DNA of 64,000 bases from positions 103,686 through 167,685 of the forward strand of contig NW_003314410.1 in NCBI RefSeq assembly GCF_000143415.4, read 5' to 3'. The translations under genes and the position numbers were made by a program. Shown here piece by piece: positions 1 to 64,000 of this stretch. The notes under the pieces are model-generated. The model searched no databases. It was not told where the DNA came from and was given only the letters and a program-made list of their open reading frames with translations. The stretch is from Selaginella moellendorffii. Lineage: Eukaryota > Plantae > Lycopodiophyta. Each line of letters opens with the position of its first letter. Positions within the stretch are counted from its first letter, which is position 1.

Positions 1-181
1 CGATCGATTTAATCCCGGTAGTTTCTTGATGTTTAACCCAAAGGTCTCGTTCTTAGTAACTTCACAAGCTTTCGCTAATCGATCAGCTTCTTCCGGCAGA
101 TTTCTTAAGTTTGACTGTTCGCGGCAATTTGATTTTTCGCCACAATTTCTCGCGGCAAATCGAATCGAGCGGGTTTGACTT

Positions 182-2149
182 TTGGCATCGCTGGATCGGC
201 TGAGCGAGGCGATCGATCGCCTCGACTTTTGCCCCAGCTCGTCGTGCACGCCGGCGGCGTACGCGTCGCTCCTCCAGCAATGCGGGCGCGCGCAAGCGCT
301 GGAGCAGGGGCGGCGCCTCCACGCGCGGATCGCCGCCACCGGCCACGCCACCGACCGCTACCTCTGCAACCTCCTCGTCCAGATGTACGGCAGGTGCCGC
401 AGCGTCGGCGAGGCGCGTTCGGTCTTCCGCGGCATCAAGCGCCGCAACGTCTTCTCCTGGAACATCATGCTCGCGGCGTATGCCCACAACGGGCATTACG
501 ATCTCGCGCGGGCGGTCTTTGAGGAGATGCCCGAGAGAGACACAGTGTCATGGAACGAGATGCTTGGAGCTTACGCGAAGGGTGGTTTGTTGCGTGAGGC
601 GAGAGAGTGCTTCGATCGGATACCAGCCCCGGACGTTGTGTCGTGGACGCTCATGGTTTCGGCATATGCCATGGCTGGGCATTTTTTAGAGGCCATTTTG
701 ATGTTCCGGCGGATGGATCTCGAGGGCGTCCACCCCGACCGAGTTATGTATGTGATCATCCTCGACGCTTGTGCAAGCGTTTTGGCGCTGGATCTGGGAC
801 GGATCATCCACTCTTGTCTACTCGACGGGCATGAGCATGATTTTGGGATGAACTTGGTCGTGCGAACCGCGCTCGTCAACCTGTATGGCAAGTGTGGCGC
901 TGTGGAAGACGCTCAGAGTGTTTTCGACAGCTACTTTCTCTCAAAACAGGGTGATCAATCAGACAAAGAACAAGGTATCACGCTGTGGAACGCGATGATG
1001 GCAGCATATGCTCAAAACGGGCAGATCGCCAGAGCCGTAGACCTCTTCGGCAAGATGCCCGCCAGAGACGTGATCTCGTGGAACACAATGGTTGCCGCGC
1101 TTGCTCAGAACGAGATGGAGAAAGCCGCCATGGAAACCTTCTCGCTGATGGATCTCGAGGGCGTGCAGCCGAACGAGATCACCTTCATCGCGGCGATCGA
1201 CGCATGCTCCAAGCTCGGCAGCCTCGCTATCGCCGAGCTCGTCCACTCGAGCGTCCGCTTCTGCGGCTTCCAATCTGACGTAAGAATCGGAAACGCTCTT
1301 CTCAACATGTATGGCAAATGCGGGTGCGTGGAGGTCGCTAGAGAGGTCTTTCGCAATATGCCAGAGAAAAACGTTGTCTCTTGGAGCGCGCTCATCTCGG
1401 CCTACAGCCAAAACCACCGCTGCAAGGAAGCTCTCGCTTCGTACCGCCAGATGATCCACGAAGGAGTGAAACCAAACGAGGTGACACTCCTGGGAGCGAT
1501 CGACGCCTGCGCGGGATCTGCCGTAGCAGCGGACGCCGAGGCAATTCACACCAACGTCAGGGACTACTCCAGCTTGATCAACGTCGAACTCGCCACAAAC
1601 CCGGTGATCGGAAACGCGATCATCAACATGCACGGGAAGTGTGGCAACCTCGCCGCCGCCATGGCCGCGTTCGCCAAGCTCGGCTCCAGAAGGAACGTCA
1701 TCTCCTGGAACACGATCATCGGCGCGTATGCCCACTCGGGGAATACCCAGGGAGCGATCGAGCTCTTCCGGGCTATGGCGGTGGACGGGGCAGTACCGCC
1801 CAACGAAGGCTGCTTCACCAGCGTTCTCTCGAGCTGCAACCACGCCGGACTCTTGGGCGACGCTTGCGACTACTTCGCGATGATGGTAGCGGACTTTGGC
1901 ATCGCCCCCGTGACGGAGCACTTCCACTGCATGATCGACGTGCTGGGACGAGCCGGGAGGCTGGCGGAGGTGGCGGAGCTGATCAAGAGCATGCCATGCA
2001 AGGCCGACGTTATTGCCTGGACGGCTTTCGTGGATGCGTGTAAGACGCACGGAGAGTTTGGCAAGGCAGGAGAGGTGGTCTTGGAGAAAGGATTTGTGCC
2101 ATCAAACTCTGGCCCTTACGCACTGCTTTCTAACATGTACGCTGCGTGA
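182..2149 (+). CDS. PLS-class pentatricopeptide repeat protein ending in an E domain (no DYW)
   Basis: Intronless 655-aa ORF with repeated PLS motifs (MYGKCG..A..VF, D/NVVSW..M..AYA). It ends in an E-like domain (EHFHCMIDVLGRAGRL...GPYALLSNMYAA*). The frame opens at TTG 182 just after an in-frame TGA (176-178); the first ATG is at 383, so the true start is uncertain. Confidence 0.92.
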   Translation: MASLDRLSEAIDRLDFCPSSSCTPAAYASLLQQCGRAQALEQGRRLHARIAATGHATDRYLCNLLVQMYGRCRSVGEARSVFRGIKRRNVFSWNIMLAAYAHNGHYDLARAVFEEMPERDTVSWNEMLGAYAKGGLLREARECFDRIPAPDVVSWTLMVSAYAMAGHFLEAILMFRRMDLEGVHPDRVMYVIILDACASVLALDLGRIIHSCLLDGHEHDFGMNLVVRTALVNLYGKCGAVEDAQSVFDSYFLSKQGDQSDKEQGITLWNAMMAAYAQNGQIARAVDLFGKMPARDVISWNTMVAALAQNEMEKAAMETFSLMDLEGVQPNEITFIAAIDACSKLGSLAIAELVHSSVRFCGFQSDVRIGNALLNMYGKCGCVEVAREVFRNMPEKNVVSWSALISAYSQNHRCKEALASYRQMIHEGVKPNEVTLLGAIDACAGSAVAADAEAIHTNVRDYSSLINVELATNPVIGNAIINMHGKCGNLAAAMAAFAKLGSRRNVISWNTIIGAYAHSGNTQGAIELFRAMAVDGAVPPNEGCFTSVLSSCNHAGLLGDACDYFAMMVADFGIAPVTEHFHCMIDVLGRAGRLAEVAELIKSMPCKADVIAWTAFVDACKTHGEFGKAGEVVLEKGFVPSNSGPYALLSNMYAA

Positions 2150-2230
2150 AACCTTGGAAGTGCATAAGATCACATCAAACTACGTCAAATTTAATTAATT
2201 ACTTGATTCTTCTGTACAAGTGGCTCGACT

Positions 2231-3245
2231 CTAAAGAGGAGGAAAAAAGAGAGATTTAGAAGTCTAGAGCGCGAGTGACGCTCCAGCTCCAGCTGGTTGC
2301 TTGGATCCAGCGAGCTGAAGATTTCCCACCCCACTGGCAACTGGCGTCACGTTGGTGTATTTGGCAATCGCATCTCTCAATCTTTGGATCTGCATCGGAG
2401 GTAATCACAGTCACAGTCAGGTCAGTCCGGCAAAAATCTCTAGAGAGAAATTTTCAATCCAGCTCTCACCTTTGAGATGGTGCAAGAGAATGACTCGAGG
2501 TGGCCCTGAGCGCGGTACACAAAGAAGAGCGGCAGCACCTTGACATTCAAGGCCTTGCAGATCTCCGTGTTGTCATCGTAGTTAATCTTGAGGAAGAGAA
2601 CCTCCGGATGCTCCTTTGCGATCTTACACAGCTGCGCGTATTCACCCAAAATCAGTCCCAAGAAAGAAAAAAAACGCTTTTTTTTTGGAGAGGAAAGTAA
2701 AAGAAGCATTCAATCACCTTTGGATAGAGCGTTCTACAGCCGTTGCAATGTCTTGCGTAGAAATCCACAATGACGAGTCTATCCCCGGCATTGGAGAGTG
2801 CGTCAATGAATTCTTGCATGGAGTGGATTTCCACCATGTTGGGCGCCCCATCCTTATCCCACCATTTCAACCACGGTGCCGTGTTCAACACCTATCACCG
2901 CGTCACACATACCGTTAGAGAAAGAAGAAAAAAATTTCACTTCTAAGTCAAACAAATCACCCGCATACTTGAGGAACTAGAAAATTCCCTCGCAAAGAGG
3001 ATAAAAAATCTCACCTTGGACATCCCCGAAGAGCCCGCTCTCAATCTCGAGCAATGTTGCCGCTGCTGCTGCCGATTTCTGACAGCCAGCTGCCGAGAAA
3101 TCCCCCAAAACTGCGAACTCCATGGAGCAGCGCCCAATCTCACGCACGAATGCGACGACGACGATGCTACCGACGATTCCCCTACCACAAGCCGCGCGTT
3201 CTCACTCGACAAGATTCTCGCAGTGGGATGCAAGACCTGCGCCAT
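2231..3245 (-). CDS. Chloroplast atypical Cys/His-rich (ACHT/Lilium-type) thioredoxin, 4 exons
   Basis: Exons 3245-3015, 2891-2718, 2631-2470 and 2389-2231 with GT-AG introns. Transit-peptide-like N-terminus, then KWW...[47 protein letters not shown]...[32 protein letters not shown]. Confidence 0.88.
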
Positions 3246-4085
3246 TTCCCGAGGATTTGAGAGACCGCGCGCTGAAATTTCCTCTGATTCAAGCCTATCT
3301 AGGATGAAATGGAAAACCTCTGGGGCCGCGATCGACAAGAAATGGATGAATGCGCTACCAATTTCGGAAAACTACACACCGCCGGGAAGAGAAGAGTGCA
3401 CCTGGACAGAGAATCGCACGCTCGCTCGCTCGATTCCTTGGCGGCTAGCTGACCTAATAGTCTAGACGCTTCCCTTCGCGTGGACGAAAGGGAGTGTTCT
3501 TCGATTGTGGATGAGTCGTGGCCAGTTTCCCCCTTTAAAGCGTCCACACGATTCCGCCCGTCAAACGCATCGCCGCCGTCCGCGTGCCTGGTAGATTCCG
3601 GAATAGCACCCGCGATCCACGCCATCCGTGTGTCCTCATCCAGTAACGAGTGGCCAGAATTTTCTATACGTGTGGCTAAATGGATATGGAGGGAATTTTG
3701 AAAGGAGCTTCCAAGCTGGAGGCGGGCCATAGTCGATAAGATCCACCGTCCGTTCCTGGCACATCTGACGGCCGCAATAAAAAGTACGACGATCTTTTGA
3801 CAGGTATAGCCTAATGCGGCCCACTAACTCTTTCGGTGGGAGGGATGCATTTGTCAATACCGTGTCAATGTTGTGATGAAATAAGATTTGGAGAACTATG
3901 GGCGAATATGATAGCATCTTTTCTTTTGTGTGGCAACCCACAAATTCCTGGCATTGACAACTACCATGTGTCGCTGGCTCCATGCTTCGCCACAACTTTG
4001 GATCATCTGATACGTTGCTGGTGTGCCTGTGTGAGCATCAAAACCAGGCACGTCGCCCGTGAGGGACAAATATCTACCAAGAGCC

Positions 4086-5948
4086 CTAATCGCCGCGCAA
4101 ACAAGTCCACTCCAAAGAATCTGGGACAAAGGGCATCTCCGCCACAAGCTCGTGGGCTTCCGCCACGTAGCCGCCCCTTGCGAGCGCGTCCACGATACAA
4201 TTGTAGTGCTGCTTCGTCGGCCGTACGGCAAAGTCGTACGCCATGGACCGGAGGTAGGACCCGGCGAGAAAGCACCGCCCCGAGTGGCTGCACGCGTTTA
4301 GGACGAGCACCCAGCACACGGCGTCCGGTGAGACCGTACATTTGGCCAGGTCGAATAGGGCCACCGCCCCGTCGGTGTGGCCGTACGCGCACAGCAGTGT
4401 GGCCCAGGAAGCGAGGGTTTGATCCGGCATTGCGTCAAAGAATTTCTTGGCTCGATTAGGGCCGCCCATCTGGGCGTGGGCGGCGAGCATCGTGTTCCAG
4501 GCGATGGCGTCGCGGCACGGCATTGCCGCGAACAGGCTCCTGGCAGCGTCGATATCTCGATTGGAGCAGTGCATTGCCAGGATCGCGTTCCACGACTGTG
4601 GGTTTCGCTGCGGCATCGAGTGAAATAGCGCGAGGGCTCGATTGACATCGCTGCTGGTAGCGTGCGCCGCCAGGATTGTGTTCCAGGAAGTGGTGTCGCG
4701 ATGAGGCATCTGCTCGAACAGGCATTGCGACTGCTCCAAATCTCCGGCCCTCACCGAAGCGAGCAGCATTGTGTTCCAGGAGGTTTGATTTCCATGCGGC
4801 ATCTGTGAGAAATGCCGCCTTGCCATTTCCAAATGCCCTGTCGTGGCAAATGCTTCGAGCAGTAGATTCCACGATTCGATGCTTCGTTCGGGAACACTGC
4901 CAAAAGTTCTTCTCGCGTCCTCAAAACTATTGCTTTCCACAAACGCTGTGAGCATTGCGTTCCAAGCAACAAGATCGCGCTCTTTCATCCCATCAAAGAG
5001 ATCCTTTGCCAGATCCAGATGCCCGTTCACGGCATATGCGGTGAGCATCACGGTCAAAGATACCGGCGTCTGGACCGGTATCTCACGAAATATTCGCTCA
5101 GCCTCTTCCAGATTCCCCTCCTGCGCGAAAGCGTTTATCACGGTCGTCCACGCCACGACATTCCTCTCGGGCATTCTATCCAACAGCCACGTGGCACCCG
5201 ACAGATTCCGGGACTGGCAATAAGCGGCCAGGATCACAGTCCACGACACGAGATCCCGGAATGGCATCTCATCAAATAGTTTCTTGGCGGCATCCAGCCG
5301 TCCAGCCTGCCCGAGGGCGGCGATCATGGCCGTAGATGACACCAGATTCCTTTCCGGAATTAGCTCGTGAAAGATTTCTATGGCTGAGACTAAATCCCCG
5401 AGCTGGGCATTTGCCGTAAGGATAGAATTCCACGACACAAGATTGACAAGGGGCATTTGCGCAAATACTTCGCAAGATCGATCAAGAAACCCTGCTCGCG
5501 CATTTGCTGCTAGAATTGTTGTCCAGGAGATGATATCCTTCTCGGGCATCCGATCAAACAGATCTCTCGCGAGATCCAATTCCCCAGCCTTGGCAAATGC
5601 CGCGAGCATCGTGTTGCAAGAGACAATGCTCGCCTCCGGCATGGCGGCGAAGAACAATCGCGCTTGCTGGAAATCCCCATTCCGGGTGTAGCACGAGAGC
5701 ATCGAGTCCCAGGTGTAGAAATCTTTGTGCCGGGTGGAATCGAAGACCTCGCGCGCGAGAGCGGCGCCATCGCAGCGCGCGTACATCTGGATGAGCTTGT
5801 TGGACAGGAAAGGATCGCCATCGGCGGCCCTAAGATCCACGGAGCTGGCCAAGCAAGCGTGGAGCTCTCGAGCCTGGGGCAAATCCTGACAGGCCTCGAT
5901 CGCGTGAAGGATCTCTTTTCTCGTATCCCCAGCGATGGCGAGATTCAT
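4086..5948 (-). CDS. PLS/SS-rich pentatricopeptide repeat protein with truncated E domain
   Basis: Long ORF of about 31-aa repeats (FD.MP.RD.VSW..ML.A.A..G.L..A) ending QHYNCIVDALARGG...MPFVPDSLEWTCL. Likely ATG at 5948 (MNLAIAG); the frame stays open to 6056. Confidence 0.9.
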   Translation of the reverse strand: MNLAIAGDTRKEILHAIEACQDLPQARELHACLASSVDLRAADGDPFLSNKLIQMYARCDGAALAREVFDSTRHKDFYTWDSMLSCYTRNGDFQQARLFFAAMPEASIVSCNTMLAAFAKAGELDLARDLFDRMPEKDIISWTTILAANARAGFLDRSCEVFAQMPLVNLVSWNSILTANAQLGDLVSAIEIFHELIPERNLVSSTAMIAALGQAGRLDAAKKLFDEMPFRDLVSWTVILAAYCQSRNLSGATWLLDRMPERNVVAWTTVINAFAQEGNLEEAERIFREIPVQTPVSLTVMLTAYAVNGHLDLAKDLFDGMKERDLVAWNAMLTAFVESNSFEDARRTFGSVPERSIESWNLLLEAFATTGHLEMARRHFSQMPHGNQTSWNTMLLASVRAGDLEQSQCLFEQMPHRDTTSWNTILAAHATSSDVNRALALFHSMPQRNPQSWNAILAMHCSNRDIDAARSLFAAMPCRDAIAWNTMLAAHAQMGGPNRAKKFFDAMPDQTLASWATLLCAYGHTDGAVALFDLAKCTVSPDAVCWVLVLNACSHSGRCFLAGSYLRSMAYDFAVRPTKQHYNCIVDALARGGYVAEAHELVAEMPFVPDSLEWTCLRGD

Positions 5949-5981
5949 GCCAGGGAACCAGGTAGGGTTCTTGGCATTTCC

Positions 5982-7262
5982 ATGGACGAGCGCCACTGGC
6001 CGACGCAGGATCACGTCGATGAAATCCGCAAGAATGTGGAAGCGATGGGCGCTCAATCAGGAGGCTTCCAGATCGTGGCGTCGCCATACCGGATCTGCCC
6101 ACTGGGCGCCCACGTCGATCACCAGGGCGGCGCCGTCACGACCATGGCGCTGGATCGTGGCGTGCTCCTGGGATTCGCGGCGGCCGCGGGGCCGGAGATC
6201 CGCGTGAGGTCGGCCCAATTCCCTGGCGAGGTGAGCTTCCGGATCCCGCAAGAATCCACCAACATCGAGCATTGCGACGCGGAGTCCCAGTGGGGTGATC
6301 TCGCCCGCGGCGCTTGCTACGCGCTCCTCCGCGCGGGGCACGCCATCTCCAGGGGGATCGTCGCCTTCCTCGACGGCGGCGAGGGATTCCATGGCTGTGG
6401 CGTGAGCTCCTCCGCGGCGGTGGGGATCGCCTTCCTCCTCGCGATGGAGCGCGCCAACGATCTCCTCGTCTCGCCCGAGGCCAACGTAGAGCTCGACCGG
6501 ATCCTCGAGAACGAGTTCCTGGGCGTCAAGAACGGTGTCATGGACCAATCGGCCATTCTCTTCGCGAGACCGGGCTGCCTCACGCTCATCCGGTGCCACG
6601 AGCTCGATCGAACGCATCAATCTCTCCAGTTTGGAGGAGGAGGAGGAGGATCGAGCTACAAGATCTTGCTCGCCTTCTCGGGCCTCCGCCACGCGCTGGC
6701 ATCCAAGCCCGGGTTTAATCTCCGGGTGTCCGAGTGTAACAAGGCCGCCAAGTTCCTTCTCGAGGCCGCCGGGAGGGACAAGAAGAGAAAGGTGGCGGTG
6801 CTTGGCGACGTAGCTCCGGAGGAGTATACTCGGCTCAAAGCGAAGCTAGCGGCGGTGGAGGGCGGCCATCTCGCGAGGCGGGCGGAGCATTTCTTCTCGG
6901 AGAGAGCTCGGGTGGAGGCCAGCGTCAAGGCTTGGGTGGCGGGGGACCTGGCGGAGTTTGGGCGGCTCATGACCGAGTCCGGGCGGAGCTCCATCGAGAA
7001 CTACGAGTGTGGCTGCGAGGCGCTGATTGATCTGTGGGGGATACTGGCGGAGGCGCCGGGTGTGTATGGAGCGCGGTTTAGCGGCGCGGGGTTTCGAGGC
7101 TTCTGCGTTGCGCTGGTGAAGGCGGAGATGGCGGACGAGGCTGCGAGGTTTGTGAGGAGAAAGTATCGGGAGGCACAGCCAGAGCTCTCGAAGAATGTTG
7201 GTGGCGATCAAGGCGTGGTGATATGCGATTCTGGCGGCTGCGCATCCCTTATGGATTTGTGA
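5982..7262 (+). CDS. GALAK: Galacturonokinase (GHMP kinase family), intronless
   Basis: MDERHWPT...SPYRICPLGAHVDHQGG, GHMP motif GCGVSSSAAVG, ENEFLGVKNGVMDQSAIL, SGRSSIENYECG and GARFSGAGFRG match plant GalAK. The upstream in-frame extension to 5664 is the antisense of the PPR gene. Confidence 0.92.
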   Translation: MDERHWPTQDHVDEIRKNVEAMGAQSGGFQIVASPYRICPLGAHVDHQGGAVTTMALDRGVLLGFAAAAGPEIRVRSAQFPGEVSFRIPQESTNIEHCDAESQWGDLARGACYALLRAGHAISRGIVAFLDGGEGFHGCGVSSSAAVGIAFLLAMERANDLLVSPEANVELDRILENEFLGVKNGVMDQSAILFARPGCLTLIRCHELDRTHQSLQFGGGGGGSSYKILLAFSGLRHALASKPGFNLRVSECNKAAKFLLEAAGRDKKRKVAVLGDVAPEEYTRLKAKLAAVEGGHLARRAEHFFSERARVEASVKAWVAGDLAEFGRLMTESGRSSIENYECGCEALIDLWGILAEAPGVYGARFSGAGFRGFCVALVKAEMADEAARFVRRKYREAQPELSKNVGGDQGVVICDSGGCASLMDL

Positions 7263-7291
7263 AGCATTTCTCTTTTTTTTTCTTCTTTCTT

Positions 7292-9798
7292 TCAGAGTGG
7301 GATTGTTTTGGTCATTCTGCTGTGCTCGTTTTCCAGCCTGCGAGAGAGAAGCATTACTTCCGATATAACGGAGTAGAGGATTGGTTCTTTACCTGAAAAA
7401 GTTCCAGAGGCCTCTCCTGAGAACTTCCAAGAACGCAAACATGAACTGCACCACCTGTTGATCCGTGCCGGCACGAAAAGATAAAAAAGAATGCAGCCAC
7501 GCAAAGCGAAGAAATGAGTTGACAACCTGTGCACGTAACAGGCATGAGTTGTTGATATTACTACCACGAGTACTCACCATGGACGCGATGTAGATTGCTT
7601 TCTTCGTGAGGATGAGCTCGTCTCGGAGCCAAGGATTGCGTGACCGTCGCTGGAGCAGCCCCCAGTCCATGACGAGATCCCAATAGAGCTGGTACATCGT
7701 TGTACACAAAGATATGACTATGAATGATACGAACCAGAGTGTGGAGCCTGTTCTTGCGTACGCAAACTTGGCCATGAGCGAAAGCATTCCGCACAAATAC
7801 TTGGCAGCGTTGGCAAGCTGTACTTGATCTCCGTCATGCCATTTCCTGAGGCACTAGAAAAGGCAAGATCACTCCAGGCTCTGGAAGAGAGTCGTACCTG
7901 GAGAATTCTCCACCACTGCGGAAGCAAAAGCATGGCACACTGATATGTAGTAGTGAAGCAGACTGCAGTGTCGCCAGCCAGAACACGGCCTCCATGGTAG
8001 CACACGGAAAAGCCAAGATCCTTGAGAGCTGAAGCCTGCGATGGAATGGATCTAGCTAGAAAAACGAAAGTGCGGAATAAAAAATGCGGAAGAACACTGA
8101 TACCTGGCTAGTAAGCTGGTCAGCAAAGAAAAAATCTGCAAACCTGACCTGCAAAAAGATATCAAAAACGTTCAGCAAGCTACCTCAGGCTGGGATGGAG
8201 ACGAACTTCAGAAAGAGGCGAAAAGATGGTCCGGGCGATCAGCCGCAGAAGACCATATCGTGCAGGCTTGTAGAAATAATTGTAAGGAATAACAAGTAGA
8301 GCCACCACAACCTGAATCCATCTTCAGCAGATTTGTTAGAAGTGGCATGACTGCTTTCTTAGAATCACTGCTTCACTTACCACAATAACAAGAAGCGGCA
8401 TGTCATTGGTCGTGACAGCTTGAATGGCCAAAATATCAGCACCAAGGTAAAGAACCATGCCGAGTAGCAAAATCGCGGCAAGAGCAAGACTTATGAGGAA
8501 AATGTCTTGGTGTTTTAGATCCGCTCCCGGCGCCATCTCAAGCATGGAGGCATAGTGAATCCGCGCCCGCTGCCAGAAGTAGACGTTGCAGGCATACATG
8601 CACAAGTGGAGCACAAATAACGCGAGAGTGCTGTAAAGGATTTAAACGCAGCTCCTTCAAACGTGAACTTTGATCATACCCGAATATTGAAAACGTTGTC
8701 AGCATGGCCGCTCCCCTCTTCCTACGAGAAAGAATATGTAGCAGCACGAAGGCTGCAAGCAATCCCAGGCAGCTCCCCGTCACAAGCCCTGCAAGGCCGC
8801 AACACACTTTGCGAATTACATGGCCGGTATGCAAGTCACGTACCAGAGTAGAAACTTGTACGCGAGGATGACGAAGTGTAGTACCATCCCTTGATGAAAG
8901 TGTGCTTGACAATGCTGTTCACTTGGTCCATCGTGTCAAGCAACTGCTTCCACGAACAAGTCACAAGATTTTTCCAAGCAGCAAAAGACATGCCTTATGC
9001 GAGGTCCGAAAGTACGACGTTTCCACAGCTCTCATGTACGCAGAGCTCACGTTTTGTCCTGTGATCTGCAGCGCACGGCAAAGGACCCCGTAAGATTGCT
9101 TCCCAGGAACGGAAAAGCGTGATCACGGTACCTTGTCGAATTTTTTCGTGATTTTCCAGAATGCCATCCTATTTAGCGTGCTGCAGCCAACACACCAAAG
9201 ATCAGCATTCGCGAATTCCTGATCAATCCGGACCTGTAGTTACGTAGAAGAGAAAGTTGTCTGCAAAGATCGGCCACCGCATTGCAAAGAGAGCTCGACT
9301 TCCGCGCATCTGTAAGTAATGGAAATTAGCAAAACTATCAAAAGAGATGCTACAAACCTCCAGTAACTGAGTGGTGATCATTCTCGAGCTGGAGTAGTAG
9401 CATACGCGCTCTCGATTCGAGTTCTCCTTCCCTGGCGATATAGAAACCATTGACAATGCCGAGCTGCAAATCGAGCGCCCGGAAAAATGCTCGCTCATTC
9501 TCGCTAGCGGCGGAATCCAGCTCCGTCTCAAATGCCGCATGGCCGCCCCGCGAATGCACAACAATCTGGAACAACATCCCACCAAAATATAATTCGCAAC
9601 CACGATCGATCGCCAAGAAAGAAAGATTACTTCGATCTTCCTGCGGCGCCTGCCAAGGAGGTAACCTGGCATCCAAGATCGCCGTGCCGGACCGGAGCGC
9701 TTGATCTTGCGGAGCTCCTTCTTGAGATCCTTGTAATCGCAGTAGGAATCCCGCCATTCCGGCACCAGCTGCCACTGGAGCTGCTTCTGGAATTTCAT
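7292..9798 (-). CDS. PHO1: PHO1-family SPX-EXS phosphate exporter, multi-exon
   Basis: SPX start MKFQKQLQWQLVPEWRDSYCDYKDLKK and lysine cluster LNRMAFWKITKKFDK. EXS motifs DFFFADQLTSQ, YWDLVMDWGLL, NPWLRDEL and LEVLRRGLWNFFRLENEH. Stop at 7292-7294. Not all internal exon borders were resolved. Confidence 0.9.
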
Positions 9799-10008
9799 GA
9801 TTCGGCCGCGATGCCGCTGCTGCTACGCAATAGCGGGCAAGGTTGAGGTCCTCCTCCTCGACGGCATTACGATTGCGCCGCGGGAACTCTGCAAAGCATC
9901 GCGCTGCTAGGGACATTATAAGAACGGGCGTCCAGCGAACGAGATTCCTATGATGGACAGTGACGCTACCACGGCACGCACAAACAACGCTTCGCCTCTT
10001 CCGCAAGC

Positions 10009-10108
10009 NNNNNNNNNNNNNNNNNNNNNNNNNNNNNNNNNNNNNNNNNNNNNNNNNNNNNNNNNNNNNNNNNNNNNNNNNNNNNNNNNNNNNNNNNNNN
10101 NNNNNNNN
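10009..10108. other. Assembly gap (100 N)
   Basis: Run of exactly 100 N, a typical placeholder of unknown size. Confidence 1.
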
Positions 10109-10842
10109 CAACAAAAAAAGAAAGACTGAGATCCATATATATGCAAGTTTTTCCCATTTTGGAACTGTGTACTTAATTATCTTATATGATTAATTTAGAA
10201 ATATTGAGATAATAAACATCTAGATAGTAATTAAAATAAAATTCACAAATGAATTATATTACACACACCTACTTTTCCAATCAATGTATGAAACGTAAAA
10301 GTTATGTTAATTAGTGAATATTATACTTGTTTCATCTCCGCTTGTCACCTTTGCGATTGCATCATTGATTTCGATTTTAAGCCACTACAAGGGTGTGGAG
10401 CGTAGCATCCATTCAGTGAGACTTGTTACACGGCCACCACTTTCTTGCATCCAATACCTGTTTGGCAATGCAAAGTTTTTTACAGCAGTGAATACTCAGC
10501 TTTCATCAGGCTCATACTGTCCGTCCCAGGAGGCCGAGAAAGGCTGGAGAGCTTAACACGAAGTTAGACAAAAGCTGAACTCGTGCTCTGGTGAGGGAGA
10601 TCGGGTGTCTAACTGGTAATACCTACAATGAGACACAGTTAACAGTTTTTTGTTACAGGCAGGGACAGACAAAATAGCGAGGTAAAAAACGGTCAGCTCA
10701 ATCCGCACCGTTTAAGTTGTCTGTGATCGTTGAACAGATATTTATTTTTCTCGACGCTCTCTCGATCCTCGCTACCTAGGTTTTGTGTTCTGCGCGAGTG
10801 CTTGACGAAGAATGCGAGCTACTGCTACTGCTGAACGGGTAA

Positions 10843-12940
10843 ATGCAATCTCTGCCAAGGAAGGGGCCGCTGGGAACGGCTTGGCGCGCGGCTCATGTGG
10901 AGCGCCGGCTTGCCAGGAGCGAGATAAGCGCGGCAGACATCGCTACAACTGTTGGTAAGTCTTATCTTCCGTCATGTTTGCGCTCAAAGTCGTGGTTTTT
11001 GCGCACTCGAGCTCAAAGGCGTGGGGTTTTGGCAGATGAAATCCTTCGCTTCCCCGACGTGCCACTGTCTTTGAGAGTGTCCGCTTATCTGTTGCTGGGC
11101 GTGGCACGCATTTACTCTAGGAAGGTTGTCTACCTCCTGGCAGTCTCCAACGAGACCTGGGAGAAGGTCAAAAGGCTGAGCATCAAAGCTAGCGAGGCTT
11201 CTCTACTGGAAACTGAGCGCCTTTGTGTGGGCTATGCTGGAAACTTGGCTGACTTGCTCGATCCTTTTCGGGAAGAAGAGGTTGTAAACGCAGTACACAG
11301 GTACGGGAATATGATTGGCAATGTTGCACTGTTAACTTTCTGTCAGCGTTTGTGCAGCAATGTCGATTTGCACGTTGCACTGGCAGAGCACATTACTTTG
11401 CAGCCAAACGTAGATCATTTTGGATCTTACAACACGGAGCTAGATGGTGAGAACTGGCTTTTTGTCTAGTCGTTTCTAACTTTTTACTTTACAGAAAGAT
11501 TTCCTGATGGTGATTTGCCATTCGGCTTCGAAGTTGAGGAAGTCATCTCGCAATGGTATGGTGTGATTCCTTTCTTCAACGAGAGTAACGTACCCTGTAC
11601 TGCAGCCAAGAGAAAGAAAACTTGGATGAATGGTCCGGCATTGTGGACGATGGAGTATTTCAGCCGCAAACACCAACAAATGACGTCTTGGCAGACCATA
11701 GGGAGCGAGCACCTTACAACCTTCTACGTCCAACGGCAATGCGGTCCTTGGCTTCGATCGTTGATGAGATAGCTGATCAGCAAATGCCAGGTGCTCCTTT
11801 TCAGACTGTGATAGAGAGGGAGAAGGCCATTCGCGCGCAAGACTGCGGCTATTTTTCCGAAAAAGAATCAGGTGAGCTACTCTAAGTGTAAAGGCTCGTG
11901 ACTGTCTTTTATCACAGAGTTGGCCTTCGCTCCAAGGACACCTCAGAAACCATGCACTGAGATACGCAGCAACGTCAGGACAAGTAACAAGCGGAAGCGG
12001 CTTGCGTTTGATATGTCGACCATGCTATCGAACGAGTAAGCCGAGTATCACAAATTCGTTTACAACTCTGACTCCCGGGTTTTGGTAGGCTGCTACAGAA
12101 CCAGCTCCGTAGCACAAAAGACCTGCTAAGGCCTCGTAAAAGAGCCGATTGCTGTTATCGACGAATGCTTCTTATGCAAAACATGACTGCTAGGGACCAG
12201 AGGTTGCTTCAGCTGCTAACTGGTAGCCGGCTGCCAGCGAGCAACTATCAACTGAGGACTTACGGTGTTTTGGAACGCGAAACAGAGAGAGGTATTAAGC
12301 TTACCTTCCAAGTTCATAAGAACTAATTTTTAACAAACTTTTAGAGATCGCCGCCACGAAAAAGCTTGCTGGAGATAATCTGAACGGGGAAGACAATTTG
12401 AACGCTTCTATAAACCCAGCTGTCGACTCTGTAGCTGATTTACCCGTAAGCTGCGTGATTTTGTTTCATTTTTTTATGAACTCGGTTTTTTTTCTGCAGG
12501 ACTTTGATTGCCATTTTGAAGGTGATGATACTTTTTGCACTTTCCACTTCACCATTTCGCTGATCTCCTTACAGAACTTGTAGACGGCCGTGACTCCCAG
12601 GCTCCAGACAGTGATGTATGCTCCGGACGGACGAGGTCAGTGCTTATCAAGTGGTAAATATATTCTCAATGATGTTTCATGTGACCAGGGCAGTAGCACT
12701 TATGTTGGAGAGGCGCAGCAAACAGGCTTCGAACGCGAGTTTGTCGCTGGAACAAATTCTGACGGGAAAAACTAGAAGAGTTGCAGCTTGCATGTTTTAT
12801 GACATTCTGGTAACCTTGTGTATTTTCTATTCGCGACTTGTTTCTGACAGCGTGTGGAACAGGTCCTCGGGTCCAAACAGTCTCTCTTAGTGAAGCAAGC
12901 GGTTCCATTCGGTGACATAATAGTTAGTGCATCCATGTGA
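10843..12940 (+). CDS. RAD21/REC8-family kleisin (cohesin subunit), multi-exon
   Basis: N-terminal Rad21_Rec8_N: RKGPLGTAWRAAHVERRL...PLSLRVSAYLLLGVARIYSRKVVYL. C-terminal winged helix: LEQILTGKTRRVAACMFYDIL|VLGSKQSLLVKQAVPFGDIIVSASM* (stop 12938-12940). Middle exons are poorly resolved. Confidence 0.85.
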
Positions 12941-13201
12941 TTTTTTTTATCACTGCCCTGGTAAGTGATTTTCTCCTGGATGCGTGAATGACTGTAGTAT
13001 GCTCAACGAAAATTTAACAAGCTTGATTTCTCGCCTTTCTGATGTTCGAGCATTATGATCTTCAAGGTATTGCTTGCCTCGTCGTATCTGCATTTATACC
13101 AGTGTTTTTTTTTTTTTTTTTTTTTGTTCGTTTGTTTGGTTTTTAGATATTTTGTTTCAGGAATAGAGAGCTCCGGGTGCTACTTTATATTTATACTGTC
13201 A

Positions 13202-14523
13202 ATGGTGCTTCTTCCTCAACGAGCTCGGGTCTCACGGCGAGTAAAGTACGTATCCATTGGTTTTCTTTGTAACTGATTTTCTTTGGCACGTAGGACACCA
13301 CTTGGCGCCTGCGTGTGTAGAGCACACCCTAAATACGAAGAAAAGATGATCCGAGCGCCGTTTCCAGGAGGATTGGGCAGCACGTTTTGTTCAGTTATTT
13401 GTTTTGGCAAATGCGCGGCGGGGAGACACACGAGCCTCTGCCAAGCATACCAAGTAAGTTTGCTCTTGTCCTTCTGTTGGTTTTTTATGATTTTTTGGTG
13501 ATCGCGCAGAATACATTCACCCCAACGGAGAGAGTGAAGCAGAGAATCCAGCACGGCTTTGAAAAATTCAAGCAGGAGACTTTCTTGTACGCCAGACAAA
13601 TCTGAATCCCTGGACGGTTTCAATGCCAACTTCCGAATTTGTGCTGTGGACAGGAGGCAACCAAAGCTGTTTCGCGAAGTAGCGGTGAAGCAGACTCCAA
13701 AGGTAAGCGCTGTCTGGTCTTAAGAACGCTCGAAACGGCTCATCTCTTATATTTCTTGTGCAGTTCATGGTCATTGCCTGCTCCGACTCGAGAGTATGTC
13801 CCACGACAGTTCTTGGATTCCGGCCAGGCGAAGCATTTGTCGTCCGCAACATTGCTAACATGGTTCCTCCACCAGAGCAGGTACTCTGTAATTTTCTTGG
13901 TTTGGATTCCAAAGCATGGTTGTGAAAATCCGGGCAGGCTATGATCTATCCCGGCACTAGTGCAGCTATTGAATACGCCGTCATGGTTCTCAAGGTAACC
14001 ATTTTCCGGCAAATACAAGCTTTGCCAAACCGTCCATAGGTGGAGAGTATAATGGTGATCGGGCACAGCAGGTGTGGTGGCATCCTTGCTCTCATGACTC
14101 AGAAGGAAAATGTGAAACGGAGGTACTTACACACTCTCTCGCTTTGCTTGTTTCTCTCCTTTTCTGGCACTTCTGACGTGATTTTCTAGTCAGTGTTTTT
14201 GTTGAAGACTGGATCCAGATTGGGCTTGCGGCTCGTACCGCGGCTCTCAAGGCAGCAGCTGACAAGGACCTGGAACAGCAGTGCACAATGTGCGAAAAGG
14301 TTTGCTCTGCGACCGCTGCTCTTTCCCCGTTCGTCTGACGATTTCGTGCCAGGAGTCTATCAACTTATCGCTGTCAAACCTCTTGGCTTTTCCCTTCGTG
14401 CACGACGCAGTCATGAATGGCAACCTCACGCTCCATGGTGGCTACTACAACTTTGTGGAGGGCTCGTTCGAGTACTGGCTGTATGGGGCGGATGGGAAGA
14501 CAGGTGCTCATTCCCGATTCTAA
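13202..14523 (+). CDS. Beta-carbonic anhydrase, multi-exon, likely organellar
   Basis: Exons encode [53 protein letters not shown] (Zn ligands C/H/C) and [16 protein letters not shown]. The start codon (13202) is tentative. Confidence 0.9.
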
Positions 14524-14758
14524 TCAGCAAGGTATGTCACTAGTTTCATCGGTTTCTTTCTTAAGATGCTGTTGCGTTTGTGGAAGCTAAGGCGGTCGAT
14601 CAAGCACTTGTAAGGGAGGAACGAGTTTACAGCACAAGGTTTTGTGATCGCATTGGCAAATTCATCTTATCCTGCTCAATATATTCTTTTTTAGCTCTTT
14701 TGGTAAATAAAAGCATACTTAAAGCTTGACTATAAAGTTGAAGGGTTGCCCTAAAAAG

Positions 14759-15526
14759 ATGGTAGTGGAGGAGCCGGATGTTGTGATCCACGCTTCGCGC
14801 TGGTGTTGCCTCAGAGATCTTGCGTCTAGGGCTCAGAGGGTATACCAGGTTGAGCCTTTTGTACCAGGAAGATCTCCCGAGGAAGCGACAGTCGACTGGA
14901 GCGGTCTTTTTCCAGGTAGCGAGTTGAAAAGCACTAATCCGCCTCGAGGCGGTGATCTCCAGCCTCTGTTTGACTTCGATGAGCAAGGTATGCCCATAGC
15001 CACAGTAAACAAAGAAGCGAAACGGTGCTCTGGTTGCTGGGAGCAAGCGTTAAACCTTTGCTCCCAGGCCATGACCAAGCTTGGCACCACAGCACACCAG
15101 TTTTCTCTCCAGGAGCGCCAACAGCCAGCCTTGTCCTTGATCCATAAGGCACTGGAGCTTTTCAGGCATAAGCAGCAGGACAAGAATTTATTCCAAGTTT
15201 ATGTTCTAGGTAATAGTTTGAGGAAAGTGGGCTTGATTACTCGACCCAGCGAGGAGGTGGTGTTGGAGCTCTTGAATCGACACCCAGTGGTAACGAGCTT
15301 GAGATGCGAGCAACTTGAAAAAGATGATGCCTTTGTGGATGACGGCGGTGGCAAGGCGTGGTATTGTAGCACGTACAACATGTACTGGATTGGGCAGTGT
15401 GTGGTGCTCCTGGGGTTTACTCCCACTAGATGGATTGTGTTCCACCCTAAGCACGGGATTTTCACGGTGCAAAGAGAGCAGTATACTGGCGTCGCAGAGT
15501 TCGTCTTAGTGCCCCTTTTCTCGTAA
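14759..15526 (+). CDS. Hypothetical protein of about 255 aa, possibly a divergent papain-fold protein
   Basis: Intact intronless ORF. Motif spacing TVDWS / SGCW / LLNRHPVV / QCVVLLGF...WIVFHPKHG resembles the papain-like fold. A decayed inverted copy of its 3' end lies at about 55070-55271. Confidence 0.5.
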   Translation: MVVEEPDVVIHASRWCCLRDLASRAQRVYQVEPFVPGRSPEEATVDWSGLFPGSELKSTNPPRGGDLQPLFDFDEQGMPIATVNKEAKRCSGCWEQALNLCSQAMTKLGTTAHQFSLQERQQPALSLIHKALELFRHKQQDKNLFQVYVLGNSLRKVGLITRPSEEVVLELLNRHPVVTSLRCEQLEKDDAFVDDGGGKAWYCSTYNMYWIGQCVVLLGFTPTRWIVFHPKHGIFTVQREQYTGVAEFVLVPLFS

Positions 15527-15769
15527 TTTATTAGCAATCTTCTGTAATTTCTTTTTATTTCAAGAAAGGGAATAGGTGTCCCAGATCTTGCAAAAGTAGC
15601 TCACGTCCTGATGTAAACGTTGGTCTTGTCTTACAAGAGCTTGATCGCGTTTGTCTATATGAAACTTCCACAACAAAAAAACAAGCTTTTTGGCATGAAA
15701 TTGTCAGACGAATGGGAAAAGCAGTTCCCAGCTGACTAAGGAAACGCATCCATGCATGTCCTGGTTGTT

Positions 15770-16680
15770 TAGTCGGCTTGGGTTTGCAGCCCTATCAAAT
15801 CCCTGCGAGCTCGTTAAAAGGTTTTGCTTCTTCTGGATTCTTACAGCCATACGTCATATATCACTGTTGAGATGCCATTCTTACGAACGAGAGAAAAGAA
15901 TGACGTGACTCACTCGAGAAATGCTTCTGTCACCGGTGGTGATCGTCCCAAGTGACAAATGTTCCCCAAAGCGTCTTACTGCTTGAAGGATGTTCCCTCC
16001 TTAGAAGAAGGTAACGAAGAAGAAGAATCCTCATCAATCAACCAAGTCGAAAAAATGAATGTTACCAATACTCGTAAAAGGCGCAGGAACGAGCAAACAC
16101 CAGGTTGCCTCGGCAGCGAAAGACGTGTTCTATGGTCGTGACAAAACAAATCCCGCTAGAAAATATGCAAGTGAAAACTTACATGCAAAGCCATGTTTAC
16201 CTCTTGGAAACTTCTGATGGCGATTGAGTCAAGAGCTTCGGGAGGCTGCTGGCCGCAACAAAGAGATAGCTAGCCATCCAAGTCCCCGGACCTAGGCGGA
16301 AAACGCAAGGATCATCCATCACCACAGTCTATACGCTATCATCCACAAGACAAACCGTGGTTAAGAGTGCTTGGTTCACATGATCAGTGAGACCAGATGG
16401 AGCATTGTGTACGAGAGGATGAATGGAAAGACGATAATACGAAGCCGTGACGCGGCCGCGCACAACTCTGTCACACAGAGGAAATAAAAATCAAACAATC
16501 ACACGATCAAAAGAACAAAAGGAAATGCGGCCTCCAGAATCTAGCCGGCTTGACGTGGGTTTGGAGCGCTGGAGGAGGCGTAGGGAATCGAGGGCTTCAC
16601 AATCTCCATCTCCTGTCGCTCCCTGGAGCTGTGATTCTCCTCGCGGAGAGTGCTGCTCTCCTGACGGTCGGCGTACAGTT
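15770..16680 (-). pseudogene. Decayed copy of the cytochrome c6A plus DUF3082-like genes
   Basis: Colinear sequence with many deletions, matching 56760-58030 (e.g. ggtttgcagccct..caaatccctgcgagct, aagcgtcttactgcttgaag, cggcctccagaatctagccggcttgacgtggg). Confidence 0.85.
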
Positions 16681-16886
16681 TTCTGTCAATCACGCATTGA
16701 TTTTTTTCTGACATAAGAGAATGTGCGATAAGCACGTTCTTCTCATGGGATCTTCGCGAAGAAACGTCTCGTGTGGGATTGGGATGATCTAAGTTTGTGA
16801 GTGTATACCGAAAGTTTTTGTGGTGTTCTTTCTCCCTCTCTTGAGTGTTTTTGTGGTTTTTGTGGATTTCATCTTTGGTTGCAAAG

Positions 16887-18311
16887 ATGGTTGTGCGCGT
16901 AGAGTCCGTGTCCACGATCGTTCCAGCGGTCCCAACACCGCAGCCCTGCACTCTCTGGCTTTGCAACTTCCAAATCCAGGTCCTGGGCGATAACTACATC
17001 AAGCAAGTTTACTACTACCCAGCTGCTCTGGATCACGTAAGCTCTTTCGATTCGCTGGTGGCGAGCTTGAAGGACTCGCTCTCCCGGATCCTCGTCCCGT
17101 ACTATCCTCTAGCCGGGAGGCCCAGGATCGCCGGCCTCGACCGCCCCATCCTCGAGTGCAACGACCGCGGCATCGAGTTCGTGGTGGCCTTCGCCGATGC
17201 GAGCTTCGGCGACTGGGGCAATTCCATGAAGCAGTGCTCCATCGAGCAGGAGCTCAACCCGGCCCAGACCGCGATCACCGATCCGGAGAACTTCCCTCAG
17301 CTCAAAGTTCAGGTAAATCGTTTGACCGGCTTTGATCGGCTTTGACTACTCTCCCAGGTGACCAAGTTCCGGTGTGGCGGGATAGCTCTGGGCCTCGTCA
17401 CCAGCCACACCCTCCTGGACGGCTCCTCGTTCTTCCCCTTCCTCAAGGCCTGGTCGGAGCTCCACCGGGGATTCCCACCGCCGAATCCACCGCCCAGCTT
17501 CGACTCCAGCCTCCTCAAGGCGCGGGATCCGCCCTGCGTCACCGTGCCGGTCCGGGACTTCGTTGCTGTGACCCCCGCCATCGCCGAGGAGATGGACAAG
17601 GCCGCCCAGGACTTCAAGCCCAGTTACCACGTCCGGGCATTCCACATGAACGAGCAGCAGCTCGCGGAGCTCAAGCACGAGATCGCGTCTGGCCCGTTCG
17701 CCTACGGCAGCAGCCCAACCTCCTTCGAGGCCGTCTCGGGTCTCGTCTGGAAGTGCATCACCGAGGCCCGTGACTTCGACGACTCGGTGACCAACACTTA
17801 CATCTACGCGGTGTCCACCAAGGTGGGCAGAAACCGGTGGCAGCCACCGATGCCGAGCGAGTACTGCGGCACCTCCTCCTTCACGCTCTGCCTGCCGTGC
17901 GCCGTGGGCGATCTCAAGACCAAGCACGTCTCCCACGCCGCGCGGCTCTTCCACGAGGATGTCCGCAACGTAGGCCAGGAGAGGATCCAGTCTACCATCG
18001 ACTGGATGGAGGAGACGCTGCGCAAGGGCCATGATATCGGGCTCAACGTCTCCCCACCCAGCACCGGGATGGGGATCTTCAGCATCAGCTTGCACTCGTT
18101 CCCGGTGTACGAGTTTGAGTTTGGGTGGGGGCGGCCGGCCCACTTCTCGATGGTGCTGGAGTCGTGGTATGGCAACGGGGTGATGGTGCTACTTCCCACG
18201 CCTCAGGGCGGGATGCGAGAGCGCCGGATTGTGGTGATGCTGCTCGAGGAGCAGATGAAGAGGCTGCTGCAAAGCGAGCTCTTTGCGAGGTTTACAACCC
18301 TGGACTGCTAG
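16887..18311 (+). CDS. BAHD acyltransferase copy 1 (459 aa, 2 exons)
   Basis: Exons 16887-17312 and 17358-18311 (45-nt intron at the conserved Q|VTKFRCGG position). Motifs LKDSLSRILVPYYPLAGR, HTLLDG (HXXXD) and FEFGWG (DFGWG variant). Confidence 0.93.
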
Positions 18312-20149
18312 TTCCTCTCCGCACAGGAGCTTCAAATAAGATTGGCGAATGGTCCCCTTGACTCCATGGTATGGGCCCTGTTTCTGTGGTTTTCATCACG
18401 CAAGCTTTCGATAGAAATCAATGCACGAAGGCTACTTTTGTTTTTGGAGGTGCTGCTCTTCATGCTGTAGGAGAGTAAATTAGTTTGTTCCACGCAGATT
18501 GATTTCTCGCGGTCTTTGGATCTAGTGCTCCACTCTCATCTCCTACAACATGAAAATCCAATGCCATAAAAGAAAGGCTAGAGGGGATCAAGAATTTGTG
18601 TTGAAACTCTCACACCAGGTTCGCTCTTTCTTTTCGATTGCAACGCAAAAAGGAGCCAGTGACACTGCAAAACAACGAACTCTCAACGCGAACTCACTGA
18701 TGTGGACAACGCTGTGCGAATATGAACAATCAACAATACTTAGGTTTAGGTTATCGTGTCTTTCGATTTGTTCTAATTTCTTGTCATGAAGAAGCCAAGT
18801 GACATGCTGGTGTTGCTCAACGACGATACGAACTGAAAAACGCCATGTCACAGCGTGTGCCATACTTGGTTGGCAACGTTTTGGAGAGATTGTGATCAAA
18901 GGAACCTGCCCAGCCTTCTGGTAGCACACCACATGGCCATTTATCTTTGCAGAATTACCTCATTATAGTGGAGTCAATCAAAAACTCCTGGCTAATGGTC
19001 TTTATTCATGCCTTTGACCATTAACATTTTTCAGGATGGAAATTTTTCAGTATGCAAGAGGTGTAGAAGGCAGAGTAAACCACTGGAAGTGTACCTGAGC
19101 TATGAAGAACCGGAGGCTAGCCGTGTTGCAGCCAGCGAGCGATCCTGGCAAACTGGCGTCGAGTGTTTGGAAGAAGCTGATGCGTCTTAACAGCAAGCCT
19201 CTCCCTTTCACAGAGACGAGGTAGGGGACTACAAAACTCGCGTTTGCGTCTCGGCTCCAAGGTGGCCACGTCCCCGAGTTGATCCAGGAAAAGGTTGTGA
19301 GTTTTGTGGAGAGATACAACCAGCAGTACACCAAGGAGACCGAGACTGCCCGTGATACTGCAACTTCAAAGCGAAAGGACGCAATGCTCAGGCACGAGCT
19401 CGAGTACTTGAGAAGCGGAAATGAGCTGGAGCTGTTGAGTCTACTCCCGAATGCCAGGGACGAAGAAGAACCCTCAGACAGAGCCAGAGGCACGACTGGA
19501 CGAAGGCTGGACAAAAGGCTGGATGAAAATACTCAGGCACAAGCGATTGGACTGGAAGAAATTCCTCGGCCCTGGAAGAGGACACGAAGCTGCTCGTGCT
19601 CACGCCAGAAGGGACCGGCTTGGAAGTTCTGGAAGTGACGAGCCCGAGGTCTTCAAGCTCGGACAAACTCTTGAGTAACTGCTACAGCTTCCACAAGCTC
19701 GTCTCTGGGAATGTTTTTTGACATAACTACTGGACAAATTTTTGCAACTTTGTATATGTATTCATTTCTTTTCAAGGAAACTACTTGTGTAGATCGTCTC
19801 GTTTTGCCACTGCCAAAGCGTAACTTCCATCTACCCATCGTTAGCTGGCTCTGGAACGTTACCGTTGCAATCTCATGGCGTTCCAAAAACAAAAGGATGT
19901 TAGGGAAACCATAAAGAAAACTAAAGCCTCTCTCCTGGCGTTGTCCAGTTCTTTGAACAAACATTTTGGTTAGAACAAATAGCTCACGGACCTCTTAAAC
20001 TTCGCATTTCGTTGAACAGAAAACATCCTAGTTAGACAAACCAATATATGAGTTGATTCAGGCGTCTTTTCTTGTAAATTCACGCTATGCACATTCCTTT
20101 GCCTTTGGAGTTTTCATGGTCGTCGTTTTCATTGTGGATTGAAGTTCTG

Positions 20150-21980
20150 GCCCAACGTTGTTTCTCGCAGGCTTGCATTGAGCGCAGCAACAATTAAATC
20201 TCTCCAATCTCGTAGCATTTTTCTTCTTGGACATAGTCTTAACATCACGTCACTTGTTTTTTTTCATGACAAGAGATTAGAACAAATTTAAACACACGCA
20301 AACCTTGAAGCTAAGTATCATCAACTTTTAATCATCGTTAGTTTTGTTCGTATTCACAAATTTCCCTTCGCGTTGAGAGTTGCTTGGACTGTTGCTTTGC
20401 ACTTAGCTTGTTTGAGTTGTTTGATTGAGCATATCATCTTAGCTTGACTGTGTGGCTCCCTTTTGCGTTGAGCATAGCATCTTCTTGACCCCGTCGTCGG
20501 CACTCTCAATTGAAAAGAAAGAGCAAACCTGAATTCTTCAAACGTTGAGAGTTTCAACACGAGTTCTTGAATGCCTCTAGCCTTTATTTTATCGTTGATA
20601 ATTCTAGAGCATACCTCTTGGCTCGTTGCAAGCAGCTTCGCTTTCTTGTCTCCAGCAAGTCTCTCTTGTTTCGTTGTCTTACTCTCTTGTTTCGTTGCCT
20701 TACACAAAGAAAAATAAATAAACTTACCTTTGCGAAGTGGAGGGGCTGGTCAAGGATCAACGACGGATCATGATCGTTGTTTTCATTGAGGTTTGACCAT
20801 TGTCATGTATGTCTTCAGCTGGATTGAAGTTCTGAAGATTGCAGGTGCCTAACGTTGTTTCTCAGCTCGCAGGTCTTGCGTTGAGCGCACCAACAACATA
20901 ACTCGAAGCACTGACAATCTCTCCAAAACGTTGATACAAAATCCTTGCGTTGAGCGCAGTAACAACATAACTAGGAGCACTGACAATCTCTCCAAAACGT
21001 TGATACAAAATCTCTCCAATCTAGTAGCATTTTTCTTCCTGGCACACGTCTTATCGTCATTGAGCTGTCACTTGGCTTCTTCATGACAAGAAATTAGAAC
21101 AAATCCCCGTTGTTTTGCACTTTGCTTGTTTGAGTTGTTTGAGCACATCATCTTAGCACGGGCTCCCTTTTGTGTTGCAATTGAAAAGAAAGAGGGAACC
21201 TGGTGTCTTCAAATGTTGAGAGTTTCAACACGAATTCTTGATCGCCTCCTTTCTTTTATCGTTTATCATACCTCTTAGCAGCTTCGCTTTCTTGTCCCTG
21301 GCAAATCTGTGTCTTACTCGCTTATTGCTAACGCAAAGAAAAGCCCTTACCTTGAGAGGTGGAGAGGTGCGGCAGTTGACCGGTCCGGCCAAGGATCAGT
21401 GACGGATCATGATTGTTGTTGTCATTGTTATGTACGTCTTCAGCTAGATTGAAGTTCTGAAGATCTCAGATGCCCAGCGTTGTTTCTCAGCTGACCGGTC
21501 TTGCGTTGAGCGCAGCAACAACATAACTCAAAGCACTGACAATCTCTCCAAAACGTTGACACAAAATCTCTCCAATCTAGTAGCATTTTTCTTCTTGGCA
21601 CACGCTGTGACAAAGCGTTTTTCAGTGCTTATCGTGGTTGAGCAGCACCAACATGTTGGCTTCTTCATGACAAGAAATTTCGAAACACACGCGAACCTGG
21701 CAACATGAAACTAAGTGTCGTTGATCTAGTTTGTTTGTATTCACAGAGCGTTGTCCACATCCTTCGCGTTGAGAGTTCCTTGGCCCGTTGTTTCACTTTG
21801 CTTGTTTGAGTTGTTTGTAGTGTCACTGCCTCCCTTTTGCGTTGCAATCTTCAAACGTTGAGAGTTTCAACACGATTTCTAACAGACCTCTTAAGCAGCT
21901 TCGCTTTCCAAATTTCTGTCTTACTCGTTTACTGCTAACGCAAAGAAAGCCCTATCTAAACGAACTTACCTTGCGAGAGT
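20150..21980. repeat. Degenerate tandem copies of a roughly 0.6-0.8 kb repeat unit
   Basis: Marker ttcatgacaaga recurs at about 20263, 21080 and 21664, with shared blocks (tctctccaaaacgttga, cgcgttgagagtt, ttcaaacgttgagagtttcaacacga). Further copies lie near 24780, 25474, 43182 and 52264, and inverted copies near 18780, 47083 and 50735. Confidence 0.85.
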
Positions 21981-24900
21981 GGAGAGAGAAGCTGGAGCTC
22001 CGATCAATGGGCAGCGTGGAAGGGTCGCGACCCCAACCCCAAGACATCCCGTCCGCGGCATCCACCGCCCCAGCCCTTCATCAACGATGAACCCTAAACG
22101 TAAGCTAAGTACCACTATATATAGGCAGGACAAAAAGAGGAAGTTCTCAATTAGTCCAAAACGAAACTTAATTACTCGTCGCTAGCGGGAGGGGACAAGG
22201 AATCCTGCTGATCGGACAGCCTGCTGGATGGCTCTTCCGTGCTGCTGTTGCGTGCCTGCACAGCTTCTGGATCTCAGCCGGCGATACATCGCACCGTCGT
22301 GGACATGGAGATGATCAAAGGAATCAAAGGGCATGGTTACTACCACTAGCTCGTAGTCCCGATCATTGAAAACTCTGCGTATGAATATGAGGTCACGAAT
22401 TCTATAGCAGCAGCCGTGAGTAAAAGCTCGTTCCTTTCTCACTGTTGTCTTTCTTATTCGTGTTTTGCTGGAAGAGTGCCGCTTATCCACGAACAACGGC
22501 AGCGTTACTGAGAAACCATGGGATTTACGTTTGGGGTGACTCGTGGTTCTGTGCTAAAACTAAGGTGATAGCACTTTTGCCAGCTTGACTCTTAATCTTT
22601 TGCGAAGAAGGCAGAATGCTACCATTATCTTTTTGATGCCGCACTTAAGCTTCGCCAGTTTGGCCTCGACCATACAGACCCCTTGCATGGACCAGTGAAG
22701 AAACTCAGCCTTGCAGTTCCAAGGAAAAACTATCCCGCAAGAAATGCTGTCTATTTATGCGGGCTTTTATCAAATGTTTTTCTCGTGTGCACCACGATTC
22801 CCGTATCATTCGTGATGGACGTTTGTTTCCCTGTGCACATGACAATGAGGGAAAACACCTCTCAGCCACTTACGATTCGAAGGAGACTCAAGGTGATCTA
22901 AACCTTCTCAGGCAACAGCCAAGATTTCATTGGTTTTGGTGGCAGCAGAAATCTCGTGTTATGTCAAGCAGGCTCTTAAAGACACGAAGGAGGGAAACGT
23001 GCAAACGCAGTTTATTCCCCCAAGTGATGCTCCTAAGGACGAAGTCAGAGCGTAACGTTCTCGCATGACTGCTGCTGATCGCAAAGTTACAGCCCTCAAA
23101 TAATTCCAGGTCTGGTCTTGTTTTGAATCAACGTTTCTTGATCCTTTGCATCACAGGGATATATTTGGAGAACAGGATACAAAAACGGTGAACACAAAGG
23201 CCAAGTCTTTCAGGACGTTCCTGAAGCACTCTCCTTGTGCTGAGTCGAAGGTCTGATAGGAGTTGCCAAAGCACGATGTTGATGTCGTCGCCTTGTTCCT
23301 TTCAGGCCTATATTTACTCGAGTGGGAGCCAAGAAGCGCAGCGGTTGATCTTTGGGAACACAAACTTTGGGCTACTTCGATACTGCAGGGTGAGATTTTC
23401 CGCACTTGGTTCATTATATTTGCTCCTCGCATCTCATTCCTTTTCAGAAACAAACGAGAGGCACAGAGTTACACTGAAATCTTCCTTTCGGTGGGTGCCG
23501 ACGAGAGCCTTCTCAGATTACTTCGCCACGGGCTGTTGCTGCTAAAGAAGCTGGTAATGTCTGGGAAAAAAAAGCGAGAGATGTGTTGCTAATGTATCAT
23601 TGCTTTTGTTGCCAGGCCTGGACACTGTGATACTTGAGAGACCAGGGAACGCACCACTGCCTAGCGGACAGCAAGCACCCTTTGGGACACTTATGATACT
23701 CAAAGTTTGCAAGCTCTTACTCAAACAAAGAATCGCGCCTTGGCATATTCGGGCCACGTAGTCTAACTTTCACATTATAAGAAAGCAACTTGTTAAACCT
23801 TAACACCAAGAAGCAAAATGTATTCTTAAACCAGGAGTGCCTCTCTTTGTTTATCTCCAGTTCGTCCAGTGTTCTTGGCTCTTGGGCGAATTTTCCTTCC
23901 GTTTCCCATGCATCTCGGGAGTAAGGATTGACTAGATGATTCATCCGTGAACTTCGTGAATAAAGCTCACAAACGGCTCCCGTCCCGCTGGGTATGATCC
24001 ACGTTACTGCTAAATAAATGGAATTGTAAGTCAGTGACGGTGGCAATGGCCACTCCCACGGAAGAACAGCTAAGCTAGTGCCTGAAGAGACATAACTACT
24101 TGACAAATGTTTGCAACTTTGTAGATGTATTCATTTCTTTTCAAGGAAACCACAGAGTGCTTTGTGTAGATCGGCTCGTTTTCCCACTGCCAGAGCGTAA
24201 ACTTCCATTTACCCATCGTTAGCTGGCCCTGGAACGTTGTTCTGTGGCACCGTCCCAATCTCATGGTGTTACAAAAACAAAAGGAAGTTAGAGAAACCAT
24301 AAAGAAAACTAAAGAGAACATAGACCTGGATGGTTGAAGCCTCTCCTGGCGTTGTCCAGTTCTTTGAACAAACATTTTGGTTAGAACAAACAGCTCACGA
24401 ACCTCTTAAACTTCGACTTCCATTTCGTTGAACAGAAAACATCCTAGTTAGACAAACCAATATATGAGTTGATTCAGGCGTCTTTTCTTGTAAATTCACG
24501 CTATGCACATTCCTTTGCCTTTGGAGTTTTCATGATCGTTGTTTTCATTGAGGTTGGACCATTGTCAATGTACGTCTTCAGCTGGATTGAAGTTCTGAAG
24601 ATCGCATTGTTTCTCAGCTCGCAGGTCTTGCGCTGAGCGCAGCAACAACATAACTCAAAGCCTCTCCAAAACGTTGACACAAAATCTCTTTAGTCTCGTA
24701 GCATTTTTCTTTTTGAACACAGCATTTTTTAGTTCTTATCGTGGTTGAGCAGCACCAACACTTCACCACTTGTCTTTTTCATGACAAGAAATTAGAACAA
24801 ATTGAAACACATGCAAACCTGAAGCTAAGTATCGTCAACTTTCAATGATATTCACAAGCTTCCCTTCGCATTGAGAGTTCCTTGGGCCGTTGTTTTGCAC

Positions 24901-27383
24901 TTAGCTTGTTTGAGTTGTTTGATGAGCATATCATCTTAGCTTGACTGTGTCACTGGCTCCCTTATGCGTTGAGCATAGCATCTTCTTGACCCTGTCGACA
25001 CTCTCAATCGAAAAGAAATTGCGAACCTGATGTCTTCAAACGTTGAGAATTTCTCATTTATCGTTGATCATTCGATCCTAGCTCGTTGCAAGCAGCTTCG
25101 CTTTTTTGTCTCCGACAAATCTTTCTTGTTTCGTTGTCTTACTCGCTTATTGCTACCACAAAGAAGAGCTCTAAACGAACTTACCTTGCGAGGTGGAGAG
25201 GTGCGAGAGTTGACAGGTCCGGCCAAGGATCAGCGACGGATCATAATCGTTGTTGTCATTGTCATGTACGTCTTCAGCTGGATTGAAGTTCTGAAGATCG
25301 CGTTGTTTCTCAGGTTGCAGGAATTGCGTTGAGCACAGCAACAACAAATATCTCCAAAACGTTGACACAAAATCTCTCCAATCTAGTAGCATTTTTCTTT
25401 TTGGCACACGCTGTGACATAGCGTTTTCAGTTCTTATCGTCGTTGAGTAGCACCAACATGTCACTTGGCTTCTTCATGACAAGAAATTAGAACAAATCGA
25501 AACACACGCGAACCTGGCAACATGAAACTAAGTGTTCTTGATCGTTAGTTTTGTCACAGCGTTGTCCACATCGGTGAGTTTCTCTTCGCTTTGAGAGTTC
25601 CTTGGCCCGTTGTTTTGCAATTTGCTTGTTTGAGTTGTTTGTTGTGTCACTGCCTCCCTTTTGCATTGCAATCTTCAAACGTTGAGAGTTTCAACACGAT
25701 TTCTTGATCGCCTCTAGCATACCTCTTCAGCTTCGCTTTCCAAATTTCTGTCTTACTCGCTTATTGCTACCTACCTATATGAACTTGCGAGGGTGGAGAG
25801 CCTACCTGGAGCTCCGATCAATCCCCAGAGTCTTTATCAACAATGAACCCTAAACTTGAGCTAAGTACCCCTATTTTATATAGGCAGGGCAAAAAGGGGA
25901 AGTTTCTTAAGCATCTGATAATAGGATAAAAAAAAAGGCTTTACAATAAAATAATCACCCCTTTAACCAATTAATTTAGAACGTAAAGGATATAATCATA
26001 ACATTAGTATTGGAGCCCAATTTATTTCTCATGGCTAATGAATGGGGCAAGAATATTTTGAAGTAATATTTAACATGGTGGATTTAGAGGGAGAACCAAA
26101 AGTTTAGTAGACCCTAAGAGAAGGATGAAGATGACCGGAAAGTGGCCTAAGTATGATTGTAGACAATTATTCCCTTACTTTGAACTTTGAAAAGTAGAAG
26201 AGATTTAGAGTATGAAGGTTCCTCCAAAACATTTTTTAGTGTAGAGATGTTAAAATATAGTATAAAGTTAAGTTTGCCATGAACGTTAATTTTTATATAT
26301 TTATAATGATTGTATTAAAGTACAATTGTTTAGCTCACAAACTCAACTTTTCACTGTAAACTCAAAAGTGGTTTGTGCTCATATGCATGACAGTAACCTT
26401 TGATAAGAAAATTCCATGCTTGTGCTCTTGTATGCTAAAGATCTCCAAACAAGTCTTTAGCTCTTGGCTTTGTGAACAATTCTTTTTTCTTGACATGATG
26501 CTTATCTCAGCATTAGATGCCCCACAAAGGGACTTAGAATTCACTTCACAAATCTTTGATATATGAACCTTGCAGTTCATGTTCTCTAAAAACAAATTTT
26601 TCTATGCTATATGTAGTAATCTTAATTTAATATATTTAAGGTATATGCTGGTTAATGGTTTTTTACATTTTAAAGGATGGAAATATCCAAGAGGACGCTG
26701 AATGAATTACAAGATACAACTTGTTGGTGAGTTGGATTCACTAGGATGTTATATTACTAGTCCTACCTTACGCAGCAAGCCCACTGATATAGTGTTTTTT
26801 TTAATATAATATCAACATTACATGTAGAAATACATTTTTTTTTCTTACTCTAGCACACTGATACATTCTTTCATATGAAGGGAATATATTGGATATGATA
26901 GTGTCCAAGATCTTGCAAAAGTAGCTGATGTCCTGGTGTAAACTTGGTCCTCTCTTACCAAAGCTTGATCGCCTTTGTCTATATGAAACTTCCACAACAC
27001 TAAACAAGCTTCTTATAACCCGGGTAGTCGAACGATAATGCGGATGGTTAAAGTTCTTTTATCTGGGAGGTGATGGATTGTGTTTAGTGGTTTTTTCGCC
27101 TAGATTCTTGAACGACACAGGATTTCGCCAGTCAACTCGCCATGATTTTAGGGTTCTTCAAAATTACAGTGGAGATTAAAATAACATCCAGCATTTTATC
27201 TGGTATAATCTGTTCATTACTGCAAAATGCCAGCAAATTGAACTGGACCCAAATTTACGAATTTTGAATTCTGTGATGTCAGCTATTTGCGAAAAACATA
27301 TATTATTATAGCGGAAAGTTATATTGCTTGGCGCTTGGGGCGCGGTGGATGAACGATCCATCCACTTCTCCCCTCTGCGATGA

Positions 27384-27641
27384 TTGACAGCGCCTCCGGC
27401 CGGAGGACGAGATTGCCATCGAGCCCGAGCTCCAGGATCGCGCCCTCGGGCACGAGGAGATCGCGATTGGCGATCCACACGGGCTGTGGAGGTCGTCACC
27501 GCCCGGGGCATGACGCTGGACGATTCCGGGAACCTCATTCTCGAGTCCGCCGATGGCTTGCCGCTGTGGCAGAGCTTCGATCATCCTGTTCACGCTCTCG
27601 GCTCAACGGCCAGGCTCCCGGCCGGGGGGATTTCTTCCTGA
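27384..27641 (+). pseudogene. Bulb-type (B-) lectin domain fragment
   Basis: MTLDDSGNLILESADGLPLWQSFDHP matches the L.DSGNLVL...LWQSFDHP signature. There is no intact start or downstream kinase domain. Confidence 0.7.
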
Positions 27642-28927
27642 GGAAGATCGCGCTCGCGCGGTACGGCAATGACTCCATCGATCTGGATCATCGTCGACGC
27701 AAATCCGATGATCCGCCTCCTGATCATCGCCTGGGACGACGCAATGCAAGGCTCGATCGCTGCGCGATGCCGATAGATTCTCGACTTGCAGCGCGTGCGG
27801 GCGATGGGCATGGAGTACTTCGCGGGCGTGGAACCAATCCATGGAAGAATGCAGCGGACCAGTTTAGTTTAGGGTTCTTCCAAGATTTTCGTTTTAGGGT
27901 ATTTCTCCTTTTAGGGATTCTTCTTTAAACTGAAAAGGTGTTTTACCATATACGCCGCCCATAGATATTTCCAAAAGCGGCAGAGCTTGTCGCGATCGGG
28001 GATTGGTCGGTGGTGTGGTCTCACAACCACACAGTGTTGTGACGTGGTAAATCGATCTGGGGGTCGAATCGATTCAGTCGATCTAGAGAATTCAACGATG
28101 GCGAGAAGCGAATCTTCCCCCCGCTTTTTCTCCCAGCGAAACTATAGTGGAATCCGAGCGCACTGGTCGGTGACATCTAATTATTAGGAATATTCCCCGG
28201 ATCAAAATCACTCCTTGATTGATTGATTCCCTTTTCTCCTTGCGGTCAATATCGAATTTTGGCGTGGTGGCATGGAAGTGCTGTTTCGCTTGCGCTTCTC
28301 TACATCAAGCACGTCATGAAAGGATTAAATCAACACACAAGGCCCAGAGATTAGATCAACCACACATTACATTAAATATCTCTACGATTAAATCAATTGT
28401 TTCGTTGTGGAGGCTCCCTCTCACGCAGACCGTCCGATGGCGGGGAGATTAGAACGCGTCTGGGGCCCAGATTCGAACCCCCACCAAAATCATTTTTTCC
28501 GGACACGAGGCTCTACTCCATTGCAGTTGTGAGCTGCCCCACATTTCCATTCACTAAGCTCTCCACGCTCAGAGCATCCTTCGATCAAATGCCGGAGCGG
28601 AGGAAGGAGCTATCGCGCTAGGGTTTTATCGGCCGGGGCGCCTGGTTCGATCGCTTAGGCTCTACACCGCAGCACGCTCGATTCCGATTCCTGGTAAATC
28701 GTCCCAGAGTATGGCACAGTCTTGCTCGAATTTGACGATCGACGAGGAAATAACACAGGAGCGGTAGGAGATCCATCTTGGGGCGGCGATAATTCGCACT
28801 AGCTCGTCCAGATCGCGTTAAGCGCTGGTTCTTAGGAAGATCGATTCAGATTCTTTGATTTCCCTCTCCCTCCCTTTCTCTCTCCTTCTCTCTCGTTCTC
28901 TCTTGGGTTGAGTGAAGGAAAAAAAAA

Positions 28928-30750
28928 ATGGGATGCGCTCTCTCGAAAACACAAGACGAGCACGCTACGCTGTCGACGACTCTCGGTGAAGTGTATGTGT
29001 TCTTCCCGGGTCTCCGGTTGCCTCGAAAGGTGGATTTCGGGAATTCGCTTGTCAGGGAGCACTACTCCAGCGCTCTAATTGGAAGACTGGCAGCTTTAAG
29101 ATCCAAAGTGGTGGCTGCTGCCGAGAACGCATGCAAGATCGCGAAAGCAAACAACAAAGCGTCAGGTACGTGCGGTGGAAGATCTTGTCCTTCGCTGGTT
29201 GGTTCTAAACATTTATTATTTCCCCCTTTTGACAGAAACAAGTAGTATTTATGAGCTTCGGAGCGCTCTCGAGAATTATCTATCTGCATTACAAGGGATG
29301 ACCACGACAGAAGGTACGTAACTAAACTTTTTTTTCGTGAAGAATCTGTTCTGTGACCTCTGACTCTTGATTTTAGCTTTAGGAGAGGAAGGCAGCCTGA
29401 GCAATTGTTTAGAGTTTTGCTGGAGCAACCAGGAAGACGAGATCAAGGTACTGCGCACGAGGATGAATTGGTCGTTTATAATACTAAAATGCTTGTCTTT
29501 TTTTACCAGGAGAGCGTCGTGCCTAGCGTGTACTATGAGCTCCTTTCGGTGCTGCATCTTCTCGCTATGCTTTCGCTTTTAGAGGCCAATCTCACGCTCA
29601 CGCCTAAACCAAGCTCTGAAGACCAGCGACTTAGACCGAATGATGGTAAAGATATCAAGTGTGGCTGGCGATCTCAGAACTTTGCAAGTGTTGTTCAGGA
29701 AGGAAGGCTGCAGTGGAGATGCTCCTAGAAGCCGCCCGGATTCTGGATTACTGCATTGAGCGCGTGTATCCAAATGTTCCTGAGGACTTGAAGTAAGAAT
29801 TCTCCCTTTATCTTAAGCGTGTACGTAAGTTTCATTTGTAGGACGAAATTCCCGGCTGACGTACAAGAGGAGTTACTGAAATCCTTGCAATTGCAAGCAT
29901 TGGGACAAGTACTAAAGAGTATCTCACTTGAGTGGTGTTCTCGGAGCTTAACTTTTGACTTGTATATGAACTTTGCAGACTCTCGAGATTCAACTGGGCC
30001 TGGCCATTGACAATCTAAAAGCAACATTGGCAGTGAAGCGCAGAATAGCATGCGAGGCAGTAAAGTATTGGCAAATGGTAATAAGTATGTGATTCCACTC
30101 ATATGAGGTGCGTTGACGATCTGCACAGGCCTTTGAGGGACTTCAACGAGTCCGCTTGCAGAACAACTGGGGAGAAAAGCATGTATTATTTCTGAAATGG
30201 AAACGTGCCTCGGCAAAGGTACGAAGTAGCTTCAAACAAGCATTTCGAAAGTCAAGATGGCAACTTCCTTTCGTGCACAGGCGGCAGCTTATTATTATCA
30301 TGGCCTGGTTTTGGAGGAGGGGCCGGATAAAAGCAAAGCAGCCGCTTCTTTGCAAGCCGCCGAAGCGTTCCTCGCTGAAAGCCGGACACTGTGCAGAGAT
30401 TTCAGTGCTGCGTCCCCGGTGACAAAGTAAGTTTTGTGCACTCACACACCTCCGAATTCAACTCGGCTCGTCACAGGAAATCTCCGGTATGGGGTGCAAT
30501 GAAAAGCTTATCGCAAAAAATCCCGGACGCTGCAAGCCGGGCTGGGATCACCACCACCAAAGGCGTGAGCCAGAAACACAGGTATATCCATTTCCAACCT
30601 TCCGGCTCTAATCCTTCACAGCTGCTACCAAACAGCAAGCTTCCGGAGCTCCCAGATTTCTCCCTCTCTCTGCAGTGGGATGTTTACGAGCTCCCAGCGA
30701 TTGACGCGATATGGTCGCAGGAGAGAAGCATCGCTCCAAGGCCAAACTAG
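28928..30750 (+). CDS. Endosomal-targeting BRO1-like domain protein, multi-exon
   Basis: MGC N-acylation start, GEVYVFFPGLRLPRKVDF, EFCWSNQEDE, YYELLSVLHLLAMLSL, AVKRRIACEAVKYWQ, WGEKHVLFLKWK, AAAYYYHGLVLEEG and C-terminal PELPDFSLSL..DVYELP. Confidence 0.88.
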
Positions 30751-31417
30751 CGCGCGCGCGCTTGCTCTATCCATCAAACAGGCGATCGAAGGAGAAGAAG
30801 AAAAAGTAAAAAGGACAGACGTGGACGAGGAGATCGAGTAAGTGTACATTATTGTGATTGACACGCGCAGTTTTGTGCTAGCGAAGATTGGGATTGGGAG
30901 GAGAAAATGTGGGCGCCGGTGGTTGACACGGCGCTTTCACAGAGGAACACACACGCGCTCTCGCATTCTCCATGCAAAAGCGTTGTGTGGCGCGCGCGCG
31001 CGCGCGGGGAGTTTGCTGGATTGATATGCACAAAAAGTGAGATCTTCTCTCACACCTACTTTCGTCAACCTCCTCCGGCCTACTCCCAACTTTTGGAAAA
31101 AATCAATCTATGCATTCCACGGAAGAACCATCGTCTTGAAATTATTTACGTGGAAACATTCAACACCCTCGTCCAAATGGTCCAAATGTCGCTAAGCAAA
31201 GTACCGGCGGAGATTATGGATGGATAGGGTTGACGGAATATCCTCCCTTCGTCTAGGTCATCGTTAATCGTTAGCGGTGGAGGGAAAGAAAGAAGACGCG
31301 CCATCGTCGCCATTGTGCGTCGCGTTTGTATGTGAGTGGGTCTTTTTTTTCTTCCTCCTTTTTTGTCCCGTGTGCGTTGTTGCATTGGCGTGTGATCTTC
31401 GCGCTCTCTTCTCTCTC

Positions 31418-31419
<2 letters not shown>

Positions 31420-31464
<45 letters not shown>
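31420..31464 (+). repeat. (CT)n microsatellite, about 22 units
   Basis: Uninterrupted ctctct run upstream of the PIRL gene. Confidence 0.97.
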
Positions 31465-31468
<4 letters not shown>

Positions 31469-32329
31469 TTTGCTTTTTTTTTTTGTCTTGGAAGAGAGAG
31501 CGAGAGAGTGATGAACGGTCCCTCCATACATGTCTCCGGCATCAGATGGGTCGCATTTTTCCGGCCTCCTCGGCACACAGTGCTTCGTGTTTTGTTTTTG
31601 TTCTTATAGTTTTCTTTTTTCTTTCTTTCCTTTCTTAGCGATTTGTCATTCAGTATAGTGTTGTTGTCAGGCGCTCGCTGTGATATTTTCCTTTCCCCTC
31701 TTTACATTCTTTCCCCATTTGCAAGGGTCGTTCCAGAGAAGCGCGAGCGAAGCCGCGCAAGCAGGCCCAACGATTCTTCTTCGGTGTGTTCTTCTTTTCT
31801 TCTTTCTCTCTTTTTTATTTTTTTGACTTTGCCTTCTACTTTGTGGGAAAATCCGTGAATTCCAACTTGCCACTGATTCGAGCATTCATTGCTCTGCGCG
31901 AGCTGGTTTCTCCCCGACTGGAGCTCTTTCCTCTTTCTTTGCCCCCTCCTCTGGCAGTGAGTGTGCTGTGTGTTGCGTTGTGTGTGCTGTGCCATGGATA
32001 TTGGCGATCCAGATGGGAACAGCGACATCTCTCCAGTGGACAACTTTATTTTTCCACCTCGCTGTTTTTAATTCCTGCCTGGCCATGCCCTGACCTTCCG
32101 GAGCTATGATCTCATCTATCTGGGTAAGAATGAGGACGAAGGAGATTCTAGAAGTATCAGTAGAACTAGAACTAGAACTACGACTAAGTAGTGTAGCAGT
32201 AGTGGCGTAGCAGACCGCGAATTGAGTGAGTGAGAGGAGATTCTTTCTTCTTCTTCTTGTTCTTCTAGTCATTCGTTCCAGGCCGGGTGGGATTTGGGAA
32301 GAGTTTTACGAGCAGAGCTCTAGAGCAGG

Positions 32330-34061
32330 ATGGGTCCAGGAGTAGAATGCGTAGAGGATGTAGTTCACGAGATGGTGATGATCCAGCAGAGCTTGCTGCC
32401 GCTCCGCCCGACTCGGGAGCAGTACGAGGCGGCGCTGGCAGCGGTGGCGCGGGCGGAGCACATCCTGGCGTCGCGGCTGGAGGAGCTCGTGCGGGAGCGG
32501 CGGCCCGAGGGTGTTCCACAGCCGGCGTTCCGGGCCCTCCAGGAGATGCGCGAGGACGTGCTTCGAATGCAAGTGGAGGAGCACAAGCGGCCGTGGCTGG
32601 CGGTGATCGAGCTCGAGGAGCGGCACCAGCGGCACCACCAACTTTTCCAGAAGGTAGCGGCAGCGAGCGGCGGCACGGACGCGGGATCCATGGCCAACGG
32701 CGGCGGCGCCACCTCGGTGCTCAACGGCATCGACAGCTCCAGCTCGGGTGAGTTCTCCGACGACGTGGTGGCCAACGGGCAGAGGTTCTACGCCGCCGCC
32801 AGCTTGGAGCAAACGAGGGAGCCAGCTATGGCGACGATGGAGCAAAACCATTACGGTGGCTATCACCCCGACAACGCACAGACATTCACTCCCGATGTCT
32901 CTGGATCAGGTACTTCTTTAACTCTTTCACGACGAGAGGAAGAAAAGGAAAAAAACGCAGAGAGAACAATCCCACGTTGACTTTTAGTTTTCTCGTAGCG
33001 CCCAAGACCTTGTCAACCATCGCCGAGGACGGGCAGGCGGCGCCGCTCCAGTGCCCGCCCAGGCTGCTGGCGATGATCCAGGCGGCCGCCGAGAGCGGGG
33101 CCGAGAGCCTGGTGGCGGTGGACATGTTTGTCCGCGAGAACATCCTGCTGGACGACTCCATCAGCCAGCTGAGCAACTTGAGAGTGCTGGAGCTGTCGGG
33201 CAACCGGATCGTCAAGCTCCCGGACAGCATCGGCGAGCTCTCCCAGCTCACCGTGCTCGACCTCCAGTCCAACCAGCTGACGGCGCTCCCGGACACGATC
33301 GGCCGCCTCACGTCGCTCAAGCGGCTCAACATCGAGAAGAACGGCATCGAGGAGCTGCCGTGGACGATCGGCAACTGCGAGTCTCTGGAGGAGCTCCGGG
33401 CCGACTTCAACCAGCTGAAAGCTCTCCCCGAGGCGGTGGGCTACCTCGGCAACCTGCGGATACTCTCGGTCCATCTCAACTGCTTGAAAAGCTTGCCGAG
33501 CACCATGGCGTACCTGACGAGCCTGGCGGAGCTGGACGTGCACTTCAACCAGCTCGAGTCCGTGCCCGAGAGCCTGTGCTTCGTCACCACGCTCCGGAAG
33601 CTGGACATCTCGTCCAACTTCCATGCGCTGCGGTTCCTGCCATACAAGATCGGCAACCTCCACCAGCTGGAGGAGCTCGACATCAGCTACAACAGCATCC
33701 TGGAGCTGCCCGACTCGTTTGTCCAGCTCGAGAACTTGCGGAAGCTGCGGCTCGAGGGGAATCCGTGGAGGGTGCCGCCGCTGCAAGTCACGCAGAAAGG
33801 CAATCAGGTATGTGGATGGCAGTTGTTTTTTCTCTCTCTCTTTTTCTCGCGGAAAGTTTGATTTTTCCTTTTCGTTTTCGTTTTTGTTTGTCGCAGGCGA
33901 TCTTCGATTATTTGCACGAGAGCATCAAGCAAAAGCAGCAGGAGAAGCTGGCGAGAAAGAAGAGGAACATACTCATTAAAGCTGCGCACGCATGCTGTGG
34001 CTTCTTTGGAAGGTTGTGCGAGTCCAAGCATGGTGACAGTGCCTTGAACATACTCGCCTGA
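32330..34061 (+). CDS. Plant intracellular Ras-group-related LRR protein (PIRL family), 3 exons
   Basis: Exons 32330-32909, 32999-33807 and 33897-34061. N-terminal coiled region (LPLRPTREQYEAA), about nine 23-aa LRRs (LPDSIGEL..L..LDL..NQL) and the LRLEGNPWRVPP GNP motif. Confidence 0.9.
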
Positions 34062-34829
34062 CGCGGCAGGACAAAGCGCAAGAGAGCAAATGGTTAGTTC
34101 CTCCTTTTGCTTTTGTTGGCTTGCAGCTAAAAGCTTGATCCCATTTGCAGTTGTCTGTACAAGTAAAGAAAAAGAGATTCGATCCATCAAAAATTGGTTT
34201 TTTCGCAGCAGCATCCCCCTGTAAGCAAAATTTCCGCTGGTTCTTTGCCTTCTAACGGTTTGAGTGGGGCGACTATCAAGCATCCTATGTACAGTTTCGA
34301 GAAATAGATCGTTTTCCAGTCCATTGGTTTTAGAATCTCCGAATAACGATCGCAGACAGGGAAAGGTGTGAGACTTTTTTTCCATGGCCTGGAAGAAGAA
34401 TGGTTTTTGCCAAACATTGGAAAACCAGTGCAAATGATTGAGAAAGAATAAAGTTTGAGAGAATTATAAGACCATGGGTTCCACCACTATTGCACTGATT
34501 TAAGCTATGCAATATATTGCAAAAAGCCAAGGCATAAACATGGGGTATATCACCTAAAGGCCAGCCTTGCATTGTCATTGTCTAGGCTGGAGGACATGTG
34601 AGAGCCACTCACACTCGCACTTTAAAAAATTTAACCTAGCTAATGTCCACCGTTGATGTGGGTGGATTGCCTCTTGATTACAGCTCATTTGGGCGGCGGT
34701 TTGGCCATCTACTTAAAGCATCGAACCCCTAAAAAAGTTGTGTGTGCTTAAGAGCTCCAAGAACAAGAAAGGCGAGAGGAGGGAGAGAGAGAGAGAGGGA
34801 TTTCTTTCGGGCATAGAAGGGAATCGGGG

Positions 34830-35015
34830 ATGGCGGCAGCTCTCAGGTTAGCGGCATTCGTCGCGGTGGTGGTTCTATCAGCGGCGGCCGCGATGGCGCA
34901 AGCGCCCGCCCCAGCGCCCGTGGAAGGCGCAGCTTCTCCAATCCTCGCCTCGTCCTCCCTCGCGGTTGGAGCTGCTGCGGCCGTGGCCGCCCTGGTGTTT
35001 GGATTCTTGGGATGA
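34830..35015 (+). CDS. Arabinogalactan peptide (AG peptide), putative GPI anchor
   Basis: 61 aa: signal peptide, QAPAPAP core and hydrophobic C-terminal GPI-type signal. Confidence 0.85.
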   Translation: MAAALRLAAFVAVVVLSAAAAMAQAPAPAPVEGAASPILASSSLAVGAAAAVAALVFGFLG

Positions 35016-35382
35016 GCAGCGACGAAGAAAGGGAAGAATGGGTTCCTCCAATCCTCGGCGCGCGCGGGATTTCCTGGAGCGCCGGGAGGAAATGCTGGTG
35101 GATCTTTCGCGAGATTTCGGCGGATTTCTCTCTCGCGCGCGCGTCTCTCGGTGCTGCGCGGCTTCGTGGAGTGGAGGCTTTCGTTCTTTCCTTTTTCTTC
35201 TCTCGATTCTTTGTATTTTGATCTTATAATTTTTACACATTCTTGTTATGACGTGGCATGCTGAGTCGGGTGCTTCCGTGGCGTTGAGTGGCGGCGTGGC
35301 CGAGCCACAGTCCTGCATTCTCGATAACGTCCACGTTAGCCCTATTCCAGCCTGTCCACCCTAAACGCAGCAGGGGAGAGCT

Positions 35383-35952
35383 ATGGCGACGATGGCTCCG
35401 GTCGCGATGCTCGCGAGCAGAGGTACGCAGAGCTCCTGGGGTCCTGGGGGATTGAATGCCAGCGGTGCCAGCGGCAGAGCGCCGCGATTGGGATTGGCAT
35501 TGGGATTTGGCAGCGATGGCGCAGCAATTGCGAGGTTCTCACGGCTCCAGACGCGAGTGGCGGCGGCGGACCTGGATAAGCTCGTGGATGAGGTGAAGAA
35601 TCTGACGCTGGAGCAGGCGCGGCAGCTGGTGGAGCGGCTGGAGACCGAGCTCGGGGTGAGCGCCGCCACGTTCGCGGCGCCGGTGGCGATGGCGGGCGGC
35701 GCCGCGCCGGCGGAGGCTGCCCCCGTGGTGGAGGAGAAGACCGAGTTCGATCTCCTGATCGACGAGGTGCCCAGCAACGCCAGGATTGCCGTGATCAAGG
35801 CGATTCGCGCCATCACCAACTTGGGTCTCAAGGAGGCCAAGGATCTCATCGAGGGTCTGCCCAAGAAGATCAAGGAGGGCGTCGCCAAGGACGACGCCGA
35901 GGACGCACAGAAGCAACTAGAGGCTGCCGGCGCCAAATGTAGCATCAAGTAG
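35383..35952 (+). CDS. RPL12: Plastid 50S ribosomal protein L12 (nucleus-encoded)
   Basis: Transit peptide, then LTLEQARQLVERLETELGVSAA, EEKTEFD, RIAVIKAIRAITNLGLKEAKDLIEGLPKKIKEGV and LEAAGAK. Confidence 0.95.
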   Translation: MATMAPVAMLASRGTQSSWGPGGLNASGASGRAPRLGLALGFGSDGAAIARFSRLQTRVAAADLDKLVDEVKNLTLEQARQLVERLETELGVSAATFAAPVAMAGGAAPAEAAPVVEEKTEFDLLIDEVPSNARIAVIKAIRAITNLGLKEAKDLIEGLPKKIKEGVAKDDAEDAQKQLEAAGAKCSIK

Positions 35953-36311
35953 AAGAGAAAGAACTCTGGTAAGATTTTTTCTTTCTTTCTTCTTCTTCCA
36001 CCATCGCTGCAAAGCCTTCTTTTTTTCCCCTCATCAATGTATTATTACTTGGATTTTTTTCAAAGGTTGAAAGAAGGCAAACAAGCTCGCGTCTCGTTCG
36101 TCTGTGTATAATTTATTTCCGAGAGCTGTGATAGCGGAGAAAGTTATCTCGTTTCTTGTTTCGCGCTCTCTCCTGTGATTCTGAAAGGCAACACACAAAA
36201 CTCCCACCGGAAAATATCAGGCAGTAAAATAGTTGTGTGGAGTACCCCTCTTGGTCTATATAAATATAAACTCGTGGAGTTTTGTGTATCTCTATCTCGA
36301 ATGGAATTTCG

Positions 36312-37218
36312 TCATGGTTCTCGCCAAAGTGTGGAGAGCACAAGGTGTTGCGCGAAGAGTGCTCTAGAGGAGGCCTCTTTCGTCCTTTCCTTCTTCTCTT
36401 CCGACGATAGCGAAGGGGATCCAGAGCTGGGGGAAACAAAAGTGTGATCAAAATCTATGATCTTCGGACTAAAAAAAACTAGAGTTTGAAGTACCTGGTG
36501 GTGATTTCTTCTACTGTTTCTTCGTCCGGAGATAAGTTCGCCACTGAGAATGGTAAGCCCGACTTTAAGACCTCCGGCTCGGAGGTTGGAAACCCCGAAA
36601 CAAGGGAGAGAAGAAACGAATCCGACGCTCTCACCTGTGCTCCCAACAGTGCTTGCAAGTTCCCCGCGATATCTTTGGGCTTGCGAAGCCTTCTCCTGTG
36701 GTGTCTGGTTAAAGAAAATGCATGTTTTTCCCAAAACACAACGCAGAAAACACACAAAAAGAGGAAAAGGATATCTTGAGATGTGCATGATCGGAATTTA
36801 TATGGCCAATAACGTCCCCGACCCGCGCAGCACACACGGGACACATCTGCAAAAGCATCGTGTTTCAGTCGAAGAACAAGAACAAAAGAAAAGCGAAAAA
36901 AGGAGAAAAAAAGGAACTTTTTTCTTTTGAGCCGACTTACAGTGAGCTTCCCATCGAAGCAGTGCTCTATCTCCAGATGCAAGCACAAGGACGTGATATC
37001 AAACTCTTCCTCGCAGTAAGGGCACGCGAAATCCGTGCGGAAATCCTCGTCCACTTCCAAGTCCTCCGTGTTTAGTTGTCGATCTGTCGGTGAGATCAGC
37101 GAAAAGGGGAGAAAACAACGCGAAATCTTGGTAGCGCACCTATCAAGGACTGAGATGCTTGCAGCAATTGAGCCCTTTTGGACGACGCAATTCGCGACGA
37201 CCACAACTCCGCCTCCAT
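36312..37218 (-). CDS. DI19: Drought-induced 19 (Di19) zinc-finger protein, multi-exon
   Basis: MEAELWSSRIASSKR; zinc fingers FACPYCEEEFDITSLCLHLEIEH and CPVCAARVGDVIGHINSDH; C-terminal SLSSEEKKER...RALFAQHLVLSTL. Confidence 0.9.
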
Positions 37219-37350
37219 TCGTGTTCTCGAGGCGCAAATCCGAGAAAATAAATGAAAGGAAACGCGCGCAACCACAGAGTTCTTCGATCTCTTTGGAAGA
37301 ATACGCCGGTACCTGGAAATCGAGGAGCCCTCCGCTCGAGCTCACTCCAC

Positions 37351-37420
37351 AAACCCTAGAAGTCCTTTCTCACACGTGGAATTTTAAATGGTTTGTCCAC
37401 GTCACGAGATCTTACGTGGC
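37351..37420. promoter_or_regulatory. Bidirectional promoter with a telo-box and three ACGT elements
   Basis: AAACCCTA at 37351, CACGTG at 37373-37378, CCACGTCA at 37397-37404 and TACGTGGC (ABRE) at 37413-37420, within the 264-bp gap between Di19 and the F-box/LysM gene. Confidence 0.6.
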
Positions 37421-37482
37421 ATTGTAGGGCTGGACTTTTTCAACCCTTTTGATATTTCTCGCAAATTTAGGGCTTTGGATCG

Positions 37483-38431
37483 ATGGAGAATGGCGATGCA
37501 TGGAGGCTGATTCTCGGCAAGCTGCCAGTGCCCGGCCTCGCGCGCGCTGCCTGCGTCTGTCGCTCCTGGCGCGAATTCGCGGCGGATCCTGCCGTGATCG
37601 CGGCCGCATTCGCGGCGCCATGGGAATTGAAGCAATTGGTGGGCGTGCCGTCCACTCCCAGCTTGTGGAAGGCGTCGGGCCTGGGCTGCTTCGCCATCTC
37701 CCATCCAGTGACGAAGTCGGACAGTGTCGCGGCGTTGGCTATCAAATACAAAGTCCAGGTGAGTTGAGTTGAGTGTTTTTCGTTTTACACGGTGTGGTTT
37801 GCGAGTTCCTTGGATCAAATTGCAATTTTGCTTATAGCGACATGCTGTCAGTTTTTCCCTTTCTCTTTCCTTTTTATTTTTCTCATTCTCTCTGGCTCTA
37901 TAAGTTTTGTTCTTCGATGATGTTGATAGCTACATCCTGTCGAGAGATTCTTTGCTCTTTTCTTGCTCTTTTGAGTTTCAGAGTTATTCGCTTGGCGATT
38001 CATCTGTGCATATAAGAATCTCTTTATCTACGCAACTGATTTCCTTGTTTTCCATCGGACAGGTTTCTGAGATACGGCGCCTGAACAACATGCTGAGCGA
38101 CCATGGAATCCGTGCGAGGGACAGGCTGCTTATTCCCGTCACAAGCCCTTGCGCTCTGCGAGGCAAGGTCTGCTTCATTGAAATGGACCTCCACTCGCGT
38201 CGCGAGATGGCAGTCATCTATCCAGATGGCTTGGGACCCCTCCACGATCCCAAGGTGGCAGCCACAAGCCTGAAAAGCACGGTTTTCCGCTCCATGAAGA
38301 CAAGCATGAGGCTTGATAGTGAGACGGCACAGTACTATCTGGCACTCGCAGGGGGCAACTTCAAGCAGGCCTTGGCCGAGCTTAAGGGGGATCTTGATTG
38401 GGAAGAGCGGAATCTCTCACCACTGTGGTGA
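37483..38431 (+). CDS. F-box plus LysM domain protein (At1g55000-like), 2 exons
   Basis: Exons 37483-37758 and 38063-38431. F-box LILGKLPVPGLARAACVCRSW, LysM HPVTKSDSVAALAIKYKVQVSEIRRLNNMLSDHGI...LLIP, and UBA-like end ETAQYYLALAGGNFKQA...DLDWE. Confidence 0.9.
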
Positions 38432-40609
38432 GTGATTTAGCGGGACGAGAAAATTTCCATCACCATCATCAAGCTCTAAAGTTCGTATCGTATACGGGAT
38501 ATCTACTTTATGCCAACATTCCTTTCTCTACAGTCAGGGCTGTGGTGTGTATTTTTATGTGGGGTAAAAGGTACGTACATTTGTTTTGCGCTTCGCTGTG
38601 CTCTGATACGCTGTTCTTTTAGAATTTTATATCCGGTTTGTTGCATCTGACCTTGAAAGCAAAGTTTCCTGAGAGCTTTATCATGGACCCTGCAGAGGTG
38701 TGAGGGGAGAGTTGCTGTCCTTGGACCAGCCCAAAGCTTTTGTGAGCGCGTTTCGTTTTCTTTTTTTCTTTTCTCTTTTTGCGTTTCTCTCTGCAAAGCA
38801 GCAGCCTTTCTAATCCTTCTTTTCAGCTTACATATGTTTTGTTTTGAGTAGCGACCTCGGGAGGATGATCCTAGTTATGCTTTGCCGCGGTAAGAAGAGA
38901 GCTCCCGGTTTTTCTCTCACTCCATAGAAGCTTCTCTAAGCCTCATGTTTCTTTTATGTGCAGTGTTTTCGTGGGTGTAGCTTTCAAGGGCCAAGTTGCG
39001 TGGATCAGAAGCGAGGGAGAGCAGGAGGAGGCTTTGGCTTGGCTGTGCTGTGCTGGAGGGAGGAGAGATTGTGTTCGATGGGAAAGTGTTGCAGTCAGTG
39101 GTGCTGTCGGCTGGTGTTGCAAATGGCGGTCTGTGCAAGCTAAAGGTTGAGTCCCTCCTTTCACTTAGAATAATTTTCCTTTACCTCGCCATGTCGGTAC
39201 TTTTCTCTAGCTTGCATCTTTTATTTTAGTTCGCGTGATGATTGATTGACACAGTGGTGCCTTGGCGTGTATTTATACAGGAGGATGATGCGAGCTTGTC
39301 ACTACATTCTCCAGTCGAGTCCTCATCCTTGGGCTGAGGAGACAATAATGTTCTCCTCGGCAGCTATGCCCCCCGAGGATGAGAGTTCTCCTGGCGAACG
39401 ATGCGCCAGTGCAAATCATCGAGTGCCTGTGGTGGTGCCGCTCCGCCATCGCCTCGCCAAGCTCCCTCGCTGCTACTCAATGATCTGTGCTGCGGATGGA
39501 GGAGCTTGTGAGATGATGTAGTTCATTCATTCTGCTGCTACTGTGGGAAAAGCCGGAATGGTCCGAGCAAAACTATAAATCTTCTCTCGCTCTTTTGCTT
39601 ATTCTTGTATGCAGCAAGAGTTACAAGGCAAGGTGAGAGAGAGGAGAGTCTTGTTCTATAGGAATATATGGATTCTTTGGTTAATTGAGATGTGAACTTG
39701 CTGATCTATATCTCTCTTTCTCTCTGGTGATCACTGCTCGTTCCTTCATTTCGGCTTGTGATTGATCTACAAGTTTGTTTGATGTCGCAGGCTGTGATTT
39801 CATGAGACGCTCGCTGGGGGAAAGTATGCCTTTGCCATTCAAAATGGTGAGCACTTCTTTGGCAGAAAGAGTGGAGCTCATCCCTCAAATTCATCTTCTT
39901 CTTTGGGCTTGTTTCTTTTAGCAAAAGAGAGGCTCGATCGGGAAGATCTTGGTTTCTAGGAGCTAGCGCGGCTTCCCGATTTAACTTCTTCCTTGCTAGA
40001 AGAGGATGAAAACGCTGAAGAACTTCTTCATTGCCAAACAAAGGAATTTTACTTCCTTAAAGCATCTCCTTCTTCGCTGCGAAGAAAATATCGATTATGC
40101 GTCTCTTGAAGCGCTGGAGGATCAAAGCTGCAAGTTCCTCCTCTCCAATAGCATCCCTTGGAATTGTTTGCTCAGCCATCCACGATCGTGTATTAAGAAG
40201 CCCAATCCTTGAGGATGATCGACACTGAATTTGAAGCAGCACTTGGAGTGCTTGACTGCCGTGAGAGAAACACTTGTTTTAGCTAGCGTTTAAATAAACC
40301 ACTGATTATTCAACTTAACACTTGTTTTCGAGCAGGAATTTCTACCTGATCCTTGCAACTCCAACCAGCAAAACCTAACGAACAAACTAATTTACTCTCC
40401 TGACGATGCCACTCATGAAGAGCAGCACCTCCAAAAACTAAAGTAGCCTTCGTGCATTGATTTCTATCCAAAACTTTCGTGATGAAAACCACAGAAACAA
40501 CAGGCCCCATACATCTTTAGACCATGGAGTCAAGAGGACCATTCGCCACCTTAGTCTTCGAGGAAGAAAAGGTCCTAAATCTTATTTGAAGCTCCCGTGC
40601 GGAGAGGAG

Positions 40610-42057
40610 CTAGCAGTCCAGGGTTGTAAACCTCGCAAAGAGCTCGCTTTGCAGCAGCCTCTTCATCTGCTCCTCGAGCAGCATCACCACAATCCGGCGC
40701 TCTCGCATCCCGCCCTGGGGCGTGGGAAGTAGCACCACCACCCCGTTGCCATACCACGGCTCCAGCACCATCGAGAAGTGGGCCGGTCGCCCCCACCCAA
40801 ACTCAAACTCGTACACCGGGAACGAGTGCAAGTTGACGCTGTAGATCCCCATCCCGGTGCTGGGTGGCGGGACGTTGAGCCCGATATCATGGCCCTTGCG
40901 CAGCGTCTCCTCCATCCAGTCGATGGTGGACTGGATCCTCTCCTGGCCTACGTTGCGGACATCCTCGTGGAAGAGCCGCGCGGCGTGGGAGACGTGCTTG
41001 TTCTTGAGATCGCCCACGGCGCACGGCAGGCAGAGCGTGAAGGAGGAGGTACCACAGTACTCGCTCGGCATCGGTGGCTGCCACCGGTTTCTGCCCACCT
41101 TGGTGGACACCGCGTAGATGTAAGTGTTGGTCACCGAGTCGTCGAAGTCACGGGCCTCGGTGATGCACTTCCAGACGAGACCCGACACGGCCTCGAAGGA
41201 GGTCGGGCCGCTGCCGTAGGCGAACGGGCCAGACGCGATCTCGTGCTTGAGCTCCGCGAGCTGCTGCTCGTTCATGTGGAATGCCCGGACGTTGTAACTG
41301 GGCTTGAAGTCCTGGGCGGCCTTGCCCATCTCCTCGGCGATGGCGGGGGTCACGGCAACGAAGTCCCGGACCGGCACGGTGACGCAGGGCGGATCCCGCG
41401 CCTTGAGGAGGCTGGAGTCGAAGCTGGGCGGTGGATTCGGCGGTGGGAATCCCCGGTGGAGCTCCGACCAGGCCTTGAGGAAGGGGAAGACCGAGGAGCC
41501 GTCCAGGAGGGTGTGGGTGGTGACGAGGCCCAGAGCTATCCCGCCACACCGGAACTTGGTCACCTGGGAGAGTAGTCAAAGCCGACCAAAGCCGGTCAAC
41601 TACAGTCAAACCGCGAAGAACCGGGACTTACCTGAACTTTGAGCTGAGGGAAGTTCTCCGGATCGGTGATCGCGGTCTGGGCCGGGTTGAGCTCCTGCTC
41701 GATGGAGCACTGCTTCATGGAATCGCCCCAGTCGCCGAAGCTCGCATCGGCGAAGGCCACCACGAACTCGATGCCGCGGTCGTTGCACTCGAGGATGGGG
41801 CGGTCGAGGCCGCCGATCCTGGGCCTCCCCGCGAGCGGATAGTACGGGACGAGGATCCGGGAGAGCGAATCCTTCAAGCTCGCCACCAGCGAATCGAAAG
41901 AGCTTACGTGATCCAATGCAGCTGGGTAGTAGTAGACTTGCTTGAGATAGTTCTCGGCCAGGACCTGGATTTGGAAGTTGCAAAGCCAGAGAGTGCAGGG
42001 CTGCGGCGTTGGGACCGCTGGAACGACCGTGGACACGGACTCTACGCGCACAACCAT
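40610..42057 (-). CDS. BAHD acyltransferase copy 2 (459 aa, 2 exons)
   Basis: Exons 42057-41632 and 41563-40610 (68-nt intron). Nearly identical to copy 1, with HTLLDG and FEFGWG intact. Confidence 0.93.
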
Positions 42058-42249
42058 CTTTGCAACCAAAGATGAAATCCACAAAACACTCAAGAGAGGG
42101 AGAAAGAACACCACAAAAACTTTCGAAATACACTCACAAACTTCGATGATCCCACACGAGACGTTTCTTCCCGAAGATCCCACGAGAAGAACGTGCTTAT
42201 CGCACATTGTCCTAGATTGACAGAAAAATATCATTCATTTTATAGGGCT

Positions 42250-42850
42250 GTGTGTTGCGATCCTTGTTGGGTCGCCTCGTGCGCCGACCGTCAGGAGCAG
42301 CAGCACTCTCCGCGAGGAGGATCCCAGCTCCAGGAAGCGACAGGAGATGGAGATTATGAAGCCCTCGATTCCCTACGCCTCCTCCAGCGCTCCAAACCCA
42401 CGTCAAGCCGGCTAGATTCTGGAGGCCGCAGAGGACAGCGGGTTTTCTTAGATTTGTTTTCCTTTTCTTCTTTTGATCGTGTGATTGTATTTCCTCTGAG
42501 TATCACAGGCTCGGTTCTAGGAGCACTGTGCGCGGCCGGAGCTTTCAAAGGCGTCACGGCTTCGTAATTATCATCTTTCCATTCATTCTCTCGTACACAA
42601 TGCTCCGTTTGGTCTCACTGATCATGTGAACCAAGCACTCTCAACCACGGTTTGTCTTGTGGATGATAGCGTATAGACTGTGGTGATGGATGATCCTTTC
42701 GTTTTTCGCCTAGGTCCTGGGACTTGGCTATCTCTTTGTTGCGGCCAGAAGCTCACGAAGCTCTTGACTCAATCGCCATCAGAAGTTTCCAAGAGGTAAA
42801 CATGAAAGTTTTCACTTGCATGTTTTCTAGCGGGATTTGTTTTGTCACAG
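42250..42850 (+). pseudogene. Decayed DUF3082-like gene copy head-to-head with BAHD copy 2
   Basis: Contains SITGSVLGALCAAGAFKGVTAS followed by a stop, plus exon 1 and exon 3 remnants of 57418-58059. Confidence 0.85.
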
Positions 42851-43699
42851 TTAAGGAAGATGAGGATGCCATCTTTCTTTTTCAAATTGGGATGTGATCC
42901 AGCTCTGATATCATATTCGAGATAGGAAATCACAAATGTTGGCCGGTCAAGGATCAGCGACGGATCATGATCATTGAGGTTGGATCATGTACGTCTTCAA
43001 GTTCTGGAGATCGCAGGTGCCCAACGTTATTTCTCAGCGTTATTTCTCAGCTCGCAGGTCTTGCCCTGAGCGCAGCAATCAAAGCGCTGACAATCTCTCC
43101 AAAACGTTGCTAACCTAGTATGGCACACGCTGTGACATGGCGTTTTTCAGTTCTTATCGTCGTTGAGCAACACCAGGCTTCTTCATGACAAGAAATTAGA
43201 ACAAATCGAAAGACACGAGAACCTGGTAACGTAAAAGTATTGTTGATTGTTCATATTCGCACAGCGTTGTCCACATCAGTGAGTTCGCGTTGAGAGTTGG
43301 CCCGTTGTTTTGCAGTGTCACTGGCTCCCTTTTGCGTTGCAATCGAAAAGAAAGAGCGAACCTGGTTGGTGTTTCAACACAAATTCTTGATCCCCTCTAG
43401 CCTTTCTTTTATGGCATTGGATTAGGCAACGAGGATCATGTTGTAGGAGAGGAGATTGGGCTTTCAAAAACCTACCTTTGATTGTAGCTTCAAATCTTTA
43501 GTTGTCGTTTTTCTATTGTAAAGGAGCAATCCATGGATTCCACGCCCTAATCACTGGCAGATTGATTTCTCGCGGTCTTTGGATCTAGTGCTCCAAATCA
43601 AAATTTCTATAACACAGAATTAACAAAGGTGAATGATCTGTTCCAGGTAAAGCAGTTGCAAAAGGATACATCACCTGGTTATTTTGTGAGGGGTATGAC

Positions 43700-44630
43700 A
43701 GTCACACATGCCTTTGTTAAGAATGTGTGAGTGGATTCAGTGATTATTTATAAATGCATGGACTTTATCAAGTCGGTGAAAGCACAAATTGAGACCGTGG
43801 CACCCCACACACTAAGAGCATCCTTTTATGTGGAAAAGAAAGATGGAGGTTTGTGTCCGTCTATGGGTGCCATGGTAAGGGTTGCTGGATCGTTTCCTGC
43901 AATGTTGCTTGTGCTGCATTGTAGCATTCTCACCTGGTGAGGTTGTTAGCTCTTGGTAGACAGCTGCTAATTGAGCTCTCATAGAATGATAGAAACAATT
44001 TTCTAATGCATGATTAGTTCGGCCACAGAATTGACACCGTACCCTCACTTGCTGGAGTTGAAATAGATTCAGCTTACACACTAGATCTCGCACTGGTTGA
44101 GGTGGATTTTAAATGCCCTTGATCATATCTAATGATGGAGTTGCAACCTGAGCTTGCATGTGTTGCCAGGAGAAATTTATCCATAGGTATGTAATGAGAT
44201 TTCTACAGCAACTTTTGAAGACGGATCCATATATTGCAGTAGATAGTTAAGTGAGGTACTTATGGTAATGTGTATGACCTGATCTGGACACAGCCTGTCA
44301 CATTGGCATCACAATTTGAGCAAGCCCAATTACCAAATCGTTCTGGATATTTAGAAGGAAGCATTTTCATGCATTGCCGAAAGTAACTCACTTGATCATC
44401 TGCCACAGGTAGCAGATCATTCTTCAAAAGAAATTGCTGAAATCTCATCGATGGTCTCTTCTGGAAACAAGGTTCAGGGTGAAAAACAGTTAAAAATGCA
44501 TTCTTCAAGGCATAAAAGCTGCTCTTGCCATGTAACACTTGGCTGCTACATCCTTGAGTGTCCCAGAAAAAAAGCACTGCTTCAAAGTTTTTCTTGTTGG
44601 CTGTGCTCACTTTCCTAAAAGTGGTCACAT
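43700..44630. mobile_element. Degenerate LTR-retrotransposon fragments (gag zinc knuckle and possible RT scrap)
   Basis: Minus strand CQFCGRTNHALENC (CX2CX4HX4C) and gag-like ALKNAFLTVFHP. Plus strand ASFYVEKKDGGL resembles the Ty3/gypsy RT N-terminus. Confidence 0.55.
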
Positions 44631-45129
44631 GCTCATCCGAACGTTGTGTACATGGGATACTTCATCCTGCTAGTCACTGCTGGTGCCACCATGTTGACAA
44701 CTGGATTTGATTGATCAGGTGGTTGTTGCTACTGCTGAGGTAGTGGTGAACTTTGACAAGGTCCCCACTCTTCCTCCTCTGGCTGTTTTTCTGTTTTCCT
44801 TCGTAAGACAACTTCTACAGCCTTTTCTGCTTGTTCTTGTCTACACATGCATAAGCTACTGCTCTGTGGCTGAAGTCTGGCCTCTTCGCTCATCTTCACT
44901 CCTCATGAATGACGCACCAAACATGACAACTAAACCAGGAATCCCAGGCTTGACACTCCAAGAGATCTCAGTGGGGCCCCTGGAAAAGACCAGACCTCTG
45001 GAGTTTTATTCAAGAAAAAGAGGATATTCGAAAGAGTCTGGTCGAAGTAGAAATTCCTTTGTCAGACGGTTTCCAAGCTCTCAAAATTTAATCCATTTGA
45101 AGACACAGTCACAAGCAAAAGTTGTGTTC

Positions 45130-45420
45130 GAGGAGGCAGTGGCACGGGCGCTGCGACCCCGGTGTTTGATCACGTGTGCCTTGTCCGAGAGCCCTGGCTA
45201 AACATCAAGGCCGTAAGCCTCTTTTCCAAACAGTCCACTTTCTTCTTCGAGTGTTTGCAAACTTGGGCAAGCACAGCGCCATGTGATGGATCAATACGAG
45301 ATTTAACACCAAAGATTACGTGAATCGAGCGAGACTTACTCACACCCAAGTTGTAGTACTTAAACGGCCGCTTCAAGCACCCTTCTCCGTCTTGTCCGAG
45401 ACGTGGACTTTGTGAACTCG
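45130..45420. pseudogene. Spermidine synthase fragments, internally inverted
   Basis: The plus strand gives AVARALRPR...[11 protein letters not shown] and the minus strand gives LKRPFKYYN with flanking intron sequence. Both match the gene at 58759-60229. Confidence 0.8.
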
Positions 45421-46282
45421 ATCCTTCTATGGAGCACAGTGCCTCTCCCCACCATCGGACGGTCCGCGCGAGCACAGTAAGGACCAAGTTTACACCAGGA
45501 CATCAGCTACTCTTGGACACTACTATCCTATCCAATATGTTCCCTTCATATGGAAGAATGTATCAGTGTTCTAGAGTAAGAAAAGAACATTGTATTTCTA
45601 CATGTAATGTTGATATTATATATAAAAAAAAACTATATCAGTGGGCTTGCTGTGTGTTGCTGAAGGTAGGACTAGTAATATAACATCCTAGTGAATCCAA
45701 CTCACCAACAAGTTGTATCTTGTAATTCATTCGGCGTCCTCTTGCAATCCTGAAAAATGTAAAATATAAGCAAAAACCATTAACCAGCATATACCTTAAA
45801 TTTATATTAAATTAAGTGATTATAAAACAATATTGCTACATGTTTTTAGAGAACATGAACTGCAAGGTTTATATATCAAAGATCTGTGAAGTGAATTCTA
45901 AGTCCCTTTGTGGGCCAGCTAATGCTTAGATAAGCATCGTGTCAAGAAAAAAGAATTGTTCACAAAACCAAGAGCTACAGACTTGTTTGGAGATCTTTAG
46001 CATACAAGAGCACAAGCATGTGCTCAAAGCTTTTGCATAACCTGAATTTTCTTATCAAAGTTTACTTTCATGCATATGAGCACAAACCACTCTTTAGTTC
46101 ACAGAGTTGAAAAGTTGAGTTTGTGAGCTAAGCAATTGTACTCTAATACAATCATTATAAATATATAAAAATTAAAGTTCATGGCAAACTTAACTTTATA
46201 CTATATTTTAACATCTCTACACTTTATCTAAACAAAAATGTTTTGGAACCTCCAGACTCTGAATCTCTTCTACTTTTCAAAG

Positions 46283-46456
46283 GTTCACAAACACAATGCA
46301 GTGGGACGAGCTTTGGACTTGTCCAAGTTTCGGGGATACACGCAACTCCTGGAGGAGCCGCAGCATCTGTTCGGCATTGACGAGAACCTGAACGAGTCCG
46401 AGTGGCAAGCCATGTACGTAGATAACGAAGGCGACATGCTGTTCGTTGGAGAGGGA
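46283..46456 (+). pseudogene. Isolated auxin response factor PB1-domain exon
   Basis: ag|VHKHNAVGRALDLSKFRGYTQLLEE..HLFGI....SEWQAMYVDNEGDMLFVGE..|gtaag, i.e. ARF domain III/IV with exon borders and the DPW motif eroded. Confidence 0.8.
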
Positions 46457-46629
46457 GTAAGATCTCGTCTGTGCATTTCACGGTGTGTTTGTTTAAGGAG
46501 TTTTTACACTTCAGGGAGTTTTGCACAACAGTGCGATGCATACGGATCCTATCGCCGGCTGAGGCTACCGTGCAGGCACGCAACAGCAGCACGGAAGAGC
46601 TATGATGTTTGAGAACTTCCCCTTTTTGC

Positions 46630-46776
46630 CCTGCCTATATAAAATAGTGGTACTCAAGTTTAGGGTTCATCGTTGATAAAGGCGGGGTTGGGGTGGTCTT
46701 CCACTCTGCCCATTGATCGGAGCTCCAGGTAGGCCGCTTCGCGGCCTTCGCCTCTCTCCACCCTCGCAAGGTAAGT
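46630..46776 (+). promoter_or_regulatory. Repeat-borne TATA box, telo-box and splice donor
   Basis: TATATAAA at 46636, TTAGGGTT at 46660 and cgcaag|gtaagt at 46771. Mirrored at about 25845-25890 and 22090-22130; partial copy at about 50090. Confidence 0.4.
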
Positions 46777-49700
46777 TCGTTTAGGTAGGTAGCAATAGGC
46801 GAGTAAGACAGAGATTTGGAAAGCGAAGCTGCTTGCAACGAGCTAAGAGGTATGCTAGAGGTGATCAAGAAATCGTGTTGAAACTCTCAGCGTTTGAAGA
46901 TTGCAACGCAAAAGGGAGCCAGTGAAACAAGCAAAGTGCAAAACAACGGGCCAAGGAACTCTCAGAGCGAAGGGAAACTCACCGATGTGGACAATGCTGT
47001 GTGAATACGAACAAAACTAACGATCAAGAACACTTAGTTTCATGTTGCCAGGTTCGCGTGTGTTTCGATTTGTTCTAATTTCTTGTCATGAAGAAGCCAA
47101 GTGACATGTTGGTGCTACTCAACGACGATAAGAACTGAAAAACGCAATGTCACAGCGTGTGCCAAGAAGAAAAATGCTACTAGATTGGAGAGATTTTGTG
47201 TCAACGTTTTGGAGAGATTTGTTGTTGCTGTGCTCAACGCAATTCCTGCAACCCGAGAAACAACGCGATCTTCAGAACTTCAATCCAGCTGAAGACGTAC
47301 ATGACAATGACAACAACGATTATGATCCGTCGCTGATCCTTGGCCGGACCGGTCAACTCTCGCACCTCTCCACCTCGCATTAGAGCTTTTCTTTGTGTTA
47401 GCAATAAGCGAGTAAGACAACGAAACAAGAAAGATTTGTCGGAGACAGAAAAGCGAAGCTGCTTGCAACGAGCTAGGATCGAATGATCAACAATAAATGA
47501 AAGGCTAGAATTCGTGTTGAAACTCTCAACGTTTGAAGACATCAGGTTTGCTCTTTCTTTTCGATTGAGTGTCGACAGGGCCAAGAAGATGCTATGCTCA
47601 ACGCATAAGGGAGCCAGTGACACAGTCAAGCTAAGATGATATGCTCATCAAACAACTCAAACAAGCTAAGTGCAAAACAACGGCCCAAGGAACTCTCAAT
47701 GCGAACGGAAACTTGTGAATATCATTGAAAGTTGACGATACTTAGCTTCATGAAAAAGACAAGTGAACGTGTTGGCGCTGCTCAACCACGATAAGAACTA
47801 AAAATGCTGTGTTCAAAAAGAAAAATGCTACGAGCTTGGAGAGATTTTGTGTCAACGTTTTGGAGAGGCTTTGAGTTATGTAACCAAAATGTTTGTTCAG
47901 AGAACTGGACAACGCCAGGAGAGGCTTCAACCTTCCAGATCTATGTTCTCTTTAGTTTTCTTTATGGTATCTCTAACTTCCTTTTGTTTTGCAACACCAT
48001 GAGATTGGGACGGTACCACAGAACAACGTTCCAGGGCCAGCTAACGATGGGTAAATGGAAGTTTATGCTCTGGCAGTGGGAAAACGAGACGATCTACACA
48101 AAGCACTCTGTGGTGTCCTTGAAAAGAAATGAATACATTTACAAAGTTGCAAACATTTGTCAAGTAGTTATGTCTCTTCAGGCACTAGCTTAGCTGTTGT
48201 TTCCGTGGGAGTGGCCATTGCCAGCGGGACGGGAGCCGGTTTGTGAGCTTTATTCACGAAGTTCACGGATGAATCATCTAATCAATCCTTACTCCCGAGA
48301 TGCATGGGAAACGGAAAGAAAATTCGCCCAAGAGCCAAGAACAGTGGACGAACTAGAGATAAACAAAGAGTGGTTTGAGAATACAAGGTTAAAACTATTT
48401 TGCTTCTTGGTGTTAAGGTTTGTGGGCTAGCTAAGGCCCTGACTAACAAGTTGCTTTCTTATAGTGTGAAAGTTAGACTTCTCACAAGCCCAAAGCCACG
48501 TGACCCGAATATGCCAAGGCGCGATTCTTTGTTTGAGTAAGAGCTTGCAAACTTTGAGTATCATAAGTGTTCCAAAGGGTGCTTGCCGTCCTGAAACCAT
48601 GACCGCTAGGCAGTGGTGCGTTCCCTGGTCTCTCAAGTATCACAGTGTCCAGGCCTGGCAACAAAAGCAATGATACATTAGCAACACATCTCTCGTTTTT
48701 TTTCCCAGACATTACCAGCTTCTTTAGCAGCAACAGCCCGTGGCGAAGTAATCTGAGAAGGCTCGGCGGCACCCACCGAAAGGAAAATTTCAGTGTAACT
48801 TCGTGCCTTTCGTTTGTTTCTGAAAAGGAATGAGATGCGAGGAGCAAATAAATGAACCAAGAGCGGAAAATCTCACCCTGCAGTATCGAAGTAGCCCAAA
48901 GTTTGTGTTCCCAAAGATCAACCGTTGCACTTCTCGGCTCCCACTCGAGTACATATAGGCCTGAAAGGAACAAGGCAACGATGCTTTGGCAACTTCTATC
49001 AGGTCTTCAACTCAGCACAAGGAGAGTAACGTCAAGAAACATTGATTCAAAACAACACCAGACCTGGAATTGTTTGAGGGCTGTAACTTTGCGATCGGCA
49101 GAAATCATGCGAGAACGTTATGCTCTGACTTCGTCCTTAGGAGCATGACTTGGAGGAATGAGCTGCGTTTGCACGTTTCGCTCCTTCGTGTCTTTAAGAG
49201 CCTGCTTGACATAACACGAGAGCTTGATTTCTGCTGCCACCAAAACCAATGAAATCTTGGCTGTTGCCTGAGAAGGTCTAGATCATCTTGAGTCTCCTTC
49301 GAGTTGTAAGTGGCTGCCAGGTGTTTTCCCACATTATCATGTGCATAGGGAAACAAAATGTCCGTCACGAACGATACGGGAGTGGTGGTGCACACGAGAA
49401 AAACATTTGATGAAAGCCGCATAAATAGACAGCATTTCTTGCGGGATAGTTTTTCCTTGGAGCTGCAAGGCTGAGTTTCTTCACTGGTCCATACAAGCGG
49501 TCTGTATGGTCGAGGCGAAACTGGCGAACCTTAAGTGCGGCATCAAAATGATAATGGTAGCATTCTGCCTGCTTCGCAAAAGATTAAGAGTCAAGCTGGC
49601 AAAAATACTATCACCTGAGTTTTATCACAGAACCACGAGTCACCCCAAACGTAAATCCCATGGTTTTTCACTAACACTGCCGTCATTCGTGGATAAGCGG

Positions 49701-52700
49701 CACTCTTCCAGCAAAACACGAATAAGAAAGACAACAGTGAGAAACGAACGAGCTTTTACTCACGGCTGCTGCTAAAGAATCCGTGAGCTCGTAGTCATAC
49801 AATGATCGGGACTACGAGCTAGTGGTAGTAACCATGCCCTTCGATTCCTTTGATCATCTCCATGTCCACGACGGTGCGATGTATCGCCGGCTGAGATCCA
49901 GAAGCTGTGCAGGCACGCAACAGCGGCACGGAAGAGCCATCCAGCAGGCTGTCCGATCAGCAGGATTCCTCGTCCCCTCCCGCTACTCGCGACGAGTAAT
50001 TAAGTTTCGTTTTGGACTAATTGAGAACTTCCTCTTTTTGTCCTATGAACCATTGCCCCAATTGGCATATAACATACTTTAGCTCAAACTTAGGGTTCAT
50101 CGTTGATGAAGGGCTACGGCGGTGGATGCCGCGGACGGGATGTCTTGGGGTTGGGGTCACGACCCGTCCACTCTGCCCATTGATCGGCGTTTAGATAGGG
50201 CTTTTCTTTGCGTTAGCAATAAACAGAGATTTGGAAAGCGGTCTGTTAGAGGCGATCAAGAAATCGTGTTGAAACTCTCAACGTTTGAAGATGCCAGGTT
50301 CGCTCTTTCGATTGCAACGCAAAAGGGAGCCATCGACACTAGAAACAACTCAAACAAGCAAAGTGAAACAACGGGCCAAGGAACTCTCAACGCGAAGGGT
50401 GTGGACAACGCTGTGTGAATACAAACAAAACTAGATCAACGACACTTATTGCCAGGTTCGCGTGTGTTTCGATTTTGAAGAATCTAGGTTTGCTCTTTCT
50501 TTTCAATTGAGAGTGCCGACGGGGTCAAGAAGATGCTATGCTCAACGCAGAAGGGAGCCACACAGTCAAGCTAAGATGATATGCTCAATCAAACAACTCA
50601 AACAAGCTAAGTGCAAAGCAACAGTCCAAGGAACTCTCAACGCGAAGGGAAATTTGTGAATACGATCATTGACAGTTGATGATACTTAGCTTCATCTTGT
50701 CAGGTTTGGGTGTATTTAAATTTGTTCTAATTTCTTGTCATGAAAAGGACAAGTGACGTGATGGTAATAACTAAAAAATGCTATGTCCAAGAAGAAAAAT
50801 GCTACGAGATTGGAGAGATTTTATTGTTGCCGCGCTCAACGCAAGACCTGCGAGAAACAATGTTGGGCCAGAACTTGAAGACGTACATTGACAATGGTCC
50901 AACCTCAATGAAAACAACGACCATGAAAACTCCAAAGGCAAAAGCATGAATTTACAAGAAAAAACGCCTGAATCAACTCATATATTGATTTGTCTAACTA
51001 GGATGTTTGCTGTTCAACGAAATGGAAGTCGAAGTTTAAGAGGCCCGTGAGCTGTTTGTTCAAACCAAAATGTTTGTTCAAAGAACTGGACAACGCCAGG
51101 AGAGAGGCTTTAGTTTTCTTTATGGTTTCCCTAACATCCTTTTGTTTTTGGAACGCCATGAGATTGCAACAGTAACGTTCCAGGGCCAGCTAACGATGGG
51201 TAGATGGAAGTTACGCTTTGGCAGTGGCAAAACGAGACGATCTACACAAGTGGTTTCCTTGAAAAGAGATAATACATATACAAAGTTGCAAACATTTGTC
51301 CAGTAGTTATGTCAAAAAACATTCCCAGAGACGAGCTTCTGGAGGCTGCGACAGCTACTCAAGAGCTCGTTAAACCTCTTGTAGCTGTCCGAACTTGAAG
51401 ACCTCGGGCTCGTCACTTCCAAAACTTCCAAGCCGATCCCTTCTGGCGTGAGCACGAGCAGCTTCGTGTCTTCTGTCCATGGCCGAGGAATTTCTTCCAG
51501 TCCAATCGCTGCTGCCTGAGTATTTTCATCCAGCCTTTTGTCCAGCCTTGCCACTAGCTCGTGTGCCTCTGGCTCTCTCTGAGGGCTCTTCTTCGTCCCT
51601 GGCGTTCGGGAGTAGACTCAAAAGCTCGAGCTCATTTCCGCTTCTCAGGTACTCGAGCTCGTGCCTGAGCATTGCGTCCTTTGGCTTTGAAGTTGCAGCA
51701 GTCTCTTTGGTGTACTGCTGGTTGTATCTCTCCACAAAACTCACAACCTTTTCCTGGATCAACTCGGGGACGTGGCCACCTTGGAGCCAAGACGCAAACG
51801 CGAGACTCTTTTCGTAGTCCCTACCTCGTCTCTGTGAAAGGGAGAGGCTCGCTGTTAAGACGCATCAAACACCCGACGCCAGTTCGCCAGGATCCGGGTG
51901 CCACCTTCCGCACTGCTCTGGCTGCAACACGGCTAGCTTCCGGTTCTTCATAGCTCAGGTGCACTTCCAGCGGAGAAAGTAGAGACTTGCATTCATTGGT
52001 TTTGTATGACATGCTTAATCTGGTTTGGATTTATTAATTCAGGTTACTTGCATACTTTATTTCCATCCTGAAAAATGTTAATGGTCAGAGGCATGAATAA
52101 AGACCATTAGCCAGGATTTTCTGATTGACTCGACTACAATGAGGTAATTCTGCGAAGATACATGGCCATGTGGTGTGCTACCAGAAGGCTGGGCAGGTTC
52201 CTTTGATCAAAGCGCTGACAATCTCTCCAAAACGTGAGCAACACCAGCATGTCACTTGGCTTCTTCATGACAAGAAATTAGAACAAATCGAAAGACACGA
52301 GAACCTGGCAACATAAACCTAAGTATTGTTGATTGCACAGCGTCGTCCACATCAGTGAGTTCGAGTGTCACTGGCTCCCTTTTGCGTTGAAAAGAAAGAG
52401 CGAACCTGGTGTGAGAGTTTTAACACAACCCCTCTAGCCTTTCTTTTATGGCATTGGATTAGGCAGCGAGGATCATGTTGTAGGAGGAGATTGGAGCACT
52501 AGATCCAAAGGCCGCTAGAAATCAATCTGCCAGCGATTAGGCCGTGGAACAAACTAATTTACTCTCCACGTCTTACAGCTGACGATGCCACTCATGAAGA
52601 GCAGCACCTCCAAAAACTAAAGTAGCCTTCGTGCATTGATTTCTATTCGTGATGAAAACAAGGGGGACCATTCGCCAATCTTATTTGAAGCTCCTGTGCG

Positions 52701-52708
52701 GAGAGGAG

Positions 52709-53291
52709 CTAGCAGTCCAGGGTTGTAAACCTCGCGAAGAGCTCGCTTTGCAGCAGCCTCTTCATCTGCTCCAGCATCACCACAATCCGGCGCTCTCGCA
52801 TCCCGCCCTGGGGCGTGGGAAGTAGCACCACCACCCCGTTGCCATACCACGGCTCCAGCACCATCGAGAAGTGGGCCGGCCGCCCCCACCCAAACTCGAA
52901 CTCGTACACCGGGAACGAGTGCAAGTTGACGCTGTAGATCCCCATCCCGGTGCTGGGTGGCGGGACGTTGAGCCCGATATCATGGCCCTTGCGCAGCGTC
53001 TCCTCCATCCAGTCGATGGTGGACTGGATCCTCTCCTGGCCTACGTTGCGGACATCCTCGTGGAAGAGCCGCGCGGCGTGGGAGACGTGCTTGTTTTTGA
53101 GATCGCCCACGGCGCACGGCAGGCAGAGCGTGAAGGAGGAGGTGCCACAGTACTCGCTCGGCATCGGTGGCTGCCACCGGTTTCTGCCCACCTTGGTGGA
53201 CACCGCGTAGATGTAAGTGTTGGTCACCGAGTCGTCGAAGTCACGGGCCTCGGTGAACGATCGTGGACACGGACTCTACGCGCACAACCAT
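52709..53291 (-). pseudogene. BAHD acyltransferase copy 3 with a large internal deletion
   Basis: MVVRVESVSTIV is joined out of frame to the ...EARDFDD C-terminal half at about 53255. The HXXXD motif and the intron are lost, and there is an extra 6-nt deletion near the C-terminus. Confidence 0.92.
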
Positions 53292-53479
53292 CTTTGCAAC
53301 CAAAGATGAAATCCACAAAACACTCAAGAGAGGGAGAAAGAACACCACAAAAACTTTCGAAATACACTCACAAACTTCGATGATCCCACACGAGACGTTT
53401 CTTCCCGAAGATCCCACGAGAAGAACGTGCTTATCGCACATTGTCCTAGATTGACAGAAAAATATCATTCATTTTATAG

Positions 53480-54450
53480 GGCTGGGTGTTGCGATCCTTG
53501 TTGGGTCGCCTCGTGCGCCGACCGTCAGGAGCAGCAGCACTCTCCGCGAAGAGGATCCCAGCTCCAGGAAGCGACAGGAGACGGAGATTGTGAAGCCCTC
53601 GATTCACGCCTCGTCCAGCGCTCCAAACCCACGTCAAGCCGGCTAGATTCTGGAGGGCGCAGAGGAGCGGACAGCAGGTTTTCTTAGATTTGTTTTCCTT
53701 TTGTTCTTTTGATCGTGTGATTGTTTGATTCTTATTTCCTCTGTTTGACAGTTGTGCGCGGCCGGAGCTTTCAAATGCGTCACGGCTTCGTATTATCGTC
53801 TTTCCATTCATCCTCTCGTACACAATGCTCCATTTGGTCTCCCTGATCATGTGAACCAAGCACTCTTAATCACGGTTTGTCTTGTGGATCATAGCGTATA
53901 GACTGTGGTGATGGATGATCCTTGCGTTTTTCGCCTAGGTCCGGGGACTTGATGGCTAGCTATCTCTTTGTTGCGGCCAGCAGCCTCGCGAAGCTCTTGA
54001 CTCAATCGCCATCAGAAGTTTCCAAGAGGCTTTGCATGAAAGTTTTCACTTGCATGTTTTATAGCGGGATTTGTTTTGTCATGACCATAAAACACGTCTT
54101 TCACTGCCGAGGCAACCTGATTTTTGCTCGTTCCTGCGCCTTTACGAGAATTGGTAGCATTCATTTCCTCGACTTGGTTGATTGATGATCGTCCCAAGTG
54201 ACAAATGTTCCCCAAAGCGTCTTACTGCTTGAAGGATGTTCCCTCCTTAGAAGAAGGTAACGAAGAAGAACAATCCTCACCAGAAGCATTTCTCGAGTGA
54301 GTCACGTCATTCTTTTCTCTCGTTCGTAAGAATTGGCATTTCAACAGTGATATCTTATGGCACGTATGCCTGTAAGAATCCAGAAGAAGCAAAACCTTTT
54401 AACGAGCTCGCAGGGATTTGATAGGGCTGCACCCAAGCCGACTAAACAAT
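53480..54450 (+). pseudogene. Decayed inverted copy of the DUF3082-like and cytochrome c6A genes
   Basis: Reverse complement of 56760-58060 with deletions; mirror of 15770-16680. Confidence 0.85.
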
Positions 54451-55269
54451 CTCATGCAGGACATGCATGAATGCGTTGTAGCGCGTTCCTTAGTCGCGTA
54501 TGCCGCGTTGATCATTCTAAAGCATAACTCTTAGCAGCTTAACACAAAGAAAAGCCCTAAACGAACTTACCTTACGAGGTGGAGAGGTGCGAGGCCGGTC
54601 AAGGATCAGCGACGGATCATTGAGGTTGGACCATTGACGTCTTCTGAAGATCGCAGGTGCCCAACGTTATTTCTCAGCGTTATTTCTCAGCTCGCGCTGA
54701 GCGCAGCATCCATGGAATTCGTTGAGCAAATTGTGCTCCACCTCATTTTCACGGTGCAAATAGCACAGTACCGTGACATCACAGAATTCATCTTGTAAAC
54801 TTGGGTCCATTTCAATTTGCTTGAGAATCTGGCATTTTGCAATAATGAGCAGTGGAGGAGTAAAACTCCATACTTTTACAGTGGTCCTAGCTGGGAACTG
54901 CTTCTGACGATTTCATGCCAAAAAGCTTGTTTTTTGTTGTGGAAGTTTCATATAGACAAACGCGATCAAGCTCTTGTAAGACAGAACCAAGTTTACATCA
55001 GGACGTGAGCTACTTTTGCAAGATCTGGGACACCTATTCCCTTTCTTGAAATAAAAAGAAATTACAGAAAATTGCTAATAAATTACGAGAAAAGGGGCAC
55101 TAAGACGCCAGTATACTGCTCTCTTTGCACCGTGAAAATCCCGTCCTTAGGGTGGAACACAATCCATCTAGTGGGAGTAAACCCCACACACTGCCCAATC
55201 CAGTACATGTTGTACGTGCTACAATACCACGCCTTGCCACCACCGTCATCCACAAAGGCATCATCTTTT

Positions 55270-55850
55270 TCACGTTGTGTACATGGGATACTTCATCCTG
55301 CTAGTCACTGCTGGTGCCACCATGTTGACAACTGGATTTGATTGATCAGGTGGTTGTTGCTACTGCTGAGGTAGTGGTGAACTTTGACAAGGTCCCCACT
55401 CTTCCTCCTTTGGCTGCTTTTCTGTTTTCCTTCGTAAGACAACTTCTACAGCCTTTTCTGCTTGTTCTTGTCATCATCTCTGGCTACGCATGCATAAGCT
55501 ACTGCTCTGTGGCTGAAGTCTGGTCTTCTTCCCTCAGCTTCACTCCTTGTGAATGAAACCAGGAATCCCAGGTTTGACACTCCAAGAGATCTCAGTGGGG
55601 CCCCTGGAAAAGACCAGACCTGGTATAGCGTTTTTCCAGAGATTATTCAAGAAAAAGAGGATATTCGAAAGAGTCTGGTCGAAGTAGAAATTCCTTTGTC
55701 AGACGGTTTCCAAGCTCTCAAAGTTTAATCCATTTGAAGACACACTCACAAGCAAAAGTTGTGTTCGAGGAGGCAGTGGCAGGTGCTGCGACACCGGTGT
55801 TTGATCACGTGTGCCTTGTCCGAGAGCCCTGGCTAAACATCAAGGCCGTG
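55270..55850 (+). repeat. Direct duplicate of 44640-45210
   Basis: acgttgtgtacatgggatacttcatcctgctagtc...gagccctggctaaacatcaaggccgt is present at both sites. Confidence 0.9.
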
Positions 55851-56130
55851 AAGAACCGTGCTGTGTTCAAGGAAGACTGTGGGATGTTTAAGAAAATCAT
55901 ACACCATAATCCACAAGTAAAGATCTTTTTCTCGGAGTCATCGCCCTGTCGATTTCACAAAGTCCATGTCTCGGACAAGACGGAGAAGCGTGCTTGAATC
56001 GGCCGTTTAAGTACTACAACTTGGGTGTGAGTAAGTCTCGCTCGATTCACGTAATCTTTGGTGTTAAATCTCGTATCGATCCATCACATGGCGCTGTGCT
56101 TGCCCGAGTTTGCAAACACTCGAAGAAGAA
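55770..56130 (+). pseudogene. Spermidine synthase 3' fragments
   Basis: Remnants of EAVA..., CLVREPWLNIKAVKN and RPFKYYN with intron sequence, inverted relative to the intact SPDS gene. Confidence 0.75.
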
Positions 56131-56684
56131 AGTGGACTGTTTGAAAAAGAGGCTTAAAGCTTTGAAGACAGCACAGGTATTTTGGATTCATCAAGAACGT
56201 TGTCAGCTTTTCTTTCTCTTCCTCCACGCAAATGGATGCTCCTATTGTGGCGGCGCCATCGTATCAATTTTGTACTTCAATAAAGTCCATGCATTCATAA
56301 ACATTACAAAATCCACTCACACAATTGTAACGAAGGCATGCTGACTCCTGAGGGTGACGTCGTTGCAAATTTACCTGGAATAGATCATTCACTGTCTGTT
56401 ATAGAAAATTTGATTTGCAGCAATTGAGCATTCAAAACCAAAAACTAAATAAGCATTCAAAATCAGATCATGCCTTTGTATTGGATGATGAGAATTGGCT
56501 TATCTATCTATCTATTTTATAAGCAAAACCGTCATAGGAAGACAGAATAATTTTTTTCTACAACCACCTCCTCTCAGATCGAAGGCCTGCACTGATGCCA
56601 ATGCATGAGGGATATCTCACCCTGGACATTCCTGGTGAGTTGTATCACTTCAAACTCCACACCATCCCACAATTATACTATTGA

Positions 56685-57253
56685 TCAATCCAACCGTGGC
56701 CAGCCTTGATCGGCTTGGGATTTCACAAACTCAGCAAGAGCTTGAATATCTTGGTCACTAAGTCGGCTTGCGAATGTACATTGGCCTTGAGGTTTGCAGC
56801 CCTCTCCAAATCCCTGCGAGCTTGTTAGCTGAGGTTAAAAGGCTTCTCTGCTTCTATCGAATGGCTTCTTACAGGCATGCGTCCTTTGCCATAGTACGTG
56901 ATTTTGACGATATCTTCCACTGTTGAGATGCCATTCCTGCGAATGAGAGAAAAGAATGACGAGAGTCACGCGAGAAATGCTTTTCCTACCGTTGGAGATC
57001 GTCCGCTCCAAGTGTGGCTCCCTGAAAGAAAAGTTCCCGTGAGTTTCAGATGGTCGTGCAAAGCGTCTTACTGCTTGAAGAATGTTCCCTCCTCGAGCAT
57101 GGCAACCAATACATGATCTCTGGAACGTCTCAGCGCCTGTGCTAGCATCCGATTCTCCCACTAGAAGAAGATAAATCAGCCAAGTTGAGTAGAGAGAATG
57201 AATGTGTTACCAGAATTCGTAAAGGCGCAGGAAAGAGCAAAGACCAAAGCCAT
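56685..57253 (-). CDS. PETJ: Chloroplast cytochrome c6A, at least 5 exons
   Basis: Exons 57253-57211, 57160-57072, 57021-56990, 56936-56873 and 56813-56685 give GAETFQRSCIGCHARGGNILQAGATL...NGISTVEDIVKITYYGKGRMPGFGEGCKPQGQCTFASRLSDQDIQALAEFVKSQADQGWP. This has CXXCH and the c6A loop insertion with two Cys. The true 5' end is uncertain. Confidence 0.92.
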
Positions 57254-57417
57254 AGCGAAAGACCTGTTCGATGGTCATGGCAAAACAAATCCCGCTAGAA
57301 AGCATGCAGCATGAGAACGAGTAAAAACTTTCATGCAAAGCCGGGTTGGCTACTGTACATGAGCCCAAATATATACATACGCGCTTGTACTATACCTTGC
57401 GTGAGAATCCACAAAGT

Positions 57418-58059
57418 TTACCTCTTGGAAACGTCTGCTGACGATTGAGTCAAGAGCTTCGCCGAGAGGAGAGCTAACCCGACGCTGCTGGCCGCAAACA
57501 AAGAGATGGCCAGCCATCCAAGTCCCAGTACCTTGGCGAGAAAAGCAGGGATCATCCATCACCAAAGTCTATATGATCACAAGATCATACCGTAGTTGCC
57601 AGTGCTTGGTTCACATCGTCAGTGAGACCAAATGGAGCATTGTGTACGAGAGGATGAGTGGAAAGATGATCATACGAAGCCGTGACGCCTTTGAAAGCTC
57701 CGGCCGCGCACAGTGCTCCTAGAACCGAGCCTGTGATACTCTGTCACATAATCAAAAGAACAAATCTTAACAGGAGATGGCTATCGATCGTGTGTTACCT
57801 GCTGTGGAGTGGGCTTCTTGTAGGATTTGCCCCATCCCCTCTGCGGCCTCCAGAATCTAGCCGGCTTGACGTGGGGTTGGATGAGCTTGGGATTGAGGAG
57901 CTCGGCGCTGGAGGGGGCGTAGGGAATGCGATCGAAGCGCGGCCGCGAGGGCTCCACAATCTCCATCTCCTGTCGCTTCCTGGAGCTGGAATCCTCCTCG
58001 CGGAGAGTGCTGCTGCTCCTCACGGTCGGCGCACGAGGCGACCCAACAAGGATCGCCAT
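57418..58059 (-). CDS. DUF3082-like plastid membrane protein, 3 exons
   Basis: Exons 58059-57799, 57740-57591 and 57531-57418. Transit-like N-terminus, KKPTPQQSITGSVLGALCAAGAFK...HPL and TTVLGLGWLAISLFAASSVGLALLSAKLL (two hydrophobic helices, DUF3082-like pattern recalled from memory). Confidence 0.7.
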
Positions 58060-58758
58060 CAAAGCCCTAAAATGGATGATATTTTTTGGCCTCTTTGTTT
58101 TTCTTTCTTGAGTCGATCGTTCTAGCTGCAGCCCTGCATTCTCTGCCTTTGCAACTTCCAGGGGGGCGTGAGATTCGCATATGGAAGTTCCGAAGAGCCC
58201 GGGGGCGATGCGGCTGGGAGGAGCGTAACTCGGCTAAGTCTCGCGATCCAGCAAATCAAGAAGATGAAGAAAGACAAGAGTGGTGTAAGCACTGAAAGGG
58301 CCGTGTTTGGAAAGTTCTAGCTCGAGGCTTTAAGCTTTGAAGATAGCACTAGAAACATATAACTGCCACTTCGTCCCAATGCCCCCATCTCCCATTACAC
58401 AAAATTTTTGACGTGCACCGCCTTGGATTATGAATCAACGTCATAGTTTTCAAAGCATAGGAACACTTTCAACATTTGCTCACTTTCCATGGCATCACAA
58501 CCACAGGAATGGATTTAGTGCGGCATCTGATTTACAAATAATACACCATAATCAGCAAGTAAGAAAGTTTAGCTCAAGGTTTTCCTGCAAATACAAACTT
58601 ATAAATTCCAGACCCAGTACAGTAATGGTGAATTCTGTTGCTTGTGACATGGGACGAAGTGGTCCATGCTTTGATTGAGCGCATGGATCAATCCCAGTTA
58701 CATGTTTATAGGCCTGTCTTCCAAACTTCGATAACTCTTTCTCCATACCTGGGTACCT

Positions 58759-60229
<1,471 letters not shown>

Positions 60230-60571
60230 CGCTCTCACGCTTGCTTCAAACGCCTCGAACTTTTAAGCCTTGACCCTCGTTTGCTACAGGCACTTAAATG
60301 CCTCTCCAGTAGAAATGGTCAGTACATTACACGCAGTGACAATATGCTACCTTCTCTGATACTCTGAGAACAAAATCTTTGGGAAAACTAGAGGAAAAAG
60401 AAAGCTTGCAAGAGTGATGCGAGTTTCTTTAGCTTTTTCAACGTACTTTCACATTTTGAAGGCCTGGTTGGAGATTCCAAAAACTAGCTATGGGATTAAA
60501 TAACAAAAATTACAAAAGTATAATATTTCTTAAGGATACTATTAAATTGTTGGTGGCATTCCATTTTACAT

Positions 60572-60721
60572 CTAGACATTGGCAGTTGGTCCAAAGTTAT
60601 TGGTGGCATTTCATTGCCAACACCTTTGGTCCTTAACTACCCATGTGACTAAAATGGCCTATAGACATTGGTAGTTAGTCCAAAGTTGTTGGTGGCATTT
60701 CATTGTTAACACCTTTGGTCT
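60572..60721 (+). repeat. Tandem duplication, period about 89 bp
   Basis: tagacattgg.agtt.gtccaaagtt.ttggtggcatttcattg..aacacctttggtc occurs twice. Confidence 0.8.
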
Positions 60722-60767
60722 TCAAGCCATTCACCACTACTTTTGTCACCAAAATGGCCCACTACCA

Positions 60768-61212
60768 TGTAAGCTTCTAAATTTAAACTTTTTAGATTTT
60801 ATGCATTATTCAAACCCAAAAATGCTTAATTTTAAATATTCCAGGACTTTTAATCAATTAGAAAAAGGTAAGTTTTTTCTCTTTATATTTAAACTTCATA
60901 AATTGTCTCTTAAGTCATTTTATTTGATTGTTTTATAATTCACCATACTTCCTTGTAAGTTAATGCCCTCGTGAACGGCAGCTGAAAGCTATAGCTCTCC
61001 TAAAAGACACGTTCTCATACTTCCTTGTACATAAATGCCCTCGTGAACGAAAGTTGAAAGCTATAACTCTCCTAAAAGCCTCATTCTCTTGATACCCTAC
61101 CTCTCAAATCAATCCCAATTGGAGAAAATTGAACGTGCCAGATGTCAATTAACATGTGGTGCAATTCTTGGACCCAAGACCTCTCTGATACCAAATATAA
61201 ATTTATGAATTT
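60768..61212 (-). mobile_element. Old, AT-eroded Cassandra-like TRIM copy
   Basis: Degenerate LTR at about 60768-60937, an internal domain homologous to 62757-62961 with a roughly 73-bp internal duplication, an intact PBS TGGTATCAGAG (61183-61193) and a stub of a second LTR. Confidence 0.75.
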
Positions 61213-61746
61213 AGCTGTAAGAGACTAAATTTTCCATTCTACTTTAATCATTTAACCACACCACCGACCAATTAGAGGAGTCTCATTCATAACCTCTCTA
61301 AGTTCAATTCAGAACTTAGGGCTTGCTAGCCCTGAGAATGGCACTCAACCTTTGCATCTAATCCAAGTGCTTCACGTGTTTGATCCCACGACTAACACCC
61401 CAAAGTACCACTGACATATCAACCCATTACGCTAAGGTTATGCCTTTTCACCTTGGTCACACTGGTGGTCTAACACCACCTGTATCACAATCTTGTCTTT
61501 CAATATTAGGCCATCCATCCATGAGTGATCATCCTACTCCTTAGCATCTTTAGGATGCCCACAGACATGGGGAATAGCCTTCCCTAATATCCTTTTCTTG
61601 GTCCTCTCCAAGTCCCTTCTTGTCTATGGCCGTGTTTGCCAACACTGCCACTGGATCAAAGCCCACAGGCCTGACTATTAAGTCTTACAGTCCTCTGGGA
61701 CTTCCTCACCACATGATTGTATCTTTGGTCACTATACTAGAGGATT

Positions 61747-62123
61747 GCACCTCTTCCTTTCTACAGTCTAGGCCTTTGGGACAACATTTTGAAACACCAT
61801 GTCCCTACATAAGCCTTGTGGGTACTCTCCCTGCCTTATGCTTTTAGGTGCTTTAGCTATGGGCTTAGAGTGAGGTTCCGTTGAGCCACGCCAAGTATCC
61901 AAGTAGGTAATGCCACCCATGCTTGGACTAGGAGCACCTCTTCCTTTCTACATTCTAGGCCTTTGGGACAACATTTCGAAACACTATGGCCCTATATAAG
62001 CCTTGTGGGTACTCTCCCTGCCTTATGCCTTTAGGTGCTTTAGCTATGGGCTTAGAGTGAGGTTCCGTTGAGCCACGCCAAGTATCCAAGTAGGTAGTGC
62101 CACCCATGCTTGGACTAGGAGCA
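61747..62123 (+). repeat. Tandem direct repeat, 2 x 187 bp
   Basis: gcacctcttcctttctaca...cacccatgcttggactagga starts at 61747 and 61934, with near-identical copies. Confidence 0.92.
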
Positions 62124-62272
62124 TCAACCATTCGATCTCTTGAGGGGACTAAAGCTAGGTCTTGAACTCTTCACCAAGCTACCATGCTTGTTAGTCCATA
62201 TTCATTGTAATTTTGGACTTCCCAGTGGTCAAGTCATCACCCAACAACTGGGTACAGCCTTCTTGGGCCAAA

Positions 62273-63154
62273 TGTAAGCCTCTTGTTCATGGGCCCTTTC
62301 CCTCTATATTTGAACCCTATGGATCATCTCTCAAGTCGTTCCTTTTGGTTGCTTACAATCCACCACGCTTCCTTGCAAGTTCACGCCCTCGTGAACGGAA
62401 GCTGAGAGCCGCAGCTCTCCTGAGAGCCTTGCTCTCTTGACACCCTACCCCTCGAGTCGAGCCCAGCCGGAGCAAACTAGACTTGCCAGATGTCAATCAA
62501 CATGTGGTACGATTCCCTTAGCCAACCGACAGAGTTGGACTCAAGACCTCTTTTATACCAAATGTAAGCTCCTGAGTTTGGACTTCCCGGGAGGTCACCC
62601 AGCCCAGTACTATTCAAATACAAGGACACTTAACCCCAAATATCCCAAGACCCTTAACCAATTGGAAAAGGGGGTGCACTCTTATTCATGGGCCCTTTCC
62701 CTCTATATTTAAACCCTATAGACCGTCTTTTGAGTCGTTATCTTTGGTTGCTTACAATCCACCATGCTTCCCTACAAGTTCACGCCCTCGTGAATGGAAG
62801 CTAAGAGCTGCAGCTCTCCCGAGAGCCCCGCTCTCTTGACATCCTACCCCTCGGGTCGAGCCCAGCGGGAATAAATTGGACCAGCCAGATGTCAATCAAC
62901 ATATGGTGTGATTCCCCTAGCCAACCAACAAAGTCGGACCCGAGACCTCTCTGATACCAAATGTAAGCTCCTGAGTTTGAACTTCCCGGGAGTCACCCAA
63001 CCCAGTACTATTCAAACCTAATGACGCTTAACTCTAACTATCCCAAGACCTTTAACCGATTGAAAAAGGGGGGGCATTTTTGTTCAGGGGCCTTTTCCCT
63101 CTATATTTGAACCCCAGGGATCGTTTCTTAAGTTGTTCCCTTTGGTGGCTTACA
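62273..63154 (-). mobile_element. Tandem-array TRIM (Cassandra-like) with 5S-rRNA-derived LTR domains
   Basis: LTRs at 62962-63154, 62563-62756 and 62273-62357 (internally deleted), each bounded by TGTAAGC...GCTTACA. Two 205-bp internal regions, PBS TGGTATCAGAG (62949-62959), PPT-like GGAAGCATGGTGGAT, TSD CCAAA (62268-62272 and 63155-63159), and 5S-like segments at 62981-63033 and 62582-62636. Confidence 0.9.
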
Positions 63155-63299
63155 CCAAATTGGCCTTTCCTAGCCAAACTAATTCCATTGGGTTTTAACC
63201 CCCCACATTTTCCCTACTAAACTTTTGGAACCCCCCCCCCCCCCCCCCCCTTCTGAGGGACGATCGCTTTGGGCTTTCATCCAACTGCTTGTATTAGTA

Positions 63300-63635
63300 T
63301 TTGGACTCGGACTTGGACTTGGACTTAATCTCAGTCCCGGTCTTGGACTCAGACTCAATCTCGGTCTCGGTCTTGGTCTCGGTTCCACCTCGGACTCCAT
63401 CTTGGGTCCATCTCAAACTCCATCTCAGACTCTATCTTGGACTCCATCTCGGGTCCATCTCAAACTCCATCTCAGGTCCATCTTAGGCTCCATCTTGGGT
63501 CCATCTCGGACTCCATCTCGGACTCTACCTCGGACTCCATCTCGGACTCCATCTCAGACTCCATCTCGGACTCTATCTCGGGTCTATTTCGGACTCCATC
63601 TCAGACTCCATCTCGGGTCCATCTCAGACTCTATA
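63300..63635 (+). repeat. Minisatellite: 6-bp (GGACTT/GGTCTC) units grading into 12-bp GGACTCCATCTC units
   Basis: Visible tandem units, preceded by a C20 run at 63231-63250. Confidence 0.9.
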
Positions 63636-64000
63636 TTAGGTCCTCTTGTGTCCCTTTTCTAGAGACTCACTTATTGCTTGCTTTGTGCTCGTTCCTCGAG
63701 CACTTCATTGGGAGTTCCACTCCTGCTCTCAACCTTTCAAGTCGGAGTTTTTAGTCCAAACATATTATGCTCATTTGGCTTTCGCTTCGGCCACTACCAT
63801 GTGGCACCCTGTCGGCTCCACTTTGGGGCTTAGGGATTTGGTGTCTCACAACTCCACCATCCATAGACGAAGTTTAATGTCCTCATTGAACGATAAACTA
63901 TTTTATAAAGTAATACTAGCATGTATTACCCTTTCCATCCTTGGCACCTAGCCAATATTCGTCAATGGTTTGAGAAAGTAGATACTGGCTTAATCCAGGG

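What the first reader, a model, noticed from the sequence alone, without database searches (positions are those of the whole stretch)
56685..58059. Possible spliced DUF3082-cytochrome c6A fusion (polyprotein) from a single locus
The c6A frame has an in-frame stop just upstream of its only nearby ATG (57253), so on its own it would have a thylakoid-signal-like stretch (MALVFALSCAFTNSVG) but no stromal transit peptide. It starts only 164 bp after the DUF3082-like stop. That stop is embedded in a good splice donor (AAGAG|GTAAAC, intron start 57421), and an acceptor AACAG| at 57264 joins it exactly in frame: ...DVSKR-SFAMALVFALSCAFTNSVG-ESDAST...CIGCH. Splicing this 158-nt intron would give transit peptide + two-helix DUF3082 + lumen signal + c6A, while intron retention gives DUF3082 alone. 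c6A function is unresolved, so a fusion would be a Rosetta-stone clue linking two poorly understood plastid proteins.
Basis: partly seen in the sequence, partly recalled or inferred. Interest (0 to 1): 0.75.

Follow-up and report, generated by a model that had tools for sequence, protein, structure and literature searches.

The report
Spikemoss DUF3082–cytochrome c6A fusion gene
In the spikemoss Selaginella moellendorffii, cytochrome c6A has lost its own targeting exons and is made as the tail of a small chloroplast membrane protein (DUF3082) when one 158-base intron is spliced out; the gene model is already public but nobody has commented on it.

Summary
All features are on the minus strand.

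- **Two reading frames.** A three-exon DUF3082 frame (58059-57418) is followed 164 nt later by a five-exon cytochrome c6A frame (57253-56685). The c6A frame has no transit peptide of its own.
- **RNA evidence.** Contigs from four studies remove all six ordinary introns. Three runs keep the 158-nt segment 57421-57264 in one contig that spans both frames. One run carries contig ends that join 57422 to 57263, exactly as predicted.
- **Public model.** The eight window exons reproduce, residue for residue, a 295-aa Selaginella moellendorffii protein (EFJ05808.1 / XP_002993168.1 / UniProt D8TC40). Its allele scores above Pfam's cut-off for DUF3082 and for a cytochrome c domain.
- **Origin.** The c6A part keeps the four ancestral c6A introns and all key residues. 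It is as conserved as other land-plant c6A.
- **Range.** Marchantia and Sphagnum show neither fusion nor adjacency. None of 18 other long c6A representatives has DUF3082.

So this is a real, already annotated, lineage-restricted fusion that has not been discussed in print. It most likely arose when c6A captured the upstream gene as its targeting part. The Rosetta-stone reading is untested and weak. This scan had not noted it before.

The parts
57799..58059 (-). Exon 1, codons 1-87. Ser/Thr/Arg-rich N-terminus (putative stromal transit peptide) plus a basic pre-domain region. The start of the DUF3082 match (residue 83) lies at its end.
   Evidence: Translation; identical to P0257 residues 1-87; composition. 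RNA contigs cover it only up to 58054, so the start codon is not confirmed.
57741..57798 (-). Intron 1, 58 nt, GT..AG, always removed.
   Evidence: Joint 57740|57799 in all four runs; splice sites.
57591..57740 (-). Exon 2, codons 88-137. First (weakly hydrophobic) DUF3082 helix and loop.
   Evidence: Pfam DUF3082 covers residues 83-163 of the allelic protein P0001.
57532..57590 (-). Intron 2, 59 nt, GT..AG, removed.
   Evidence: Joint in all four runs.
57422..57531 (-). Exon 3 up to the alternative donor. Second DUF3082 helix and basic tail, ending in the first two bases of Arg174.
   Evidence: this exon alone hits Pfam DUF3082 at E 0.01; hydropathy.
57264..57421 (-). Alternative 158-nt GT..AG intron. 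Its first bases, G|TAA, contain the DUF3082 stop codon (57420-57418). When retained, the frame ends after 174 codons. When removed, it runs on into c6A.
   Evidence: Retained in contigs of X1, X4, X7 and X3. Contig ends in X3 show it removed, joining 57422 to 57263. It differs between haplotypes by 2 substitutions and a 4-nt indel, while the splice sites are identical. It holds six ATGs. It is three times longer than the other introns and has the weakest pyrimidine tract.
57211..57263 (-). Exon 4. Third base of Arg174, then a 14-residue hydrophobic stretch and a small-residue motif. This is the remnant of the c6A lumen-targeting signal. It contains the stand-alone ATG 57253.
   Evidence: It aligns with the hydrophobic signal region of canonical c6A precursors. 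Strongest 13-residue hydropathy peak, 175-189.
57072..57160 (-). Exon 5. Start of mature c6A with the CxxCH heme-binding motif (Cys208, Cys211, His212).
   Evidence: flanking introns removed in all runs.
56990..57021 (-). Exon 6 of the fusion (c6A exon 3).
   Evidence: the intron position is shared with Marchantia and Sphagnum c6A.
56873..56936 (-). Exon 7, ending in the axial Met ligand motif (Met252).
56685..56813 (-). Exon 8. The c6A-specific loop with Cys259 and Cys265, the C-terminal helix, and stop TGA 56687-56685.
   Evidence: (100% match to residues 254-295 of P0001).
56483..56684 (-). 3' untranslated region, at least about 200 nt.
   Evidence: Contig X1 record 1 reaches 56483 and X3 reaches 56536. 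Contigs cannot show the true end.
53488..54440 (+). Decayed inverted duplicate of the whole unit (promoter-proximal flank, DUF3082 part, spacer, c6A part). Not part of the working gene, but it shows the two halves were duplicated together.
   Evidence: Both ATGs are lost, several deletions are present, 77 nt including the donor and stop are missing, the acceptor AG is changed to AC, and the heme exon is scrambled.

Best explanation
This is one transcription unit of Selaginella moellendorffii (RefSeq LOC9652664; allele LOC9653921). It encodes a 295-aa precursor made of an N-terminal targeting region, a two-helix DUF3082 membrane domain, a short hydrophobic signal segment, and a complete cytochrome c6A.

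Shown: a 158-nt GT..AG intron whose donor overlaps the DUF3082 stop codon is alternatively removed. With the intron retained, which is the form that assemblers keep in most runs, translation ends after 174 codons and gives DUF3082 alone. With the intron removed, the frame continues into c6A.

Inferred origin: an ordinary c6A gene, whose four internal introns are still in place, lost its 5' transit-peptide exon or exons. It came to depend on read-through from the upstream DUF3082 gene plus this splice.

Inferred mechanism:
- The N-terminus takes the precursor into the stroma.
- The DUF3082 hairpin inserts into the thylakoid membrane with both ends on the stromal side.
- The basic tail plus the following hydrophobic segment act as a Sec-type signal that carries the c6A domain into the lumen.
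- Heme is attached there, and the thylakoid processing peptidase probably cuts near residue 193, releasing soluble c6A.
- The splicing ratio would set a low c6A dose relative to DUF3082.
For: - **RNA.** All six ordinary introns are removed in four runs from four studies. One 1034-nt contig (X4) runs from 56658 to 58020 with 57211-57528 continuous. X3 contig ends read across 57263|57422; one is a 17-mer unique in the window and the other a 9-mer.
- **Public models.** Eight window exons plus three split codons equal P0257 (EFJ05808.1 / XP_002993168.1 / D8TC40). All six models of both haplotypes carry the junction.
- **Domains.** Pfam on P0001: DUF3082 scores 30.8 bits against a cut-off of 25, covering profile positions 1-79 of 80; Cytochrome_CBB3 scores 42.5 bits.
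- **The c6A half.** Best solved structures are 2dge/2ce0/2v07 at E 1e-42, against 4e-13 for ordinary c6. CxxCH, the Met ligand and both loop cysteines are kept. It is 66-71% identical to other land-plant c6A, and those share 62-81% with each other.
- **No stand-alone c6A start.** There is an in-frame TGA upstream and six ATGs in the 164-nt spacer.
- **Ancestry.** The c6A intron positions are shared with Marchantia and Sphagnum. Exon 4 aligns with their signal hydrophobic region.
- **Haplotypes.** Splice sites are identical between haplotypes, and the intron carries a 4-nt indel that also appears in the RNA contigs.
Against: - The spliced form is seen only as two short contig ends in one of four runs. 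The retained form dominates the assemblies, so the fusion mRNA may be minor. Contigs cannot give ratios, starts or ends.
- No contig reaches ATG 58059. One ends at 58054 followed by adapter sequence, so translation may start at Met32, whose N-terminus looks less like a transit peptide.
- The first DUF3082 helix is only weakly hydrophobic.
- There is no protein-level evidence for import, topology, heme attachment or cleavage.
- The retained-intron mRNA has a stop far upstream of four exon junctions. It could be a nuclear or decay-prone species rather than a template for DUF3082.
Confidence: 0.7

Rival explanations
1. The fusion protein is made but not cleaved. On this reading c6A stays tethered to the thylakoid membrane by three hydrophobic segments, as a membrane-anchored cytochrome.
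For: The hydrophobic segment 175-189 is the strongest 13-residue hydropathy peak. Its c-region lacks a classic Ala-x-Ala motif. Nothing here shows cleavage.
Against: The segment aligns with the cleavable signal of canonical precursors. The start of the Arabidopsis crystallised protein aligns to about residue 193, right after a small-residue motif. c6A is described as soluble in other species (PMC5526843).
Confidence: 0.17
2. These are two neighbouring genes, and the spliced chimera is a rare read-through by-product without function. On this reading c6A is expressed in another way, for example from a start inside the spacer or by reinitiation at ATG 57253.
For: The retained form dominates contigs in X1, X4 and X7. 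The genome is compact, so read-through is easy. The fusion is seen in no other taxon.
Against: From ATG 57253 the product has no stromal targeting part and no charged n-region. Six ATGs lie in the spacer. The c6A domain is under normal constraint, so it must reach the lumen somehow. No other junction into exon 4 appeared. Both haplotypes keep the splice sites.
Confidence: 0.09
3. The c6A half is a relic on its way to loss, carried along in the 3' part of a DUF3082 mRNA.
For: Loss of the transit-peptide exons. Two changes occur at positions invariant in eight other sequences, R262Q and G268A.
Against: The frame is intact across five exons. All ligand and disulfide residues are kept. Identity to other plants is in the normal range. 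There are no differences between haplotypes in the last three exons. The truly decayed copy 2 shows what loss looks like here.
Confidence: 0.04

Closest known systems
Canonical cytochrome c6A precursors of land plants (Arabidopsis At5g45040; Marchantia OAE21714.1; Sphagnum KAH8935707.1)
   Same: The mature domain has CxxCH, the Met ligand and the 12-residue loop with two cysteines. The four intron positions are the same, and a hydrophobic lumen signal lies directly before the mature part.
   Different: The canonical precursors are 170-240 aa with their own N-terminal stromal transit peptide and no DUF3082. Here the 5' exons are gone and an entire DUF3082 protein takes their place.
Stand-alone DUF3082 (PF11282) proteins of cyanobacteria and plastid-bearing eukaryotes
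   Same: Full-length match to the Pfam model above its cut-off. The intron-retained mRNA encodes a 174-aa protein that ends 11 residues after the domain. Atlas clusters of eukaryotic DUF3082 proteins are 162-263 aa.
   Different: Sequence searches found no relative outside S. moellendorffii, so it is a divergent member. No other member seen here carries a cytochrome.
Conjoined genes, also called transcription-induced chimeras (read-through plus splicing from the upstream gene into exon 2 of the downstream gene; described mainly in animals; cited from my own knowledge)
   Same: A donor at the end of the upstream coding region joins to an internal acceptor of the downstream gene, and the downstream first exon is bypassed.
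   Different: Here the downstream gene no longer has a usable first exon, so the chimera appears to be its only targeted form. Both haplotypes and a decayed duplicate share the arrangement.
Plastid-targeted polyprotein precursors of Euglena and dinoflagellates (cited from my own knowledge)
   Same: One imported precursor would yield more than one mature plastid protein.
   Different: Those precursors join repeats of the same or related proteins by short linkers. Here two unrelated proteins are joined through a signal-peptide-like segment, and cleavage is not shown.

Membership tests
Cytochrome c6A | CxxCH heme-binding motif and axial Met | tested here: met
   Cys208, Cys211, His212 and Met252 sit in invariant columns of a nine-sequence alignment.
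Cytochrome c6A | 12-residue loop insertion with two cysteines, which sets c6A apart from c6 | tested here: met
   Cys259 and Cys265 are invariant. The alignment to the 105-residue chains 2dge/2ce0/2v07 is ungapped at E 1e-42, against E 4e-13 or weaker for ordinary c6 chains. That these three entries are Arabidopsis c6A is from my own knowledge.
Cytochrome c6A | Gene structure shared with other c6A genes | tested here: met
   The four intron positions coincide with Marchantia and Sphagnum.
Cytochrome c6A | Own two-part presequence (stromal transit peptide plus lumen signal) | tested here: not met
   Only the hydrophobic core of the lumen signal remains. An in-frame stop lies eight codons upstream of ATG 57253. 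The missing part is supplied by the DUF3082 exons.
Cytochrome c6A | Lumenal location with covalently bound heme | not testable with these tools
   Needs fractionation, heme staining or mass spectrometry.
DUF3082 (PF11282) | Match to the Pfam model above its gathering score over the full model | tested here: met
   P0001 scores 30.8 bits against a cut-off of 25, residues 83-163 on profile positions 1-79 of 80. The last exon alone gives E 0.01. The top three Atlas look-alike clusters are all PF11282 (score 0.80, a lead only).
DUF3082 (PF11282) | Two membrane helices | tested here: inconclusive
   The second helix (about 136-164) is clear. The first (about 88-106) stays below the hydropathy threshold used.
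DUF3082 (PF11282) | Recognisable sequence relatives in other organisms | tested here: not met
   The word search of residues 40-180 found only S. moellendorffii proteins. The cut-out piece found none. The bacterial and archaeal genome scan found none. All three methods have low sensitivity.
Alternatively spliced fusion (conjoined) transcript | RNA molecules that carry the junction, and RNA molecules that retain the segment | tested here: met
   Junction ends appear in X3. Retained contigs appear in X1, X3, X4 and X7, with all the other introns removed. The 17-mer is unique in the window.
Plastid polyprotein precursor | Proteolytic separation of the modules after import | not testable with these tools
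   The only support is that the signal-like segment aligns with cleavable c6A signals.

The most novel reading that the evidence does not exclude
The fusion is more than a borrowed targeting device. DUF3082 would be the thylakoid-membrane partner of c6A, for example the membrane end of a lumenal thiol or redox relay. Selaginella would have fixed in one polypeptide a partnership that is non-covalent elsewhere, and regulated retention of the 158-nt intron would tune the ratio of the two. At the least, the fusion would then fix the topology of DUF3082 proteins: thylakoid membrane, C-terminus on the stromal side.
Probability: 0.12. Interest if true: 0.75.

Novelty: new variant of a known kind. Interest (0 to 1): 0.45.

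Why it matters
[quoted passage not shown] A 2026 preprint links it to fluctuating light and notes no strongly bound partners. DUF3082 is an uncharacterised family; only two papers in the library mention it, both with a single occurrence.

A natural fusion gives cheap, testable ideas:
- DUF3082 is a thylakoid protein with a stromal C-terminus.
- DUF3082 mutants might share c6A phenotypes.

It is also a clean plant example of a gene that lost its transit-peptide exons and survives by splicing onto its upstream neighbour, with intron retention deciding between one product and two.

The value is limited for three reasons. The gene model has been public since the 2010-2011 genome annotation. The fusion is seen in one species only. 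Its neighbours in bryophytes are unrelated genes.

Tried and rejected
- **Exon-wise Pfam scans.** They were too weak to name the upstream gene. The public full-length allele settled it.
- **Searches for DUF3082 relatives.** The word search of residues 40-180 found only this species. The cut-out piece found nothing. The genome-contig scan found nothing. So I could not compare DUF3082 gene structure in other plants, and I could not test whether cyanobacterial DUF3082 genes sit next to c6-family genes.
- **Look-ups that failed.** The paper search for the accession numbers timed out. The look-up of encoding contigs had no record for P0257 or P0032.
- **Scan of no bearing.** The bacterial-type promoter and terminator scan of the spacer found nothing and has no bearing on a plant gene.
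- **Readings considered and rejected.**
  - A stand-alone c6A starting at ATG 57253 or by reinitiation: it would have no targeting part, and six ATGs lie upstream.
  - Genomic DNA or pre-mRNA as the source of the retained form: the same contigs lack the six other introns.
  - Transcripts of copy 2 as the source of the junction: copy 2 lacks the 17-mer.
  - The open frame through the spacer of copy 2 as evidence for an ancestral continuous exon: about 35 codons in an otherwise wrecked copy can be chance.
- I did not build or search a joined model from the window. Exons were searched by reference, and the joined protein used was the public one that the search returned.

Full report
**Anatomy.** Everything lies on the minus strand.
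- The upstream frame has three exons: 58059-57799 (87 codons), 57740-57591 (50 codons) and 57531-57421. It ends at TAA 57420-57418.
- The downstream frame is a five-exon cytochrome c6A: 57263 (or ATG 57253)-57211, 57160-57072, 57021-56990, 56936-56873 and 56813-56688, with TGA at 56687-56685.
- The c6A frame has a TGA eight codons upstream of its only ATG. The 164-nt spacer holds six further ATGs, each opening a short frame.
- The upstream stop sits inside a good donor, gag|GTAAAC, with the intron starting at 57421. An acceptor AACAG| ends the intron at 57264. The intron is 158 nt, and the split codon AG+G reads Arg.

**RNA.** One search for runs and one lay-down were allowed.
- The runs that hold the stretch hold about half of its sampled words, as expected for exons only.
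- In four runs from four studies, all six ordinary introns (50-59 nt, GT..AG) are cleanly removed, so these are RNA-derived contigs.
- In X1, X4 and X7 a single contig runs unbroken through 57211-57528. The 158-nt segment is retained while every other intron is gone. The X4 contig (1034 nt) spans 56658-58020, covering both reading frames.
- In X3 the graph branches at both intron borders. One contig that lies from 57420 onward is preceded by 17 letters that match 57245-57261, a string unique in the window. Another contig that lies up to 57265 is followed by 9 letters that match 57424-57432. Allowing for the two-base ambiguity at each side, both read 57263 joined to 57422. That is the predicted junction.
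- Contigs cannot give ratios, starts or ends, and they drop minor variants. What can be said is that the retained form is at least as abundant as the spliced form in every run, and that the spliced form exists.

**Public gene model.**
The last c6A exon alone, run against the representative library, gave as best hit a 295-aa protein matching at its residues 254-295.
- That cluster holds six Selaginella moellendorffii models from two loci, which are the two haplotypes: EFJ05808.1 / XP_002993168.1 / UniProt D8TC40 (295 aa), XP_002964138.2 (295 aa), EFJ34471.1 / D8QZU8 (264 aa, starting at Met32), and RefSeq isoforms of 300 and 273 aa that differ only at the last acceptor. Every one carries the junction.
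- Each of the eight window exons and each of the three split codons is identical to P0257.
- I did not build or search a joined model of my own. The joined protein used from then on is the public one.

**Identity of the two halves.**
- On the full allele, Pfam gives DUF3082 at 30.8 bits (cut-off 25) over residues 83-163 and profile positions 1-79 of 80. It gives Cytochrome_CBB3 at 42.5 bits.
- Language-model look-alikes of residues 66-178 are three PF11282 clusters (a lead only).
- The C-terminal 110 residues hit the 105-residue chains 2dge, 2ce0 and 2v07 at E about 1e-42, against 4e-13 for ordinary c6. From my own knowledge these three chains are Arabidopsis c6A.
- CxxCH, the Met ligand and the two loop cysteines are in invariant columns.
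- The mature domain is 66-71% identical to eight other land-plant c6A. Those share 62-81% with each other, so it is under ordinary constraint.

**Origin.**
- Marchantia and Sphagnum c6A genes have introns at the same four places as the Selaginella c6A part: after the signal hydrophobic region, after the ILQ(P/A) motif, inside the Arg before NG, and after GRMP. They also have further 5' exons that encode a transit peptide.
- Selaginella exon 4 aligns with the hydrophobic core of their lumen signal.
- Their neighbours within 10 kb are unrelated genes, with no DUF3082.
- None of 18 c6A representatives longer than 200 aa has DUF3082. No large Atlas cluster combines the two families.
- The simplest history is that a normal c6A gene landed behind, or lost the region between itself and, a DUF3082 gene. 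It then lost its own 5' exons and is now reached by read-through plus a splice from a donor built on the upstream stop codon.

**Within-species comparison.**
- The other haplotype (GL377569.1) has identical splice sites. Its 158-nt segment differs by two substitutions and a 4-nt indel. This is non-coding behaviour, and the same indel is seen in the X3 and X7 contigs, so both alleles are transcribed with the intron retained.
- The last three c6A exons are identical between haplotypes. All four substitutions in exon 1 lie upstream of Met32.
- The window also holds a decayed inverted duplicate of the whole unit at about 53488-54440. The two halves were already together when it was copied.

**Mechanism.**
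- Shown: one locus and two RNA forms that differ by one intron whose retention places a stop after DUF3082.
- Inferred:
  - The fusion is the only form that can deliver c6A to the lumen. The stand-alone frame lacks a stromal targeting part and an n-region.
  - The DUF3082 hairpin puts its basic tail (Lys/Arg-rich, residues 162-174) on the stromal side.
  - The following 14-residue hydrophobic segment acts as a Sec-type signal. There is no twin arginine, as expected for a c-type cytochrome that receives heme in the lumen (PMC5526843).
  - Cleavage near residue 193 would free soluble c6A. This position corresponds to the start of the crystallised Arabidopsis protein.
  - Inefficient removal of this intron would keep c6A rare relative to DUF3082. 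The intron is three times longer than its neighbours and has the poorest pyrimidine tract. Low c6A would fit its reported very low abundance.

**Caveats.**
- The spliced form rests on two short contig ends in one run, plus the public models.
- No contig reaches ATG 58059. One X1 contig ends at 58054 and runs into adapter sequence, and an A/T-rich motif lies about 25-30 nt upstream. The mRNA may therefore start at or just beside the annotated ATG, with translation from Met32.
- There is no protein evidence of any kind.
- The retained form could be a nuclear or decay-prone species.

**Literature.**
- 'DUF3082' occurs in two unrelated papers, once in each.
- Of 19 papers naming cytochrome c6A, the two I searched for the word 'fusion' do not contain it.
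- Slater et al. 2021 (PMC8358224) use EFJ34471.1, which is the fused model, as the S. moellendorffii c6A. They trim it to start inside the hydrophobic segment, and the word 'fusion' does not occur in their text.
- The object is thus public and has even been used, but the fusion itself seems unremarked.

**Rosetta-stone reading.** It remains possible but weak. The fusion is seen in a single species with a compact genome. There is no adjacency in two bryophytes. DUF3082 look-alike clusters come from haptophytes and diatoms, and diatoms are reported to lack c6A. A more robust by-product is topological: if c6A must reach the lumen, DUF3082 must sit in the thylakoid membrane with its C-terminus in the stroma.

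**Verdict.** This is a real, lineage-restricted variant of the c6A precursor that is already in the databases. It is of moderate interest.

Noticed in passing
window 53488-54440 (+ strand): Decayed inverted duplicate of the whole DUF3082-c6A unit, including its promoter-proximal flank. Both ATGs are lost, several deletions are present, 77 nt of the alternative intron (donor and stop) are missing, the acceptor AG is changed to AC, and the heme exon is scrambled. On the other haplotype RefSeq models it as LOC112344425 (P0252, 255 aa, no Pfam domain).
   Followed up: partly
window 55756-56032 (+ strand) and 58920-59282 (- strand): A second, nested inverted repeat. The 3' part of the spermidine synthase gene that lies upstream of the fusion gene has a diverged partial copy (74-94% over short arms) on the other side of the locus. 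The intact neighbour is annotated as spermine/spermidine synthase on the other haplotype (L003 3776-5246).
   Followed up: partly
window 58054-58090 (- strand): No RNA contig in four runs reaches the annotated ATG at 58059. The furthest (X1) stops at 58054 and continues into Illumina adapter sequence, as happens at a fixed molecule end. An A/T-rich motif lies about 25-30 nt upstream and is conserved in the decayed copy. The start codon (Met1 or Met32) is therefore open.
   Followed up: partly
window 57966-58059 (- strand): All four substitutions between the two haplotypes in exon 1 fall in the 31 codons upstream of Met32, and at least three change the residue. The remaining 56 codons of the exon are identical. 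This fits either a fast-evolving transit peptide or an untranslated leader.
   Followed up: no
window 56814-56872 (- strand): RefSeq lists two further acceptors for the last intron, giving a 300-aa isoform (five extra residues before the c6A loop) and a frameshifted 273-aa isoform without the c6A C-terminus. The contigs of the four runs show only the 56813 acceptor.
   Followed up: partly
proteins P0053 (Nepenthes gracilis, 260 aa) and P0113 (274 aa): Other unusually long c6A models carry unrelated additions. One has an N-terminal stretch resembling a light-harvesting or one-helix-protein motif. The other has a C-terminal squalene epoxidase fragment. These are probably annotation merges with neighbours. 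They show that a long c6A model is not in itself evidence for a real fusion.
   Followed up: no
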